This document shows positions 1 to 64,000 of a stretch of 64,000 bases of DNA, piece by piece (position 1 is the first letter of the stretch; the number at the start of each line of letters is the position of its first letter). This DNA is from Pseudobdellovibrionaceae bacterium (GTDB lineage: Bacteria; Bdellovibrionota; Bdellovibrionia; Bdellovibrionales; Bdellovibrionaceae): NCBI GenBank assembly GCA_044359815.1, contig JBIKLL010000006.1, positions 1-64,000 on the forward strand, read 5' to 3'. The position numbers and the translations under genes are program-made. A model generated the notes under the pieces. That model ran no database searches and was not told where the DNA came from. It saw only the letters and a program-made list of their open reading frames with translations.

Positions 1-2
1 CT

Positions 3-770
3 AAACAGAAAACCCCAGTGTTTTTGCAAGTGCTAGGCAGCAATCCATCAGTCATAGCAGACAGCGCCGCCCTGGCTGTTGAAATGGGTGCCCCGGGTAT
101 TGATTTAAACTTTGGTTGTCCAGCGCCTACGGTGAATCGCAACGATGGCGGGGCTACATTATTAAAAAATCCCCACCGCTTGTTTGACGTTATCAGTGCC
201 GTCAGAAAATCCATTCCCCCATATGTCCCCGTCACTGCAAAAGTCCGATTGGGTTTTAGTCACAAAGATTTTATCTTGGATATCACCAAAGCTGTTTGCC
301 AAGGTGGAGCTTCGATGATGACTGTGCACGCCAGAACTCGTGATGAGGGCTACAGACCGCCAGCCCATTGGGAATTTATCGGTAAAATGAAAGAGCTCAG
401 CACCATACCCGTAGTTGCTAACGGCGAAATCTGGACAGTCATGGATTATTTTGAATGCAAAAAAATTTCGGATTGCAGCGATGTGGCTTTGGGCCGAGGG
501 GCCATTGCTACACCCGATTTGGCTTTGCAAATCAGAGCCAGCTTAAATTTAATTTCACACAACCGATGGGACTGGAGCCAGGTTCAAAAATATTTGTTGC
601 CGTTGTTTATTCAGACTTCCCTGACAAACACAAAGGGTGACGGTTATGTCACTGCCAGGACAAAACAGTGGATGAAGCAATTGCAAAGGGGATATCCCGA
701 ATCCAGTGAGCTCTTTGGACACATTAAGTCCCAACACAATACTGCGGACATCGTTCGCTTGCTGACCTGA
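3..770 (+). CDS. dusC: tRNA-dihydrouridine synthase (DusC-like), 5'-truncated by window edge
   Basis: Motifs GIDLNFGCP, GGATLLK, TVHART, ANGEI; frame is open to the window start. Confidence 0.85.
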   Translation, partial: KQKTPVFLQVLGSNPSVIADSAALAVEMGAPGIDLNFGCPAPTVNRNDGGATLLKNPHRLFDVISAVRKSIPPYVPVTAKVRLGFSHKDFILDITKAVCQGGASMMTVHARTRDEGYRPPAHWEFIGKMKELSTIPVVANGEIWTVMDYFECKKISDCSDVALGRGAIATPDLALQIRASLNLISHNRWDWSQVQKYLLPLFIQTSLTNTKGDGYVTARTKQWMKQLQRGYPESSELFGHIKSQHNTADIVRLLT

Positions 771-939
771 AAACAGACCGCGTGGCTTTTACATTACAGA
801 TCATCAGGTCAGAGCACGGTATTTATTGCCTGGATACAAAACTGTTCTTGAGCTTTTGTGACTAAGGCAGCATAGGTAAACCCTCAAAACCCAAACCGGA
901 ATCCACAGATTGAATCTGACAGGAACCAACAGAGGATTT

Positions 940-1635
940 ATGAAAACAAAATTTTTATTTGTAGCTTTAAGCTTATCAATTTTTTCTGTTAGCTCTTTTG
1001 CCAAAATCGATACCCAAGTTTATTACACATATTCAGATTTGATAAATGCTGACAATATTGAATTTATCGCCAGATCTGCAGCCTGCTAGCAAAAACAAGA
1101 TTATAAATCCCGTGTTGTTAAAACTTTTCATTCTGGCGATGTGTTTTATCAAGGCGAACAAGAAGACGGTGTGATCGATAATGAATACGGCCCAGATTCC
1201 GAAGCCAGAAATTCGTATTGGACCCAAGTACGCACATCAGCAAACTCTGACAGCCCAACATGTTGGTTACCACTCAGAAAAGATTTGGTTCGAATTTCTA
1301 CATTCCCTGGCCTGGCTGTGCGATGCCAAACCAGTGAACATGTTATCAAGGTTTTTGTGGACAACAAAAATCCAGATACTGATCAAATCACTGCCAGATA
1401 CATTGTTTGGGATAAGGCTAAATCATTAGAAAAACCAAGTCTGCGGTTGGGTCGTTCAAATTTCAGCCTCAAGCTTTCTGCAAATAATGAAATTGTTAAA
1501 TATTTATTTTTCAACGGCAATACTGTCTATGTCTTAAGTCAGAATTTTACTGGTAAACACATTGATTCCTATACTTGGATCACTGTTTCCAGAAACGACA
1601 AAGTCGTTTACGATTCTGCCTGCTTTCCGTTTTAG
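940..1635 (+). pseudogene. Secreted hypothetical protein interrupted by in-frame TAG at 1087-1089
   Basis: SD AGAGGA then ATG 940 gives signal peptide MKTKFLFVALSLSIFSVSSFA; same frame continues after TAG into ORF 1141..1635. Confidence 0.65.
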
Positions 1636-1763
1636 TCGGGACATTTTTGTTTCTAAAAAATTATTGCCTACAAGGATGAAGGTCCAGCCGGACCATTCAT
1701 GAATTGGAATTAGTTTTCCGATGAATCATAATAAGTTATCCAACCAAAACAAGGAGTTCTTTG

Positions 1764-2975
1764 ATGAATAAGTTTCTATTATTAGGATTAGCCATAGCTG
1801 CCTTTGGCTTCAATGGCTGTACAAAAAGTTCCACTGACACAGCAGCATAAAATGTTGTTGATTCTATTGGCGACTTGCCAAAAATCACGGGCGCAGTGAC
1901 TGGCAATACATCAGCATCTTCGGGCAATTCGACTTTGCTAAAGGATTTTGATGAAAGTGCTACTTGGACTGGCGGCAGTAAAAGCCGTCCAATGTGCGAA
2001 CTGGGAACTATGACTCGCGAAATTTTACGTGAAGCAGCTGGTCCTGATAAAACTTTGTGCTACGTGGGCAAGATGGAAGCTTTGGGAAAATTCTCAAACA
2101 CAATTGATGACGGTAATTATCATTACTACGAGCTCACACAGAATTCATCGCCAATGCTTCGTGTGAAATTTAAGATCGTTAAAACTGATGGGATTATTTC
2201 TACCTACGAAATGTTTACCTGCCAATACAATGGCTCATCATATGCCCACAATGAATATACCAATGTTACAATATCCAGCTCTACAGCAAACATCACATCT
2301 AAAAATGTTGGTGGCATGACTGACAGTGGAACTACTATGACTTGGGGAGCTTCAACCACAGTTACTGGTGATATTTCAGCAGCTGGTGATTGGACATCTA
2401 AAGTTTTAAATGCCAGCCGGTATTACACATACGATGGCACTGGATCAAACGATGGCAGTTTTTATCAAAAGATGCCCCTGACCCAAGGGGCTGCAAATAT
2501 GGTGATCGATGGTTATAACAATTCATCGTTTTACAATGCTGGTAAAGCTGGTGGTGCAGGTGTTTCAACATTCAGCATGAGAATGTATGGAAAAACTGAA
2601 TTACTAAACGCTGGTCAGTTAAGCACTCTGGCATTTGGTGACGGTTCAGCAAAAGCCATTATGACTTTTGATTCTACGGATGTTGGTGGCGGTAGTTTAA
2701 ATACTGCTGTTATGGCCCACTGGAATGGCAATGCTAATACAGAGTCTACCAGCGATTTTGCATCAGACGTTTCATCATCGACTCCAAGAGCCGATGACGG
2801 ATCTGTTTCAGTTACATTTGGTGGCTCAGAGACTTGGGATTGCACAGCTCCAAGTTCGTTTCAAGCTGCAGATATTTCTACCAGCGATATGACTAGTTTA
2901 ATGACTTGTGATGATAAATTTGGTTTTGGTTCGGGTGAAGACGGCGGCGCAAACGCTTGCTACAACATCCCCTAG
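1764..2975 (+). pseudogene. Ser/Thr/Gly-rich lipoprotein interrupted by in-frame TAA at 1848-1850
   Basis: SD AAGGAG, ATG 1764, MNKFLLLGLAIAAFGFNGC lipobox, TKSSTDTAA*NVVDSIGDLPKIT continuing in frame into ORF 1875..2975. Confidence 0.7.
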
Positions 2976-3255
2976 AAAAGAGACCGTACGACTTTTTCTG
3001 TCTACAGCGCAGAATTGATGTAAAAACCTATAAAAGCGAAATTGCCCTTTATAAAAATAATCTAATCTTGCAGTCTTAAAAACGAGTTCGGACGTTAAGC
3101 TGCGCGGATGCTTTGCATGCTTTTATTTCCTCAGTGCGCGCAGCTTTACGCCCGCTGTTTGAGTTTTTAAGACTGCAAAATTAGATTATTTTTATAAAGG
3201 GCAATTTCGCTTTTTTTCCTGCGCTGTAGACAGAAAAAGTCGTACGGTCTCTTTT
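2976..3255. repeat. 280-bp nested palindromic element (REPIN/MITE-like), copy 1
   Basis: 37-bp perfect terminal inverted repeat AAAAGAGACCGTACGACTTTTTCTGTCTACAGCGCAG plus ~52-bp inner inverted repeat with one mismatch; same termini at 40159..40287. Confidence 0.85.
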
Positions 3256-3260
3256 GAGGA

Positions 3261-4220
3261 TCAGAATGATGGTAGACCGGAGCGATCAACAATCATTGAT
3301 TTTGCATTGGCTCCGCTGATGTCTGTTCGATCAAGCGCTAACGTAGCAAATGATGTTAATGATCCACATCCAGAGGTATCTGTAAAATCCGCCGCGGTGG
3401 CACAAACAGTGGAAACAGATCCACAAGTTGGTCCTTGCTCAAACACTCCTGCTGCGTAAATCAATGTGCTGTCAGTTCTCATTTGGACACCACATCCCAG
3501 CCCTGTGAAATTGGCGCCAGTACTGGCAGTTTGTGAACTGCTTGCAGACGATGCCGTTGATATTTCAAAAATTCCATTTTCTTTATCTGCAATGATTTGC
3601 GTAAATGTCGCATACTCAACAGAGCTGATATTTTCCACAGAAATCTGAACAGCTGTCATAGAGTTACCGTCTTCAGCGATTCTTGCTAATACGGCCATGG
3701 ACGCGGGCTCTCCATCGCCAGAGGCAAAATCCGCATTTGTCTGAAACTCACCGACGTACCAATAACCACCGGATTTTCCAAAATAAACCTTCATATCGCT
3801 AACCCCTTGTGCGCTGGCATCAATCGTTTGCACACAAGAAAACTCCATAGAGAAGGTCCATGAATTTGCAACTGCAGGTGGATTGTAAGTCGTAGTAGTC
3901 GAGGATTCACAGGCTTTAATAGCGTCAGCCAAACTGTCTAAGCGTTCATCGATTTTTTTAATTCTAAACTGAAAATCAACTGGCCCAGGTGCAAACATTC
4001 TGGTTTGCAGCTCTGTCAAATTGCTATTTGCAAAAGGACTGATAGCATTTAATTCTCTGACCACAATAGCTGCCGAAGATTCCAGTGTGGAGGGCAATGA
4101 TTCTTTTACTATCGGCAACATATCTGGAACAGGGCTTGTAGAGGCTTCAGTGGCAGTGCTGCTCTTAGTGCATCCTGCGATTGAAAAAGCTATTGCTAAA
4201 ATTAAAAACAATGCCTTCAT
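3261..4220 (-). CDS. Hypothetical lipoprotein, Cys-containing
   Basis: 319-aa ORF, lipobox FSIAGC, SD GGAGG. Confidence 0.75.
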   Translation of the reverse strand: MKALFLILAIAFSIAGCTKSSTATEASTSPVPDMLPIVKESLPSTLESSAAIVVRELNAISPFANSNLTELQTRMFAPGPVDFQFRIKKIDERLDSLADAIKACESSTTTTYNPPAVANSWTFSMEFSCVQTIDASAQGVSDMKVYFGKSGGYWYVGEFQTNADFASGDGEPASMAVLARIAEDGNSMTAVQISVENISSVEYATFTQIIADKENGIFEISTASSASSSQTASTGANFTGLGCGVQMRTDSTLIYAAGVFEQGPTCGSVSTVCATAADFTDTSGCGSLTSFATLALDRTDISGANAKSMIVDRSGLPSF

Positions 4221-4309
4221 AAATATCCTCCGTTTTATTGAGATATTTTAAGACCCGAATCATCAATCAACAACGGCTTTGTAGTTGCTCACGATCATGC
4301 TGGACTAAA

Positions 4310-5266
4310 CTATGAATCTCGACCTGGACCATTTGCTGGCGACAGCTTGATGTTAATGACCCCGCCTTTTGAAAACATTGATTCCAAAACAGTGGCCAGC
4401 AAAGAAACTGGCAATAATACCACTGAAAACACACCATAAAATACTGCTGTAATTGCAGCCTTGAAATAATTTGAAACCGGAGTTTTGCGCTTCAATCGTT
4501 TGTAGGCAAAATTAAATTCAAAAAATGGCAGATTAAAAAAACTTTGCCACCAGCCAAACACTCCATATTCGAATGACAGTGTTTCGACAGATTTGACCTT
4601 CCAACCGATTTCCTTAAAAAGCTTTAACAAAGTAGCCATTTCATAGTGCACCAGATGCCTGGTTGGATCCAAATGAAACCATCTGGATCTAAACAACCGT
4701 GCCTGCCAGCTTCCGAAATTGGGCACTGACACAAATAAAAACCCATCGTCCTTAATTAATTTTTTTAAACATTCAAATGTAGGCTTCGGTGATTCAATAT
4801 GCTCAAGGCTCTGCCACATAGTTATTAAATCAAATGATTTTAAATCATTCGAAGCTGGACTAAAAATATCCAAAATATTTATCTGATTTGCTTTTAAACT
4901 TTTTTGTCCACTGGCTGAAGGTTCAAATCCGTATTTCTGAAAATTTTCAGGCAAACATCGCAAATAAATCCCATCACCACAACCCACATCCAAGATTTTT
5001 CCGGTCTTTAATGGGCCCAGCGACCTTGCCCTGCGTTCGATCTGAAACATTCTAACCAGTAAGCCAATTTGAGCAGATGCGTGCTCGCCGTAGTATCCTT
5101 CAAAATACAAATCATTCGCATTTTGTGTTTTCTGGATACTGCTTTGAACCAGACTACAATTTTCGCATCTTAATACGGGTACTCGGTCACGTTCTTGAAA
5201 ATCAGCATCGATACCCTGAAACAAAACCGCAGATTTAATTTTCTGATTACAACCAAGACAATTCAT
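4310..5266 (-). CDS. Class I SAM-dependent methyltransferase with N-terminal CxxC pairs
   Basis: ILDVGCGDG, FDLITMWQSLEH, VSVPN; CLGC and CENC. Confidence 0.85.
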   Translation of the reverse strand: MNCLGCNQKIKSAVLFQGIDADFQERDRVPVLRCENCSLVQSSIQKTQNANDLYFEGYYGEHASAQIGLLVRMFQIERRARSLGPLKTGKILDVGCGDGIYLRCLPENFQKYGFEPSASGQKSLKANQINILDIFSPASNDLKSFDLITMWQSLEHIESPKPTFECLKKLIKDDGFLFVSVPNFGSWQARLFRSRWFHLDPTRHLVHYEMATLLKLFKEIGWKVKSVETLSFEYGVFGWWQSFFNLPFFEFNFAYKRLKRKTPVSNYFKAAITAVFYGVFSVVLLPVSLLATVLESMFSKGGVINIKLSPANGPGRDS

Positions 5267-5393
5267 TTAAATATCAGATACTGATTTATGACTGATTAGT
5301 CATTCACTATCTTCAATCCACGCACAGCACATAGTACTGCTTTTGTTCGCAGGCCAAACCATAGCCAATAGACACTTCAGAAATTTTTCGAAA

Positions 5394-6620
5394 TCAAAAA
5401 ACCTCTAACTTGGGCACCGCAGTCACAAACTGTGCATTCCAGCTTCTGACATAGGACAATTGATCAACAATTTCAGATTTAATATTCCACGGAAAAATCA
5501 CTATATAGTCTGGTTTTGATTGCTTTAAGGACTCTTCACTTTTGATGGGTACATGACTGCCAGGCATAAACTTGCCGATCTTTGACGGAGCTCGGTCACA
5601 GACGAACTGAATCAAATCATTTTTTATTCCGCAATAATTCATCAGTGTATTGCCCTTGGCAGCAGCTCCATAGGCTGCAACTGTTTTGTTTTTTAATTTA
5701 GCATCCAGTAAAAATCTCAAAAAATCGATTTTTAATTTTTCGCAATTTTGGGTAAAATTTAAATAGGTTTGCATCCTATCCAGACCAGCCAGATTCTCAT
5801 CGTTTAAAACTTTTTTAACATTCGCAGTGGTTTCCTTTGAAGCATCATCAGAATGCGCCATAAAAATCCGCAACGACCCGCCATGGGTTTTTAGTTCTTC
5901 GACATCAAATACTTTCAAACCCAATTGACTGACCATTCTATTCACTGTCATCAGAGAAAAATACGAATAATGCTCGTGATAAATAGTATCAAATTGATTT
6001 TCCGAAATCAGCTTCAGCAAATGAGGAAATTCCAAAGTTATGACGCCTTTTGGATTCAGCAATACCTTTAATCCTTTGATAAAATCCCTGATGTCAGGAA
6101 CATGAGCAAAAACATTGTTTCCCAAAATCAAATCCGCATTGCCTTTTGCCGATTTTAATTCGCTGGCTTTTCTTTCGGTAAAAAAGCTCACTTCTGTATC
6201 AATGCCCTTTGCCATCGCCACCGAGGCCACTGACTTTGAGGGCTCCACACCTAAACAGGGGATTTTACGTTCTTTAAAATACTGCAGCAAATACCCATCA
6301 TTTGATGCGACTTCGACGACAAATGATTTATCCGACAGATTAAATCGTTTCGTCACATCACCGACGTATTTTTCACAGTGCTGAAGCCACGATTTAGAAA
6401 CCGATGAAAAATAAGCGTAGTCTTCGTTAAAAATTTCAATAGCCTTTTTATATTCGGGAACCTGCACATAAAATATCGAATCCGATACAAAAACTTTTAA
6501 TGGATAGGTCGCCTCTGGCAACTGCAGCATTTCATCTGTCAGATATGAATTTGATGGCGGGCAATGACCCAAATCCAAAAAAACATTCTTAAGCACTGAT
6601 CCATCAAAACGACATTTCAT
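5394..6620 (-). CDS. NDP-hexose C-methyltransferase family protein
   Basis: VVEVASNDGYLL, NNVFAHVPD, FDTIYHEHYSYFS, THGGSLR, YGAAAKGNT. Confidence 0.85.
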   Translation of the reverse strand: MKCRFDGSVLKNVFLDLGHCPPSNSYLTDEMLQLPEATYPLKVFVSDSIFYVQVPEYKKAIEIFNEDYAYFSSVSKSWLQHCEKYVGDVTKRFNLSDKSFVVEVASNDGYLLQYFKERKIPCLGVEPSKSVASVAMAKGIDTEVSFFTERKASELKSAKGNADLILGNNVFAHVPDIRDFIKGLKVLLNPKGVITLEFPHLLKLISENQFDTIYHEHYSYFSLMTVNRMVSQLGLKVFDVEELKTHGGSLRIFMAHSDDASKETTANVKKVLNDENLAGLDRMQTYLNFTQNCEKLKIDFLRFLLDAKLKNKTVAAYGAAAKGNTLMNYCGIKNDLIQFVCDRAPSKIGKFMPGSHVPIKSEESLKQSKPDYIVIFPWNIKSEIVDQLSYVRSWNAQFVTAVPKLEVF

Positions 6621-7177
6621 AAAACAAGTCCTCCGAAATTTGTAAAAGCTGAAGGCGCATTTTTGTCTTTGTCAGACATCATTAAAAGAGGCAATGGCCA
6701 ATTGATCCCAAGCTTTGGATCCTGAGCATTGACCACTCGGTCCGCCTTAGGATTGTACAACTCATCATGAAAATAAACTATTTGAACATCGTCTGTTTGC
6801 GCTTGAAATCCATGAGCGCAGCCCTTTGGAAGCAACAAAGCATTTCCATTTTCAGCGTTCAGCTCAACGGCCACATGTTTTAAAAATGTCTTTGAGTTTT
6901 TTCGCAAATCCAAGCACACATCTAAAATCCTGCCCTTAACAATTTTCACAATCTTGGATTCGCTAAATGGTGGATCCTGATAATGAAACCCGCGCACGGT
7001 GCCTTTGTATTTTGTCAGGCTGAAATTTGATTGTTTAATCGAAAACTCAATTTTTGCGTTGGAAAATGAATCTGCACAGAACAGCCGATTAAACATCCCT
7101 CGGTCGTCAGTAAACCATTTCGTTTGCAGTTCAAAACATCCATCAATGGTCAGGGGTTTAATTTCCAAATCGACCAT
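6617..7177 (-). CDS. rfbC: NDP-4-keto-6-deoxyhexose 3,5-epimerase (RmlC/RfbC family)
   Basis: DDRGMF, GTVRGFHYQ, DLRKNS, GCAHGFQ, MSDKD. Confidence 0.88.
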   Translation of the reverse strand: MVDLEIKPLTIDGCFELQTKWFTDDRGMFNRLFCADSFSNAKIEFSIKQSNFSLTKYKGTVRGFHYQDPPFSESKIVKIVKGRILDVCLDLRKNSKTFLKHVAVELNAENGNALLLPKGCAHGFQAQTDDVQIVYFHDELYNPKADRVVNAQDPKLGINWPLPLLMMSDKDKNAPSAFTNFGGLVL

Positions 7178-8231
7178 CCTGAAAATATTGATCTATTTGT
7201 CCTAAACTAAGTTCCAGAATCCCAACCTTGTTGCCCTGGTAAAACTGTTGATACCATTCAGTGGTCAGCTTCAGAGTCTTATCCAAATCCCAAACAGGTT
7301 TCCACGCCAAATGTTTTTTTGATTTCGAAATATCCAGCCTTAAAAGTTTGGCCTCATAGGGATTTTGACCTTCATCAATTCTCCAATGACCCGGCAGCTT
7401 CCAATGTTTACAAACTGATTCTGTGACCTGCTGTACAGGAACACACGAACTCAAATCGGGGCCAAAATTCCAAGCACCCGAAAAATCAAAATTCTGATAC
7501 AATCTTTCAGCCAACATTAAATACCCATTCAAAGGCTCAATCACATGTTGCCAGGGTCTGGTCGAATTGGGATTTCTTAAAATTATTTTTTCACCGACAC
7601 TGAGGGCTCTCACCAAATCGGGTATCAATCTGTCTTCGGACCAATCACCACCACCGATGACATTACCGGCTCTGGCTGTGGCCATGGGCAGTTTATCCTT
7701 CAAAAAAGAAAATCGATAACAATCAGAAACTAGTTCTGAACCCACCTTGCTGCTGGAATAAGGATCCTTACCCCATAATTTATCTTCTTCGGTGAATGCC
7801 CGATTCGATTCCGGGTTTTCATAGCACTTATCGGTGGTGACATTGATTGTGCATTTTACTTGTGGGCATTCACGCAAAATCTGAAACAGATTCACTGTGC
7901 CCATAATATTTGTCGAAAAAGTTTCCACAGGATCCTGATAAGATTTTCGGACCAAGGGTTGAGCTGCCAGATGAAAAACCACATCGGGATTAAAATCTAA
8001 TACTGATTTTTTAAAAAATTCTAAATTCCTAATGTCACCAATTATATGTGTAATTCCCGCTGCAACCCCTGCTGACTCAAAAAAACTAGGATCAGTATTA
8101 GGTTTGAGCGAATACCCGCAAACATCAGCGCCCAAGCGTTTAAGCATCAACGTCAACCAAGTCCCCTTAAATCCCGTGTGGCCGGTGATGAAAACTTTTT
8201 TGTTTTTCCAAAATGAATTCTTGCTTACCAC
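7158..8231 (-). CDS. rfbG: CDP-glucose 4,6-dehydratase
   Basis: ITGHTGFKGTWL, HLAAQPLVRKSY, TTDKCY, RAGNVIGGGDW, TRPWQHV; likely GTG start at 8231 overlapping rfbF end. Confidence 0.93.
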   Translation of the reverse strand: MVSKNSFWKNKKVFITGHTGFKGTWLTLMLKRLGADVCGYSLKPNTDPSFFESAGVAAGITHIIGDIRNLEFFKKSVLDFNPDVVFHLAAQPLVRKSYQDPVETFSTNIMGTVNLFQILRECPQVKCTINVTTDKCYENPESNRAFTEEDKLWGKDPYSSSKVGSELVSDCYRFSFLKDKLPMATARAGNVIGGGDWSEDRLIPDLVRALSVGEKIILRNPNSTRPWQHVIEPLNGYLMLAERLYQNFDFSGAWNFGPDLSSCVPVQQVTESVCKHWKLPGHWRIDEGQNPYEAKLLRLDISKSKKHLAWKPVWDLDKTLKLTTEWYQQFYQGNKVGILELSLGQIDQYFQDGRFGN

Positions 8232-8995
8232 CAGCGCTGCCAAGGTGCTTTCCCGGATTTCCAAAGCTCTTCCAGCTGATTTTTGTCCCTCAATGTATCA
8301 ACAGGCTGCCAAAAACCATCGTGATAAAAACTGCCTAACTGACCTTCTGCCGCCAGTTTTTCCAAGGGTTCTTTTTCCCACACATCAGAGTCTTTGCTTA
8401 AATAATCAAGGACTGATCTTTTTAACACAAAAAATCCACCATTGATAAAACCTGTTCCACCAACGGGCTTTTCTGTAAATCGCTTAACAGAGTTGTTTTC
8501 GATTTCTAAAACTCCGAAACGTCCTGGGGGCCTGACCGCTACGACTGTGGCCTTTTTTTGATTGCTTTTGTGATGTTCGATCAATTTACCAATGTGTACA
8601 TCGCTCACACCATCACCGTAGGTCATGCAAAAGTCTTCGTTGTCCAAAAATTTTTCAACACGTTTTAACCGACCACCCGTCATTGTGTTTTCACCGGTGT
8701 CTACCAGTGTAACCTGCCAAGGTTCGGCATTGGCGTGGTGAACTTGCACTTTATTATTTTTCAGATCAAAGGTGACGTCTGAATTGTGCAGAAAATAATT
8801 TGCGAAATATTCTTTGATGACATAGCCCTTGTAACCGCAGCAAATTACAAAATCGTTCAACCCGTGAACCGAGTATCCCTTCATTATATGCCAGAGCAAA
8901 GGTTTTTGACCGATTTCGATCATTGGTTTAGGACGCAAAATGGATTCTTCTGAAATTCTGGTTCCCAATCCACCAGCAAGTAATACAACTTTCAT
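8225..8995 (-). CDS. rfbF: Glucose-1-phosphate cytidylyltransferase
   Basis: LAGGLGTRISEE, PKPMIEIG, DTGENTMTGGRLKR, TYGDG, GFWQPVDTLRD. Confidence 0.95.
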   Translation of the reverse strand: MKVVLLAGGLGTRISEESILRPKPMIEIGQKPLLWHIMKGYSVHGLNDFVICCGYKGYVIKEYFANYFLHNSDVTFDLKNNKVQVHHANAEPWQVTLVDTGENTMTGGRLKRVEKFLDNEDFCMTYGDGVSDVHIGKLIEHHKSNQKKATVVAVRPPGRFGVLEIENNSVKRFTEKPVGGTGFINGGFFVLKRSVLDYLSKDSDVWEKEPLEKLAAEGQLGSFYHDGFWQPVDTLRDKNQLEELWKSGKAPWQRWW

Positions 8996-9301
8996 ATGCC
9001 GCCACTATAAGTGGCATTGTCTCACAATTCTATAAGCACCGCGCAGCGAGACTTTCCGGGGTTTTCCCTTGAATATTTTCGTTCTTGGGAATCAACAAGA
9101 GCCCAGAATCTCCAGGCCCTGCTTTAGAATAGTCACTCTCGATAAAGACCAGGCTGCCTAACTAGGGCAACCCAGCCCCCGAGGATAAACTCAAAACTGC
9201 ACTGAACAAATCACCTGCATTAAATCAGTAACTAAACTCAATTTTTTAATGATTGTGTTTTCAGCGGGTCCACGCGATGGCATGGCCCCACTGATTTAGT
9301 A

Positions 9302-10135
9302 TTAACCAATCATCTTTAGTGCTAAAGCAGGGATTTGATTTGCCTGCACCAACACAGCTGATGAGGCTTGCAACAAAACGTTGTTTCTTGCAGATTCTGC
9401 AGTTGCAGCTGCGATATCAGTGTCTCTGATTCGCGAATTTGCTGCTGACAAGTTTTCATGTTGCACGCCCAGATTTTCAATAGTTGACTGAAATCTGTTT
9501 TGTAAGGCACCCAGGTTAGCGCGAAAGCCTGCAAGCTTTGCTTGAGCATCGTCTAACACTGTTAACGCTTCTTGCGCACCTTCTTTAGAATTAAATTCGA
9601 TTCCATCAACACCTAAATTGTCGATTGTCGCGTTTAATACTGAAGGGTCAAAAGACACTCTGTCTTCGAAATCATCATTATTGATACCAACTTGGATATC
9701 AAATTTTTCGCCGCTACCATCCAACAGATTTGTTGAACCAAATCTTGTTGTTTTAGCGATCCTTTGCATTTCTTGTTTTAATTGTTGAACTTCCATATCA
9801 ATGTAAGTTCTTTCTCTTTGTCCAACTGTATCGGAGGCTGCTTGGATACCAAGCTCTCTCAAACGGGTAAGAATATTTGATCCTTCATTCAAACCGCCTT
9901 CAGCAACTTGAACCATGGATATACCATCGTTCGCATTTCGGCTAGCTTGCGATAAAGATCTGATTTGTGATTTCAAAGCTTCACTGATCCCCAATCCAGC
10001 AGCATCATCTGCGGCTTTGGTGATACGGCTACCAGAAGATAGCTGTGAAAAACTTTTTTGGATCTCCCGCTGTGATGCGGTCATCGTTCTTTGTGCGTTT
10101 ATCGACGGCACATTTGTCGTAATTCTCATTCCCAT
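9302..10135 (-). CDS. fliC: Flagellin (fliC#1)
   Basis: LSSGSRITKAADDAAGL, NLSAANSRIRDTD. Confidence 0.96.
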   Translation of the reverse strand: MGMRITTNVPSINAQRTMTASQREIQKSFSQLSSGSRITKAADDAAGLGISEALKSQIRSLSQASRNANDGISMVQVAEGGLNEGSNILTRLRELGIQAASDTVGQRERTYIDMEVQQLKQEMQRIAKTTRFGSTNLLDGSGEKFDIQVGINNDDFEDRVSFDPSVLNATIDNLGVDGIEFNSKEGAQEALTVLDDAQAKLAGFRANLGALQNRFQSTIENLGVQHENLSAANSRIRDTDIAAATAESARNNVLLQASSAVLVQANQIPALALKMIG

Positions 10136-10278
10136 TTGGGACCTCCTCGGGTTGTTGTGAACACGTTGGTGATCTCAACTTCAAATGTTCAAACTCAGGC
10201 GATCTTGGATTGGGCAGTCACTCCCTTTCTAGATCTCGCTTGATCATTTTTTGTTTTGATCAACTTGCTTCACACAAC

Positions 10279-10305
10279 CTTTCGGCGAGGTCCGGTTTGG
10301 CTTTA
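10279..10305 (-). promoter_or_regulatory. Sigma-28 (FliA) promoter of fliC#1
   Basis: TAAA-N15-GCCGAAAG on minus strand. Confidence 0.8.
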
Positions 10306-10487
10306 GTCGAGTCCAGCGAATCTGGACCATCGTCTGTGTGTTTCTGGACCATGGTCGATGTTTTTCCTGGACCAAAGTTTTGAAATCAGGACCTTGATTT
10401 GGTTTTTTTGCCAGCTACAAGTCCAGCCAGCGATATGTCCAGTCGGGCTAGACCCAGACTTATGCAGTAGTGGGCGTATTAAATGGG

Positions 10488-10955
10488 CTATCGAATCCAG
10501 AATGACTGAGAGACAAAATCAGTAGCAGTAAACAAATCCGTGTCCAGCTCGATCGCTCGGTAGGATTTAGGACCGTCACCTCTGTTAGACATGGTGTATT
10601 CGCTGACTTTCACAGGATCTTTATCAGGATAAAATGCAACGTCATAATGACCTACATAAATAAAATCACCTGTTGATTTATAAACTTCGTGTTCAGTGTC
10701 AGTAGATCCATCGCTTTTCTTGATCTGATAGACCCAGGTGTCCTTATCAGTACTGACCATGGCATACAAACCGTGGGCCTGATTGTTAAAGCTAAACAAG
10801 CAAACTTTCTTGATCGGATCATCATTCCAACCCTTGGTAACAACCGTTTTGGCGCAAGCTTTATAAGCAATCTCGTCTTCCAACATTATTGCATTAAAGA
10901 TCGCAAAGGACTGATGAGTGAACGCGGTTAACAAAATGGTTAAAAGGTATTTCAT
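10488..10955 (-). CDS. Secreted hypothetical protein
   Basis: 155 aa, signal peptide MKYLLTILLTAFTHQSFA. Confidence 0.7.
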   Translation of the reverse strand: MKYLLTILLTAFTHQSFAIFNAIMLEDEIAYKACAKTVVTKGWNDDPIKKVCLFSFNNQAHGLYAMVSTDKDTWVYQIKKSDGSTDTEHEVYKSTGDFIYVGHYDVAFYPDKDPVKVSEYTMSNRGDGPKSYRAIELDTDLFTATDFVSQSFWIR

Positions 10956-11254
10956 GACTACGGTTTAATCATCTTATCCCGATGGGACAATCTAATTGTC
11001 AGGTATTGAAAAAGCTCTTACGAGGTCGCCAGTAAATTTTTATAAAAGTCCCCAACCCTAAGAGTACCCCCAGAGGTTTTATCCCCTGGGGTAGGTAGGT
11101 ACACTGGAGGCAAAGGAGTGCCTCCTAATAAATTGATTTTAAATACTTAATCACAGTGGGGCATAAGTTCCCGCTAATTTCCGCCATAGCCCCACTACAG
11201 AGGGATTAGCCACAATGGAACCAGCTAAAAATGGTTCCTTTGTGTCGGTACAGT

Positions 11255-12088
11255 TTAACCGATCATTTTTAATGCTAATGATGGGATCTGGTTCGCTTGC
11301 ACCAATACAGCCGCAGAAGCTTGTAACAATACATTGTTTCTGGCTGATTCTGCTGTGGCATTAGCGACATCAGTATCCCTGATTCGCGAATTAGCGGCAG
11401 ACAGGTTTTCGTGCTGAACACCCAGATTTTCAACCGTTGATTGAAATCGGTTTTGCAAGGCCCCCAGATTGGCTCGAAAGGCTGCAACCTGAGCTTGAGC
11501 ATTGTCCACCACATTTAATGATGCTTGTGCGCCTTCTTTGGTAGTGAAATCTAAGTCAGATATTTCTAAATTGTCAGTCGTTGCGTTTAATCTGGAAGGA
11601 TCAAAAGAAATTCGATCTTCAAAATCATCGTTGTTAACGCCGACTTGAATGTCAAATTTTTCACCGCTTCCGTCCAACATCACAGTTGAACCAAATCGTG
11701 TTGTTTTTGATATACGTTGAATCTCGTTTTTAATCGCTTGAACTTCGGCATCGATGTATCCACGCTCTCTTTCACCGACAGTGTCAGATGAAGCCTGGAT
11801 GCCCAGTTCACGCATACGAGTTAATATATTTGAAATTTCGCCCAAACCACCCTCAGCGACTTGCACCATCGATATACCATCGTTGGCGTTTCTGGATGCT
11901 TGTGCCAATGACCTGATATTGGATTTCAAGTTTTCACTGATACCCAATCCAGCGGCATCGTCTGCAGCCTTAGTGATACGGCTTCCAGAAGACAATTGAG
12001 CATAGCTCTTCTGGATCTCACGCTGTGAGTTTGTCATGGTTCTTTGCGCATTGATCGCTGGTACGTTCGTAGTAATTCTCATTCCCAT
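11255..12088 (-). CDS. fliC: Flagellin (fliC#2), close paralog of fliC#1
   Basis: Same conserved N- and C-terminal flagellin motifs, 277 aa. Confidence 0.96.
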   Translation of the reverse strand: MGMRITTNVPAINAQRTMTNSQREIQKSYAQLSSGSRITKAADDAAGLGISENLKSNIRSLAQASRNANDGISMVQVAEGGLGEISNILTRMRELGIQASSDTVGERERGYIDAEVQAIKNEIQRISKTTRFGSTVMLDGSGEKFDIQVGVNNDDFEDRISFDPSRLNATTDNLEISDLDFTTKEGAQASLNVVDNAQAQVAAFRANLGALQNRFQSTVENLGVQHENLSAANSRIRDTDVANATAESARNNVLLQASAAVLVQANQIPSLALKMIG

Positions 12089-12263
12089 TGGGAACCTCCT
12101 TTTTATAGCAATCAGACTTTTGTCGAGTTTGTTACCTACACATCCCCGATCAACCTGAAATTTTCTGATTCCAGATCTTTTTCAAAAGCGAATCTTTCTG
12201 ATTGCTGTTGTTTAAATTTTTAATTTGTAGTTTTCAGAAACTTTCTTACTTGCTACACCCATT

Positions 12264-12290
12264 CAATCGGCGAGGTCGTGGAAGGCTTTA
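12264..12290 (-). promoter_or_regulatory. Sigma-28 promoter of fliC#2
   Basis: TAAA-N15-GCCGATTG. Confidence 0.82.
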
Positions 12291-12542
12291 GTCGCGTCGA
12301 GCATTTCTGGACCCAAGTCAGATAGGATCTGGACGTTTGATTAGCAAAAACGCTAGACCAAAATACTGATTTCAGGACCTAGGTTTTAGATTTTCAGGAC
12401 TAACCGCTTAGGACTTATAACCATCAGAGTAATGTCCAGTCTGTCCAGGGACCTGCTATTGTCCAGTCTGGTTAAATTCAGTAAAAAACTTTGCTCATAT
12501 TATTGCGTATCCGTAGAATGAATTTCATCACGAGGGGATTTT

Positions 12543-13073
12543 ATGAATAAGCTATTTTTGTTTTTAGTTTTACTGACCGCAGGCTGCAGCTCCAATGTTA
12601 AAAAAGAACAAAAATTAATGAGCTCTAATGCACCCTCTGTAAGCCCCAGTTTTTTAAAATGTGCAGGGTTGAGCATGCTCAGCAATAATATGAATAAATC
12701 TCAAAAGGCCGATTTTTTTGCCGAAGCTCAGTTTGCTCAGATTGCCGAATTAGCTTACGATTCATCCGCTCATAAAATTTCTGGAATGGCTCTGACACTG
12801 AAAATGGAAAAAGGCAATATTGCTATCGATGAACAAATGCCCATCAGCTTGACGATTACAGAAAACGAAAGTTCTAGTGAATCCAGAATGCTGGCTCAGT
12901 TTGTTGGCAAAGGCACCCTCAGTAAAACTTCGATCACAGGATTGCGATTGGTCGCCACTGAATCTCAACAAGGTGTCGTGTTGTATGCAATCGATCCCAC
13001 AAATATCATTCGCCCCATCGGCCAGCGCTGCGAACTCCAGCACGAGATCCTGAACCAGATCCTAACGAAATAG
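12543..13073 (+). CDS. Hypothetical lipoprotein
   Basis: Lipobox LTAGC, SD GAGGGG. Confidence 0.7.
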   Translation: MNKLFLFLVLLTAGCSSNVKKEQKLMSSNAPSVSPSFLKCAGLSMLSNNMNKSQKADFFAEAQFAQIAELAYDSSAHKISGMALTLKMEKGNIAIDEQMPISLTITENESSSESRMLAQFVGKGTLSKTSITGLRLVATESQQGVVLYAIDPTNIIRPIGQRCELQHEILNQILTK

Positions 13074-13145
13074 CTTTTGAAAATCTGCGTACAGAAATCT
13101 TTTCTGCTTGCAGATTTTCAATAAGATTTCATCTAGTCTGCTTAT

Positions 13146-13164
13146 ATCGAGAACAATTGTCATT
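13146..13164 (+). promoter_or_regulatory. Putative Fur box
   Basis: ATCGAGAACAATTGTCATT, 13/19 match to AATGATAATCATTATCATT, upstream of an iron permease. Confidence 0.45.
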
Positions 13165-13206
13165 TTCAGGTGCTTTATGTAGGTTTGCCCTTATTCCGGA
13201 GGCCCC

Positions 13207-15168
13207 ATGAAATTCCTGTGCAGATTTCTGTTTTTACCCGCCCAAGCCTTAACTGCTAAAAAAATAGCTCAAAGATTTTATCAATCACTATTGATTGCAG
13301 CTATAGCAGCCATATTAGTGAGCTCACCTTGGCAGAGGGCTTTTGCTAAAACAGATAACCCAGCCATAGTGATTCATTTGTTGGATTATATTGCTAACGA
13401 TTATGCAGGAGCCGTCGAAAACGGCAAAGTCATCAGCGAACCAGAATACGCCGAACAAAAAGAATTTGCTGGAATTATTTCTGAAGCGTCTCAGGAAATC
13501 GCTCAGTTCAGAAATGACCAAGAGTTTGTAAATAAAATTAAAAAATTCGTTGCGATGATAGACAATAAAGCACTTGGAACTGAAGTCACCAAGACTGCCA
13601 GGGAATTGCAAGCCACTGCCCTGAAATTGGCAGACATCAAGGTTTCGCCCACCGTATGGCCCAGCCTTGAAGCCGGTCAAAAATTATATGCAAAAAACTG
13701 CGCCTCCTGCCATGGCGAAAAAGGTTTAGGCGATGGCGAAGCTGGTAAAAATCTGGATCCCAAGCCCGCTGATTTCACAGACCCTGCAAAAATGTTGGGA
13801 AGCTCCCCTTACAATTATTTTAATACCATTCGCCTGGGCGTGCCCGGCACAGGGATGCCTGGATTCAGCGACCTGAGCGACAGTCAAATCTGGGATTTGG
13901 CATTTTATGTAAAATCCATCGGCCACAAGGATAAAGGCAACGGCTCTGATGAGTTATCAATACCTCTGTCAGAAGTCGCCTCTTTGAATGACCAACAAAT
14001 TTTGTCAAAAATGTCAGGAGCTCAGGATCAGGCCAGTTATATTTTGGCCACCATCAGAAATTATTCTCCGGTTTTAAAATCAGATTATTATTTAAATCTT
14101 GCTAAAGAACTTTTGAACGAAAGCTTTACGATTTACCAGGCCAATAATCTAGATGCTGCGAACAATCTGGCGCTCAGATCCTATCTGGAAGGTGTCGAGG
14201 CCATCGAACCAAAAATCAAAGCTAACGATGCCAGTCTGATTATTAAAATTGAATCGATTATGGCCGAATACCGTGAAGCCGTTAAAATCCCCAACAACAA
14301 GGCTCAGGTGCAAGAAAAATTAAACGCTGCCTTGGGAACAATTGATGAAATACAAAAGGTCTTAACCGATAAAAAAATGACTCATTCAATGATTTTTAGT
14401 TCTGTGTTTAGTATTTTTTTAAGGGAAGGATTTGAATCAATCCTGATAATAATCGTTTTGTTAAGCTCGCTAAAAATCATGAAGGTCGATCATGCAATTA
14501 AATGGGTTCATTTTGGCTGGATTTCGGCAGTAGCCCTGGGCGTGATGATTTGGTTTATGTCAGGATTTCTGACTCAACTAAGCGGAACCAGCCGCGAATT
14601 GGTTGAGGGATTTATTTCTTTGTTTGCTGTGGTGGTTTTGGTTTATGTGGGCTTTCACTTGCACAGAAATTCCATCGCCAAACAGTGGAATGAATTCCTG
14701 AAAGTCCGCGTGGCAGAGCTGGCAAAAACCCAAAACCTATTGGGCCTTGCGATTTTGTCATTCCTGGCAGTTTTTCGCGAAGCCTTTGAGGTTGTTTTAT
14801 TTTTAAGAGCCATCTGGTTTGATGTTGATGATCAGGGTAAATCCTATGCCGCGGGTGGAATGATTTCAGCCTCTTTATTTATTTTGCTGATTGCATTTCT
14901 GATGCTCAAAACCAGCGTCAGAATGCCGATTTCGACTTTGTTTAAAGTTTGCTCTGCCGTGATGGCGTTTTTGGCAATTACATTATTAGGTAAAGGCATC
15001 CATAGTTTTCAAGAAACCGGGGCATTACCTTTTAGCTCGACAACATTAATCCCCCGTGTGGAACTGTTGGGTATTTACCCTTCCTGGGAATCCGTAATTG
15101 CACAAATAGCCTTGTTGGCATTTATTGTTTTGATTATGCGTAAAGATTTAAAAACTCTGTCTGCATAG
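13207..15168 (+). CDS. Cytochrome c / FTR1-family iron (or lead) permease
   Basis: CASCH haem motif, REGFE and REAFE motifs, multiple TM helices. Confidence 0.9.
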   Translation: MKFLCRFLFLPAQALTAKKIAQRFYQSLLIAAIAAILVSSPWQRAFAKTDNPAIVIHLLDYIANDYAGAVENGKVISEPEYAEQKEFAGIISEASQEIAQFRNDQEFVNKIKKFVAMIDNKALGTEVTKTARELQATALKLADIKVSPTVWPSLEAGQKLYAKNCASCHGEKGLGDGEAGKNLDPKPADFTDPAKMLGSSPYNYFNTIRLGVPGTGMPGFSDLSDSQIWDLAFYVKSIGHKDKGNGSDELSIPLSEVASLNDQQILSKMSGAQDQASYILATIRNYSPVLKSDYYLNLAKELLNESFTIYQANNLDAANNLALRSYLEGVEAIEPKIKANDASLIIKIESIMAEYREAVKIPNNKAQVQEKLNAALGTIDEIQKVLTDKKMTHSMIFSSVFSIFLREGFESILIIIVLLSSLKIMKVDHAIKWVHFGWISAVALGVMIWFMSGFLTQLSGTSRELVEGFISLFAVVVLVYVGFHLHRNSIAKQWNEFLKVRVAELAKTQNLLGLAILSFLAVFREAFEVVLFLRAIWFDVDDQGKSYAAGGMISASLFILLIAFLMLKTSVRMPISTLFKVCSAVMAFLAITLLGKGIHSFQETGALPFSSTTLIPRVELLGIYPSWESVIAQIALLAFIVLIMRKDLKTLSA

Positions 15169-15281
15169 TCGTTGCGATAAATATTTTTCAATACGTCTTG
15201 ATAAGCTTAGACATTAACTGGGGTCTTCTGACATTTTAGGCTTTGTGCAGCTATTTGCCCCCTGCCAGGATCCGCAAGACA

Positions 15282-15560
15282 ATGGAAAAAAATCACGAAC
15301 TGACCAAAACACTGAAAGCTATTATCAAATCCAAACGTGATTTTAATCCTGCAGAGATTGCCCAGAAGCTGGGAATCACAAAATCTAGTTTGAATAAAAT
15401 CGTAAAGGGCCAGAGCGAACCCACACTGGCTGTGCTGTTGGAGTTTCTAAATAAATCAAAGGCCCCAAAAAAATTGCGCAAAAAAGTTTTGTTAATTCAT
15501 TTTCAGAATCAGCTGACTGATCCTGATCACAGACAGCAAATCGAAGATTTGATTGGCTGA
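15282..15560 (+). CDS. XRE-family helix-turn-helix protein
   Basis: EIAQKLGITKSSLNKIVKGQSEPT; ATG 15282. Confidence 0.7.
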   Translation: MEKNHELTKTLKAIIKSKRDFNPAEIAQKLGITKSSLNKIVKGQSEPTLAVLLEFLNKSKAPKKLRKKVLLIHFQNQLTDPDHRQQIEDLIG

Positions 15561-15627
15561 TTTAGACACCACGATTTCACTCCGCTTTAAGAATCTGAAA
15601 TGTGTATTTTGAAGATTTAGTTTTATA

Positions 15628-15657
15628 CAAAAAATAACCCCCCGAGGGCGGGCTTAA
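15628..15657 (-). terminator. Probable intrinsic terminator downstream of fliC#3
   Basis: Minus strand AGCCCGCCCTCGGGGGGTT followed by ATTTTTT. Confidence 0.4.
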
Positions 15658-15843
15658 GAACCAAATCTGTGTCTGTGTGGGCATTACAGATCGGCTCTTT
15701 AAAACTCTAAATAAAACTCTTAATAGAAATCCCTTAAAAAACTGTAAGTATAATTTCTCTTCAACTATGAAGACTTAAAATAGTCTTCACTATTCAAGAG
15801 GCCTTTTTAAAAACCGGGAGCACATAAGCACCCCCGAAATCAT

Positions 15844-16671
15844 TTAGCCAATTAATTTTAATGCAACACCAGGTGTTTGGTTGGCCTGAGCCAGTACCGA
15901 CACCGCAGCGCTTTGAAGAACTTGAGCAGACGCCATTTCGGCAGTTTCTTTTGCTACGTCTGTATCTCGGATACGAGAATTCGCAGCACTCAAGTTTTCA
16001 TATTGAATGTCCAAGTTGCTGACTGTTGCGTTCAAACGGCTTTGGATAGATCCAAAGTTTGCTCTCATCGCACCAATTTTTTGCAGACCTTCATCGACGA
16101 CTTCTAAGGCATCACGAGCCGAAGATTTGTCTTCAAAACTCAGCCCAGCAATACCAACTTCATCAGCAGTGGCATTTGAGGATAATGAATATTTAATTAC
16201 GTTTTCTTCACCACCAAAAGCACCGACATGGAATTCAAGCTCTCCGCCTGAACCATCCAACAATCGCTTGTCACCAAATCTGGTGGTTTTAGCGATACGG
16301 TCAGCTTCATCAATTAATTGCGAAGCTTCTTGGTGTAAGAATTTTCTTTCAGCGTCTCCGATATTGTCAGAAGCTGATTGAATTCCCAACTCTCTTAAAC
16401 GAATCATGATATTTGTGATTTCATTTAATCCACCTTCAGATACCTGAATCGCTGATCCAGCGTTGAAGGCGTTGTTTCTGGCTTGCGCAATACCTCTAAT
16501 TTGACCGCGTAAGCTTTCAGAAATCGCTAATCCAGCGGCATCATCTGCTGCTTGAACTATTCGACTTCCCGAAGCAAGAGCCTGAGTTGAATGCTCCATT
16601 CGCTTCTGTTGTATGCCCAGAACCCTTTGCGCTGCAATCGACGGTAGGTTCGTTTGTATTCTTAAGCCCAT
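15844..16671 (-). CDS. fliC: Flagellin (fliC#3)
   Basis: LASGSRIVQAADDAAGLAISE, NLSAANSRIRDTD. Confidence 0.96.
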   Translation of the reverse strand: MGLRIQTNLPSIAAQRVLGIQQKRMEHSTQALASGSRIVQAADDAAGLAISESLRGQIRGIAQARNNAFNAGSAIQVSEGGLNEITNIMIRLRELGIQSASDNIGDAERKFLHQEASQLIDEADRIAKTTRFGDKRLLDGSGGELEFHVGAFGGEENVIKYSLSSNATADEVGIAGLSFEDKSSARDALEVVDEGLQKIGAMRANFGSIQSRLNATVSNLDIQYENLSAANSRIRDTDVAKETAEMASAQVLQSAAVSVLAQANQTPGVALKLIG

Positions 16672-16885
16672 GTGTTCCTCCTACAAACCTTCGTTTGTGT
16701 TAAGACGCGCTCCTTGATAGCATCTGTTTATTAATTCTGTTTGCTGGAGTGGATTCCTGTTTGCGAAAGGTGACTGATCTTTCGCAAACGGAATGTGCCC
16801 GTTAGGCTGGTGAAGGGCTCTTGACTTTGACTGCTGTCCCGAGGTCCTTAACAAGTCTGCGGTTGCTCCAACGTGTTCACAGAAC

Positions 16886-16912
16886 TTCTCGGCTAAGGTC
16901 CAGGAAGCTTTA
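16886..16912 (-). promoter_or_regulatory. Sigma-28 promoter of fliC#3
   Basis: TAAA-N15-GCCGAGAA. Confidence 0.8.
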
Positions 16913-17096
16913 GGTCTTTGGTCCAGTTTTGTTTTATGCGGCGCATCTTGTCTGCGTGATCACGAATGATTTTTAGGAAATTTTTTTCGACCAAGGTCTA
17001 GGTCTGAAGGTACGAATGATTTAAAACGAGTCATTAACCGCACACTCACCTGTCTTTGAATTTAAAATTCAGTGAAGCGTAAGTGTGCCAGGTTTT

Positions 17097-17921
17097 TCAA
17101 AGTAGCTTCAAAGCATACATAGGCATCTGATTGGCTTGAGCCAAAACTGCAATTTGATATTGCTGTAAAGCTTGGGCCTTAAACATATCTGCGGTTGCCT
17201 TTGCGACATCAGTGTCAGCAATTCGCGAGCGTGCAGCTTCCAAATTTTCTACCTGCAACATTCCGTTATTTTGCACTGATTCTAATCTGCTTTGCACAGC
17301 TGCAAAATTAGCTCTGGCCGCACCGATTTCTTGCAATGCCGAATCCACCATTTCAATAGAATCCACTGCAGACGATTTATCTGCGACTGACAACCCATCA
17401 ATGCCCAAGCCAGAAGCCGTCGTATCAGTATTGCTCGTATAGGTAATTATATTTTCAGCACCTTTGTAAGCGCCGACTTGATACTGGTAAGTTTTCTCGG
17501 TGCCATCCAACAATTTATTCCCACCAAATCTTGTTGTCTGAGCAATACGGTCAAACTCTTCAACCAACTGAGTGTGTTCGACGTCTAGCATTTCCCTTTC
17601 CACCTCAGAATAGGTGTCACTGGCGGCTTGAATCGCCAGCTCACGCAATCTGATCAGAATATTATTTTGTTCGTTCAGCCCGCCCTCTGCCACTTGAATC
17701 ATCGAATATGCATTTTCAGCATTTTTAACGCCCGTCCTAACCCCTGTAATTTGCCCACGCAAATGTTCAGCGATTGTAAATTCAGCTGCACTTTCATTTG
17801 GATTATCAAATTTGTTCCCCGAGGCTAGTGCTTTCAATGCACCTTCGTTTTCTCGGGAAGACTTCGAAATTTGGCGCTGTGCCGCCAGTGAAGCCATATT
17901 TGTATTGATTCTAAGTCCCAT
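17097..17921 (-). CDS. fliC: Flagellin (fliC#4), divergent
   Basis: MGLRINTN, QVAEGGLNE, LRELAIQAASDT, ARSRIADTD. Confidence 0.93.
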   Translation of the reverse strand: MGLRINTNMASLAAQRQISKSSRENEGALKALASGNKFDNPNESAAEFTIAEHLRGQITGVRTGVKNAENAYSMIQVAEGGLNEQNNILIRLRELAIQAASDTYSEVEREMLDVEHTQLVEEFDRIAQTTRFGGNKLLDGTEKTYQYQVGAYKGAENIITYTSNTDTTASGLGIDGLSVADKSSAVDSIEMVDSALQEIGAARANFAAVQSRLESVQNNGMLQVENLEAARSRIADTDVAKATADMFKAQALQQYQIAVLAQANQMPMYALKLL

Positions 17922-18059
17922 GATGGAGCATCCTTTCGTAATGGCTCAGCTTCCCCTTAGTCCTGAAGTCACCCAGGACCAAAGTTGGCTTGCACATCAA
18001 AAGTCGCCGACAGACTTTTGCTAACTCTTGTTTTAAACCTCGTTCAGCAGTCACTATAC

Positions 18060-18086
18060 TTTACGGCACAATGCGTTAAAACTTTA
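18060..18086 (-). promoter_or_regulatory. Sigma-28 promoter of fliC#4
   Basis: TAAA-N15-GCCGTAAA. Confidence 0.7.
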
Positions 18087-18247
18087 ATATTATTAATCAT
18101 TTCTTTAATTAAGACGCAATATGTTATTTAAATGTTTGGGATTTATCAATCGGATACAGGTCAGATAACCGATTCGCCTATACCCAGTTCTTTGGTCCAG
18201 ATCTAGGCTGTGATTTTAGATTCAAATGTTTTGAAGGGCGGGTTCGA

Positions 18248-19870
18248 CTATTTCACCGGTGGGTTTGCTGAAGGCTTTGCTTGAGTTACGGGTTTGGCAG
18301 GAACGGTTGCTGGTTTTGCAACAGGTTTTGCTGGAACAACTACAGGTTTCGCTGGAGTTGCAGGCTTGGCAGGAACGGTTGCTGGTTTTGCAACAGGTTT
18401 TGCTGGAACAACTACAGGTTTCGCTGGAGTTGCAGGCTTGGCGGGAACGGTTGCTGGTTTTGCAACAGGTTTTGCTGGAACAACTACAGGCTTCGCTGGA
18501 GTTGCCGTGGGTTTTGCCGGAACAACTGCAGGCTTGCCAGGAACTGCTGCAGGTTTTGCTGGCGCCGGAGCTGCCTGAGGTTTTACTGAACCATCACTGG
18601 GTGGAACTCCATTTAGATTATTTGAATTAGCTGTTGGCCTTGAACTATCCAAAACTGCTTGTTTCATGGCTTTCAAGGAAACCATCAGGCTTTCCAGAAT
18701 TCTGTTTCTTTCATCAGCTGGTAGTTTCGGGTAATTTCTGCGCAACTGCACGATTTTTTTAGAGGCATTGTAAACCACATGAAAATCAATTTTTGAGTTT
18801 TCATTAAACAAACCCAATTTACCAAAAGGATTGTTACCGTTTTTCCAGTCATTATTTCCTACGAAAAAATCAAACCTTGCTATGCCATTGGCTCTGTTTT
18901 TGATTTTCTGACCCACGTCTCTGACAACAAAAAAACCATCGTGGGTTGTACCGTCTGGTAATTTAGTACCAACAACAATCGGCACAAAAATCACAGTTCC
19001 AATTGGATAAACTCTGATATCTGCAGCCACAGTATGAAAGATATCTAAGCAAATATTTGGACTGTTACCATAACCAAACGGGCATTCTTCATAATTATAA
19101 GTAAAAAACTTTGCTCCATTTGGACCGCGCCCTTTATAGTTCAAAAAATAGAACTTTCCATTGATGTCGGTGTCACACTTGCGACCTTCGATACAAGAGT
19201 TATATCCAGTAACACAGCTGCCTTCCATCAAACACAAATCGTAAAATCTTTTGCACAATGAAAGCGTAACCCATTTTTTGTTTCCGCGATCATCTGTTTT
19301 ATAAACAGAAACGTCTCGCTTTTCGCTCAACAAACAACTGGTTGCGGTTGTGTAATCAATAGGAAAATCATAAATCGTAGGATTCATTTTTTTAGAAAGG
19401 CTAAAATCTTCAGCTTTAAATTCGGCAGGAACCTTGCTCATGTCGACTTGACCACCGGTTGGAGCAGCAGGTTTACCAGGTTGAGGTTTATTTGTGGCAT
19501 CGTATGTAGTGGTGGATTGATCAACAGGCTTAATAACACCTGATCCTGTACCTGAATCTTCAGCAGGATTTGCTGAATCAACTTGATCATTGGCAGAGTT
19601 AGCTTGGTCGCCAGCAGGTTTTTGATCGGCTTGAGTATCATTACCACCAGGATTATTTGAATCACCAGAAACATCTTCTGAATTCTGATTTCCAGAACCC
19701 TGTCCAGCAGTTTCATTGGCCGAGCCTGGGTTAGGAGCATTTGCCTGGCGATTTGCATCTGATAATTGATCGGGAGATGCAAATTGTTCTGGACCAAAAG
19801 CAATGCGTTCGCATCCCAGAAAGAACACTGCTGAAATTAAGATAGCGATCACATTAATCATTGATTTCAT
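18248..19870 (-). CDS. Lipoprotein with 3D (MltA-like) domain and Pro/Ala/Lys-rich tail
   Basis: Lipobox FFLGC; TVAAD..YPIGT..VRDVGQKIK..RFDFFVG three-Asp pattern. Confidence 0.75.
   Translation of the reverse strand: MKSMINVIAILISAVFFLGCERIAFGPEQFASPDQLSDANRQANAPNPGSANETAGQGSGNQNSEDVSGDSNNPGGNDTQADQKPAGDQANSANDQVDSANPAEDSGTGSGVIKPVDQSTTTYDATNKPQPGKPAAPTGGQVDMSKVPAEFKAEDFSLSKKMNPTIYDFPIDYTTATSCLLSEKRDVSVYKTDDRGNKKWVTLSLCKRFYDLCLMEGSCVTGYNSCIEGRKCDTDINGKFYFLNYKGRGPNGAKFFTYNYEECPFGYGNSPNICLDIFHTVAADIRVYPIGTVIFVPIVVGTKLPDGTTHDGFFVVRDVGQKIKNRANGIARFDFFVGNNDWKNGNNPFGKLGLFNENSKIDFHVVYNASKKIVQLRRNYPKLPADERNRILESLMVSLKAMKQAVLDSSRPTANSNNLNGVPPSDGSVKPQAAPAPAKPAAVPGKPAVVPAKPTATPAKPVVVPAKPVAKPATVPAKPATPAKPVVVPAKPVAKPATVPAKPATPAKPVVVPAKPVAKPATVPAKPVTQAKPSANPPVK
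18290..18520. repeat. Coding tandem repeat, ~3 x 72 bp (PAKPVVVPAKPVAKPATVPAKPAT)
   Basis: GGCRGGAACGGTTGCTGG recurs at 18296, 18368, 18440. Confidence 0.9.
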
Positions 19871-20025
19871 CTCCAAAATCTTCAGGCAGTATAGACCCAC
19901 TGCCCACGATTAACGATGGCTAATTTGTCACAGGGAAATTTTGGAAATCCGATGACGATTTTTGGCAAAGCAATAAGTATGTCTGTCGAACTGTTAGACA
20001 CAGATTCGAAATTTCAGAAAATATT

Positions 20026-20661
20026 TTACCCTTTTATTTTTCCAGACTCTAAAACTAAAGATTTCATAGCCAAATCTCGGACGTCCTCAGCATCATGAGT
20101 CACTAACAAAGCTGGTATTTGCTCATCTGTGGTGATGGTTTTCAGTAAAGCCCTTGCTGATTTTCGCAGGTTCTGATCCAGTGATGCAAAGGGCTCATCC
20201 AGCATTAAAATCGAAGGCTTGGCTATGATGGCTCTACCCAAAGCCACTCTTTGCCTCTCGCCGCCTGATAAATTTTGAGCTTTCGTGTCTGAACACTTTC
20301 TGAGATCTAGTTTTTCAAGCAACATTTCCAAACGAGATCTGGTTTCCACATGGCCCAGCTTTCTGGCTTCTGCTGCAAATCGAATGTTTTCCTTGGCAGT
20401 CAAATGCGGAAATAAATCATACGACTGAAACACGACTCCTATATTGCGATCAGGAGTTTTAAGTGCAGACATTTGCTTGCCTGCAAATTCCCAATCGACA
20501 TTGGCATTAGATTCAAGACCCAATAGACAACGCAGAATCGTGGATTTTCCACTGCCAGAGGCTCCTTGCAACACTGTAATACCCTGATCCAAGATTTCAA
20601 ATTGGCCCAAGTCCAAAACAAATTTTTGCTGTTTAATATATAGCTTTTTTACTAAAGACAT
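20026..20661 (-). CDS. thiQ: ABC transporter ATP-binding protein (ThiQ-like)
   Basis: GASGSGKST, LSGGERQRVA, LMLDEPF; SD GAGGAG before ATG 20661. Confidence 0.8.
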   Translation of the reverse strand: MSLVKKLYIKQQKFVLDLGQFEILDQGITVLQGASGSGKSTILRCLLGLESNANVDWEFAGKQMSALKTPDRNIGVVFQSYDLFPHLTAKENIRFAAEARKLGHVETRSRLEMLLEKLDLRKCSDTKAQNLSGGERQRVALGRAIIAKPSILMLDEPFASLDQNLRKSARALLKTITTDEQIPALLVTHDAEDVRDLAMKSLVLESGKIKG

Positions 20662-22084
20662 CGGTGACTCCTCTGTAGACCAAAAACAAAAATCCCGCAT
20701 AAATAAACAAAATCGCTGCCAAGCCAAACGCAGAATCGGTACGGTAGCTGTTCATCAGATTTTCGATGATCATTGCAATTGTGATATTTTGAGCCGTCAT
20801 TATTTTACCTAAAGCAAAATCCCCCAGTGCCCACAAAGAAGCCACAAACCCACAGTATAGTGATGGATGAATAATCTGAGGGAACAAGATTCTTTTAAAA
20901 ATCAGTTTTTCGTCAGCTCCCAGAATAAAAGCCATACGCCTTTGTAGTCGCAAATGATTGATCGTTGTTTGCAATGTAAATCTGTACAAAACCGGAAACG
21001 AAATCAATGACAGCAATATTATATAAGCAAAAACTGGATTAAGCCCTAGCTTTTCAGCGATAACAAATCCCCCCAATCCCAACAATGCTGTGCTGGGTGC
21101 GATGTAGGATGAAAAAAACCAATTCAGAAACGGACTGACATAAATGTAGCCAACCAGTAGGCCCATAAAAACTGTCACTAATCCTACGCTGAGGGTAATC
21201 CCCACCGTAGGCAATGCTGTGCTAAAAATCTCGGACACAGAAATTGTGCTTTGATCATCGACAATTTTACTTAACCCGTTGGCCATGGAAACAGATGTTC
21301 CTAAATAAAAAAAGGCCAAAAAACCTAGGACCAAAACCAAGCCAACTTTTGAATTCATTAGCGGGTTGGTTTCTGATGTTCTGATATGATTGAGGTCAGG
21401 CACCACAGCATTTTTTTGAACCATAGAACCCAAAACCAACAATACCAGAAACTGCAACCAACCAATGGCGACGGCTCCGCTAAGCTGAGAATCCAATCTG
21501 AATTTTTCAAAAATCAAAACTTCAATCGTTGTCCCTTGCCCCCCGCCCGCTATCAGCGGAATCGTTAATCCCGCAAAACAAGCAAAAACAATCGACACAA
21601 AAATATTAAATAGATCTCGAAATATTACGGGGACTGCCATTTTATGAAATCTGATTCTGGAAGCCCCTAAGACATAGGCCACAGTGGCCAGATTAGGTAA
21701 TTTGGTATCAATAACCTTTCTGATCGAAAGCGCAGTGATGCCAATGTAAACAAAACTTTGGATTAAAATCACCCCTAAATGCCCAAACGGAAAGGGCTGA
21801 ACCAAATGCAAAAACAGCAATATGATAATTAATGAAGGCGTCAATGATGGTAACATCAGCAGCATTTCAAAAATTCTAAATTTTTTCAATCGCCCAAGCC
21901 CCAAAGCCATGATGTATCCCAACACCAGGGTCAGAAACCCTGTGCCCACGGCTTGGATGATTGTATTTTTAAATGCCCACTGCAGTTCTGAAAAATCAAT
22001 TCCCTTAATGTCTACCGAAAAAACTAACAGTGCTAAATAGGGCAACAAAAACCAGAATATCAAAAAATAATTTGAAATTGGCAT
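20633..22084 (-). CDS. thiP: ABC transporter permease (ThiP-like)
   Basis: Hydrophobic, two EAA-like loops (AYVLGAS, AFILGAD), lies between binding protein and ATPase. Confidence 0.75.
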   Translation of the reverse strand: MPISNYFLIFWFLLPYLALLVFSVDIKGIDFSELQWAFKNTIIQAVGTGFLTLVLGYIMALGLGRLKKFRIFEMLLMLPSLTPSLIIILLFLHLVQPFPFGHLGVILIQSFVYIGITALSIRKVIDTKLPNLATVAYVLGASRIRFHKMAVPVIFRDLFNIFVSIVFACFAGLTIPLIAGGGQGTTIEVLIFEKFRLDSQLSGAVAIGWLQFLVLLVLGSMVQKNAVVPDLNHIRTSETNPLMNSKVGLVLVLGFLAFFYLGTSVSMANGLSKIVDDQSTISVSEIFSTALPTVGITLSVGLVTVFMGLLVGYIYVSPFLNWFFSSYIAPSTALLGLGGFVIAEKLGLNPVFAYIILLSLISFPVLYRFTLQTTINHLRLQRRMAFILGADEKLIFKRILFPQIIHPSLYCGFVASLWALGDFALGKIMTAQNITIAMIIENLMNSYRTDSAFGLAAILFIYAGFLFLVYRGVTDVFSKKAIY

Positions 22085-22091
22085 TCACACC

Positions 22092-23126
22092 CTAATCTTC
22101 ACGCCTGATGGCTGTCCATTTTTTTAAAAGGCGCTCGCGTTCTTTTAATGTAGGTATCGAGCTGTTTTCCAAAGTTTTGTAAACTGGGACCTGTGCAAAC
22201 GGTGAGTTTCCTCTGACACCTCTGATGGCCGGAAACATATAATTTTTTTCCATGATCACTGTTTGTCCATCTGATGAAAAAATCAATTCCACAAATTTTC
22301 TGGCCAGATCACAGTTACGACACTGTCCCGGAATACCCACAAATTCAAACTGAACGGGATGACCTTCAGTAAACTCAGCCGCCAGGTAATCAGTAGATTT
22401 TTCCTCGACCAAATGATAAATCGGCGATGTCGTATAAGAAAACGCAGTCTTGGTTTGATTTTTAGTAAACAGCCCATAGGATTTGGACCAACTGTTTGAA
22501 TATGAATGCACATTTGAATTTAACTTTTTCAAAAACTGAAAACCTTCGTCTTCACCTTTAACTGAAATAACCCACAACAAAAACTGCAATCCAGGCGATG
22601 ACATCCTGGGATCCTGCAGGGCAATTTGCTCCTTAAGCTCGGGCATCAACAGATCATCCAATTTTCTGGGAAGGTTGTTTAACTGGCTTTTTCTGAACAC
22701 GAACGCCATGACTCCCCAATTGTAAGGTAAAAAATTACCCTTACTGATTTGATTTTTGATCATCGGATCAAATTCGAAACCGTCAGAGGATAATTCCTTC
22801 CATTCGATCCCCGTCTGGTACATTTCCAGATCGTATTGATCAATCCCCAGGACCAAGTCAGCTCCTTGGCTTTTGGATTCGGCTTTAAGTCTTTGCAGCA
22901 AAATTGTGCTATCAGCACCGTCATAGAACTCAACCCTGCAATTGCAGGTTTTTTCAAAAGTTTCTTTCAACCAAGGCCCAGGGCCCCACTGAGAAATAAA
23001 TGAGGACGATCCATAAATTTTCAACACTGGCAGTTGATTGATTTCGTTTTCTCGGTTTTGTTTAAAAAAAACCAAACTAAACAATAAACCAAAAACCACT
23101 GCTACAAAAATTAAAAAATTTTTCAT
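22092..23126 (-). CDS. thiB: Thiamine ABC transporter substrate-binding protein
   Basis: SFISQWGPGP, QDPRMSSPGLQFL, WSKSYGLF, SYTTSPIYH. Confidence 0.85.
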   Translation of the reverse strand: MKNFLIFVAVVFGLLFSLVFFKQNRENEINQLPVLKIYGSSSFISQWGPGPWLKETFEKTCNCRVEFYDGADSTILLQRLKAESKSQGADLVLGIDQYDLEMYQTGIEWKELSSDGFEFDPMIKNQISKGNFLPYNWGVMAFVFRKSQLNNLPRKLDDLLMPELKEQIALQDPRMSSPGLQFLLWVISVKGEDEGFQFLKKLNSNVHSYSNSWSKSYGLFTKNQTKTAFSYTTSPIYHLVEEKSTDYLAAEFTEGHPVQFEFVGIPGQCRNCDLARKFVELIFSSDGQTVIMEKNYMFPAIRGVRGNSPFAQVPVYKTLENSSIPTLKERERLLKKWTAIRRED

Positions 23127-23130
23127 TTGA

Positions 23131-23613
23131 TCACCACCAAATGCCACGTTGGCGTTTGAAGAAATAATAATCTACGCCTAAACACCGTCCGGCACCTAGC
23201 CAGCACAACGTTAAATGAACCACAATAAATGTTTTGTACAAATCCTGCGAACCAGGCCCCATCAGAATCATCAGGTTTAACGACAATAACGCTGCCATCA
23301 ATGCAACTGGTCTGACCACATATCCAAAAATATACGAAATCGCTATGCACAGCTCGATACCGACAATCACAAAGGCAAAAGTTTGCCAGTGTGGAATAAA
23401 CAGGTTTTCTAAAAATCCTTTGTACCAAACCGGAACTTGCAAAGTGGGTAAGGTTTCAGCAATCTGTGAAGCCAGCCTAGGTCGCAGTAAAAAATCACCT
23501 TCGAATTTTTTCAGAAAACTTTGAAAATAAAATGCCCCAACAAAAAATCTCAGCAAGGCTATGGGCAATAAATGACCCACGTATTTGATGCTCTCAAAAA
23601 ATGCGACAACCAT
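23131..23613 (-). CDS. DoxX family membrane protein
   Basis: LLRFFVG, ELCIAI, GAGRCLGVD. Confidence 0.75.
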   Translation of the reverse strand: MVVAFFESIKYVGHLLPIALLRFFVGAFYFQSFLKKFEGDFLLRPRLASQIAETLPTLQVPVWYKGFLENLFIPHWQTFAFVIVGIELCIAISYIFGYVVRPVALMAALLSLNLMILMGPGSQDLYKTFIVVHLTLCWLGAGRCLGVDYYFFKRQRGIWW

Positions 23614-23620
23614 TTTGCTA

Positions 23621-24262
23621 TTAAACCTTGATCACAATCTTTGGGCAAAGCTTTTCTAGATTGCACTGCTGACACAAAGGCGTTCGGGCCTTGCACAATC
23701 GCCGACCGTGCCAAATAACCCAGTGTGAAAACATAATCCAATCAGTCATGGGAATCATTTGATTCAATAATTGTTCGATTTTTTCAGCATCGCTTTCACG
23801 GGTCCATCCCCATTTTTGAGTCAGCCTCTTAACATGGGTGTCGACGACAACTCCGCTGGCTATATTGAAAGCATTCCCCAACACCACGTTGGCGGTTTTG
23901 CGACCCACGCCTGGAAGCTCTGTTAACTGATCTATGTCAGGAGGTAACTGCCCCTGATGGTTTTTGCAGACTTGCTGTGCCATTTTAACTAAATTATTGG
24001 CTTTGTTTTTATAAAACCCAGTGGATCTTATTATTTCCTCAACCTGCTTATTAGTGGCCTTAGACAACTGCTCAAAATTCTGAAATTGACTAAACAACTG
24101 CGGAGTAACTTTGTTGACTCTTTCATCAGTGCATTGTGCCGACAAAATTGTTGCAACAATTAATTGATAGGGATTTTCGAATTTCAGTTCGCAGTGGGCG
24201 TCGGGATAATTTTTCTTTAGAAACTCTAATACAGCTTCGACGCTAATCGGCTTGGTCGCCAA
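23621..24262 (-). CDS. nth: Endonuclease III
   Basis: LSAQCTDERVN, HhH LPGVGRKTANVV, VVDTHV, C-x6-C-x2-C-x5-C; start uncertain (TTG 24262 assumed). Confidence 0.92.
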   Translation of the reverse strand: MATKPISVEAVLEFLKKNYPDAHCELKFENPYQLIVATILSAQCTDERVNKVTPQLFSQFQNFEQLSKATNKQVEEIIRSTGFYKNKANNLVKMAQQVCKNHQGQLPPDIDQLTELPGVGRKTANVVLGNAFNIASGVVVDTHVKRLTQKWGWTRESDAEKIEQLLNQMIPMTDWIMFSHWVIWHGRRLCKARTPLCQQCNLEKLCPKIVIKV

Positions 24263-24485
24263 AATCCCCGATGGCTTCGACCGGGCACCCTTCCATGGCT
24301 TCTTTGCAGAGTTTTTCTTCTTCAGGATTTGTGGGCTGTTTCGAGACATAGGCGTGACCGTCTTCTTCGTGCATTTTAAAATTTTCAGGTGCTGTTAATA
24401 CACAGGCATCGCAGGCAATACATGATTGATCAACAAACATTTTGCCGTTACTGTTTTCTTTCCATTTATTGGTTTTATCTGCCAT
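24243..24485 (-). CDS. Ferredoxin
   Basis: CIACDAC and CPVEAIG. Confidence 0.88.
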   Translation of the reverse strand: MADKTNKWKENSNGKMFVDQSCIACDACVLTAPENFKMHEEDGHAYVSKQPTNPEEEKLCKEAMEGCPVEAIGDFGDQAD

Positions 24486-24687
24486 ATGACTTCCAATTGT
24501 ATGCTGCAATTATTCGCTAATTATAGCGGTTTTTAAAGCTAACTTATCCTTTGAATCTAGAGATTAGTCTAGCACAGGTCTGAAGTTCAGTCCAAAAATT
24601 GCCTTAAAAACCTCATTTAAGCTCTAAGTCGACGAAAAACGGTTTAAAATTAAATACTGTAAAGTCTATTTTAAAAGGAGAAGGCCC

Positions 24688-25773
24688 ATGGAAGGACCCA
24701 GATCGCCAACATTGGTTGAATACCCCAAGGTATTGGAATTTCTGAAAGAAAACCTAAGACCCGATCAAGCTTGGACCATCGACAAAGAATATCCAACCGC
24801 CCTGACACCTGCAAATATTCACAACATGCAAATTATTACCGACGAAACCAAAACGGTTTTATCCCATGCGGTTTTACGGCCCACGATTATAAAAACACCC
24901 ATCGCTGCCTTTAAAGTCGGCGCCATAGGCTCTGTGATCACTTGTGAAAAAGCGCGCAACCAAGGATTGTCCAAAAATGTAATCCAGAAATGCGAAGAAC
25001 TGGCAAAAAAACAGGATTGCGAAATTGCTATTTTGTGGAGCAGTCTGCACGATTTTTATCGCAAGCTGGGCTATGAATTAGCAGGTCATGAAGTCAGTTT
25101 TCACTTTAACAAACCATTGCAAGAACCAGATACCGAACTCAGATACATGACTGGGGTTCAGGTTTCAGCCGATTCTTTATTGCGAGTGTTTCAACAACAC
25201 ACGATTCACAGCATGAGAACTGTTGATGAAGTCAAAAAATATTTATCCATACCGAAAACCAATCTGTACACAGCTTGGGATAAAAACAGTCAATTGGTGG
25301 CCTATGCTGCCGAAGGCAAAGGTGCAGACCTGTCAAATTACATTCATGAATGGGGCGGCTCAACCAATGCTTTGATGAGTTTATTTTCTTACATTTCAAA
25401 AACACGAAATGTTGATTTAACAGTGATTGTACCAAAAAATTCTCAAAATTTGATACGCACTTTGGAACAATCAGGGGCTACACGGTTTGACGGATTTTTG
25501 GGAATGATCAAGATCCTGGATACCGAGGAAGTGTTTTCAAAAATCAAAAAGCATGCACGTAACCAAGGCATGATGGATTTTGTTTTGGAAAAACGCGATA
25601 AATATTATTTGGGATTTGCAAAAGATCTACTGGAAGTCGATGACGAAAAAGCTTTAGCGCGGATTTTGTTTGGTCCGACTCCGCTGCTGCCGTTTGAAAA
25701 ACCAGAAAGTCAGCAAAAGTTTGATAAAATTTTACCCTTGCCAATATGGATTTGGGGTTGGGATTCAATATGA
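24688..25773 (+). CDS. GNAT acetyltransferase (Eis-like)
   Basis: IGSVIT..ARNQGLS, FYRKLGYE. Confidence 0.8.
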   Translation: MEGPRSPTLVEYPKVLEFLKENLRPDQAWTIDKEYPTALTPANIHNMQIITDETKTVLSHAVLRPTIIKTPIAAFKVGAIGSVITCEKARNQGLSKNVIQKCEELAKKQDCEIAILWSSLHDFYRKLGYELAGHEVSFHFNKPLQEPDTELRYMTGVQVSADSLLRVFQQHTIHSMRTVDEVKKYLSIPKTNLYTAWDKNSQLVAYAAEGKGADLSNYIHEWGGSTNALMSLFSYISKTRNVDLTVIVPKNSQNLIRTLEQSGATRFDGFLGMIKILDTEEVFSKIKKHARNQGMMDFVLEKRDKYYLGFAKDLLEVDDEKALARILFGPTPLLPFEKPESQQKFDKILPLPIWIWGWDSI

Positions 25774-26612
25774 AATATTTTTTCTTGGCAATCAGTGTTT
25801 TAGCTCTGAATGCCTGCATGCAAAAACCTGATCCAAAACCAAATTATGGCCCAGAATCAAATCCAGATTCAATCAATCAGGCATTTGCAGAATTTACGAA
25901 TGATCCCTCGACGATAAACAAAGGTGAATTTGTCTATCTGGAAAGCACTTTTCAGATAGCAAGCCTTCCGCCTAAATTGTCATTCCAGTTAGGTGAAACA
26001 GTCACCAACAAGGTTGAAAACTCCACCGGTTGGGTTTTGACGATCGTTCAGGAAAACGTAATGCAAGAAAACGAAAAGCCCGTAGTTTCTAAAACTGAGC
26101 GAAGAGCCTGTGTCCCCAGAATTAAAACTGAGGATTGTCAGGTTGAGGTTTTTAATAATCCTAACAATCAAAGTAATCAGTTTCCACAGTCATTGAATTT
26201 TAGGCTCAATAAAAATATCAGCAGCCCCAAGCCAATCAAAATCAAAGAATTTTTGCAGACATTGGTATCTGAAAAACCTATCAAACCTACGGCTCAAAGA
26301 ATCTCCTATCATAATCTGATAAAAGAAGACGTGACCTTTCCTCTGCCCAATCTGGTTAGATTGCGTTCAAATTGCGGTGGCCTGGCTAGATGTCAAAATC
26401 TGCGAGCCATGAGCGTGAGCGTTGATAAAGTGATTTGGGAAAGCGATGAAAAGGGCACTAAAACAACATTTAGATTTATCTGGAGTCCAGATGCTCCGTA
26501 CTTTGCATCTCAGCTTTTGGGATGTGCACAAACTTGGATGGACATTCAAGGTCAAACCGCGCCCGTCACTCAGTGCGAAGAAGTCAAAGACTTTACCTTC
26601 GGAACACCTTAG
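25770..26612 (+). CDS. Hypothetical lipoprotein
   Basis: ATGA overlap with upstream gene; lipobox LNAC. Confidence 0.7.
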   Translation: MKYFFLAISVLALNACMQKPDPKPNYGPESNPDSINQAFAEFTNDPSTINKGEFVYLESTFQIASLPPKLSFQLGETVTNKVENSTGWVLTIVQENVMQENEKPVVSKTERRACVPRIKTEDCQVEVFNNPNNQSNQFPQSLNFRLNKNISSPKPIKIKEFLQTLVSEKPIKPTAQRISYHNLIKEDVTFPLPNLVRLRSNCGGLARCQNLRAMSVSVDKVIWESDEKGTKTTFRFIWSPDAPYFASQLLGCAQTWMDIQGQTAPVTQCEEVKDFTFGTP

Positions 26613-26650
26613 TCTACACTTTGTAGGACACTCTAACCAGGGGAACTACA

Positions 26651-27742
26651 ATGGCGACAAAAGTGGGTATTATTTTTGGTGGTAAATCTGCTGAACACGA
26701 AGTTTCAATAAATTCAGCAAAAAATATTTTTAAAGCTTTGGATAAAAATCTGTTTGAACCAACCTTGATTGGTATCAGCAAACAAGGCAGCTGGTATTTT
26801 GTGTCTTCTGGCGATTCCTTTGATCAGTTAAAAGCCATCAACGACAAAGACCTTCCCGCTGGCTTTACGGCGGCTTCTTTAATTTGCGAAAACGGACAGG
26901 CCAAATTGCTGAAGATAAAAAACTCTGAAAAAATCGCTTTGGATGTGGCCTTTCCCATACTGCATGGAACTTATGGCGAAGACGGTACCATTCAAGGCTT
27001 ATTTAAAATGATGAATCTGGCTTTCGTTGGCTGCGATGTGATTGCCAGTTGCGTAGGTATGGATAAAGATTTTATGAAACGCATATTAAGGGATGCCAAG
27101 CTGCCCATAGCAGATTTTATGTTACTGCAACAAGGACAGGCCACAGATTTTTCTGCGATCAAATCCAAACTGGGATTACCATTTTTTATCAAACCCGCCA
27201 ATGCAGGATCCAGCGTGGGTGTGCACAAAATTAAATCAGAGCAAGATTTCGATATTAAACTGAAAGACGCTTTTCAGTTTGATTACAAAGTGCTGGCTGA
27301 AAAATACATTCAAGGGCGTGAAATTGAGTGCTCAGTCATGGGACCGAATCTGAATCCCAAGGCCAGCAACCCTGGTGAAGTCATCCCGACTCATGATTTT
27401 TATTCTTATGAAGCAAAATATTTAGACGACAACGGAGCAAAATTAAAAATCCCTGCTGAGCTTTCTAAGAAAGAAATCGAAACTATTCAGAAGTTGGCAA
27501 TTGAAACATACCAATGTCTGGGATGTGATGGATTAGCCCGGGTGGATTTCTTTCTGACGGCTGATGGTTATGCGATTATAAACGAAATCAACACCATGCC
27601 TGGATTCACCAAAATTTCAATGTACCCCAAAATGTGGGAGGCCACTGGCATCGGCTATACAAATTTAATCACTGAGCTAATCCAGTTAGGCATTCAGAAA
27701 CACGGCAGGGATCAAAAGCTCAATACCAATTTTATGAAATAG
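26651..27742 (+). CDS. ddl: D-alanine--D-alanine ligase
   Basis: [39 protein letters not shown]. Confidence 0.95.
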
Positions 27743-27813
27743 GTCAGATCCAATAAGACCAAGGCCTGTGAACAGCCTTTGCATAGTAATCACCATAGAA
27801 GCAACAAGCAGAG

Positions 27814-28026
27814 GTGATTATGTCAGAACAAAGACCACAATATTTCGAAAACATCAAAAATGAAGAGCACAAAGAATTCGTAGAGATGCATAATCAATGC
27901 TCACTATGTGGTTGCACGCTGGAGCTGCGCTTTGAAAAGAACGAAGGCCAACTGATGATCAAAGAGGAAGCTCATTGCCCAGAATGCGAAATGCGAACTC
28001 GCCGTCAATTTTTTAGCATCCAATAG
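27814..28026 (+). CDS. Small putative zinc-ribbon protein
   Basis: CSLC and CPEC, SD GAGG. Confidence 0.6.
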   Translation: MIMSEQRPQYFENIKNEEHKEFVEMHNQCSLCGCTLELRFEKNEGQLMIKEEAHCPECEMRTRRQFFSIQ

Positions 28027-28241
28027 GAAATCATCAAAATATTGGCAGACACTGTCTGATCTTTGACTGCCAAACTGGTCCAACAAAGGCCTTAGGAAAT
28101 CATAATTTTATCCAGCAATCGCGGTAGTAGATTTCTGAAGCTAAGAATTTAAATTAAAATAGTTTTCTATAATTCTAAGGCTTTTGTTGGACCAGGCAGT
28201 AAAGATAAAACTCTAAAAAACTGCGGCGTGCGTAGGGGATG

Positions 28242-28634
28242 TTACGGCAATAAAGCGATGATTTTTTTCTGGATGTCTTTCATCTCGGCTTCGGTTCGGC
28301 GCTGGGCCTGGGCAAAACTCATTTCGGGTATGGACCAAGCCGGTATTAGGTGCAGATGATAATGAGGAACTTCAAAACCAGCGACGATGGTTCCCACACG
28401 CGGGCAACCGGTAGCTTTTTGTATGGCCTTAGCGATTTTTTGTGCAACCCTGCCCACTTGAACAAAATCCTGATCAGGAACATCAAACCAATGGTTGACC
28501 TCTTGTTTTGGGATCACCAAGGTGTGTCCCAAATTCACCTGGTCCAAAGCTAAAATAGCGATGACCTGCTGGTCTTCAAAAATTTTATAACTGGGCAATT
28601 CGCCCTGAATGATTTTGGTAAAGATTGATGGCAT
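28242..28634 (-). CDS. HIT family hydrolase
   Basis: SIFTKII, GHTLVIPK, HYHLHLIP. Confidence 0.92.
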   Translation of the reverse strand: MPSIFTKIIQGELPSYKIFEDQQVIAILALDQVNLGHTLVIPKQEVNHWFDVPDQDFVQVGRVAQKIAKAIQKATGCPRVGTIVAGFEVPHYHLHLIPAWSIPEMSFAQAQRRTEAEMKDIQKKIIALLP

Positions 28635-29342
28635 TTAGCTTCCTTCTAAGTTTTTAAGTATGCTATCGATGGATTCGTCAGTATCAATAAAATTAACACC
28701 AAAACCAAAAGTATTTGGGGATCGCTGAAGCTTTATCCAAATAATTTTAGCGTCGAAAAAATAAAATTTCTTGGGATCGCCTATTTCAATTTTGACTTTC
28801 AGAATGTCAGATTTTTTTAAACTGTTTTCTGGCAGATCAGCTTCAAAATACGCCCCTGACAAAGACAGGTTTTTCATGGTCGCTGCGATTTTATCACCTG
28901 AAGGCCTGATCTCCAGTTCTGTGTTATGATCGGTCATAAATCGGGGGTGAGCCTGTTGCTTGCCTTTCTGAAAAGGCCTTAGGGCATCTTGAATGGTTTT
29001 AAACAAAGTCATCGCATCTGTAGGTATTTTTAACAGTCTGATTTTTTGAAAGGTCAGACTGAGCTGCATAAGGCTTGATGAAATATTGCGGGATAAAAAC
29101 AAAATGGGCTGAGATTTTGGAACGTCCTTTTGCAATTTAGCATGGAAATACTGCTCCATCAGTTCTTCGTCTGGTAATTTTACCACCAACAGATCTGGAG
29201 CCTCCTCTAGCCAAAAAGATTCTTCTTGGCCAAAGGATGCCGTCGTGTCAACGGCAAAGGATCCCGGGTCATGAAACTTCATCACTGACTCCAGCATGTT
29301 TTGTTCATCAAAACTGGTGCTGACAATCAGTACTCGTTTCAA
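28635..29342 (-). CDS. PilZ-domain protein with receiver-like N-terminus
   Basis: HPRF..NLSLSGA..KIIW..GFGVNF. Confidence 0.7.
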   Translation of the reverse strand: MKRVLIVSTSFDEQNMLESVMKFHDPGSFAVDTTASFGQEESFWLEEAPDLLVVKLPDEELMEQYFHAKLQKDVPKSQPILFLSRNISSSLMQLSLTFQKIRLLKIPTDAMTLFKTIQDALRPFQKGKQQAHPRFMTDHNTELEIRPSGDKIAATMKNLSLSGAYFEADLPENSLKKSDILKVKIEIGDPKKFYFFDAKIIWIKLQRSPNTFGFGVNFIDTDESIDSILKNLEGS

Positions 29343-29343
29343 C

Positions 29344-30480
29344 TTAGCCCCTTGCTGCCCATTTAAGACCAGACTTGCCTGTCCACTTGCCTCGCGGTCG
29401 GTAGATCCTGTTGTTATTCCATTGTTCCATGGCGTGAGCTATCCATCCTGTGATTCTGGATACCGCAAAAATCGGAGTGTACAAATCTATGGGAATTCCC
29501 ATGCTGTAATAAACTGTGGCCGAATAAAAATCCACATTCGGCATCAAGCCTTTTTCTTTGTTCATTGTATCATCAATCAACGTCGACATTTGGTACCAAA
29601 TGGGTTCATTGATTTTCAGAGTCAGTTTTTCGCTGATTTTCCTCAGTATGGCAGCACGAGGGTCTCCGTTTTTGTAAACCCTGTGACCAATACCCATGAC
29701 TTTTTCTTTAGCGCTCAAAGCGTCTTTCACAAACTGCTGTGCTTTTTCAATATTGCCAATTTTCTTAAGCATCAACATAACCTGTTCATTGGCTCCACCA
29801 TGCAATGGTCCTTTAAGAGCGCCCATTGCCGATACCATCGATGCATGCAAATCACTCAGTGACGATGCCGTTACCCTGGTGGCAAAGGCAGAACAGTTCA
29901 GTTCGTGATCGGCGTGTAGGATCAAACAAGTATCAAAAACTTTTACCAATTCAGGATCAGGCTCTGAACCCTTCAATGCATACATAAAATTCCAAGCAAT
30001 GGATTTTTCTGGATTTGGGGTGATAGGTTCTTTGCCTTTTCTGATGGCTTCAAATGCTGTAACTATAGTTCCCATCTTGGCAGTTAATTTGACTGCTTTT
30101 CTCAGATTGGCTTCTTTTGAATTATCATTTGCGTCTGGATCAAAATGCGTCAGCAGAGAAAGCGCGGTTCTCATCCAAGTCATAGGATGAACATTTTTGT
30201 GCGGCAGTTTTTTTAACACTTCAATAAAATCTTTGCTGAGCGAATATTCTTTAGCTAAGTCTGAACGAAATTGTTTGAGCTGGGCAGCGGATGGAAGCTC
30301 ACCGTTCCAAAGCAAATAAACCACTTCTTCAAAATTTGATTTTTCAACCAGATCTTCAATTGTGTAACCACGGTAGCAAAGTGTGTTGTCCAAGATAAAT
30401 GAAATTGCAGTGTTGCATGCTACGACTCCCTCAAGCCCCTTGTCGATCGCACCTTCGTAAGTTTGAACGGCTTCAGCCAT
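29344..30480 (-). CDS. gltA: Citrate synthase (short type; 2-methylcitrate synthase not excluded)
   Basis: HADHELN, GPLHGGANE, GIGHRVYK.GDPR, PNVDFY. Confidence 0.88.
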   Translation of the reverse strand: MAEAVQTYEGAIDKGLEGVVACNTAISFILDNTLCYRGYTIEDLVEKSNFEEVVYLLWNGELPSAAQLKQFRSDLAKEYSLSKDFIEVLKKLPHKNVHPMTWMRTALSLLTHFDPDANDNSKEANLRKAVKLTAKMGTIVTAFEAIRKGKEPITPNPEKSIAWNFMYALKGSEPDPELVKVFDTCLILHADHELNCSAFATRVTASSLSDLHASMVSAMGALKGPLHGGANEQVMLMLKKIGNIEKAQQFVKDALSAKEKVMGIGHRVYKNGDPRAAILRKISEKLTLKINEPIWYQMSTLIDDTMNKEKGLMPNVDFYSATVYYSMGIPIDLYTPIFAVSRITGWIAHAMEQWNNNRIYRPRGKWTGKSGLKWAARG

Positions 30481-30569
30481 TGTGGTTCTCCTTTTGAAAA
30501 TGGCGGAACGCCATTGATCAGAAATTATATTCCGAAAATTAAGTCTCGGAACGCTTTATTTTCCTACAA

Positions 30570-31463
30570 TCAAGATTTCTTAGCAAGTTTTATTACGCGG
30601 TCATTGACCTCGGCCACCAGGACCGTAACATCGCGGACCGGTTCGCTCACTCCCGTAAATTGCTCCAACTGAAACAACAGTTCATTTCTGACTTCATGAA
30701 CTCCGGATTTAGGTGATCGCAGCAAAGATTTTTGCACACCTTCCCGTCCAAAAGTTTGGTGACTAGAGTTTTCAGCCTCAATCATTCCTTCAGTACATAA
30801 AATTAATCTGTCCCGGGGCCCCAAGTTCATACTATGACCCAGGGGATTCATCGAATAACCTCGACAAAGCTTTTCACCCGAGGGTTCCAACTGAATCAAT
30901 CTGCCCTCTGCGTTCACCTGCAAAAGCCCCAAAACATTTCCGATGCTAGAGTATTTGACCTCAAAGTTGCGTCGGTCAATGACTGCATAAAACACACTGG
31001 CTGAATCATCGCCTTCGATATTGGGAACGACTTCGGATACCATTTTTTTGATTACTTTTTCTGGCTCTAAGCCTTTGCGGGCCTCAATCTGCGCAGAAAA
31101 TTTAATTAAAACTCCAATCAAAGCGGCTGACAAAACATAGCCCGAGCAGCTGGACATCAGGATACCAAATTTCATTTTATCTTCGTGTTCAAAAATTTCA
31201 AAATAGTCCCCTCCCTTTAGAGAGCCAGGCACAAACTTGGATGAAAAAGACACACCCGAAATATTGGGTATTTCAACAGGTGCTAAAACCTTTTGCAGAG
31301 TTTCGGCCATTTTGACTTCTTGATTCATTTGAAGGGAAATTTTCTCGAGGGCTTCGTTGACCTTGATCAGCTCGGTTCGGTACTGAGTGATCTGCACATT
31401 TTTTTGTGCAATTTCCATCTGCAATTCTTTGATTTTTTCTTTGAGCTGATTTTCGCTAGACAT
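30570..31463 (-). CDS. PP2C/SpoIIE-type phosphatase-domain protein with N-terminal coiled coil
   Basis: GGDYF, LCTEG (for TDG), RDVTVL; metal ligands look partly degenerate. Confidence 0.7.
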   Translation of the reverse strand: MSSENQLKEKIKELQMEIAQKNVQITQYRTELIKVNEALEKISLQMNQEVKMAETLQKVLAPVEIPNISGVSFSSKFVPGSLKGGDYFEIFEHEDKMKFGILMSSCSGYVLSAALIGVLIKFSAQIEARKGLEPEKVIKKMVSEVVPNIEGDDSASVFYAVIDRRNFEVKYSSIGNVLGLLQVNAEGRLIQLEPSGEKLCRGYSMNPLGHSMNLGPRDRLILCTEGMIEAENSSHQTFGREGVQKSLLRSPKSGVHEVRNELLFQLEQFTGVSEPVRDVTVLVAEVNDRVIKLAKKS

Positions 31464-31602
31464 AATTTAAGCTGAGCACAAAAATCAATTGCGGGCAAAT
31501 TAACAAATCCTTTTTCCACTGGCCTTAAGTATTGGCAATTGCCTCTAGAACCATTTTTAAATAATTTGATTAATATATTTTTACAATCTGATACTTACCA
31601 AG

Positions 31603-32322
31603 TTATCGCGACAATAGATCGTATCTGACACTTTTACCTTGGTAGCAGTGAATGACTTTGTATTGATGTTCCCTGGACTTCAAAGGCTGCTTTACAACCA
31701 CTCGTTTTGCACTGCTGGCCAATGCGGCATCAATCAAAATTTGCAAATCGCTTTTTAGATTTAATTTTCTGAAAACCTGCATGGATTTTTTGGGCTTGGC
31801 CGAACCCAGTTCGCCTTCGAACATGGGATCCAAATAAATATTAAATGAACCTTCAGAATTGAAATTGATCAAAAACTTCTGGCAGTCTGCAAAATGCAGT
31901 TCAAAATGACTTTGAATTTTTTTATCCGCTTGTTGCAAAGCTGACTGCAACAACAAAAAAACTAAAGGATCTTTTTCACACCCAATAACACGAGCGCCTA
32001 ATTCAATTAAAAACCGGCTGTCCTTACCCAGGCCCACAGTCGCATCAATTACCAAGTCACCGGATTTTCTGATTTCCAAAGCTTTAGCCATGAGCTCATT
32101 TTTGCCTTTTAAAATCTTGGGCTTTTTTTCAGGTTTAAAACTGTCGATTTCAAAATCACCTAATTCTGAATCCCACCAAATCAATTTATCCCCGCTCAGT
32201 TTCAAATAGCTTTTATCATCAGTGGGCCGATCGATTTGATCGAAACAATCATCCAAAATATTTTTATAGGGTTTTAACCAGTCAGGAATTTCTGTCGTAA
32301 AACAGTAGCTGTATCGATTCAT
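31603..32322 (-). CDS. rsmJ: RsmJ-like SAM methyltransferase
   Basis: VIDATVGLGKDS, YLDPMF, KRVVVK, GKSVRYD. Confidence 0.75.
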   Translation of the reverse strand: MNRYSYCFTTEIPDWLKPYKNILDDCFDQIDRPTDDKSYLKLSGDKLIWWDSELGDFEIDSFKPEKKPKILKGKNELMAKALEIRKSGDLVIDATVGLGKDSRFLIELGARVIGCEKDPLVFLLLQSALQQADKKIQSHFELHFADCQKFLINFNSEGSFNIYLDPMFEGELGSAKPKKSMQVFRKLNLKSDLQILIDAALASSAKRVVVKQPLKSREHQYKVIHCYQGKSVRYDLLSR

Positions 32323-33393
32323 CTAAAAAAACGTCAGATACCATGAGCTTTCCAAGGCCCACAGTGCAATCAAGAAAATATATAAATACCTGGCAGTCTT
32401 TACGGTTCTGGCCATCGATGAGCCCACTGGTGATTCCGTGACGTTCAAACTAAACACCAAGGGCAGAATCAGTAGTATCGATACAAAAATCATCAAAACC
32501 GCCCACCAATGAGAACAATAAAGCCAATGGTAAACGCCAATCATTAACAGCCAAGAAATCCACCAAAACTTGATCAGTTCTTTGCTTTTCTCGAAACCCA
32601 GGTTTGAAACTGAATTATAGATTTTGGCTTTTGAATTCACCATCAGCATTTCAAAATTTTTGATGTGGATGTAATAGACCGCAAACCATCCAGACAGAAT
32701 CCCAATAAAAATAACTTCCAGATCAAAACCGCCACCCAGGGCCCCTTGGTACCCAATCGTCAAAAGTGGTCCCAACAAAAAAAACGAAAACACTTCAGAC
32801 CATTTTCGCAATTTCAAGCCGCTTTTGAAAGACATCACTCCTAAAAATCCCAAAACCAATGACAAGACTGTGACATATAAAACTTCTGTGTAAGCCAACA
32901 GTGCCGGAAATCCCAAAACCACCCCGGCAATCATCAAAGCTGTCGACAATTTTTTAAGGGTTATTGCCCGCACCCAACCCTTTTGGATCGCACGACTTCC
33001 AGATTGTGGATGGATACGATCAAGCCCCAGGACATGGTCGATATAATCATTTCTGATATTGATGGATGCATGCAACAGGATTGCGCCCAAAGCCCCCATG
33101 CCCCCAAACAGAGGATCCAACATAGTTTCATCGATCCAATTTTTTGTGCTGACTAAAAATATTGGCAGCATAACCAAAATAAAATTTCTGAGCTTTAGAA
33201 TTTGTCCCCACATCACAATCAGATTGGGTTTTTCAATTTCAGATCGCAGAACAATATTAAAAGTTACCTCTTCTTTGTCGGTATTTATATTTAATGATTC
33301 AACGGGCAGTGCCCGTTTTTCCTTGGAAAATGTACCCAGCAAATATTTTTCAAAATTCGGATCAGACTTTGAGACTGTGATTAGCTCGCCCAT
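32323..33393 (-). CDS. UbiA/MenA-family prenyltransferase
   Basis: NDYIDHVLGLD, GSRAIQKG, TM helices. Confidence 0.75.
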   Translation of the reverse strand: MGELITVSKSDPNFEKYLLGTFSKEKRALPVESLNINTDKEEVTFNIVLRSEIEKPNLIVMWGQILKLRNFILVMLPIFLVSTKNWIDETMLDPLFGGMGALGAILLHASINIRNDYIDHVLGLDRIHPQSGSRAIQKGWVRAITLKKLSTALMIAGVVLGFPALLAYTEVLYVTVLSLVLGFLGVMSFKSGLKLRKWSEVFSFFLLGPLLTIGYQGALGGGFDLEVIFIGILSGWFAVYYIHIKNFEMLMVNSKAKIYNSVSNLGFEKSKELIKFWWISWLLMIGVYHWLYCSHWWAVLMIFVSILLILPLVFSLNVTESPVGSSMARTVKTARYLYIFLIALWALESSWYLTFF

Positions 33394-34368
33394 TTATCTG
33401 GATTTTCTCCAGTACAAATAATCCGGCAGTTTAGACATCTGATCAACCAAACCCTTTTCAGAATCTGGAATCAATTTCTGAACAGACTTCAGATGATGTT
33501 GATATAAATTGATTAAAAAATCGTTCATCTGATCAAATTTTTCAACCGCTTGATCAAAATTTTTCTTGCCCCCAACCGCTTCATAAACCTGGGCCAGATC
33601 CTTGCAATTTTTAAATTGGACTTTCTGTTTTGAATCCATCGCTTTTGTCAGAAAACATGTGAACGAGTTAAAATATCCAGCCTTCAGATCGCCCAGCACA
33701 GTTTTGTTTTCATCGTTTCTGATATTGTAATCCAACATATCATCCGAACGTTGAAATAGCTGACCTAGCAGTGTTCCCATCTCTTCCAAATGTGTGTGAA
33801 CCTGATGATCGTAATTTTCCTGAGCCAAAAACGGAGCCCGCAAACACCATTTAAACAAACTGGCAGTTTTTAAATTGTGAACTCTATCCAACTGGCTGAG
33901 CTCGACATGAATGTCGCCCACCAACGAATCCTGCAGCCATTCACCCTCTAACAAATCCGAAATAATTTCTGAAGTGTATTGCACCAATCGAATGTTTCCA
34001 AATCCCGACAGATTAACCATGACCCGAGCTAGCAGATAATCCCCAGCCAACACAGCGTATTCGGGTGTGTATTTGGTCCACGCTGCGGCCTTACCCCTAC
34101 GCAGTGCTGACCTGTCCACCAGGTCATCATGCAAGAGCGAAGCATTATGAATAAATTCGATGGTCTGACACAACAACTGCACAGTCTTAGGCTCAAAGTT
34201 CTTATAGGCTGAGATCATCTGCACCAGTTGTGACCTAAAGCCTTTGCCTCCTGTAAACAAGTCGTCGTACAAATTGTTTAGTTTTGGCAAATAGGCCGGA
34301 AAATCCTTGTGGTCGTAAATCTTGGGATTGTATTTTCTGGGTTTAGTTTTCTGAACTTCTGTTTCCAT
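33394..34368 (-). CDS. Polyprenyl diphosphate synthase
   Basis: GGKGFR, LLHDDLVD, KTASLF, FQRSDDMLD. Confidence 0.9.
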   Translation of the reverse strand: METEVQKTKPRKYNPKIYDHKDFPAYLPKLNNLYDDLFTGGKGFRSQLVQMISAYKNFEPKTVQLLCQTIEFIHNASLLHDDLVDRSALRRGKAAAWTKYTPEYAVLAGDYLLARVMVNLSGFGNIRLVQYTSEIISDLLEGEWLQDSLVGDIHVELSQLDRVHNLKTASLFKWCLRAPFLAQENYDHQVHTHLEEMGTLLGQLFQRSDDMLDYNIRNDENKTVLGDLKAGYFNSFTCFLTKAMDSKQKVQFKNCKDLAQVYEAVGGKKNFDQAVEKFDQMNDFLINLYQHHLKSVQKLIPDSEKGLVDQMSKLPDYLYWRKSR

Positions 34369-34431
34369 TTATAACTCGGTGCAGGTTTCCTTTACATTTC
34401 ATCCGGAGCAGGCTGTAAGTCAACATCTAGC

Positions 34432-34821
34432 ATGGATTCAGCACAAATAAAAATCAGATTTAGCCAGTGTGACTCAGCAGGCATCATGCTGTTTTCAAAG
34501 GCCTTTGAAATTTACCATGACAACTTGGAAGACTTTGTTTGTAAGCGCTTTAATATCGAGTGGAAGCACTATTTTGACAACGATCAATTTGCCTTTCCAT
34601 TGGTTCACGCAGGCGCTGATTTTAAGGCTCCAGTGAAAGCCAATCAAATCCTGGAATTGCAATTTGATTGCAGCCTCAAATCGGAATCTACCTTTGCTGT
34701 GGCAGCCAAGGCTTCGATTGATGGCCGTTTGGCTTTTACGATTGAATCTGTCCATGTTTGTGTCAGCAAATCCACAGGGCTTAAAACAAAATTACCTGCA
34801 TTTATCGCAGACAAGTTTTAG
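34432..34821 (+). CDS. Hotdog-fold acyl-CoA thioesterase (possible DHNA-CoA thioesterase)
   Basis: IRFSQCDSAGIM, PLVHAGADFKAP; men cluster context. Confidence 0.75.
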   Translation: MDSAQIKIRFSQCDSAGIMLFSKAFEIYHDNLEDFVCKRFNIEWKHYFDNDQFAFPLVHAGADFKAPVKANQILELQFDCSLKSESTFAVAAKASIDGRLAFTIESVHVCVSKSTGLKTKLPAFIADKF

Positions 34822-34904
34822 TCAGCAGCAATTTTTTTTAAAGACTTATTTGAATTTGCGTTTTCAATATTTCAATTATCTGGCCTGATTTTGAAAAACT
34901 GAAA

Positions 34905-36014
34905 TCAGACTAAATCGATTTCGGTAATGTCTTTTCGAGTGATCAACGTTTGAGTGATTTCAGAATACAAAACCTTACCTAAATTGGATTTGGGGATTCC
35001 ATTTAAAACCACCAATTTTTTGATTCTTTCCAAAGGCATACAGCTTTTATTCCACGCTTCGATTTTGGTTTTAGCCTGGGCAATCTGATCTGCTGCACCC
35101 ACGACGCCAATTATTTTTGCGCCAGTTCTAGAATCTGGTAGCGAAGTCACCGCAAAATCCAAAACATCTTCAAACTGATTTCGCAGTTTAAATAACGACA
35201 CTAATTCTCCGTTTATTTTGATGGTCTCGCCGGATCTTCCCAAAGGCTTCAAATATCCACCATCAATTAAAACCTGATCAGAAGTCTTCAGTCCTAAATG
35301 CTTGTCGACAGGTATCCAGCTTTCGTTTTCAACATACCCTTCGCACACAGCTGCTGACCTGACCATCAATAGTCCGTCTAAAACCTGAGCTTGAATATGA
35401 TTTAAAATTTTTAATTGAGGATACTGATCCTGACTGACAGACACTGCCGTTGCAATCTGCGAAGCAACCTCGGTCATGCCAAAGGTTGGATACAATTTCC
35501 AACCCAGCTTCACCGCTGCAAAATACAGATCTGGATTCAGCGCTGCCCCACCCACAAAAATGCATCTCAAGCTTTTCGGACTGATCATTTGCTTCTGAAC
35601 CAAATCAAAAATCTGAGTGGGAACCAAAGAAGTCACGGTGATCTGATTGTCACTGCAAATTTTTGAAAATTTAATTGGATCCCAGCCAAAGGGATCAGCA
35701 TCAATTACAAAACTGCTCAGTTCCTGTGCCCTAAAAAAGGTCGCCAGTCCACCGACATGAAATTTAGGCAATACATTTAAAAAAATATCTTCACTGGTCA
35801 GCCCCATTATTTGATTAACGGCATTGGCGCTGGCACACATCGCAGCTTCGGTTAAACACACTAACTTGGGGATTCCCTGACTGCCACTGCTAGCAAACCA
35901 ATAGCTGCCTTGCGGCCCTGAATCTCGAAATTTAAAAAAATTTTCGGTCAGATATTTTTTCTGATCCCAATCCAGATTTGGGTTCAACAAAAGACCAGGC
36001 TGCACGGGTATCAT
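34905..36014 (-). CDS. menE: O-succinylbenzoate--CoA ligase
   Basis: SSGSQGIPK, HVGG, TSLVPTQ, FGMTE; ATGA overlap with menC. Confidence 0.8.
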   Translation of the reverse strand: MIPVQPGLLLNPNLDWDQKKYLTENFFKFRDSGPQGSYWFASSGSQGIPKLVCLTEAAMCASANAVNQIMGLTSEDIFLNVLPKFHVGGLATFFRAQELSSFVIDADPFGWDPIKFSKICSDNQITVTSLVPTQIFDLVQKQMISPKSLRCIFVGGAALNPDLYFAAVKLGWKLYPTFGMTEVASQIATAVSVSQDQYPQLKILNHIQAQVLDGLLMVRSAAVCEGYVENESWIPVDKHLGLKTSDQVLIDGGYLKPLGRSGETIKINGELVSLFKLRNQFEDVLDFAVTSLPDSRTGAKIIGVVGAADQIAQAKTKIEAWNKSCMPLERIKKLVVLNGIPKSNLGKVLYSEITQTLITRKDITEIDLV

Positions 36015-37003
36015 CGGATTAAAACCCAATCTAAATTTTCCAAAATATCATCAAAGCCCACACCTGTACCCATAGGCTGCACCAAATAAGGCCCTGAAGT
36101 TATAAACTGAGCCGAAAACGCATTTGCTTGATAGGCTCGATTTGTTAAACACCCACACTCAAGCAATCTGACTGTATGAGTTTTTTTAAACTCAGAGGCC
36201 ACAGCTAATGCATGAGCAGCTCCAACGGGATGATCCAATGAACTGGTGATCACAGCTTTCAAATCATGCTTAACAATTCGCATAGTGGCTTCTTCAATAT
36301 CCATTCTGGCAGGTTTTAGTACGACAATCTTAAATGGGGGTTTCTCGGGCAAAGTATCCCAGTCCACTTTGACAATTTCATGATCAATCGCTAAAGGCAG
36401 CAGCTTACTGGCATCAGTCCACAGTGCCAAATCCCAGGGAAAGGGATCCTCTACAAATTCAATTTTTGCTTTTTCAGGTTGCGACAGCAGCGAACTGAAT
36501 CTTTGCAGAAACTGAAAATCAGCCGTTGAATTAAAATCCAGTCGAACCATTACAGGGTGTTGTCTGATCAACCTGGATACAAACTTAGCTTCTTCAAAAG
36601 GATCTACCCCTAATTTTATTTTGAAGGTCGTAAATCCAGCACTACGCACCTCCATGATCATCGAATCCTTACATGTGCTGTAGTCAGTGATCAAAAAATG
36701 ATTTTTAACTTTCGGCAATCCCTCAAACAAACTTTTTTTATCGGCTCGAGCTTTTGCATCCAGCCTGGCCAACCAAACTGCTTGTTCAACCAGCTCTGAC
36801 ATTTTACCTGATTCTAAATCCTCTAACTGGGCATCCAAATTTTTGTCACCCAATTCAGGCCACGGATGCAAATCTGCGTATCCAGTCAGATTGTTTGGCC
36901 ATTGGATTTTCAACAAACTGCCTGATCGGAGTTCATTTTTTGCCAAGGCTCCAAATTTTGAAACCGGTTCCAAGGTGTATTTATGAGACCAAAATTTTAA
37001 CAT
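36011..37003 (-). CDS. menC: O-succinylbenzoate synthase
   Basis: PWPELGD, FKIKLG, RLDFN, FVEDP, AIDHE, LKPA. Confidence 0.82.
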   Translation of the reverse strand: MLKFWSHKYTLEPVSKFGALAKNELRSGSLLKIQWPNNLTGYADLHPWPELGDKNLDAQLEDLESGKMSELVEQAVWLARLDAKARADKKSLFEGLPKVKNHFLITDYSTCKDSMIMEVRSAGFTTFKIKLGVDPFEEAKFVSRLIRQHPVMVRLDFNSTADFQFLQRFSSLLSQPEKAKIEFVEDPFPWDLALWTDASKLLPLAIDHEIVKVDWDTLPEKPPFKIVVLKPARMDIEEATMRIVKHDLKAVITSSLDHPVGAAHALAVASEFKKTHTVRLLECGCLTNRAYQANAFSAQFITSGPYLVQPMGTGVGFDDILENLDWVLIR

Positions 37004-37881
37004 AGCAAAAATCCCACGCTGGCCAAAACCCCAAAACTCAAATGCAACAATGCACTTTTGGCCAATAGTCCGTTAAATGCTTTGCTGGGTTCATTGGTAA
37101 AAACAAAATGAATAATAAATCCAGCTAACGGCAATACCATTAGGGTCATCAATGGAACCATAGAAAGCCCCCTGCCCCACCAATAAAAATTCAGCAACAA
37201 GGGTGCTATAATCAAACCTGCTATTTCGTATCTGGCTACTTGTTTGCCAAATCTTACGGGGATGGTTTTTTTGCCAACCACTTTGTCGGTTTCAACGTCC
37301 CGCAGATTATTGACTGCAATCAATACCGCACATAACAATCCAACCTGTAATCCCAAAACAAACAGCTCTGTGGTAAACTGTTTCAGTTGCAAAAATCCAT
37401 AGCCCATTACGGCGATCACTCCAAAAAATAAAATCACAAACAAATCCCCTAGTCCCAAATACGCCAATGGAAAAGGCCCTCCGGTATAGGAATAAGCTAA
37501 AAATAAAGAAATCATTCCGATCACCAAAATCGTCCAACCGCCTTGAGCCACCAACCAAGACCCCAGGACAAAGGCCATCAGCAAAAATAATCCGGCAGCA
37601 AACCACACATACTGAATCGGAATCAATCCGGCCGCTGTGACCCTGGTGGGGCCGATTCGGTCCGGTGTGTCCGCACCCTTTTTAAAATCAATGGCATCAT
37701 TAAATAAATTGGTCGCGATTTGGATAAACAAAGCACACAACAATGTGACTACAAATATTCTGACATCAAACATTTGGTACTGACTGTACAAAAACGCCGA
37801 GGCAGCCACAATTGGCACAACAGCGGCGGTCAGGGTCTTGGGCCGAAAAGCCAATATCCAATACTTAACAACATTCAGCAT
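36997..37881 (-). CDS. menA: 1,4-dihydroxy-2-naphthoate polyprenyltransferase
   Basis: RPKTL, NDAIDFKKGAD, YTGGPFPLAYLGLGD, NNLRD..TD. Confidence 0.93.
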   Translation of the reverse strand: MLNVVKYWILAFRPKTLTAAVVPIVAASAFLYSQYQMFDVRIFVVTLLCALFIQIATNLFNDAIDFKKGADTPDRIGPTRVTAAGLIPIQYVWFAAGLFLLMAFVLGSWLVAQGGWTILVIGMISLFLAYSYTGGPFPLAYLGLGDLFVILFFGVIAVMGYGFLQLKQFTTELFVLGLQVGLLCAVLIAVNNLRDVETDKVVGKKTIPVRFGKQVARYEIAGLIIAPLLLNFYWWGRGLSMVPLMTLMVLPLAGFIIHFVFTNEPSKAFNGLLAKSALLHLSFGVLASVGFLLC

Positions 37882-37941
37882 TCGGGCACATTAGCAGAAA
37901 TTCTTAGTGATGACGAAAATTTTCTGCAGTAGATAGATTAA

Positions 37942-39150
37942 ATGATTACTTATTTGATGATTGGTTTGGTTTTAGGAATCGCCTTCGGTGCTGGCTGCAT
38001 ATTTATTTGGCAGCGCGCCAAATTTTTTGACTCAGAAATGCGATCTATTCAAGCTCTAGCTGAGCTAAATGCAATCAAAGAACAGATTAAAAGCGAAAAA
38101 TCTATTCAGGAAAAATTAGGTGATCAGTTTCAGCAAATATCATCAAAATTTTACGAAGAAAAATCCAATACGATGACCCAATCCAGTATTCAGTCACTGC
38201 AGTTGCTGCTGAATCCTTTTAAGGAAAAAATCAAAGAGTTCGAAAAAAAGATCGATGATACCTATGGCAGCGAAAAAACTGAGCGCAACCTGCTGCGAGG
38301 TGAGATTTCAAAATTAATTGATTTGAATTTTAAAATTTCTGCTGAAGCCAACAATCTGTCCCGGGCACTAAAGGGCGACAACAAAACCAGTGGCAATTGG
38401 GGTGAATGGATTTTATCTAGCATTTTGGAAAAATCCGGCCTGCGCGAGGGCGAAGAATATATTTTGCAAGCTGAAAACATGAGACTTAAAAATCTGGAAG
38501 GCGATTTTATCAAGCCCGATGTGATTATCAATTTACCTGATGATAAGCACATCATTATCGATTCCAAGGTTTCACTGATGCATTATGAAAGTTACGCAAA
38601 CAGCTCAGAAGTCGCTGATCAGGATCGTTTTGCAAAGGCACAGCTGGAAAGCATTAAAAAACACATCGATGGTTTGGCCTCTAAAAGCTACCAGAGCTCT
38701 GAACGGTTGCTGACACCTGATTTTGTGATTTTGTTTATGCCTATCGAGCCTGCCTTTGCTCTGGCCTTTAAATACAGACCTGATTTGCTACAGTATGCGT
38801 GGGAAAAAAACATCGCGTTGGTTTCTCCTACGACTTTGCTGACGACTTTGAAAACAGTGGCGACACTGTGGCGGCAAGAACGCCAGCAAAGAAATGCCTT
38901 GGAAATCGCAAAACGCGGTGGAGCCTTGTACGATAAATTTGTTGGACTGGTTGAAGATTTTGAAAAGCTGGGTGAAAAAATCGATGCTGTTTCAAAACAC
39001 CATTCGGGATTAAAACAAAAGCTATCTACAGGAACCGGAAATCTAATCAGGCAAGCTGAAATGCTGCGGGAACTGGGCGCAAAAACTGAAAAAAAGCTAG
39101 CAAAGCTGGAATCCGACAACCTAAAAATCCTCGACATACCCGAAGCTTAA
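37942..39150 (+). CDS. rmuC: DNA recombination protein RmuC
   Basis: GNWGE, PDVIINLP, IIDSKVSL, DFVILFMPIE, SPTTL. Confidence 0.93.
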   Translation: MITYLMIGLVLGIAFGAGCIFIWQRAKFFDSEMRSIQALAELNAIKEQIKSEKSIQEKLGDQFQQISSKFYEEKSNTMTQSSIQSLQLLLNPFKEKIKEFEKKIDDTYGSEKTERNLLRGEISKLIDLNFKISAEANNLSRALKGDNKTSGNWGEWILSSILEKSGLREGEEYILQAENMRLKNLEGDFIKPDVIINLPDDKHIIIDSKVSLMHYESYANSSEVADQDRFAKAQLESIKKHIDGLASKSYQSSERLLTPDFVILFMPIEPAFALAFKYRPDLLQYAWEKNIALVSPTTLLTTLKTVATLWRQERQQRNALEIAKRGGALYDKFVGLVEDFEKLGEKIDAVSKHHSGLKQKLSTGTGNLIRQAEMLRELGAKTEKKLAKLESDNLKILDIPEA

Positions 39151-39231
39151 TTTTAATTAAGTTCGTTCACATCTCTACAGTATTAACAATTTTAAAACTA
39201 AAAATGTTAATACCTCTTCAGGCGACTTTAA

Positions 39232-40134
39232 CTAAAAATGCCAGGGATATTTACCGAAATCACGAGGACGTTTTTCCAAGAAAGCATCCCGACCCTCGGT
39301 GGCTTCGTCTGTCATGTAGGCCAATCTGGTGGCTTCGCCAGCAAAAATTTGCTGTCCCACTAACCCATCATCAATCAGATTCATGGCAAATTTGGACATC
39401 CTGATTGCAGTTGGGCTTTTGGTCAAAATTTCCTGACCCCATTGGATTGCAGTGGCTTCAAGCTCAGCATGGGGAACGACCTTGTTAACCATTCCCATCA
39501 TAAAAGCTTCATCGGCAGTGTATGAGCTTCCCAGAAAAAATATTTCGCGAGCACGTTTTTGCCCGACCATTCTGGCTAAGTACGCAGAACCATAACCACC
39601 ATCAAATGATGCGACATCAGTGTCGGTTTGTTTAAATACTGCGTGTTCTTTACTGGCGATTGTTAAATCACAAACCACGTGCAACGAATGCCCACCACCC
39701 ACGGCCCAACCTGGAACAACGGCAATCACAACCTTAGGCATAAATCTGATCAGTCTTTGGACTTCTAAAATATGAAGCCTTCCCAACTTTGTAGCGGCCT
39801 CAGTACTCGTTGCCCCTGAACCTTGATTGTATTGATATCCATCTTTACCGCGGATTTTCTGATCTCCGCCTGAACAAAAGGCCCAACCACCGTCTTTGGG
39901 TGATGGTCCATTACCAGTCAGTAGGACGACTCCCACATCAGAAGTTTGTCTGGCGTGATCCAAGGCCCAATATAGCTCGTCCACAGTTTGGGGTCTGAAG
40001 GCGTTTCTGACCTCGGGCCGATTAAATGCCACGCGCACAATCCCCAAGGATTCGTGCCGATCATAAGTGATGTCTTTAAAATTTTTAATTGATTTCCACA
40101 TATCAGGCAGTGCTAGCACTGCCTGATTTTGCAT
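39232..40134 (-). CDS. menB: 1,4-dihydroxy-2-naphthoyl-CoA synthase
   Basis: NRPEVRNAFRP, FCSGGDQ, GGGHSLHVVCD, SFDGGYGS. Confidence 0.95.
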   Translation of the reverse strand: MQNQAVLALPDMWKSIKNFKDITYDRHESLGIVRVAFNRPEVRNAFRPQTVDELYWALDHARQTSDVGVVLLTGNGPSPKDGGWAFCSGGDQKIRGKDGYQYNQGSGATSTEAATKLGRLHILEVQRLIRFMPKVVIAVVPGWAVGGGHSLHVVCDLTIASKEHAVFKQTDTDVASFDGGYGSAYLARMVGQKRAREIFFLGSSYTADEAFMMGMVNKVVPHAELEATAIQWGQEILTKSPTAIRMSKFAMNLIDDGLVGQQIFAGEATRLAYMTDEATEGRDAFLEKRPRDFGKYPWHF

Positions 40135-40158
40135 GCAACAATTACTGGCATCGCCTCC

Positions 40159-40287
40159 AAAAGAGACCGTACGACTTTTTCTGTCTACACCGCACGATAA
40201 AGAGTTATGGTCTCCACCAAGGTCTATTGAGCCAACGGTGCATTTTCATCGTGCGGTGTAGACAGAAAAAGTCGTACGGTCTCTTTT
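40159..40287. repeat. 129-bp palindromic element (REPIN/MITE-like), copy 2
   Basis: 40-bp perfect terminal inverted repeat sharing its outer 31 bp with copy 1; extra TACGGTCTCTTTT at 40289..40301. Confidence 0.85.
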
Positions 40288-40299
40288 ATACGGTCTCTT

Positions 40300-41136
40300 T
40301 TACAGATAAGAAAGCAGTTCTGTTTTTAGGCTAGGGGACAGGTCCCGCGAGTTTTGGACTTTTTCTTTCAGATAGTCCTTCAAATAATTGATTTCTGGTC
40401 CGCGAATCCAGTTTGAAAAACTTTTGAAATTGCTTCTGACATTAAAGGTTTCCAAATCCTGCAGCCGCCAAAAATCACAATCTATCCATCGAACTTTACC
40501 TGATGCGGAAACCGCAATATCAACGTCTTCGATGGCTATACCTCTTTCCAAAGCCTTAAGGTAAAAATCTGCAGCTTTTCTGAGGACTGGTTTTTCAACT
40601 AATAATTTCGCCGTATCACTGTCACGAGTGTAATATCCCTTAGTTGTGTAAAAAGCTTCGTCAGGAAAAAGTCTTTCCATTTTAATATAAAAATTTAATA
40701 AGCCATTTTGTAATTTCATAAATCCATAATCATAAATTTTTGGACCACCGACCAATGATCCCAGCAAAGCGCCTTCTAAAAAACCTCTCTGTAAATCAAA
40801 CAAATGATGTTTGGGATCCATCACACGAAATGTTTTTATAATCTTGCTGACTCCATTTTCACTGTAAGTGAACAAGCCCGCATTCAAACCCCCACGGGCT
40901 TCTATTTTATGAACTGTCCTGCCGTTAAACAAAAATGAATTATGATAACCAGTGATTGGCGTTAGCTCATGGGGTTGTTTGGCTTTGATAAAAAGTTCGT
41001 TGTTGAATGGAGCTATCTGAAAGGAATCATCACAGGTTGGATTGGCGGCAGCAATACAGTGATTAGTAATCGCTAAGGCAAAAACCAAAAGCAAATTGAG
41101 CTTTAATTTGGAACATTGAAAAAACATGTGGGGCAT
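40300..41136 (-). CDS. Secreted hypothetical protein, possible protein-kinase-like fold
   Basis: Hydrophobic N-terminus; GGLNAGLF, IIK, PKIYDYG, MERL, WID in kinase-like order. Confidence 0.5.
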   Translation of the reverse strand: MPHMFFQCSKLKLNLLLVFALAITNHCIAAANPTCDDSFQIAPFNNELFIKAKQPHELTPITGYHNSFLFNGRTVHKIEARGGLNAGLFTYSENGVSKIIKTFRVMDPKHHLFDLQRGFLEGALLGSLVGGPKIYDYGFMKLQNGLLNFYIKMERLFPDEAFYTTKGYYTRDSDTAKLLVEKPVLRKAADFYLKALERGIAIEDVDIAVSASGKVRWIDCDFWRLQDLETFNVRSNFKSFSNWIRGPEINYLKDYLKEKVQNSRDLSPSLKTELLSYL

Positions 41137-41373
41137 GGGCTTTTGTTAAAAGAAAACAGCATAATTTGTCATGCGATTTCTCTGAAAAACCCACCAAAAG
41201 CGTGATTTTGAATTTTTTAGATCATTTTATTTTTATAAACTGGTCCCTCTGCCTGCGGTGAATTCAAATTTACCACAGGTGATAAAACCATTTGTTTTTA
41301 TCAAACCAATAAAAACAAATGCAACAACTGGAAAAGTAATTATTAAAATCTAAAGCCTGCTAGATTGGCAATT

Positions 41374-43908
41374 TTACGGTGCCACTGATCCTGTCATCGA
41401 CATAAAAGAAAATCCTGTTCGATATTTTGATCCATAGGTCCCAGAAGGTAACAACAATTTGCCATTTAATGTGGACACTTGGGTGCCTACTGTGATTGAC
41501 GGACCGAAATTTGAATTTAATGTTCCGTAAGAACCCGTCGTAGCATCCAAATGCACCAAACGACTATTGATCAAGATTCCATTTACCAAGTTTAAAATGT
41601 CTGAGTGAATAAACAGATTATTGCCAATAAAACCCAGATCTAAAAGTGTGATTGGAGTGTAAGTACCCAATGGAAAGCTGGGATCAAAGTAATGGACATC
41701 ATTCTGCAAATTGGGATTAAAACTGGCATTGACACTGCCGCTCATATTCAAAGCAGCTATGCTGGCTCGGGATTGTCCGCCAATTGATGAAAAAGCTCCA
41801 TGTACATAGATCAATCCATTTCCTGGATTGTATCTGAGCAAAGAAATGTTTCCAACAATTGCAGGAGTCGAAAAGCCCGAATGTAAACTACTGGTGGTTT
41901 TTTCTAAAGCTACCAGTCCGATCCGAGGAAATGAATTTACATTTGTAAACGATCCGCAGACAAATATGCGATCAGGAGCGACCTCCAGATCATACACATA
42001 GTCATTTACCGAAGGCGCCCAGCTGTCCAATGTTACATTCACAGTGGTAACATTGAATCTGGCCAAATTAGTTCTATTGAATCCCCCGAAATTCAAACCA
42101 AATAAACCTGCAACGTATAAACTGTCTCCGTCTTTTTCTATTGTCCTCACAATTTTATTGGCTGTATTTATGCCCATATCAAAGCTTGTCAATACCCCAA
42201 TAGTACGGTCAACAATTGCGACACCTGTTTTTGCAACTCCCCCGATAGTCAATCCAGTTCCCAAAGTCATAAATGCCAATTTATTACTAAAGGCTAAAAC
42301 TCGTGAGGGCACATTGGTTGCTGCTCCAATGTCAAAAGGCACACTCAAGTTGGTTGTCTTTCCTGTTATCAGATTAAACTCTACAAAGTGATTTTTTCTG
42401 ACTCCGTTGATGTGTGAAAAATCACCACCAATATAATATTTAGTTGGGTTGTAATAATCTGCAGCGACTGCAAAAATGGAATCACCGGCATTCGGATATC
42501 CAAAACCAGGAAAAATCAACCCTCCTGCAGAATAAAGTGAATTTTGAATTGGTGAAGGCAATCCAGCAATGGCGCCGCTACCCTTTAGGGCTTCAGCAAA
42601 TCCATTGATGCCCAATGACCCAATTAACTGAAAAGATCCGGTCATAAATACCGAGGTATTTGTAAATGAAAATCCTCTGACCATTGACCCCATCAAATAT
42701 CCCAAAACATTAAACGGCGGCACAACAAACTGGGGATTGAAATTTGTCAGAGCCCTAGTCGTCAAATCAATCGCGGCTGCTGTGATTCTGGATTCTGAAT
42801 TGATCATGTTAAATGCACCTGCGATGTACAAAACTCCGTTGTCGACCTCTAAGCGATTGATCAGAGTCTGGTTCACGCCACCATCAATGTTTTGAATATT
42901 TGGGTTAAATAAAGCATCAGCAGCCCCGGTGTTTTCGTTTAAAGCTTCCAGGTATGAATTCACCCCACCCAATGAGTTCCATACTCCGCCCACATAGACC
43001 CTGGAATTATAGTAAGCAATTGTGTAAGCTCCGCCATATGCTTGGGGTGTCGCAATGGGAATCCAAGTATATCTGTTCACGCTAGGACTCCAGCCTATAA
43101 ATCTGGTGCCGTTTGATTTATTCAATGCCAACAACTGAACATTAGGGGTTGTAAAATCCCCTACCAAATAAAGGTAGTTGGTGTTCATTGCCATTTGTCG
43201 AACAGCCGCATTCAGAACTGGTGGAATCCAAAGCATATCAACAGTTCCGTCCAGATTTATAGCTGCGACCTTGGATCTTCCAAACAGGTTTACATTGTCA
43301 AATGCCCCTGCTACAAAAATTTTTGAGGGCGTCACAATAATGTCATAAACTTCGCCGTCAAACTGAGGATTAAAAGTATTATCGACCCTACCATTTGGCA
43401 GAATTCTGGCTAACCTGTTGTGAGGCTGCCCCCCAACATAAGTAAAACTGCCACCAATGATCCAACCACCATTGCCATCAGCTTTGACCACAAAGACATT
43501 CCCATTTACGTGAGCAATGTCTTTCCAGCTTTGCAAGGCTGCACCTGTGTCTTTGTCAATCATCAAACCAGCACCAGTGCATTCACCCACAGAAGTAAAA
43601 CCACCCACTGCAAACATCGAGTTTCCTGAAGTGTCGGTGTCGAGGATACTGCCATCTGTGCAATAAGGAGTTGATACATTGGGCTGTCTGCCCATAAAAC
43701 CAAATGGAGCACTGAATGGATATTCAGCGTGAGCCAGATTAAAAGTTAGAATTGAAAATAGGAAAATTAAACGCGAACAAAATTTCGCTTCCAAAGCGTC
43801 GTTCTTTTTAAAAAACAAATTCAATTTCAACCCCACCCTACTATTGTAATTGAGATAACTACGCACAATCAATTCAAGAACAGAGTCCAATCCCAAATCG
43901 AGCCACAT
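41374..43908 (-). CDS. Large secreted beta-repeat (beta-propeller-like) protein
   Basis: Recurrent (Y/F)VxGxF..(N/G)...R..(L/I)A..D/N..FNP units; signal-like segment ending LAHA; start uncertain. Confidence 0.7.
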   Translation of the reverse strand: MWLDLGLDSVLELIVRSYLNYNSRVGLKLNLFFKKNDALEAKFCSRLIFLFSILTFNLAHAEYPFSAPFGFMGRQPNVSTPYCTDGSILDTDTSGNSMFAVGGFTSVGECTGAGLMIDKDTGAALQSWKDIAHVNGNVFVVKADGNGGWIIGGSFTYVGGQPHNRLARILPNGRVDNTFNPQFDGEVYDIIVTPSKIFVAGAFDNVNLFGRSKVAAINLDGTVDMLWIPPVLNAAVRQMAMNTNYLYLVGDFTTPNVQLLALNKSNGTRFIGWSPSVNRYTWIPIATPQAYGGAYTIAYYNSRVYVGGVWNSLGGVNSYLEALNENTGAADALFNPNIQNIDGGVNQTLINRLEVDNGVLYIAGAFNMINSESRITAAAIDLTTRALTNFNPQFVVPPFNVLGYLMGSMVRGFSFTNTSVFMTGSFQLIGSLGINGFAEALKGSGAIAGLPSPIQNSLYSAGGLIFPGFGYPNAGDSIFAVAADYYNPTKYYIGGDFSHINGVRKNHFVEFNLITGKTTNLSVPFDIGAATNVPSRVLAFSNKLAFMTLGTGLTIGGVAKTGVAIVDRTIGVLTSFDMGINTANKIVRTIEKDGDSLYVAGLFGLNFGGFNRTNLARFNVTTVNVTLDSWAPSVNDYVYDLEVAPDRIFVCGSFTNVNSFPRIGLVALEKTTSSLHSGFSTPAIVGNISLLRYNPGNGLIYVHGAFSSIGGQSRASIAALNMSGSVNASFNPNLQNDVHYFDPSFPLGTYTPITLLDLGFIGNNLFIHSDILNLVNGILINSRLVHLDATTGSYGTLNSNFGPSITVGTQVSTLNGKLLLPSGTYGSKYRTGFSFMSMTGSVAP

Positions 43909-44029
43909 GTACTAAAGATTCTTTTTATATTTTATAGTTTTCTGGATTCAACATTCACCAATCCCAAATTGAGATAAAAATCCGTTTAAATGATTGCCCC
44001 TGGCATCTTTATTGAACTAATCAGTCAGT

Positions 44030-44920
44030 ATGAAGTTCAAAGTTCTGCTAGCCCTATTTATATCGATCCTGGCAGCTCAAACTGTCCAAGCCAATGACAG
44101 CTGTGAGCCAGTATTTGTCCATACTATTGAACCTGATTTCCCAGGGGTTGACCTGCCAGCTTTGTATCAAGTGTTTAAGATTAATTTTGATGTCACCGTC
44201 AGCGAAGTCCCCGAATCCAAAATGCCTACAGCTAACAAACGTGATATGGGGCTTTACCTACTGAAAAAAAAGCAAGTCTATATAGCCAAGGCTTACAGAC
44301 CCATCACCAAACATTTAGTGGCCAATCATGAGCTTGTGCATGTCAGATATTTTGATCGCTTTCAGAAATTTCCTGATTCAATAGAAAATTTTATGGGCAC
44401 TTCATTGATAGCCGGAGGCAAAAATAAGTTTAACGGAACTCTGCAACAGTATTATCCTGATTCATTTAAACTTGAGGAAGTGTTAGCTTACGCCAGCGAC
44501 ATTAAAAATTCTTTTAATATTCTTAAATCCAAAAAACTAATTCATGCGCCAGACATCCAGGAAGTCCAAATTTATTACCAAACATCCATTGAAGTATTTG
44601 ATGCCTTGGTTGAAACCAGTCTGGGATCACTGAAAGCCACCAGATCCTACATTTACGATCGCATCAGATCCAAAGAGCCCTTGGACATTAAAATGATTCC
44701 GCATTTTAATGAAAAACCTGATTTTTGGATAATGGAAATGACGATCAAAGATCAGCATGGCGAGCCCATGATTTTACTGGAAATCCCAATCTATGACCCG
44801 GCCTTTTCAAAAAACAGAACCATTGAAAACTTGGAAGCCAAGCTGATAAAAAATTTGGATTACGCAATCAAAAGAATCATACTTACCCAAGTAGACATCA
44901 AGAGTTACAGGATTCAGTAA
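44030..44920 (+). CDS. Secreted hypothetical protein with HExxH motif
   Basis: Signal peptide ending VQA; VANHELVH, downstream EEVLAY. Confidence 0.65.
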   Translation: MKFKVLLALFISILAAQTVQANDSCEPVFVHTIEPDFPGVDLPALYQVFKINFDVTVSEVPESKMPTANKRDMGLYLLKKKQVYIAKAYRPITKHLVANHELVHVRYFDRFQKFPDSIENFMGTSLIAGGKNKFNGTLQQYYPDSFKLEEVLAYASDIKNSFNILKSKKLIHAPDIQEVQIYYQTSIEVFDALVETSLGSLKATRSYIYDRIRSKEPLDIKMIPHFNEKPDFWIMEMTIKDQHGEPMILLEIPIYDPAFSKNRTIENLEAKLIKNLDYAIKRIILTQVDIKSYRIQ

Positions 44921-45064
44921 TCACACCAAATTTTTGACAACAAAAATTTAAATATGCATCTAAAAAATTATCTGAATCTGGTTTTTTAGAATAATAGCAA
45001 CAAACTGTTGTCAGCTTTTTAAAAATCAAAATTTTAGTAAACCCGATCCATCAGATATTAATGA

Positions 45065-45592
45065 CTACAAACTGGCTTCAGGATCTCGGTCAGGAACTTT
45101 AATCGCAATTTTGTTGCTGCCCAGGCTCTTTAAAGTCTTGCCTGGATTTTGAACTACACGTTGTTGTAGCGCCGTAAAAATGGGCTCCCTGATAGCCAAA
45201 TTATTATCCTGCAATACACACTGCCTAGCAGTTTTCTTGTCGATATTGATCACAATAGGAGCTTTTAAATTGGCCGTCATCTTGGTCGGATCGGCCGGTA
45301 TAGTGACGATACAAAATTTTGAAACATGGGCTTCTGGTCCGATTTTTAATGCTTCCAGATCAGACTTGGCCAACTGCAATTTTGTGTTCGGAGCACAAAT
45401 CTCGGGCTCCAATAGCGGAAAGGCAATCGCTGCATCATCACAGCTTTGCAACCAAGCAAAAATATCATCGTGAGGATCGTCCAAAAGGACAAACTTTTTC
45501 AAATCAGCAAAACCCAAAAGGCCTTCGCTAAATTGCAAAATTTCATTTTCATTTACTGAAACTTGACCAAAGCGAGTTGTCTTGATGACCAC
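45065..45592 (-). CDS. fliW: Flagellar assembly factor FliW (CsrA antagonist)
   Basis: TTRFG, FSEGLLGF, WLQS, TANLKAPIVIN. Confidence 0.93.
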   Translation of the reverse strand: MVIKTTRFGQVSVNENEILQFSEGLLGFADLKKFVLLDDPHDDIFAWLQSCDDAAIAFPLLEPEICAPNTKLQLAKSDLEALKIGPEAHVSKFCIVTIPADPTKMTANLKAPIVINIDKKTARQCVLQDNNLAIREPIFTALQQRVVQNPGKTLKSLGSNKIAIKVPDRDPEASL

Positions 45593-45758
45593 TGCTATCC
45601 CCCCTCTTGAAATTTGCTAACACTTAAAATTCTAGATTTTTTATGACAAAAGTCCAGTTTTTAAGTCCCATCCCTAGGCGTAGCATGCACCTATTTTAAA
45701 GACACAGCAAGACAAAAATTGGTCAATAAATTAGCATAATTTTTTTGAATAAGACTTA

Positions 45759-45986
45759 TTATTTCTTAAGCATTTCGCCCAATTTGCGAGTCGCATCAGT
45801 TGATGCGTGGGCTGAATCTTTATTGGTTTCCTGGATAGCTAAATACACTTCTTCACGGTGAATTTTAGTTTCACGTGGCGCTTCAATGCCCAGTCTAACC
45901 TGTTTGCCTTTAATTTGAACAACGCGAATTTTGATGTGGTCATCAATAGCGATGCTTTCACCCAACTTCCTTGTAAGAACCAGCAT
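45759..45986 (-). CDS. csrA: Carbon storage regulator CsrA
   Basis: MLVLTRKLGESIAI..VRLGIEAP..IHREE. Confidence 0.96.
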   Translation of the reverse strand: MLVLTRKLGESIAIDDHIKIRVVQIKGKQVRLGIEAPRETKIHREEVYLAIQETNKDSAHASTDATRKLGEMLKK

Positions 45987-46039
45987 TCTTTACTCCTGGA
46001 TAATCAAACGCCAAAGCGTTTTAGCTAACGTCCCTGTTA

Positions 46040-46066
46040 TTATCGGAACTCTAAAGTAAAACTGTA
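46040..46066 (-). promoter_or_regulatory. Putative internal sigma-28 promoter for csrA-fliW
   Basis: TACA-N15-TCCGATAA. Confidence 0.55.
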
Positions 46067-46076
46067 GCTATAACTT

Positions 46077-47159
46077 CTATTTTAGAAAGTCAAGCAGACT
46101 AAGGTTGGCTACTTTGCCAGAAGTTTCTAAGGTTGCTCTGAGGGTCGAGTCCGTTTTGTTCATATCACTGACGACTTGAAACAAATCTGCGTCTTCATTT
46201 TGTGATGCTGTGATTTTGCTTTCGACAACAGATTTTTGCAAACTTTCTTGAGCTGCATTTAGAGCCATAATTCTAGACCCAACTTGTGCTCTGGAGTTGA
46301 CGACTTGTGTGATGGCAAAATCCATACTGTCGATTGCCGACTGTATTTCAGCTTTGTCATTCACTCTCAGAGCTATTTCAAAATCTTTAATGGCCTTCAG
46401 AATATTTAATCCCTTGAATGTGGGATCAGGTACGGACTCAACTGTTGAGCCTTTTCTGGTCGAATTTGCAGGAGCTCTTAGCTGAATCGGTTCAAATTTT
46501 TTCTCTTCTGCTTCTTGTTGATCCAGCTTCTCTTTTATTTGTAAATTTTGCAGTTCCCGAGTATCACGAGGCACATCATTTTTAGAAGTAATCAGTCCAT
46601 CTGGACCCAAGTTTCGACCTAAAAAAACCATTTCGCCTGGCAGATTCATCGACACAAAAGCAGACTTGTTAACTTGGATTTTCATTTCACCATTGTCACC
46701 GGCGTAATCGCCGTTGCGATCAAATGGTGTTTTGTTTGTCTGATGACCAGCAAACACATACCTGTCACCTAGTTTGCGGTTTCCGATTTGAATGGCCTGA
46801 TTGTAGACTTGGCCAATTTCTGCAGCCACCACACGGCGAGTGTCTTCGCTGGCTCCGGCATCGCTGGCTTGTTGGATCGCAAGCTCTTTCAGTCTCATTA
46901 ATGATTCAGTGAACTCAGACAATGATTGATCTGTGGCTTCCAAAAAACTGCGGGCCACATTAATGTTTTTAATAAACTGAGTTGCTCCACGCTCTTCAGT
47001 CCTGGCTGCCAATACACGGGCTGATCCTGTGGGATCGTCAGAAGGTTTTGTTAATTTTTTCTGAGTCGCGGCTTGATTTTGCAGCTCATACATTTCACCC
47101 CTGTTCTTCTGAACATTAGTGGTGACTTGGTTGTAGTTCATTTTATCCGCTATTCTCAT
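46077..47159 (-). CDS. flgL: Flagellar hook-associated protein FlgL
   Basis: KPSDDP, YVFAG, LSLLDFL. Confidence 0.92.
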   Translation of the reverse strand: MRIADKMNYNQVTTNVQKNRGEMYELQNQAATQKKLTKPSDDPTGSARVLAARTEERGATQFIKNINVARSFLEATDQSLSEFTESLMRLKELAIQQASDAGASEDTRRVVAAEIGQVYNQAIQIGNRKLGDRYVFAGHQTNKTPFDRNGDYAGDNGEMKIQVNKSAFVSMNLPGEMVFLGRNLGPDGLITSKNDVPRDTRELQNLQIKEKLDQQEAEEKKFEPIQLRAPANSTRKGSTVESVPDPTFKGLNILKAIKDFEIALRVNDKAEIQSAIDSMDFAITQVVNSRAQVGSRIMALNAAQESLQKSVVESKITASQNEDADLFQVVSDMNKTDSTLRATLETSGKVANLSLLDFLK

Positions 47160-47163
47160 TTAA

Positions 47164-48570
47164 TCATAACCTTTTCAAATTCAAAACTGTGTCGAACATT
47201 TCATCGGCGGTGCGAATGATTCTGGCTGAGGCATCAAATGACTTTTGAAACTCCAACATCTTGGTGGTTTCTTCGTCCAAGCTCACACCGCTGATTGATT
47301 CGCGCAAATTATTAAGCTGATTAAAATTGTTTTCTTGGGTTTCCTTGGATTTAGCAGCTCGCTGAGTGATAACGCCGATTTTACCAACCTGCGAATTATA
47401 AAAATCATCGATGCTAGCGCCATTACCCATAATGTCTTGGTTTTGTAATTGCGAAATCACCAAGGCCACCGAATTATCACCAATGGCATTGGGTTTATAT
47501 GCAGAAGCAACTCTTCCGACATCACGAGCGATTTCTTGATTAACTTGAATTGCCGCCCCTGGTGGCATTTCTTCGTTCACTCCGGTAAAAAACGCAATAC
47601 CCATATCACCATTGCGATCAAATCCACTCATGTGAGCTTTATTAACCTCAGTCGCAATGGTCAGTGCCATTAAATCATTATTGGCTTTTAAATCCTCAAC
47701 AGTGCTGTCTCTGACATCGATAGCACCGCCAATAGTGCCGCCAGTGATTCGATCAGTGATATTAAAGTCAGGCACACTGGGACTGTATTTATACAAAATC
47801 TGTGTGCGGCCCTGTTCGTTTTCGGTCACGCTCAGTTCCTGGTTATCATATCCCGAAACTAAAATGGCATTCCCAGCCGTTGTCACATTGACGATGCCTG
47901 TTGTGCTTTCGGCCCATTTTATATCAACCTTTTCATTTAATTTTTTTAACAACAAATCACGGCGGTCACGTTGATCATTGGCATTTGCACCTTGATTTTC
48001 GACACTGGCAATCTGGGCATTCAGTTGCGAAATTTCTTCGGTCATTTTGTTGATTTCAACAACCTGATGTTTAATCCCCACATCCAGATCTTTTTGCACA
48101 TCAGTCAATTGACTGTGGACTCTTTGAAAGTCTTTGCACATTGAATCTGCCGCTTCCTTAACGATCTGTCGCGAAGTTATCCCCTCGGGATTGTTTGCTA
48201 GCTCTCTGAAGGCATTAAAAAAATCAGTGATGTATTGATTCAATCCCTTGTTTTGTTGTTCGTTATAGACTTGCTCAACCCGGGACAACGCTTCTGATCG
48301 CCCCTGGTGAAACCCCATCATGCCTTGCTCTTTTTGCAGTTGTTTTTCCAGATAAGGATTGTTGGTCCTGCTGACAGTGGCAGCCCTGTTACCCATACCC
48401 AACTGCAAACGGCCTTCAACAACAGGGGGCGCGGTAACTAAATCAACCCGCTGCCGAGAATAACCTTCGGTGGATTTATTTGCGATATTGTGTGACACAG
48501 TTTGCAGCGCCGTCTGACTGTTCATCATCGAGCGTTTTCCTATGTCCATCATGGCAGATATTTTAGCCAT
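47164..48570 (-). CDS. flgK: Flagellar hook-associated protein FlgK
   Basis: SHNIAN..GYSRQ, SISGVSLDEE. Confidence 0.94.
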   Translation of the reverse strand: MAKISAMMDIGKRSMMNSQTALQTVSHNIANKSTEGYSRQRVDLVTAPPVVEGRLQLGMGNRAATVSRTNNPYLEKQLQKEQGMMGFHQGRSEALSRVEQVYNEQQNKGLNQYITDFFNAFRELANNPEGITSRQIVKEAADSMCKDFQRVHSQLTDVQKDLDVGIKHQVVEINKMTEEISQLNAQIASVENQGANANDQRDRRDLLLKKLNEKVDIKWAESTTGIVNVTTAGNAILVSGYDNQELSVTENEQGRTQILYKYSPSVPDFNITDRITGGTIGGAIDVRDSTVEDLKANNDLMALTIATEVNKAHMSGFDRNGDMGIAFFTGVNEEMPPGAAIQVNQEIARDVGRVASAYKPNAIGDNSVALVISQLQNQDIMGNGASIDDFYNSQVGKIGVITQRAAKSKETQENNFNQLNNLRESISGVSLDEETTKMLEFQKSFDASARIIRTADEMFDTVLNLKRL

Positions 48571-48597
48571 TACCTAACCCATCCTTGGTTCTAATTG

Positions 48598-49113
48598 CTA
48601 AGCTTCCTTGCTTGCAAAATTGCCAGCTTTATCTGGTCCTTGTGATAACTTGCCCTTTTTGTCGTAATTTTTTTTGCCCGATAAAGTTTCTTTAATTTCG
48701 CTCAAGCTGCCGTTCAGATTTCTGAGGGCGCCTTCAGCGTACTCTTCATTTTCCTTGTTCAGCTCTGAAACCTTTCTGACCAGTGATTCCAAAGTCGCGT
48801 GGATCCGCTTCAGAGCTTCAGCACTTCTGAGGTCCAGCTTGGTTGCCAGTTCCAACAATCTGGGCGCATCTGCATTGGCACCAATTGCCAGCGCTAATTC
48901 ACGGGCGTGTTTTTCCCGGGATAAATCGATCAGTTTGATTTTTTGAATCAGAATATCTTTGGCAGAATTATTTTGATTAATTTTTTCCAGATCAGCTTGG
49001 ATCAGCAGATTTTTTTCGCCACTTACGTTTTCAAGCAATAATTTATAATGCTTTGCCAGCTCCTCAAGATTGTGAACAAACTTTTGCAATACTGGATCAG
49101 TTGAAGAATCCAT
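48598..49113 (-). CDS. flgN: Flagellar chaperone FlgN
   Basis: Helical 171 aa between flgM and flgK, LNKEN, YDKKG. Confidence 0.8.
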   Translation of the reverse strand: MDSSTDPVLQKFVHNLEELAKHYKLLLENVSGEKNLLIQADLEKINQNNSAKDILIQKIKLIDLSREKHARELALAIGANADAPRLLELATKLDLRSAEALKRIHATLESLVRKVSELNKENEEYAEGALRNLNGSLSEIKETLSGKKNYDKKGKLSQGPDKAGNFASKEA

Positions 49114-49129
49114 TCTTCATCCTTTTGGT

Positions 49130-49465
49130 CTATGACCATTTAAGTTCTTCATCCACCAATCTATCAGCGATAGCTCTGGCGTCTGTTTTGTATTTTCCTT
49201 CATCAATTAATTTTTGCAGTCTTTGAACTTTTTCGTTATCAATGTCCGAACCGCCTTTTGCAATTTCTTTTGCTTTATTCATCATCTGAGCTTTTTCTGA
49301 CAAATTAATTTTTGCTGAGCTTTCGGCTTCACCCATTTTGCCTAAAGTATCTAAACCAGCATCCTTAATTGACTGTTCTGCTTTTGCCGCTTTCGAGGCT
49401 TTTTCAGAGCGCGAAGTATCAATAATATTAAGACTTTGCCCAATTTTGTTGTGAGTAATTTTCAT
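49130..49465 (-). CDS. flgM: Anti-sigma-28 factor FlgM
   Basis: INLS, EKVQRLQKLIDEGKYKTDARAIADRL. Confidence 0.88.
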   Translation of the reverse strand: MKITHNKIGQSLNIIDTSRSEKASKAAKAEQSIKDAGLDTLGKMGEAESSAKINLSEKAQMMNKAKEIAKGGSDIDNEKVQRLQKLIDEGKYKTDARAIADRLVDEELKWS

Positions 49466-49530
49466 TCGAGCCTCCTGTAATAAAGTGTATCATATTGAGA
49501 CTTGTCGGACCAAATTTTAACTGTGCATTC

Positions 49531-49911
49531 TTACTTTTTATATTTTTCCAAGGCTTTGGTTTGTAGAGATTTGTCCAGTGGCATTGGGCCATTATTTGGC
49601 TGTTTCTGAGTGATTCCAAGAGCCTCTCCGTATTTATCCAACAGATTTTTATAAATGGTCTCGGACAGACCCAGGCCACCCTGGTCCCCCCATTTTTCAA
49701 CATACTCGTGATCTAGCTGTTCCTGAAAAATCTTCTGGCCCTGACTGACCGGGATTAGGCTGTCTTTGCCTGTGGTGGCCCGCATGGCTTTGACCATTTC
49801 GCGCATAAACTGTTTTTCATACAGTTTTCCAATTTCTTTAAATTTATTGTCCATTTTTTCGGGATCAATTTTTTGTTGAAGCGGAATGGCTTTTTGGATT
49901 TTTACCGACAT
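49531..49911 (-). CDS. flgJ: FlgJ, rod-binding domain only
   Basis: YEKQFMREMVKAMRAT, FQEQLD, GLGLSE; start at ATG 49911 or 49920. Confidence 0.82.
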   Translation of the reverse strand: MSVKIQKAIPLQQKIDPEKMDNKFKEIGKLYEKQFMREMVKAMRATTGKDSLIPVSQGQKIFQEQLDHEYVEKWGDQGGLGLSETIYKNLLDKYGEALGITQKQPNNGPMPLDKSLQTKALEKYKK

Positions 49912-50311
49912 CAGAGGCATCCCTGAATCTGATGTCGACTTGCCTTCGTCGCTGCTGCAAGCGCGCCCGTCTGGGGCGTGGCCGCGGTTTTCTTGGCATC
50001 GATACTCAGCATAGTCCGCGCATCCATGCGCTCCTGTCTTCGCTGCGCTCGACCAAAAAAGTTGGGAGGTAGAGTCAGAGTCGTATCGCTTCCGTGCGAC
50101 TTGAACTCTTTTAGCTTCGGCCTTTGTGATACCAATCCTTGATATCTTGCTGACCTATTGCTCCTGTTTCCTGCTAGAAACGAAATTCGAGATTCCTGAC
50201 CGTCCTTGGCTCCGATCTCTAACTCGTCCCCCCCGGGCCCATGCTCCATCCATAGAGCGTGAGCTGATATTTTTATTCTAAATACAAAATCGTCAAATCC
50301 ATAATTATTTT
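49909..50311 (-). ncRNA. Candidate CsrA-binding (CsrB/RsmZ-like) RNA element between flgI and flgJ
   Basis: 15 GGA on minus strand vs 1 on plus; 8 ANGGA and 4 CAGGA; several in hairpin loops. Confidence 0.6.
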
Positions 50312-51322
50312 TCACAAAACTTCAAGCTCCCCGTGCAAAGCTCCAGCTGCCTTGATCGACTGAAGTATAGTCACCAAGTCTTTAGGACTGACTCCCAGCC
50401 GATTCAGCGCCTGTACTAGGTCTCCGACGTTCACACCCGAGTCCAGTACCATGACTTTTTCCTCGGCCGTTTCTTTGGAATCTTTTCCGGATTTTTTGTC
50501 AGCGACTTTCACCGACAGATTTCCGTGGGCAATAGCGACCTTGGAAATTTTAACTTTGTCACCAATGATGACAGTACCTGTTTTTTCATTGATCACCACT
50601 CGCGCTTTTGAGTCAGGATTCACATTGATGGCCTCGATGGTTGCTAACAGCTCAACACCCTTACCCTCGTAGGCAAATGGAGTGATCACATCAATGGTTC
50701 CGGCGTCTTTTGCCGAAGCATACTGACCGCTCAGTTCTTTGTTGATGGTCAATGCCGTTCTGGCTGCAGTGATAAAATCAGGATTGTGCAATGTCAGTCT
50801 GAACATTTTGCGACTGGCAAAATCAGAACTGATGTCGCGTTCGATGATTCCACCATTGGGCACTCTGCCAACTGTTGTGTGTGCGGATTTGTCTCCGCCT
50901 CCTATAACAATCGACCCTTGTGCCACCGCAAAAACTTGCTCATTCGCAGCTCTTAGCGGCGTTTGCAACAGGACACCGCCTTCCAGCGATGCCGAATCCC
51001 CTAATGCACTGACCGTAACATCCAGGGGATTTCCGGCTTTACTGAATGCCGGCAGATTAGCTGTAACGATGACGGCTGCAACGTTTTTGGATTCGACCTG
51101 CTGGTTGTCCAGTTTGACTCCCAGTTTGTCCAACATTCGCCCCAAGGATTTAGATGTGAATTCGCTTTTGCCATCGCCAGTGCCCTTTAAGCCCACCACA
51201 ATTCCATAACCGACCAGCTGGTTTTCACGCACTCCACGGATGCTTGAAATGTCTTTCAACCTTGCGGCTTCCGACAAAAATCCCACTAACACAAAACAAG
51301 TTATAAAAAATAAATTTCTCAC
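50312..51322 (-). CDS. flgI: Flagellar P-ring protein
   Basis: RLKDI, NQLVGYGIVVGLKGTGD, KAAGALHGEL. Confidence 0.96.
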   Translation of the reverse strand: MRNLFFITCFVLVGFLSEAARLKDISSIRGVRENQLVGYGIVVGLKGTGDGKSEFTSKSLGRMLDKLGVKLDNQQVESKNVAAVIVTANLPAFSKAGNPLDVTVSALGDSASLEGGVLLQTPLRAANEQVFAVAQGSIVIGGGDKSAHTTVGRVPNGGIIERDISSDFASRKMFRLTLHNPDFITAARTALTINKELSGQYASAKDAGTIDVITPFAYEGKGVELLATIEAINVNPDSKARVVINEKTGTVIIGDKVKISKVAIAHGNLSVKVADKKSGKDSKETAEEKVMVLDSGVNVGDLVQALNRLGVSPKDLVTILQSIKAAGALHGELEVL

Positions 51323-52047
51323 TGCTGACTCCTCCTGATGCTAACGACTTCGTACTGTGGATCAATCAGTTTATTTGAACTGACACCGTCATCATTAAAA
51401 TCCTCGGGCCTGATCACACCTGTGATGATGACGTTGTATTCTCGCTTACCAATCATAAATGGCTGACCACCTTTGATTCGGTAATTTCCGTCAGCCAGTT
51501 TTTCGATGATCTTGGTTGGAACTGCATCCAGCGACAATGGTTCTTCTTTGTCGTCCTTGGATGCCGGTGCTCTGGAAACATCGGCTTTTTTACCGTCTTC
51601 TTTGGCTTTGTCACCATCAGCACTGGCAGTTTTTAATGGGATTTGTTTTTGTTTGCTTTCGTCTTCTTCCAATTGCTTTAACAGTTTTTTAATCACACTG
51701 ACTTTTGTATCAACTTGCTTTTGAGCCATGCCTTCCAGTTTTACTTTTAAAATATCACCATCACGGCGGGTTTTGTTTTGGGTAAACAGATAGGCTCCTT
51801 GGCCCTCCATCACCCAAGTCGAACCAGCATGGGCATACAGCTCAGATTCTTCTTCCATCTTGGATCTGGTCATTTTGCGGTACTCGCGATTTGAGGGTAC
51901 CAAAACATTTTGTTGTTCAGAAAACTTGGTCATCCCCGCAGTCGGATCGATCGGCGCTGGTGGCTGGTCGGTTCCCCCGCCAAGCCATTTAGGCAAATAG
52001 GCACATCCGCTTAAAAACAAAAATATAATAACTAAAATATACTTCAT
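51319..52047 (-). CDS. flgH: Flagellar L-ring lipoprotein
   Basis: Lipobox LSGC, GDIL, GNYRIKG, GVIRPED. Confidence 0.85.
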   Translation of the reverse strand: MKYILVIIFLFLSGCAYLPKWLGGGTDQPPAPIDPTAGMTKFSEQQNVLVPSNREYRKMTRSKMEEESELYAHAGSTWVMEGQGAYLFTQNKTRRDGDILKVKLEGMAQKQVDTKVSVIKKLLKQLEEDESKQKQIPLKTASADGDKAKEDGKKADVSRAPASKDDKEEPLSLDAVPTKIIEKLADGNYRIKGGQPFMIGKREYNVIITGVIRPEDFNDDGVSSNKLIDPQYEVVSIRRSQQ

Positions 52048-52994
52048 TCTAATTTCACCGTTCCTTTTTCAGTTACCTGTCCAGTGACAGATTTTTTATT
52101 GGCATCATTGCGCACCTTCACGCGATCGCCGATGTTGCCATCCTGTTCGGCCGTACCTGTCGTGGTAATTTCGAAGGTCTCGGTGCCCACCAAGATTTTT
52201 ACAACCTGACCCCTGAACAAATCAGGGACTTTCCTGACATCGTTAAAATAAATTGTTTCACCAGCTTGGATGATTCGGTTTGCGACCTTGGTGTTTACAA
52301 ATTCTGGCGTTGGAACTCCGTCTTTGGCGTAGGTGGTGTTGACTTCTTTGATGTCAAAATCGTTTTCGCCAATCAGTTCGCCTGCTCGGATCAAACGTTT
52401 GGCGACCGGAGCTTTCTTGAAAACATTCACTTTTGAGTTCACCCAAAAATTCGATCTGCCCCTGGAGCTTTCAACAATCAAAGGCAAAACAAATGAATTG
52501 TTGTCTTTGATTTCTGATGTGTGCAGGCTTAATCGCAAAATTTCTTCGTCTTTGGGGATTGTTGGTAATTTCAGTTCTGTCAGTTTCACACGGCAAGGAT
52601 GGCAATGTGATTGCACAGCTGTGATGATTTGATGACCAAAATCAGCCGTGGATAAATAATTTTTCTGTGGTTTGATTTTTACCATTGTTGGGATTTTTAC
52701 CGAGATTTTTTTCAAGTCCGAAAACGAAAGTCTTTGTCTGATTGTTAACGCCAGTTCTTCGCTGGGGATCTCAAACGCTTTAGCATCCGTCGTCGCAGGA
52801 TAAATCACCAGATCATAAATTTTTGATCGAAAGTCAGGGTCATCAATGTTGATTTCGGCAACCTGCCCCAGCTTTATATCGTCACCCAGCCGAACTGTTG
52901 AGGCCTCTAACACATTAACAGTGTTTTCATTGGCAAACACAAATCTGACTGACAAACCTATTAGAACCCAAACAAACAGCGACAACAGTTTCAT
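52044..52994 (-). CDS. flgA: P-ring chaperone FlgA
   Basis: SAF-like region, RGQVV, AEQDGNIGDRVKVRN. Confidence 0.85.
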   Translation of the reverse strand: MKLLSLFVWVLIGLSVRFVFANENTVNVLEASTVRLGDDIKLGQVAEINIDDPDFRSKIYDLVIYPATTDAKAFEIPSEELALTIRQRLSFSDLKKISVKIPTMVKIKPQKNYLSTADFGHQIITAVQSHCHPCRVKLTELKLPTIPKDEEILRLSLHTSEIKDNNSFVLPLIVESSRGRSNFWVNSKVNVFKKAPVAKRLIRAGELIGENDFDIKEVNTTYAKDGVPTPEFVNTKVANRIIQAGETIYFNDVRKVPDLFRGQVVKILVGTETFEITTTGTAEQDGNIGDRVKVRNDANKKSVTGQVTEKGTVKLE

Positions 52995-52999
52995 CTTAG

Positions 53000-53785
53000 C
53001 TACCTCAAGTTGTTTATTGATTTCAGCATTTCATCGGCTGCTTGAATGGCCTTAGAGTTCATTTCGTAAAATCTTTGTGCCGTAATCATGTTAACCATTT
53101 CGTCAGCAATGTTTACGTTGCTGCCTTCTAGCTGACCCTGGGCCAAAAACCCTGTGCCACCCAAACCAGGTCGTGTCGTGATCGGCTGCCCACTGGCAGG
53201 AGTCAGAGTAAAAAGATTTTTACCCATAGCCTTCAATCCCGCGGGATTAACAAAATTAACTATGTCTAATTGACCAACCTGCTGCGGAGTTTGGTTTTCG
53301 CTGGTGATGATGCGCACTTCACCGGCTGATGAAATTTCGATTCCTGAAGAATTGGCAGGGATTGTGATTTCTGGCAAAAGCACATTGCCGTTTTTATCAA
53401 TGATTTTGCCCTGAGGGTCGCGCTTAAATGAACCATCACGAGTGTAAGCAATCTGTCCATCTGGAGTTTGAATCTGGAAAAACCCTGGTCCCTCGATCTG
53501 AATGTCCAAAGGATTTTTTGTCACCTGACTGGAGCCAAAGGTAAAATCTTTCTGCACCGATGCCGTTCGTACACCCAAACCGGTTTGCACACCGGTAGGC
53601 GAAACTGAATTCGCACCTGTGGCCTGACCGGGTTCTTTGATCGTTTGATACATTAAATCTTCAAACTCAGCCCGGGATTTTTTAAATCCAGCAGTCCCGA
53701 CGTTTGCGATGTTGTTCGAGATGACTTCCATATTGGTTTGTTGGGCTTGCATCCCGGTCGCCGAAGTATTTAGTGCTTTAAGCAT
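53000..53785 (-). CDS. flgG: Flagellar distal rod protein FlgG
   Basis: SNNIANV, FEDLMYQ, YTRDGSF, LEGSNV. Confidence 0.95.
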   Translation of the reverse strand: MLKALNTSATGMQAQQTNMEVISNNIANVGTAGFKKSRAEFEDLMYQTIKEPGQATGANSVSPTGVQTGLGVRTASVQKDFTFGSSQVTKNPLDIQIEGPGFFQIQTPDGQIAYTRDGSFKRDPQGKIIDKNGNVLLPEITIPANSSGIEISSAGEVRIITSENQTPQQVGQLDIVNFVNPAGLKAMGKNLFTLTPASGQPITTRPGLGGTGFLAQGQLEGSNVNIADEMVNMITAQRFYEMNSKAIQAADEMLKSINNLR

Positions 53786-53792
53786 TTAATCC

Positions 53793-54608
53793 TCACTTTA
53801 CACTGCCGATTACGTTAATAAGTTTGTCATTCATTGAATCATAGGCCTTGATTGCTTGTTGGGTGCTGTCGAACATCCTGGTCGTAGCAATCATATCCGT
53901 CATTTCTTGAACCACGTTGACGTTGCTGCCCTCTAAAAACCCCTGCTTGATCGACGGTGTCGCTACGTTAACAACCTCGGGTCTGAAATTAGGTTTAAAG
54001 GCATAATTTGAAGTTCCGATTTTGTGCAAAGATTCTTTGTTCACCACATCGATCACTGAAATTCTGGCGATCAAGGTTTGTCCGTCATAAATATCGCCGT
54101 TGTCTTGGATCTGGATATTTTGTTTGTTTGAAACCTGAATCACCCTTTCGTTAGGGGCCGTGCCCTCGGGTGCTGTTTTTAAAATCGGCATGCCTTGCGA
54201 ATTCACCAACAATCCATTGCTGTCGACTTTCAGCGAGCCATTGCGAGTTAATCGCAGCCCCTGGGGAGTGTCGATTTCAAAAAAACCTTTACCATCCAAA
54301 GCAATGTCCAGATTGTTACCTGTGGATTTAATACTGCCTTGTGAAAAATCAGTGTAAGTTCCAGCAGTGTCTACAAAACTTTTGTCACCGCCTTGCATGT
54401 CGTAAAAACTTTCAACTGATGCAGGAATTCTGGGGACCTTCATGACCTCGGGATCTTTTTCGTTCGAAGTTAAATATTCTTTGAAGACCTGTTGGTCTTT
54501 TTTGAATCCAGTGGTGTTTACGTTCGCCAAATTATTTGCGATTGTATCCAATCGCAGTGATTGGGCTTTAGCCCCGCTGAGTGCTGTGTATATGCCTTTA
54601 GTGCTCAA
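53793..54608 (-). CDS. flgF: Flagellar rod protein FlgF
   Basis: GIYTALSG, ANNLANVNTTGFK, LEGSNVN; TTG start 54608 with SD GGGGGA. Confidence 0.88.
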   Translation of the reverse strand: MSTKGIYTALSGAKAQSLRLDTIANNLANVNTTGFKKDQQVFKEYLTSNEKDPEVMKVPRIPASVESFYDMQGGDKSFVDTAGTYTDFSQGSIKSTGNNLDIALDGKGFFEIDTPQGLRLTRNGSLKVDSNGLLVNSQGMPILKTAPEGTAPNERVIQVSNKQNIQIQDNGDIYDGQTLIARISVIDVVNKESLHKIGTSNYAFKPNFRPEVVNVATPSIKQGFLEGSNVNVVQEMTDMIATTRMFDSTQQAIKAYDSMNDKLINVIGSVK

Positions 54609-54634
54609 GGTCCATCCCCCTACCGTCTGACAAA

Positions 54635-54650
54635 AGCAACTCTCGTGCCC
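54635..54650 (-). promoter_or_regulatory. Sigma-54 promoter of flgF operon
   Basis: GGGCACG-N4-TTGCT (-24/-12). Confidence 0.75.
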
Positions 54651-54828
54651 GCTGACCAACCAGTCAAAAGTCGCAGCGAAATTTTCGCATCGATAAAATA
54701 AAAGCACTAAATCATTGATACTGGTCCAAAGCCTCAGTCCAGTTGCAGAAAAAGCAGTCAAAGAAATCCTTAGGACCGTCAAAAACTTGATTCGACGGAA
54801 TCATCAATCTGAGCCATACTGATCGTGT

Positions 54829-55815
54829 ATGCAAAAATCACAGCTTGTATTTGCTATTGTGTTTTTCTTTAATATCCCAATCACTCAGATGGCCAGTCAT
54901 GCTTCGATCCCCGAATATTCAGCGAATCTGACTTTGAAAGAACGTCTGCAATTGCGAGTTAAAAAAAACCTGGCTGTGGACACCAGTGATTTTATTTTTG
55001 ATATCCCTGTAACCATGAATCAACGGGTCAGTTTTTGGATTAATAATTTTCAATCCCGAGGTAAAAATTGGTTTCAACAGTGGCTGCAAAAATCCACCAG
55101 ATACATGCCATTTATACAGAAGGAACTTAAGGCCGCAGGACTGCCACAGGATCTGGCCTATATGGTGATGATTGAAAGCGGATTTGAAGCCGCAGCCAAA
55201 AGTCACAAAGACGCCGTCGGCCCCTGGCAGTTTATTGAAGCCACCGGTAAGCGCTACGGATTGACGGTGAATCATTGGTTGGATGAGCGCAAAGACTTTC
55301 ACAAAAGCACTTTGGCAGCGATTCGATACATCAAAGATTTATACCGTGAATTTGGATCATGGTATTTGGTTGCTGCCAGCTACAACATGGGTGAAAACGG
55401 TCTGAGACGACAAATAAATAAATATATGAATCGTGATTTTTGGGCCCTGTCCAGAATCGGAGCTTTGCCTCAGGAAACTGTGGATTACGTTCCCAAGATT
55501 TTAGCTGCGATGTTGATTTCAAAATCACCGTCGCTGTATGGTTTTACTGACGTGGCAAAACTGGAACCCCTGAGCTACGATGTGGTTAGCGCCCCTGCAG
55601 GTACAAATCTGAAAGATCTTGCTGATTATTTAGGTGTGACTTACCCGTCGTTAACAAGCCTAAACACTGAACTGAATTATGCCAGCGTGCCTTTTGATGT
55701 GAAATCCCATTTAATCAAAGTCCCCAAAGGAGCTTTTGCTGTAGCGTCGAACTTTCTGAACAAAAACCTCAGACTCAGCATCGGCTCAATCACAAAAGAA
55801 AATGAAACACGATAA
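54829..55815 (+). CDS. Lytic transglycosylase (MltD-like SLT domain)
   Basis: MIESGF, AVGPWQFI, ASYNMGE, ETVDYVPK. Confidence 0.88.
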   Translation: MQKSQLVFAIVFFFNIPITQMASHASIPEYSANLTLKERLQLRVKKNLAVDTSDFIFDIPVTMNQRVSFWINNFQSRGKNWFQQWLQKSTRYMPFIQKELKAAGLPQDLAYMVMIESGFEAAAKSHKDAVGPWQFIEATGKRYGLTVNHWLDERKDFHKSTLAAIRYIKDLYREFGSWYLVAASYNMGENGLRRQINKYMNRDFWALSRIGALPQETVDYVPKILAAMLISKSPSLYGFTDVAKLEPLSYDVVSAPAGTNLKDLADYLGVTYPSLTSLNTELNYASVPFDVKSHLIKVPKGAFAVASNFLNKNLRLSIGSITKENETR

Positions 55816-56815
55816 TTTAATCGTTCAAAAATACGGTGGCGTCACCCTGTCCACGCCCGAAAAAATAAAACTGGTTGCAAAGCATTCTGTGCAGCAATTT
55901 AAATCAGGACAGCAACTGGTGATCGTCGTCAGCGCCATGGGCAATTCGACCAATGATTTAATGGCATTGGCAAAACAGGTTTCAAAAAATCCTGATCCCC
56001 GAGAGCTTGATATGTTGATTTCAACAGGCGAACGAGTTTCGATGGCGCTATTGTGTATGGCGATCATTGATCAAGGTGTGCCCGCAATCAGTTTTACCGG
56101 CAGTCAGGCTGGCATATTGACTGACCAATCCCATGTGGATGCCAATATCATCGAGGTTCAGCCATTGCGTGTGGTTGAGGCTTTGCAAAAAAATAAAATC
56201 GTAGTGATCGCGGGATTTCAGGGGATGAGCAAACAGACCAAGGAAATCACAACTCTGGGTCGTGGCGGTTCAGACACTACTGCGGTGGCGATGTGTTCTG
56301 CGCTGGGGGCCAGGAGCTGTCAGATACTAAAGGATTTTCCGGGCGTGTACACGGCTGATCCCAAGGTTGTTAAAGATGCTCAAGTGATTTCGGAATTAAC
56401 CTATGATCAGTTGATCGAGATGACAGGCAGCGGAGCTAAAATGGTGCATTCGCGTGCGGCCATCATGGCCAAAGAAAAGCAAATCAAGCTCGAAATCATC
56501 GCCGCAGCCTCTAGCGACAGGACCGCTGCCGCCGGGCGGGAAGGCGGAACATCGATTTCAAAATTTTCTGATCCAAAAAAATCCAGGCCATCGATTAATG
56601 TTTTGCAGATTGATCAAAGCAGCAGTCAGGTTACGGTGACATTGCCGGAACTGGCCTCTGATAAAAAGCTTACTGAAATTACAGCGTTTTTATCGCAGTC
56701 AAAAATCAATTTTAAATTTGATAAAACCTTTGGCCACTCAATGGCCTTTAGGGTTTCCAGCACTGACCTGGACCTCTGTTTACAATCACTGCACAAGTTT
56801 TTGATTAACACCTAG
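55802..56815 (+). CDS. lysC: Aspartate kinase
   Basis: VQKYGG, VVSAMG, TTLGRGGSDTTA, GVYTADP. Confidence 0.9.
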   Translation: MKHDNLIVQKYGGVTLSTPEKIKLVAKHSVQQFKSGQQLVIVVSAMGNSTNDLMALAKQVSKNPDPRELDMLISTGERVSMALLCMAIIDQGVPAISFTGSQAGILTDQSHVDANIIEVQPLRVVEALQKNKIVVIAGFQGMSKQTKEITTLGRGGSDTTAVAMCSALGARSCQILKDFPGVYTADPKVVKDAQVISELTYDQLIEMTGSGAKMVHSRAAIMAKEKQIKLEIIAAASSDRTAAAGREGGTSISKFSDPKKSRPSINVLQIDQSSSQVTVTLPELASDKKLTEITAFLSQSKINFKFDKTFGHSMAFRVSSTDLDLCLQSLHKFLINT

Positions 56816-57187
56816 CGATTTTTATAAAGCTTTAATAAAAATATGCTTCAGAATGTAATTGCAGGATTAAAATTTTAATCAGCAGTCTTTAGCGCCCCTT
56901 TTGCCTACTGGCATTCACCAGAAAAGCCCAATTTTGAATTAACTATTATGAATCAAAAAATTAATTCATTGGGATCTTTTGGCAAAACACGGCTATATTT
57001 GCCTGCTTAGCATCAGCAAAATTCTTCAAATTTCATCAATTGGCCTCAGCCCCATCATTGTCCGCAAAAGCACATTAATCACAATTTGTAACTTATGGTT
57101 TCCTATAGAGCTCATCCTTTTAACTTGTTTAAATATTTGTTACTTCCGATTGACATCTCATCAATATATTTATACCTTCGTTCACAT

Positions 57188-57763
57188 ATGAGCCGCTCCT
57201 CCCTGCAACAATCATTGTCCAAAGAAAGCTTTTCAACCTTGAATGCTGGCTATGGCGGAAGCCTGATGACCAAGCGAAAGGGTCGCAGCTATGCCAGACC
57301 CATCAGCACCAAACACACCATGCATTTAGTTTTGCGATCCAGTAAAGCCAGCGGCCCCTGGTCGTTCAGAAAATCACAGAATGAAAAAATGATTTATCAG
57401 TTGGCGCAAAAATTTGGGCACAGATTTGCCGTTAAAATTATTTCGCTGGCCAATGTGGGCAATCATCTGCATTTTCAATTGCAGGTAACCAAGCGCCATC
57501 TGTACAAACCATTTATTCGTGCGATGACGGCGGCCATTGCAATCAAAATCACTGGGGTCAGCCGATGGACCAATGCGGGCGCACCCAGGTTGAAATTTTG
57601 GGATTACCGCCCGTTCACGCGGATAGTGACATCGTTTAAATATTTTTTAAATTTAAAGGATTATTTTCAGATCAATCAATGGGAAGGCCTGGGCACCAAC
57701 CGCCAAATGGCAAGGGTGCTGATCAGCAAAGGCATTTTGCTAAAAGAATTTTCTTCGGGTTAA
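57188..57763 (+). mobile_element. HUH Y1 transposase-like protein (IS200/RAYT-like)
   Basis: HLVLR, VGNHLHF (HUH), FWDYRPFTR, DYFQIN (Y-xxx-N). Confidence 0.72.
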
Positions 57764-57820
57764 ACGACGGAAGTGTTTTGTTATTGGACTTTCAATTCAC
57801 CTGCAGCACCAAATCCAAAA

Positions 57821-59770
57821 TCACGGTTGCGCTTGCAGAGCGCGCAAAACTTCCTTGGCTTCATCACTGGGGCTTGCTTGCAATGCTTTGATCACTTCAG
57901 GGTGTGTGGGTTTCATATTAATCAACGCTAAGCTTGCTTGCCAACGATCTACATCGTCTTGATGCTTTAAGTGTGCAACCAATGCCAGACTGATTCTGAA
58001 GTCTTGATTTCTGATACTAGCCAACGCCCTGACAGCATAATAGCGAACATTATGGTCTTGATCCTTTAAGAGTTCAACCAATGCCAGACTGATCCTGATG
58101 TCTTGATTTCCAATTTCACCAAGCGCTCTGGCTGCGGCTTCGCGATCAGAGCTGTCTTCATCATTTAAAGCTTCAACCAAAGCCAGACTAATTCTGATAT
58201 CTTGATGTTTGATTTTACCAAGTGCTCCGGCTGCGTCCTTGCGAAAATAGCTGTTTTGATCTTTTAAGGCTTCCACTAAAGCTAGGCTGACCCTTATGTC
58301 TGAAGGTTTGATTTCACCAAGCGCATATTCTGCAAGATAACGAACGAAGATGTCTTGATCTTTTATCGTTTCGACCAAAGCCAGACTAATTCTGATATCT
58401 TGATGTTTGATTTTACCAAGTGCTCCGGCTGCGTCCTTGCGAAAATAGCTGTTTTGATCTTTTAAATATTTGGCAAGCTCCAGATTGACTGCAAGTATCT
58501 GAACTTTTAAGCAACCAATTGCGGCTATAGTCTCTACAGTCCATTTTTCTTTTGGCAATTGCGACAGCTCCAAATCTGCCTGAACATCCATGGAACAAAC
58601 GCGATCTTTCTGCTCCAAAGTTAAATTGTTTTTAAAAATGTCACCCAACTGTTCGATTGCGAATTCCTGATACTGAGCTTTATTCATCCAGCCCATCATC
58701 CTAGCAAAATCTGCGACCTTAAATTGGATGCTCATCAGGCCATCAATGGGTGTATCGATAAATTCTAAAGATTTTTGTTTAAAATTTTGATTATTTTGCA
58801 ATATTGAAATCTGTTGCTGGATATTGGGCTCCAATCCAAATGGAGTGTTGGATCTAAACACATCACGGATAAATAAATTAATATTAGGAACGATTGCTAA
58901 TGGATTGCTGCTGGTGCTGACAACTTGGTTGATCCACTGAAGCTTTTGGGCTGGGGTTCTGGTTTTTGATTGCAGCACACAAATCGGATTTTCTTTTTGC
59001 TGGATTTCCAAGGCTTGAGTGTAAACAGTGTTTCGTAAAGCTGATGCTAAATTTTGATTGAGCCCCGTTAGTTGTAAATGCTGCAGGTAATTGGGTACTG
59101 ATCTAAAGTAATTGTTTAAAAGCGGCTCGACATTTCTACCTGAAGGCGCGCTGCCATCAAATCCGTAAACTCGGGTCTGTGGATTATCAAACACCCTGCG
59201 CATGCGATCATGAAAGCTTGATCCAAAGGGCGACAACAAAAACGCGGCCGTTTGTTCGGCCTGGGATCTGGTCATGTCGTGTTCCATGTAAACTTGGACA
59301 AGCTCCTGCAATGATCGGCGTTCTTTGTTTTTTCCGGCCAAGGTGTTGCAGCCAAATAAAAACACTTCTTTGGGGTGTTTGAAAATACCTTTGTAATCTT
59401 CGTTACAGCTAGCGGCTTCCAGTTGCTCCAGCGATAAACGACCTTTATCACCAAAAAAGCTGCCACCAAAATGACCCGATATTAATAAAATATCACATTT
59501 AATATTTTTACCTTTAAGGTCTTCTAGCCAGTTTGACTTATCAGAAAATAATTCGACGTGATTGAAATTTGGCAAATGCTCGGCAAATGTTTGCTTTTCT
59601 TCTTCAGAGTTCAGCGTGATCGAACACACCGTAGGCTTGCTGGGATCAGAGGTCAGCGCCGGATTGCTTTGGGCGAATGCAGCCGGAGTGACGACAACCA
59701 CCAATAGCGCAAAAACCTGGTTTGCAACCGAAAAGCCAATAATGGGCAACCATGAAAAAGTCTTAGACAT
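57821..59770 (-). CDS. Secreted protein with C-terminal HEAT repeats
   Basis: Signal peptide ending AFA; ~6 33-aa units LKDQ..R..AA.ALG.I; SD AGGAG. Confidence 0.78.
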   Translation of the reverse strand: MSKTFSWLPIIGFSVANQVFALLVVVVTPAAFAQSNPALTSDPSKPTVCSITLNSEEEKQTFAEHLPNFNHVELFSDKSNWLEDLKGKNIKCDILLISGHFGGSFFGDKGRLSLEQLEAASCNEDYKGIFKHPKEVFLFGCNTLAGKNKERRSLQELVQVYMEHDMTRSQAEQTAAFLLSPFGSSFHDRMRRVFDNPQTRVYGFDGSAPSGRNVEPLLNNYFRSVPNYLQHLQLTGLNQNLASALRNTVYTQALEIQQKENPICVLQSKTRTPAQKLQWINQVVSTSSNPLAIVPNINLFIRDVFRSNTPFGLEPNIQQQISILQNNQNFKQKSLEFIDTPIDGLMSIQFKVADFARMMGWMNKAQYQEFAIEQLGDIFKNNLTLEQKDRVCSMDVQADLELSQLPKEKWTVETIAAIGCLKVQILAVNLELAKYLKDQNSYFRKDAAGALGKIKHQDIRISLALVETIKDQDIFVRYLAEYALGEIKPSDIRVSLALVEALKDQNSYFRKDAAGALGKIKHQDIRISLALVEALNDEDSSDREAAARALGEIGNQDIRISLALVELLKDQDHNVRYYAVRALASIRNQDFRISLALVAHLKHQDDVDRWQASLALINMKPTHPEVIKALQASPSDEAKEVLRALQAQP

Positions 59771-59917
59771 AAAGTCTCCTGCTAAAGCCAATAGGTTGGC
59801 TGTTCAGATCTGTATAATCAGATTTTGCAGCTATTATGCCACGCTGGGACAGTGGTTGATTGGATTGAATTTAAGCTTTTTATCGAACAAAATATTGCAA
59901 ACAGATCGGAGTTTTCA

Positions 59918-60229
59918 ATGAATCAAATTTTAAAAATATTTTTAGTCACTGTTACATCAGTTGCGGGATTAGTTTTTGTTGTTGGTTGCTCATCACACCC
60001 CGTGCTGCCACAAACAAAAGACATCAAAGTCAGTCGCGACAACCCATCAAAAAGCTGCCAGGATTTGGGACTTGTTGAAGGCCGTACTCTGACAAATTCT
60101 GGATCCACCGAGGAAGCTCTAGAGGACATGAAAAAAGACGCCGTTAAAAAAGGCGCAAACTACATCAAAATGGAAACCATGGGCGCCATGGGAACTTCAG
60201 TCCGAGGCACCGCTTATTTCTGTAATTGA
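59918..60229 (+). CDS. Small lipoprotein (DUF4156-like)
   Basis: VVGC lipobox, CQDLG.VEG, A..KGAN, GTAYFC. Confidence 0.65.
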   Translation: MNQILKIFLVTVTSVAGLVFVVGCSSHPVLPQTKDIKVSRDNPSKSCQDLGLVEGRTLTNSGSTEEALEDMKKDAVKKGANYIKMETMGAMGTSVRGTAYFCN

Positions 60230-60253
60230 TTTTTAAACTTTAAAAATTGTTAC

Positions 60254-61711
60254 CTAAGGCCCAAGCTTCAGCGTTGGGCTTAATGAAAAAAATCTGACAT
60301 TTACTTTGCGAAAATTATTGCTCATGGGATCGGTCAATCCGTCGGCACCCACAGCACCTGACAGATTTCTTTTGCTAGGGTCCATAGCTCCGCCTGGTAA
60401 AAACTGTTTCAGATTTGCCAGCTTGGTAAAATTCCCTGTACCGGCACCGCCTGCACGGCCTTCGCCAGAACCTGGTGATTTGCCACCGCCGCCTCCGCCG
60501 CCGCCACCACCGTAACCAAAACCTTTGTTGATTGCTGTATTAAATGAACCTGATCCACCGCCACCGCCGGCTCTGGCTCCACCCTGTCCCGCACTGGAAT
60601 CCAAGCCACCACCACCACGGCCGCCCTGTCCACGATTCAGTCCCGCACCACTGTCCCCAGTACCCGTGTTACTGGATTCCAAAGCGACTCCGAAATCCTG
60701 CACGTCACCGATTTCGGGTGAACCAACATTATTGCCCGCTCCATCCAAACCTTGGCCCGATGGATTGCTTAAACTGTTGTTAACAAGGTTATTAAATTTT
60801 CCGCCGCATCTGGGATCGCGGCTGTTTTTAGAACAAACGCAGACTAAATTATTTTGTGCTTGATTGGGATCACTGCAATCCGTTGGAGTGTTGCCTTTGC
60901 AAAGTGGATTTGATGGATCGCTTTTGCAGATTTCTGCCAATGGATCATTGGCAGTTAGTTTTTGACATTCCTGCGCGTTTTTCAAGGCACCCACTGTGTT
61001 CATGATATTGGCTGAGGTCGATGACAAATAACCCTGCAAAACACCACACTGACGCTGCACGGGTCGCAGTCTTTCCCGAGCTGCTTCCGTAAAGGCCACA
61101 TTGTCAGCGTAGCTGGCACGTTCTAAATATCTGATATTATCATGAGCATCACCGCAGGCACTGCTGCAGGATAAATAGCCGGCAGAACATTGACCGTTAA
61201 AAACACCTAAGGCCGCGTTGGCCATGGCTGCGATTTTTCCCATTGATGAACATGCAAAATTAATATCACCAGCGGCTTGTGCTCCCATTTGAATCACCAG
61301 GGCATTGGCCATTTGCCGCCAATCGATCAAGCCTTTGTCTTTGTTTTCGTTACAACCATCGCTGGCATCAACTGTTTCCTTTTCGCATTTTTCGATCTGA
61401 GTTTGAATGCTTTTTTGAAACTGAGCCAACTCGGGATTGGTAGCCGAAATCGGCAAAGGCTTGCCCCTTTGAACACTGTCAACTGCGTCTTTAAAACTAT
61501 CTTCAGATAGAGCATCAAAAGCGGTGGAGCTTTGCTGAGTCGAAGAATCTGAAGTTCTATTTATCACATTTCTGGGAGCTCCCTGTGTCTGACCTGAATC
61601 TGCCTGTGCCACCAAAACTGAACCGAAAAAAATCACCGACACCGATGACAGGCAAACCATAGCTTTTTTGAAACTTGTTTTCAGATTAAAATTCACCAGT
61701 CCCCCATGCAT
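60254..61711 (-). CDS. Secreted Cys-rich/Gly-rich hypothetical protein
   Basis: Signal-like segment ending AQA, many Cys, poly-Gly region; start may be GTG 61696. Confidence 0.72.
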   Translation of the reverse strand: MHGGLVNFNLKTSFKKAMVCLSSVSVIFFGSVLVAQADSGQTQGAPRNVINRTSDSSTQQSSTAFDALSEDSFKDAVDSVQRGKPLPISATNPELAQFQKSIQTQIEKCEKETVDASDGCNENKDKGLIDWRQMANALVIQMGAQAAGDINFACSSMGKIAAMANAALGVFNGQCSAGYLSCSSACGDAHDNIRYLERASYADNVAFTEAARERLRPVQRQCGVLQGYLSSTSANIMNTVGALKNAQECQKLTANDPLAEICKSDPSNPLCKGNTPTDCSDPNQAQNNLVCVCSKNSRDPRCGGKFNNLVNNSLSNPSGQGLDGAGNNVGSPEIGDVQDFGVALESSNTGTGDSGAGLNRGQGGRGGGGLDSSAGQGGARAGGGGGSGSFNTAINKGFGYGGGGGGGGGGKSPGSGEGRAGGAGTGNFTKLANLKQFLPGGAMDPSKRNLSGAVGADGLTDPMSNNFRKVNVRFFSLSPTLKLGP

Positions 61712-61716
61712 TAATC

Positions 61717-61743
61717 TTATCGGTAAATGGGCAACAATCTCGA
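61717..61743 (-). promoter_or_regulatory. Possible sigma-28 promoter of the Gly-rich gene
   Basis: TCGA-N15-ACCGATAA. Confidence 0.35.
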
Positions 61744-61795
61744 CACTATAGGCTGAGAATCTTGTCTAAAGGCGTTTGTTTTAATTTGATACTTT

Positions 61796-63346
61796 TTGGT
61801 GTTTCATTTTGATACAGTAATCCCTATGCCTACGGAATACCTGCGAAATATTAAGTCAATCGAAACCCTTCAACAAATCATCGAACTGATGCCAGTCGCA
61901 GTGTTTGCCAAAGACCCCAATGATAATTTTAAATTTGTAATCTGGAACCAGGCCGCCTGTGATTTATGGAATCTGAAGGCATCAGATGTACTTGAAAAAA
62001 CAGACTATGATTTATTTCCCAAGCAGCAGGCCGAATTTTTCAGAATGAAGGATATTGAAACTATCGCAGGTAAAAAAATCGTTTTTATCAGCGAAGAATT
62101 GGCATCATCCAACTCTGATAAAGAATGCTGGGTGCGAACTTGGAAGCAGCCCTTGTTTGATTCCAATGGCAAACCCCAATTGTTATTGGGAATCTGCCAA
62201 GACATCACGGCGCTTAAAAAATCTCAGTCGGAAAGTGAATCCTTCGAAAATCAAATTCAGAAAATTTCCCAAAATGCTCCCGGAATTTTGTACCAATTCA
62301 GGTTGCATCCAGACGGTAAAAAATTTGATTTTACTTATATCAGCGCCAGGTCCATGGATTTGTTAGGTATCAATTCCAATGATGTGGTCAACGACGCAAT
62401 GGTCATGATTGATCTGATTCATCCAGATGACAAAAAAGAATTTGAGGAAAAATTGCTCAGAACTCTGGCCAACAAAATTGACTACGATTGGACAGGCAGA
62501 TTTGTTTTAAAAAATGGATCAATCAAGCACATGAGGGCCCTGTCAACGCCCACCCCGCAGCCCGATGGATCCTGTCTGTGGGATGGCATTATCACTGATA
62601 TTACCAGCTTACGTGAAAGCGAAAACGTAATCATAGATTTGCATAACAAAATCAATCATTCTTCCAGACTGGCCGAACTGGGCGAACTGACTGGCGGCAT
62701 CGCCCACGAAATCAATACACCTTTAGGAATCATTTCACTGACAGTTGATTCGACCGAACGGTTTATGACTGAACACAAAATCAATGCACCTAAAATTTCA
62801 GACAATCTTAAGAAAATCAAAGAAACCTCATTTCGAATTGCTAAAATTATTTTAGCAATGAAGGGCTTTGTTAAAACCGAACCCCACAGTCGTCCTGCAG
62901 CGATTTCGTTGTCAAAAATTTTTGACGAAGTTTATGCGATCATGGCATTTAGGCTTAATGGTACAAAAACAAAACTAATCAGCGACGAAATCAATCAAAG
63001 CCTGAATGTTTTGGGTAATCACATATTGCTGACTCAGGTTTTTGTAAATTTATTAAACAATGCCATCGATGCCATCAAAGACAACCAGGACAAATGGATC
63101 AAAGTTTTGGTGCAGGAAACTGCGGACAAAAAAATGATTCAAATCACAGTCAGTGATTCAGGGCTAGGCATCCCCACAGAGTTTCAATCCAGAATATTTG
63201 AGTCCCTGTTTACCACCAAGGTCAAAGAAGGCACTGGATTGGGATTATCAATTTCTAAAAAAATCATGACTGATTTCAAAGGCGACTTGGTTTTGGACAC
63301 TAACGCCAAAAACACCACCTTTATCGTCACCATCCCCAAAGCTTAA
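61796..63346 (+). CDS. PAS-PAS sensor histidine kinase
   Basis: Two PAS regions, IAHEINTPL, NLLNNAIDA, DSGLGI, GTGLGL. Confidence 0.92.
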   Translation: MVFHFDTVIPMPTEYLRNIKSIETLQQIIELMPVAVFAKDPNDNFKFVIWNQAACDLWNLKASDVLEKTDYDLFPKQQAEFFRMKDIETIAGKKIVFISEELASSNSDKECWVRTWKQPLFDSNGKPQLLLGICQDITALKKSQSESESFENQIQKISQNAPGILYQFRLHPDGKKFDFTYISARSMDLLGINSNDVVNDAMVMIDLIHPDDKKEFEEKLLRTLANKIDYDWTGRFVLKNGSIKHMRALSTPTPQPDGSCLWDGIITDITSLRESENVIIDLHNKINHSSRLAELGELTGGIAHEINTPLGIISLTVDSTERFMTEHKINAPKISDNLKKIKETSFRIAKIILAMKGFVKTEPHSRPAAISLSKIFDEVYAIMAFRLNGTKTKLISDEINQSLNVLGNHILLTQVFVNLLNNAIDAIKDNQDKWIKVLVQETADKKMIQITVSDSGLGIPTEFQSRIFESLFTTKVKEGTGLGLSISKKIMTDFKGDLVLDTNAKNTTFIVTIPKA

Positions 63347-64000
63347 GTACTGGTGATTTCGGATTGGCGAAAATGTTTTTTAACCAACGAGGCTTCAGAG
63401 ATTTTCTGAAATTCCACTATCAGATGTCCGCCCAACAAAACGCTGGGATGAAAATTCAATGACAAAATCTGATTAAAAACTTCGGTCCTTTTTTGAAGCG
63501 CTATGTTTTTGTTTTTTCGCATGGATCGCAAATAATTTCTGAGGCTCAGAAAAAACAAGACCGGAAAGGCAAATACACCAATCACAAAAGCGCTCCAATT
63601 GATTCGGGATGGATAAACCCTGACTAATTCAAAACCAGCCAGCTTGGCCAGACATCGCAATTTCATAATTCCGATCGAAAAAATATGTCCAAAATAAACT
63701 CTGTCATCCCCTTTACCAAACCAAATGGATTCGATTTCATTAGGTGGCAGCATCTTGGGGGTTTCAGCTTCAAACAACAAATAACTAAATCGTGATCTGA
63801 GGTTTGAATAATTAGGGGTTGTTACAAAAAACCTTCCCCCCGTTTTTAGCACTCGATTAAATTCTTGAAACACAAACAATTGATTGGGCACATGCTCAAT
63901 GCCCTCTTGGCAAATGGCCACATCCATCTGTTGGTCATCCAGTGGAAAAGTCTTTTGCAAATCCGCACCCTGACATTTAACAAAATTTGGTTTAAAAAAT
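63343..64000 (-). CDS. Class I SAM methyltransferase, 5'-truncated by window edge
   Basis: DVAICQEGIEHV, RVLKTGG, TTPN. Confidence 0.8.
   Translation of the reverse strand, partial: FFKPNFVKCQGADLQKTFPLDDQQMDVAICQEGIEHVPNQLFVFQEFNRVLKTGGRFFVTTPNYSNLRSRFSYLLFEAETPKMLPPNEIESIWFGKGDDRVYFGHIFSIGIMKLRCLAKLAGFELVRVYPSRINWSAFVIGVFAFPVLFFLSLRNYLRSMRKNKNIALQKRTEVFNQILSLNFHPSVLLGGHLIVEFQKISEASLVKKHFRQSEITST

Follow-up and report, generated by a model that had tools for sequence, protein, structure and literature searches.

A structured small RNA between flgI and flgJ, orthologous to Bdellovibrio bacteriovorus APsRNA1, as a candidate CsrA decoy beside FliW

On the minus strand of the window (the whole stretch of 64,000 nucleotides that was analysed), positions 50053-50269 encode a structured small RNA of about 217 nt, which lies between the flagellar genes flgI and flgJ. 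This RNA is the ortholog of APsRNA1 from B. bacteriovorus HD100 and is already on record under that name. Because its conserved loops carry the motif bound by CsrA, the small RNA may be a CsrA decoy. We consider it probable, though well short of certain, that the RNA titrates CsrA beside the protein FliW; CsrA binding is predicted from the loop sequences. The initial annotation had proposed an intra-operonic CsrA sponge of 403 nt (49909-50311). A structured RNA with several conserved GGA loops does lie inside this segment, in the cluster that contains csrA and fliW. However, only about 217 nt belong to it, and in B. bacteriovorus it is a separate transcript and not just operon mRNA.

The features of the locus are summarized in Table 1. 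The gap between flgI and flgJ is 400 nt, which confirms the unusual spacing of about 400 nt noticed at the outset. The remaining flg junctions had been described as abutting or nearly so; most of them indeed abut or are separated by at most about 30 nt, but the flgJ/flgM (about 65 nt), flgL/csrA (about 90 nt) and csrA/fliW (about 166 nt) junctions are wider. The csrA and fliW genes, assigned by Pfam, are adjacent and belong to the same flagellar cluster, 4 kb downstream of the small RNA. The CsrA translation possesses L4, R44 and a C-terminal extension. According to excerpts of PMC13443453, B. bacteriovorus CsrA represses hag of Bacillus subtilis. In the source genome, three of the seven flagellin leaders contain CANGGANG, and one leader possesses a hairpin CANGGANG site together with a second site at the ribosome site.

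Table 1. Features of the flgI-flgJ region and of the csrA-fliW pair in the window.
Feature	Positions	Strand	Details
flgI, P-ring protein, upstream neighbour	50312..51322	-	PF02119, E 2e-114
Promoter-like region	50275..50296	-	TAGAAT 50280-50275, 5 nt before inferred start; TTGACG 50296-50291
Small RNA, about 217 nt, APsRNA1 ortholog	50053..50269	-	covariance-model match 50053-50275, E 7e-42
Hairpin H1	50237..50264	-	loop UAUGGAUG; GGA 50249-50251
P2, 5' strand	50213..50234	-	GGGGGG..GAGUUAGAG.UCG; pairs with 50064-50083 in MFE and centroid folds
Hairpin H3	50199..50210	-	GCC-AAGGAC-GGU; GGA 50203-50205; fits CANGGANG
Hairpin H4, in most conserved block	50166..50181	-	GUUUCU.GCAGGAAACAG; GGA 50169-50171, partly in stem
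Helix P5 enclosing hairpin H5	50113..50162	-	GAUAUC-AAGGAUU-GGUAUC (50128-50146); GGA 50136-50138
Hairpin H6	50085..50100	-	GUCGC-ACGGAA-GCGAU; GGA 50091-50093; fits CANGGANG
P2, 3' strand and terminator-like end	50055..50083	-	CGACUCUGACUC..CCUCCC, then U run 50055-50060
Lineage-specific tail or flgJ leader	49912..50052	-	hairpin GCGC-AUGGAU-GCGC 50018-50031; CAGGGAUG 49925-49918 over likely flgJ ribosome site
Accidental 134-aa open frame, not a gene	49911..50315	-	GTG 50315 to TGA 49911
flgJ, rod-binding protein only, 126 aa, downstream neighbour	49531..49911	-	PF10135, E 5e-12
csrA, 75 aa, proposed partner of the small RNA	45759..45986	-	PF02599, E 7e-26
fliW, protein antagonist of CsrA	45065..45592	-	PF02623, E 3e-35

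The RNA consists of a 5' hairpin (H1) and a domain with hairpins H3, H4, H5 and H6, which is closed by the long-range helix P2 and followed by a U run. Conservation of this fold was evaluated in A1, a MAFFT alignment of 56 sequences; because an all-against-all helix scan of A1 was too permissive, the named structures were evaluated instead. Paired cells made up 90.5% of A1, as compared with 81.6% after shuffling and 36-44% when the partners were slid. Cells with changes on both sides numbered 252 (64±12 in shuffles), a value reached by none of 500 shuffles. In H1, all 11 pairs vary, 10 of them with changes on both sides; such changes were also found in 6 of 6 pairs of H5 and in 3 of 4 pairs of H6, and GGGG/CCCC of P2 is paired in 54-55 of the 56 sequences. 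While the stems covary, [C]A-N-GGA-N-G stays constant in the loops. In H1, H3 and H6, the A, GGA and G are present in 53-56 of the 56 sequences and both N positions vary. These letters are kept in all 56 sequences in H1 (N positions T46/A7/G1 and T43/C9/A4) and in H6; in H3, the counts are CCA 56, G 56, G 53, A 56 and G 54, with free N positions. The H5 site is UGA instead of GGA in 5 of the 56. Each of the five GGA sites is kept in 65-77 of 81 unique full-length homologs (H3, 73; H4, 67 of these model-found homologs; H5, 65; H6, 77), a set that leaves out two matches cut by contig ends (L054 and L029). Thus, aligning the spacers of relatives, as had been suggested, revealed both GGA conservation and stem covariation. 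Of the six GGA hairpins named initially, those at 50243-50258, GCC-AAGGAC-GGU, 50128-50146 and 50086-50099 are conserved and covary, but the two at 50018-50031 and 49909-49934 lie in a lineage-specific tail.

H4 behaves differently in A1: its five pairs show no variation, but 44 of the 56 rows had been selected by the H4 block pattern itself. The block 50166-50181 is also invariant in 13 of 13 spacers that were found independently of it. This total invariance suggests another sequence-specific contact. A pattern search of the invariant block gave at least 80 loci; 17 of the 80 listed have no trace of the element by eye, and about 35 chance matches to the pattern were estimated for the whole collection.

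The 5' end of the small RNA was inferred from homology to the mapped B. bacteriovorus start, and the 3' end was placed at the U run. A CUCCCC-like strand and a U run terminate 56 of 56 aligned sequences. A simple terminator scan found nothing on the minus strand and a single match on the plus strand; because the scan permits only loops of 3-8 nt, it is blind to the long-range stem. Upstream of the start, TA.AA. at -11..-6 is kept in relatives. The TTGACG box lies only 10 nt upstream of TAGAAT, which is an odd promoter geometry, and a simple promoter scan instead pairs TTGACG with AAAAAT at a spacing of 16, giving a start near 50262. Relative to the homology-inferred start, the boxes fit neither sigma-70 spacing nor the sigma-54 and sigma-28 consensus as we know them. 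With a strict pattern, a dyad, TGTTTC-N5-GAAACA, was seen upstream of the RNA in 17 of 83 relatives; the window has a degenerate form of it. Contigs of four RNA libraries from four studies match the window without differences over 50056-50258, 50074-50247, 50067-50245 and 50055-50191; such contigs give neither strand, ends nor level, and DNA may be present in these libraries. Contigs of the four libraries did not cover the flgI and flgJ parts of 49400-51000, and an uncovered part is no evidence.

GGA occurs 15 times on the minus strand of 49909-50311 and once on the plus strand; both counts and all 15 positions listed in the initial annotation are exact. The density (3.7 per 100 nt) compares with 0.74-2.36 in 12 neighbouring genes on the same strand. 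The proposed comparison with dinucleotide shuffles gave an excess of GGA in loops, but the raw count is only mildly high. When the 403 nt were shuffled 500 times with dinucleotides preserved, the raw count averaged 11.1±2.4 and 39 shuffles reached 15, whereas the five GGA wholly in MFE hairpin loops (0.94±0.93 in shuffles) were reached by none. For 50053-50269, there are four loop GGA (0.54±0.72; 1 of 500 shuffles) and the MFE is -72.4 kcal/mol (-57.2±4.3; 2 of 500), with z = -3.5 in a separate fold calculation. The raw count of this segment (10 versus 7.2±1.7; 42 of 500) is not significant, which speaks against the decoy reading. CANGGANG is found in the window at 50208, 50096, 50028 and 49925; in the homologs, each RNA has on average 1.78 such matches on the sense strand, as compared with 0.00 on the antisense strand. 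Among 292,352 genome windows, at least 10 GGA, 5 ANGGA and 2 CANGGANG were reached only by the small RNA and one flagellin leader, the thresholds having been chosen post hoc at the small RNA's own values.

A covariance model (R1) was built from 56 homologs. The small RNA is its sole match in the source genome, so the RNA is single-copy. Whole-genome searches detected the small RNA in 117 of the 151 genomes sampled from the order, but in none of 127 from other orders of the phylum. Before counting, an antisense match (L138, plus strand, E 7.5e-4) was left out and exact duplicates were removed (86 to 83). The 83 unique matches have flgI upstream in 82 and flgJ downstream in 80 cases (both, 79), and the misses are at contig ends.

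R1 matches named B. bacteriovorus records with E about 1e-60, and the letters of these records, compared by eye, agree with APsRNA1 as printed (PMC3627812, Fig. S1), which ends CCCCUUU. The match in the B. bacteriovorus genome (G100) is at 499369-499589; APsRNA1 was placed at 499,375-499,581, between the flgI end at 499,332 and the flgJ start at 499,642 (PMC3627812). Both RNAs occupy the flgI-flgJ spacer and share the blocks GGGGAGGGUGAG, GUUUCUCGCAGGAAACAGGAGCAAUAGGUCAGCA, GUGCAGGAUGCAC and ACUCCCCUUU, and their lengths are 207 nt in APsRNA1 and about 217 nt in the window. The mapped transcript reaches 50,451 RPKM in the attack phase and 3,181 in the growth phase, a 16-fold difference (PMC3627812, Table 2), as compared with 15 for flgI and 8 for flgJ in the attack phase (PMC3627812, Table S1); no FliA promoter was flagged for it (PMC3627812). 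Because the B. bacteriovorus transcript is independent (its start is mapped and its end resembles a terminator) and lies hundreds-fold above the flgI and flgJ mRNAs, the small RNA is more than operon mRNA. These expression data are from HD100, whereas the source organism provides RNA-library contigs only.

According to excerpts of PMC7652899, SELEX with CsrA gave RUACARGGAUGU, with GGA mostly in 6-nt loops, and the CsrB repeat is CAGGA(U/A/C)G; excerpts of PMC4894983 describe CANGGANG hexaloops as CsrA sites. The invariant loop letters of the small RNA follow this published site, in agreement with the earlier assignment of the ANGGA loops as CsrA-type sites. With four or five [C]A-N-GGA-N-G loops that are exposed and lie 29-47 nt apart, the RNA would bind several CsrA dimers and so titrate CsrA off mRNA targets such as flagellin leaders and perhaps flgJ. 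It would then be a second, competitive antagonist next to the protein FliW. More speculatively, a drop of the RNA after prey entry might release CsrA. Against the decoy reading, the GGA of H4 is not fully exposed, and excerpts of PMC7652899 describe FliW-type systems as anti-correlated with Csr sRNA machinery.

An open reading frame at 504657-505184 of the B. bacteriovorus genome encodes FliW (Pfam), and the gene at these positions was measured at 41 RPKM in the attack phase and 3,077 in the growth phase (PMC3627812, Table S1). The RNA is abundant in the attack phase and fliW mRNA in the late growth phase; the two antagonists may therefore each serve a different part of the life cycle. FliW (mRNA 75-fold up in the late growth phase) would free flagellin translation during building of the flagellum, and the RNA (16-fold up in the attack phase) would store CsrA in the swimming, non-growing cell. 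Decay of the RNA after prey entry would then allow CsrA to promptly shut off flagellin and other attack-phase mRNAs. We propose only tentatively that this is the first dedicated RNA decoy in a FliW-type system, with the RNA and FliW dividing the predator life cycle; we hold this to be possible rather than probable.

The element might instead act in cis, an alternative already contained in the initial annotation, as a leader or attenuator that sets read-through past the P2/U-run terminator into flgJ-flgM-flgN-flgK-flgL-csrA-fliW. Transcription would start from flgI or from the element's own promoter, termination would depend on the binding of CsrA or another factor to the loops, and the abundant short RNA would be a by-product of termination. 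This idea fits the terminator-like end directly before flgJ. Because the aligned flgJ start is 0-10 nt past the match in several relatives (0, 1, 2 and 4 nt at loci L136, L143, L158 and L122), a separate promoter for flgJ would not fit into this space. In addition, csrA lies downstream, which makes feedback possible, and CUCU(GA) has two mutually exclusive pairings, with an upstream AGAG (P2c) or a local AGAG (P6), both with some covariation. However, the alternative pairing is no obvious antiterminator, because the GGGGAG/CUCCCC stem and the U run stay intact. Moreover, in B. bacteriovorus the RNA exceeds flgJ mRNA more than 1000-fold in the attack phase, and flgM goes up 15-fold in the growth phase as the RNA declines (PMC3627812). 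Thus, the downstream output does not follow the RNA promoter, and abundance of this order is typical for a trans-acting or titrating RNA. We regard control in cis as an unlikely main function.

It is also unlikely that the RNA works mainly by base-pairing in trans, with the invariant block GUUUCUCGCAGGAAACAGGAGCAAUAGGUCAGCA as a seed for attack-phase mRNAs and the GGA loops as structural elements or as a CsrA-recruiting helper. The block is constant even where the hairpin would allow compensatory change, which is the usual mark of a seed. Base-pairing was proposed for APsRNAs in general by Karunker et al. (PMC3627812, Discussion), and according to a title in the reference list of PMC7652899, pairing between sRNA and mRNA can be promoted by CsrA in B. 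subtilis. This explanation, however, does not account for the four other hairpins with fixed A, GGA and G and covarying stems, and the block itself resembles a ribosome-site mimic (CAGGAAACAGGAG), which is likewise bound by CsrA.

A third possibility is that the RNA is a ligand of a different protein or complex, for example the ribosome, a chaperone of flagellar export or another RNA-binding protein, and that the likeness to CsrA sites is coincidental. Across genomes, the small RNA tracks the flagellar locus rather than CsrA. When CsrA is present and a FlgI match is absent, 1 of 12 genomes has the small RNA; when FlgI is present, 116 of 134 do. CsrA was matched in 140 of the 151 sampled genomes of the order. 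Among the 11 without a CsrA match, four have the small RNA (assemblies of 360-810 contigs) and seven do not; because most of these seven also miss flagellar genes, co-occurrence with CsrA is uninformative. One genus of the source organism's family has no small RNA match in 7 of 9 genomes, although these 7 possess csrA and flgI, so the RNA is dispensable in that genus; in one of its genomes (G108), flgI and flgJ abut. The invariant H4 sequence would also suit another partner. On the other side, csrA lies in the same cluster in nearly all genomes that carry the small RNA. We know of no other bacterial RNA-binding protein with an A-N-GGA-N-G hexaloop site, and consider a partner other than CsrA improbable.

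The 140-nt tail between the small RNA and flgJ contains two CANGGANG matches. Its GGA count and fold are no different from shuffles (fold, 186 of 500), and it has no alignable counterpart in the aligned spacers of 12 relatives; for these reasons, the tail was left out of the small RNA. That it is a CsrA-controlled flgJ leader is a guess. The gap is spanned exactly by the open 134-aa frame, which overlaps with the stop of flgI (GTGA) and the start of flgJ (TGATG); the initial annotation overlooked both this frame and the invariance of the block 50166-50181. That the frame is a protein gene was rejected as extremely improbable: although some stop-free sense frame crosses the whole RNA in 37 of 81 homologs, these frames are in different registers (28/5/4), translated matches in relatives contain 1-4 stops or frame switches (61 genomes searched), no Pfam family matches, distances among the five conserved anchors fall into all classes modulo 3 (for example 26/21/17 and 18/29/17; n = 64, leaving out 17 rows with an anchor gap), conservation tracks base pairs rather than codons, and the C-terminal third is the non-conserved tail.

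To return to the CsrA decoy, the initial annotation called the element CsrB/RsmZ-like. No Rfam Csr/Rsm model matches in 49400-50800 (E up to 10) or at five homolog loci (E up to 5); family membership was therefore dropped, and the term holds in an analogous sense only. Assignment to a known RNA family was likewise rejected, as the Rfam rows were only chance-level eukaryotic lncRNA and miRNA. On the decoy reading, the small RNA is an analog, not a homolog, of CsrB/RsmZ. Like CsrB/CsrC of Enterobacteria and RsmX/RsmY/RsmZ of Pseudomonas and others, it is a short abundant RNA with several GGA-loop hairpins and a 3' terminator; the loop letters, CAGGA(U/A/C)G or CANGGANG, and the proposed mode, competitive titration of CsrA dimers, are also alike. 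In contrast to these RNAs, it occurs in another phylum, lies inside a flagellar cluster and coexists with fliW, which is absent from Gammaproteobacteria. It has five conserved sites, as compared with about 18-22 in CsrB, and a long-range closing helix replaces the simple terminal hairpin. Transcription of Csr/Rsm sRNAs is driven by GacA/UvrY via an upstream palindrome. No box of this type, as we know the GacA box, was recognized upstream of the small RNA, while some relatives possess the dyad described above.

In the study that described APsRNA1, the RNA was left without a function, homology beyond B. bacteriovorus was not reported and the term CsrA is absent (0 occurrences; Karunker et al. 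2013, PLoS One 8:e61850, PMC3627812). Here, the family was traced through the order, covariation was found to back its structure, and we propose a CsrA reading. If this reading is true, APsRNA1, unexplained since 2013, would gain a function, a post-transcriptional layer would be added to the attack-to-growth switch of predatory bacteria, and CsrA decoys would have arisen more than once. Little is known about CsrA in predatory bacteria, according to excerpts of PMC13443453. With an RNA that is conserved and abundant, carries five CsrA-type loops and belongs to the gene cluster of csrA and fliW, the decoy question can be put to the test in an organism that grows in culture. Rfam does not contain this RNA family; the present alignments could seed a model.

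Two FliW-type systems also invite comparison. In Campylobacter jejuni, the flaA leader is likewise an RNA with GGA hexaloops that opposes CsrA in a flagellar circuit; however, according to excerpts of Dugar et al. (2016, PMC4894983), the titrator there is the leader of a translated target with two sites, whereas the small RNA described here would be a dedicated, non-coding titrator that has five sites and, judged by its B. bacteriovorus ortholog, ends of its own. The FliW-CsrA-flagellin switch of B. subtilis, reported by Mukherjee et al. (2011) and described in excerpts of PMC7652899, shares with the present locus csrA and fliW side by side after flgK and flgL, the C-terminal extension of CsrA, and flagellin leaders with a hairpin site and a site at the ribosome site. 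In contrast, no sRNA antagonist is known in the B. subtilis system. FliW acts allosterically there; an RNA decoy, on the other hand, would be a competitor for the RNA-binding face of CsrA.

On the minus strand, the flagellar genes are arranged in the order flgF, flgG, flgA, flgH, flgI, a 400-nt gap, flgJ, flgM, flgN, flgK, flgL, csrA and fliW, and FlgI, rod-binding FlgJ, FlgM, FlgN, CsrA and FliW were all confirmed by Pfam. Thus, the flgI-flgJ gap and the presence of csrA and fliW in the same cluster, both described in the initial annotation, were borne out. Our recount of GGA triplets in 49909-50311 agreed with the 15 on the minus strand and one on the plus strand recorded there, with all positions exact. 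The neighbouring genes have 0.74-2.36 GGA per 100 nt, and this segment has 3.7. As a raw count, 15 is only a slight excess, being reached by 39 of 500 dinucleotide-preserving shuffles. The suggested enrichment of GGA in hairpin loops held against such shuffles: five were found versus 0.94±0.93, a value reached by 0/500. A 134-codon open frame, which was missed in the first reading, fills the gap and shares bases with both the stop codon of flgI and the start codon of flgJ.

Features of the cluster and of the small RNA in the flgI-flgJ spacer
Feature	Position	Strand	Loop or source
flgI	50312-51322	-	Pfam
flgJ (rod-binding)	from 49911	-	Pfam
csrA	45759-45986	-	Pfam
fliW	45065-45592	-	Pfam
H1 (hairpin)	50237-50264	-	loop UAUGGAUG
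P2 (long-range helix)	50213-50234 with 50064-50083, then U run	-	
H3 (inside P2)	50199-50210	-	loop AAGGAC
H4 (inside P2)	50166-50181	-	
H5 (inside P2, enclosed by helix P5)	50128-50146	-	AAGGAUU
H6 (inside P2)	50085-50100	-	ACGGAA

Initially, a translated search with the 134-codon frame gave weak matches in the same flgI-flgJ spacer of relatives. When 13 of these spacers (257-534 nt) were aligned, an element of about 220 nt proved strongly conserved, and the sequence after it could not be aligned. An 18-letter pattern from the most conserved block matched at least 80 loci in the species collection; the element was present in about 63 of the 80 loci listed, and nearly all of these are labelled Bdellovibrio, Bdellovibrionaceae or Pseudobdellovibrionaceae. 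We aligned 56 unique sequences with MAFFT (alignment A1) and built a covariance model, R1, from them. In the genome under study, R1 gave a single match (50053-50275, E 7e-42). Among sampled genomes of the order, 117 of 151 were matched, almost always once per genome. In a sample of the phylum, R1 matched 22 of 24 genomes of the order and none of the 127 from other orders. Of 83 unique matches, 82 have flgI upstream and 80 have flgJ downstream, the misses lying at contig ends. Three contigs labelled as Streptomyces griseus, Bacillota and Proteobacteria MAGs (L046, L085 and L071) carry a Bdellovibrio-type RNA adjoining flgI; these are probably mis-binned or mislabelled.

A stop-free sense frame spans the whole RNA in 37 of 81 homologs, far above the expectation for random sequence, but a protein reading was rejected because the spacing of conserved anchors takes every value modulo 3, the stop-free frames lie in different registers, and the translated matches of relatives are interrupted by stops or divided over more than one frame. 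These frames differ between homologs and the indels do not come in threes; they are likely due to shared descent and to a composition low in stop triplets, which start with T.

The 5′ end of the RNA, placed by homology to a mapped start, lies near 50269, 5 nt past TAGAAT (50280-50275), and the 3′ end is the U run at 50055-50060. The fold is more stable than that of its own shuffles (z = -3.5). Covariation was scored on A1, which had been aligned blind to structure. Paired cells amounted to 90.5%, versus 81.6% with partners shuffled and 36-44% with partners slid, and changes on both sides were found in 252 cells versus 64±12 (0 of 500 shuffles as high); these controls are inflated by sequence kinship and by derivation of the structure from the same data. 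The covariation lies mostly in H1, H5 and H6; P2 changes little and is conserved. H4 is constant throughout A1, although that very block had served to select 44 of the 56 rows; in distant members found by R1, it shows wobble and compensatory changes. Of 81 unique full-length homologs, 72, 73, 67, 65 and 77 retain the five GGA sites, respectively. Thus, stem covariation and GGA conservation in related spacers, the comparison proposed in the initial annotation, were both observed. The H5 site is UGA in 5 of 56 sequences. CUCU(GA) at 50072-50083 can pair with the upstream AGAG of P2 (50217-50225) or with a local AGAG adjoining H6 (about 50101-50106). Both pairings get some support from the alignment, and they may form a conformational switch.

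The RNA is the ortholog of the already recorded, unexplained APsRNA1 of B. bacteriovorus HD100 (499,375-499,581, plus strand, 207 nt; Karunker et al. 2013, PMC3627812). All conserved blocks of the element are common to the APsRNA1 sequence as printed there, and R1 matched genome G100 at 499369-499589. In that paper, the APsRNA1 start was mapped by TAP-dependent 5′ sequencing, no FliA promoter was flagged, homology outside B. bacteriovorus was not found by the authors, no function was given, and the word CsrA does not occur. Our searches for later literature (APsRNA1 by name; Bdellovibrio with CsrA or small RNAs) found none. APsRNA1 reached 50,451 RPKM in attack phase versus 3,181 in growth phase; flgI (498,325-499,332) and flgJ (499,642-500,349) had 15 and 8 RPKM in attack phase, respectively (PMC3627812, Table S1 for the genes). 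Four RNA libraries from four studies contain contigs identical to the window (50056-50258, 50074-50247, 50067-50245 and 50055-50191), which show neither strand, ends nor level and may include DNA admixture. Additional short contigs in these libraries match the invariant block only, with flanking hairpins as in relatives. A conserved, expressed small RNA in the spacer is nearly certain.

In H1, H3 and H6, the letters A, GGA and G are fixed in 53-56 of the 56 sequences of A1, C precedes A in most rows, and the two positions between the fixed letters vary freely. The CsrA SELEX consensus is RUACARGGAUGU, with GGA mostly in six-letter loops closed by AC/GU, and the CsrB repeat is CAGGA(U/A/C)G (PMC7652899); CANGGANG hexaloops are described as a CsrA site (PMC4894983). 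By sequence, the fixed loop letters are those of the published CsrA site pattern. The sense strand carries 1.78 copies of CANGGANG per RNA and the antisense strand none, and the most diverged versions still retain hairpins CACGGAUG and GCAGGAUGC and the terminator. L4, R44 and a C-terminal extension are present in the CsrA encoded by this cluster, and B. subtilis hag is subject to repression by B. bacteriovorus CsrA (PMC13443453).

Candidate targets were also observed. CANGGANG is present in three of the seven flagellin leaders of this genome, and one leader has a hairpin at -40 and a site at the ribosome site. Among 292,352 genome windows, the combined motif counts of the RNA were reached, at thresholds set post hoc, by itself and one flagellin leader only. 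This leader (G000:C28:8816-9035, minus strand; GGA, ANGGA and CANGGANG counted) belongs to the flagellin gene C28:8414-8824 and carries CAAGGAGG at -33 and -14; it is likely a CsrA target. Four of the seven flagellin genes lie at 9713-17909 on the minus strand (starts near 10123, 12076, 16659 and 17909), and their leaders differ in CsrA-type motifs. The tail of about 140 nt between the RNA and flgJ, which is peculiar to this lineage, has two further CANGGANG matches, motifs by which flgJ may be a CsrA target. In HD100, the attack-phase flagellin Bd0604 (from 562,130) is closely flanked by APsRNA3 (561,854-561,981) upstream and APsRNA4 downstream. APsRNA3, which contains AAGGAUC and CAGGAUA and has a FliA promoter (PMC3627812), may be the flagellin leader and a CsrA site.

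We propose, with moderate confidence, that the RNA would be a CsrA decoy, acting like CsrB or RsmZ. Flagellin Bd0604 had 11,984 RPKM in attack phase versus 6 in growth phase. The G100 ORF at 504657-505184, which is FliW by Pfam and is listed as "putative transmembrane protein", had 41 RPKM versus 3,077 (PMC3627812, Table S1). The 75-aa CsrA ORF (504164-504391) had no row in the searched part of that table. Thus, fliW mRNA is highest in late growth phase, and the RNA and the flagellin mRNAs are highest in attack phase. From this timing, we infer that CsrA in swimming cells would be restrained mainly by the RNA.

Two other roles are kept under consideration. The RNA might act as an attenuator, given the terminator directly before flgJ and the two alternative partners of CUCU; it might also act by base-pairing, since the invariance of the H4 block suggests that its sequence makes some other specific contact. 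Against the decoy reading stand the UGA variants of H5 and the distribution of the RNA, which tracks the flagellar locus and not csrA: it was found in 116 of 134 genomes with FlgI and in 1 of the 17 that lack it. CsrA without a FlgI match was found in twelve genomes of the order sample, and the RNA is absent from 11 of these; CsrA seems to persist there without the P-ring gene. Several of the twelve are complete, each on a single contig of 1.8-2.4 Mb. A further point against is that, in one genus belonging to the same family, R1 found nothing in 7 of the 9 genomes sampled, which do carry csrA and flgI, and in one of these (G108, locus L179) flgI and flgJ abut as TAATG, flgJ starting in the flgI stop with no spacer. 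Therefore, the RNA can be lost, and these genomes are natural losses useful for comparison. The other two genomes hold a diverged version (L153 and L161).

The -10 box of the RNA is closely preceded by a dyad, TGTTTC-N5-GAAACA, between about -48 and -29 relative to the start of the RNA (L109, L113, L118, L122 and others). This dyad occurs by strict pattern in 17 of 83 relatives, distant families included, and looks like a putative operator for a regulator of the RNA. Positions 50291-50307 hold its degenerate counterpart; this clade keeps the TTGAC half only.

That the RNA exists was recorded for one species in 2013. Its distribution across an order, the supported structure and the CsrA reading appear, as far as the literature searched shows, to be new. 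The initial annotation called the spacer CsrB/RsmZ-like; this stands for the GGA-loop architecture but not for membership of those families, no Csr/Rsm model of Rfam having matched. If the RNA acts as a decoy, the likeness to CsrB and RsmZ would be one of mode of action, whereas it differs from them in phylum, gene context, coexistence with FliW and the closing long-range helix.
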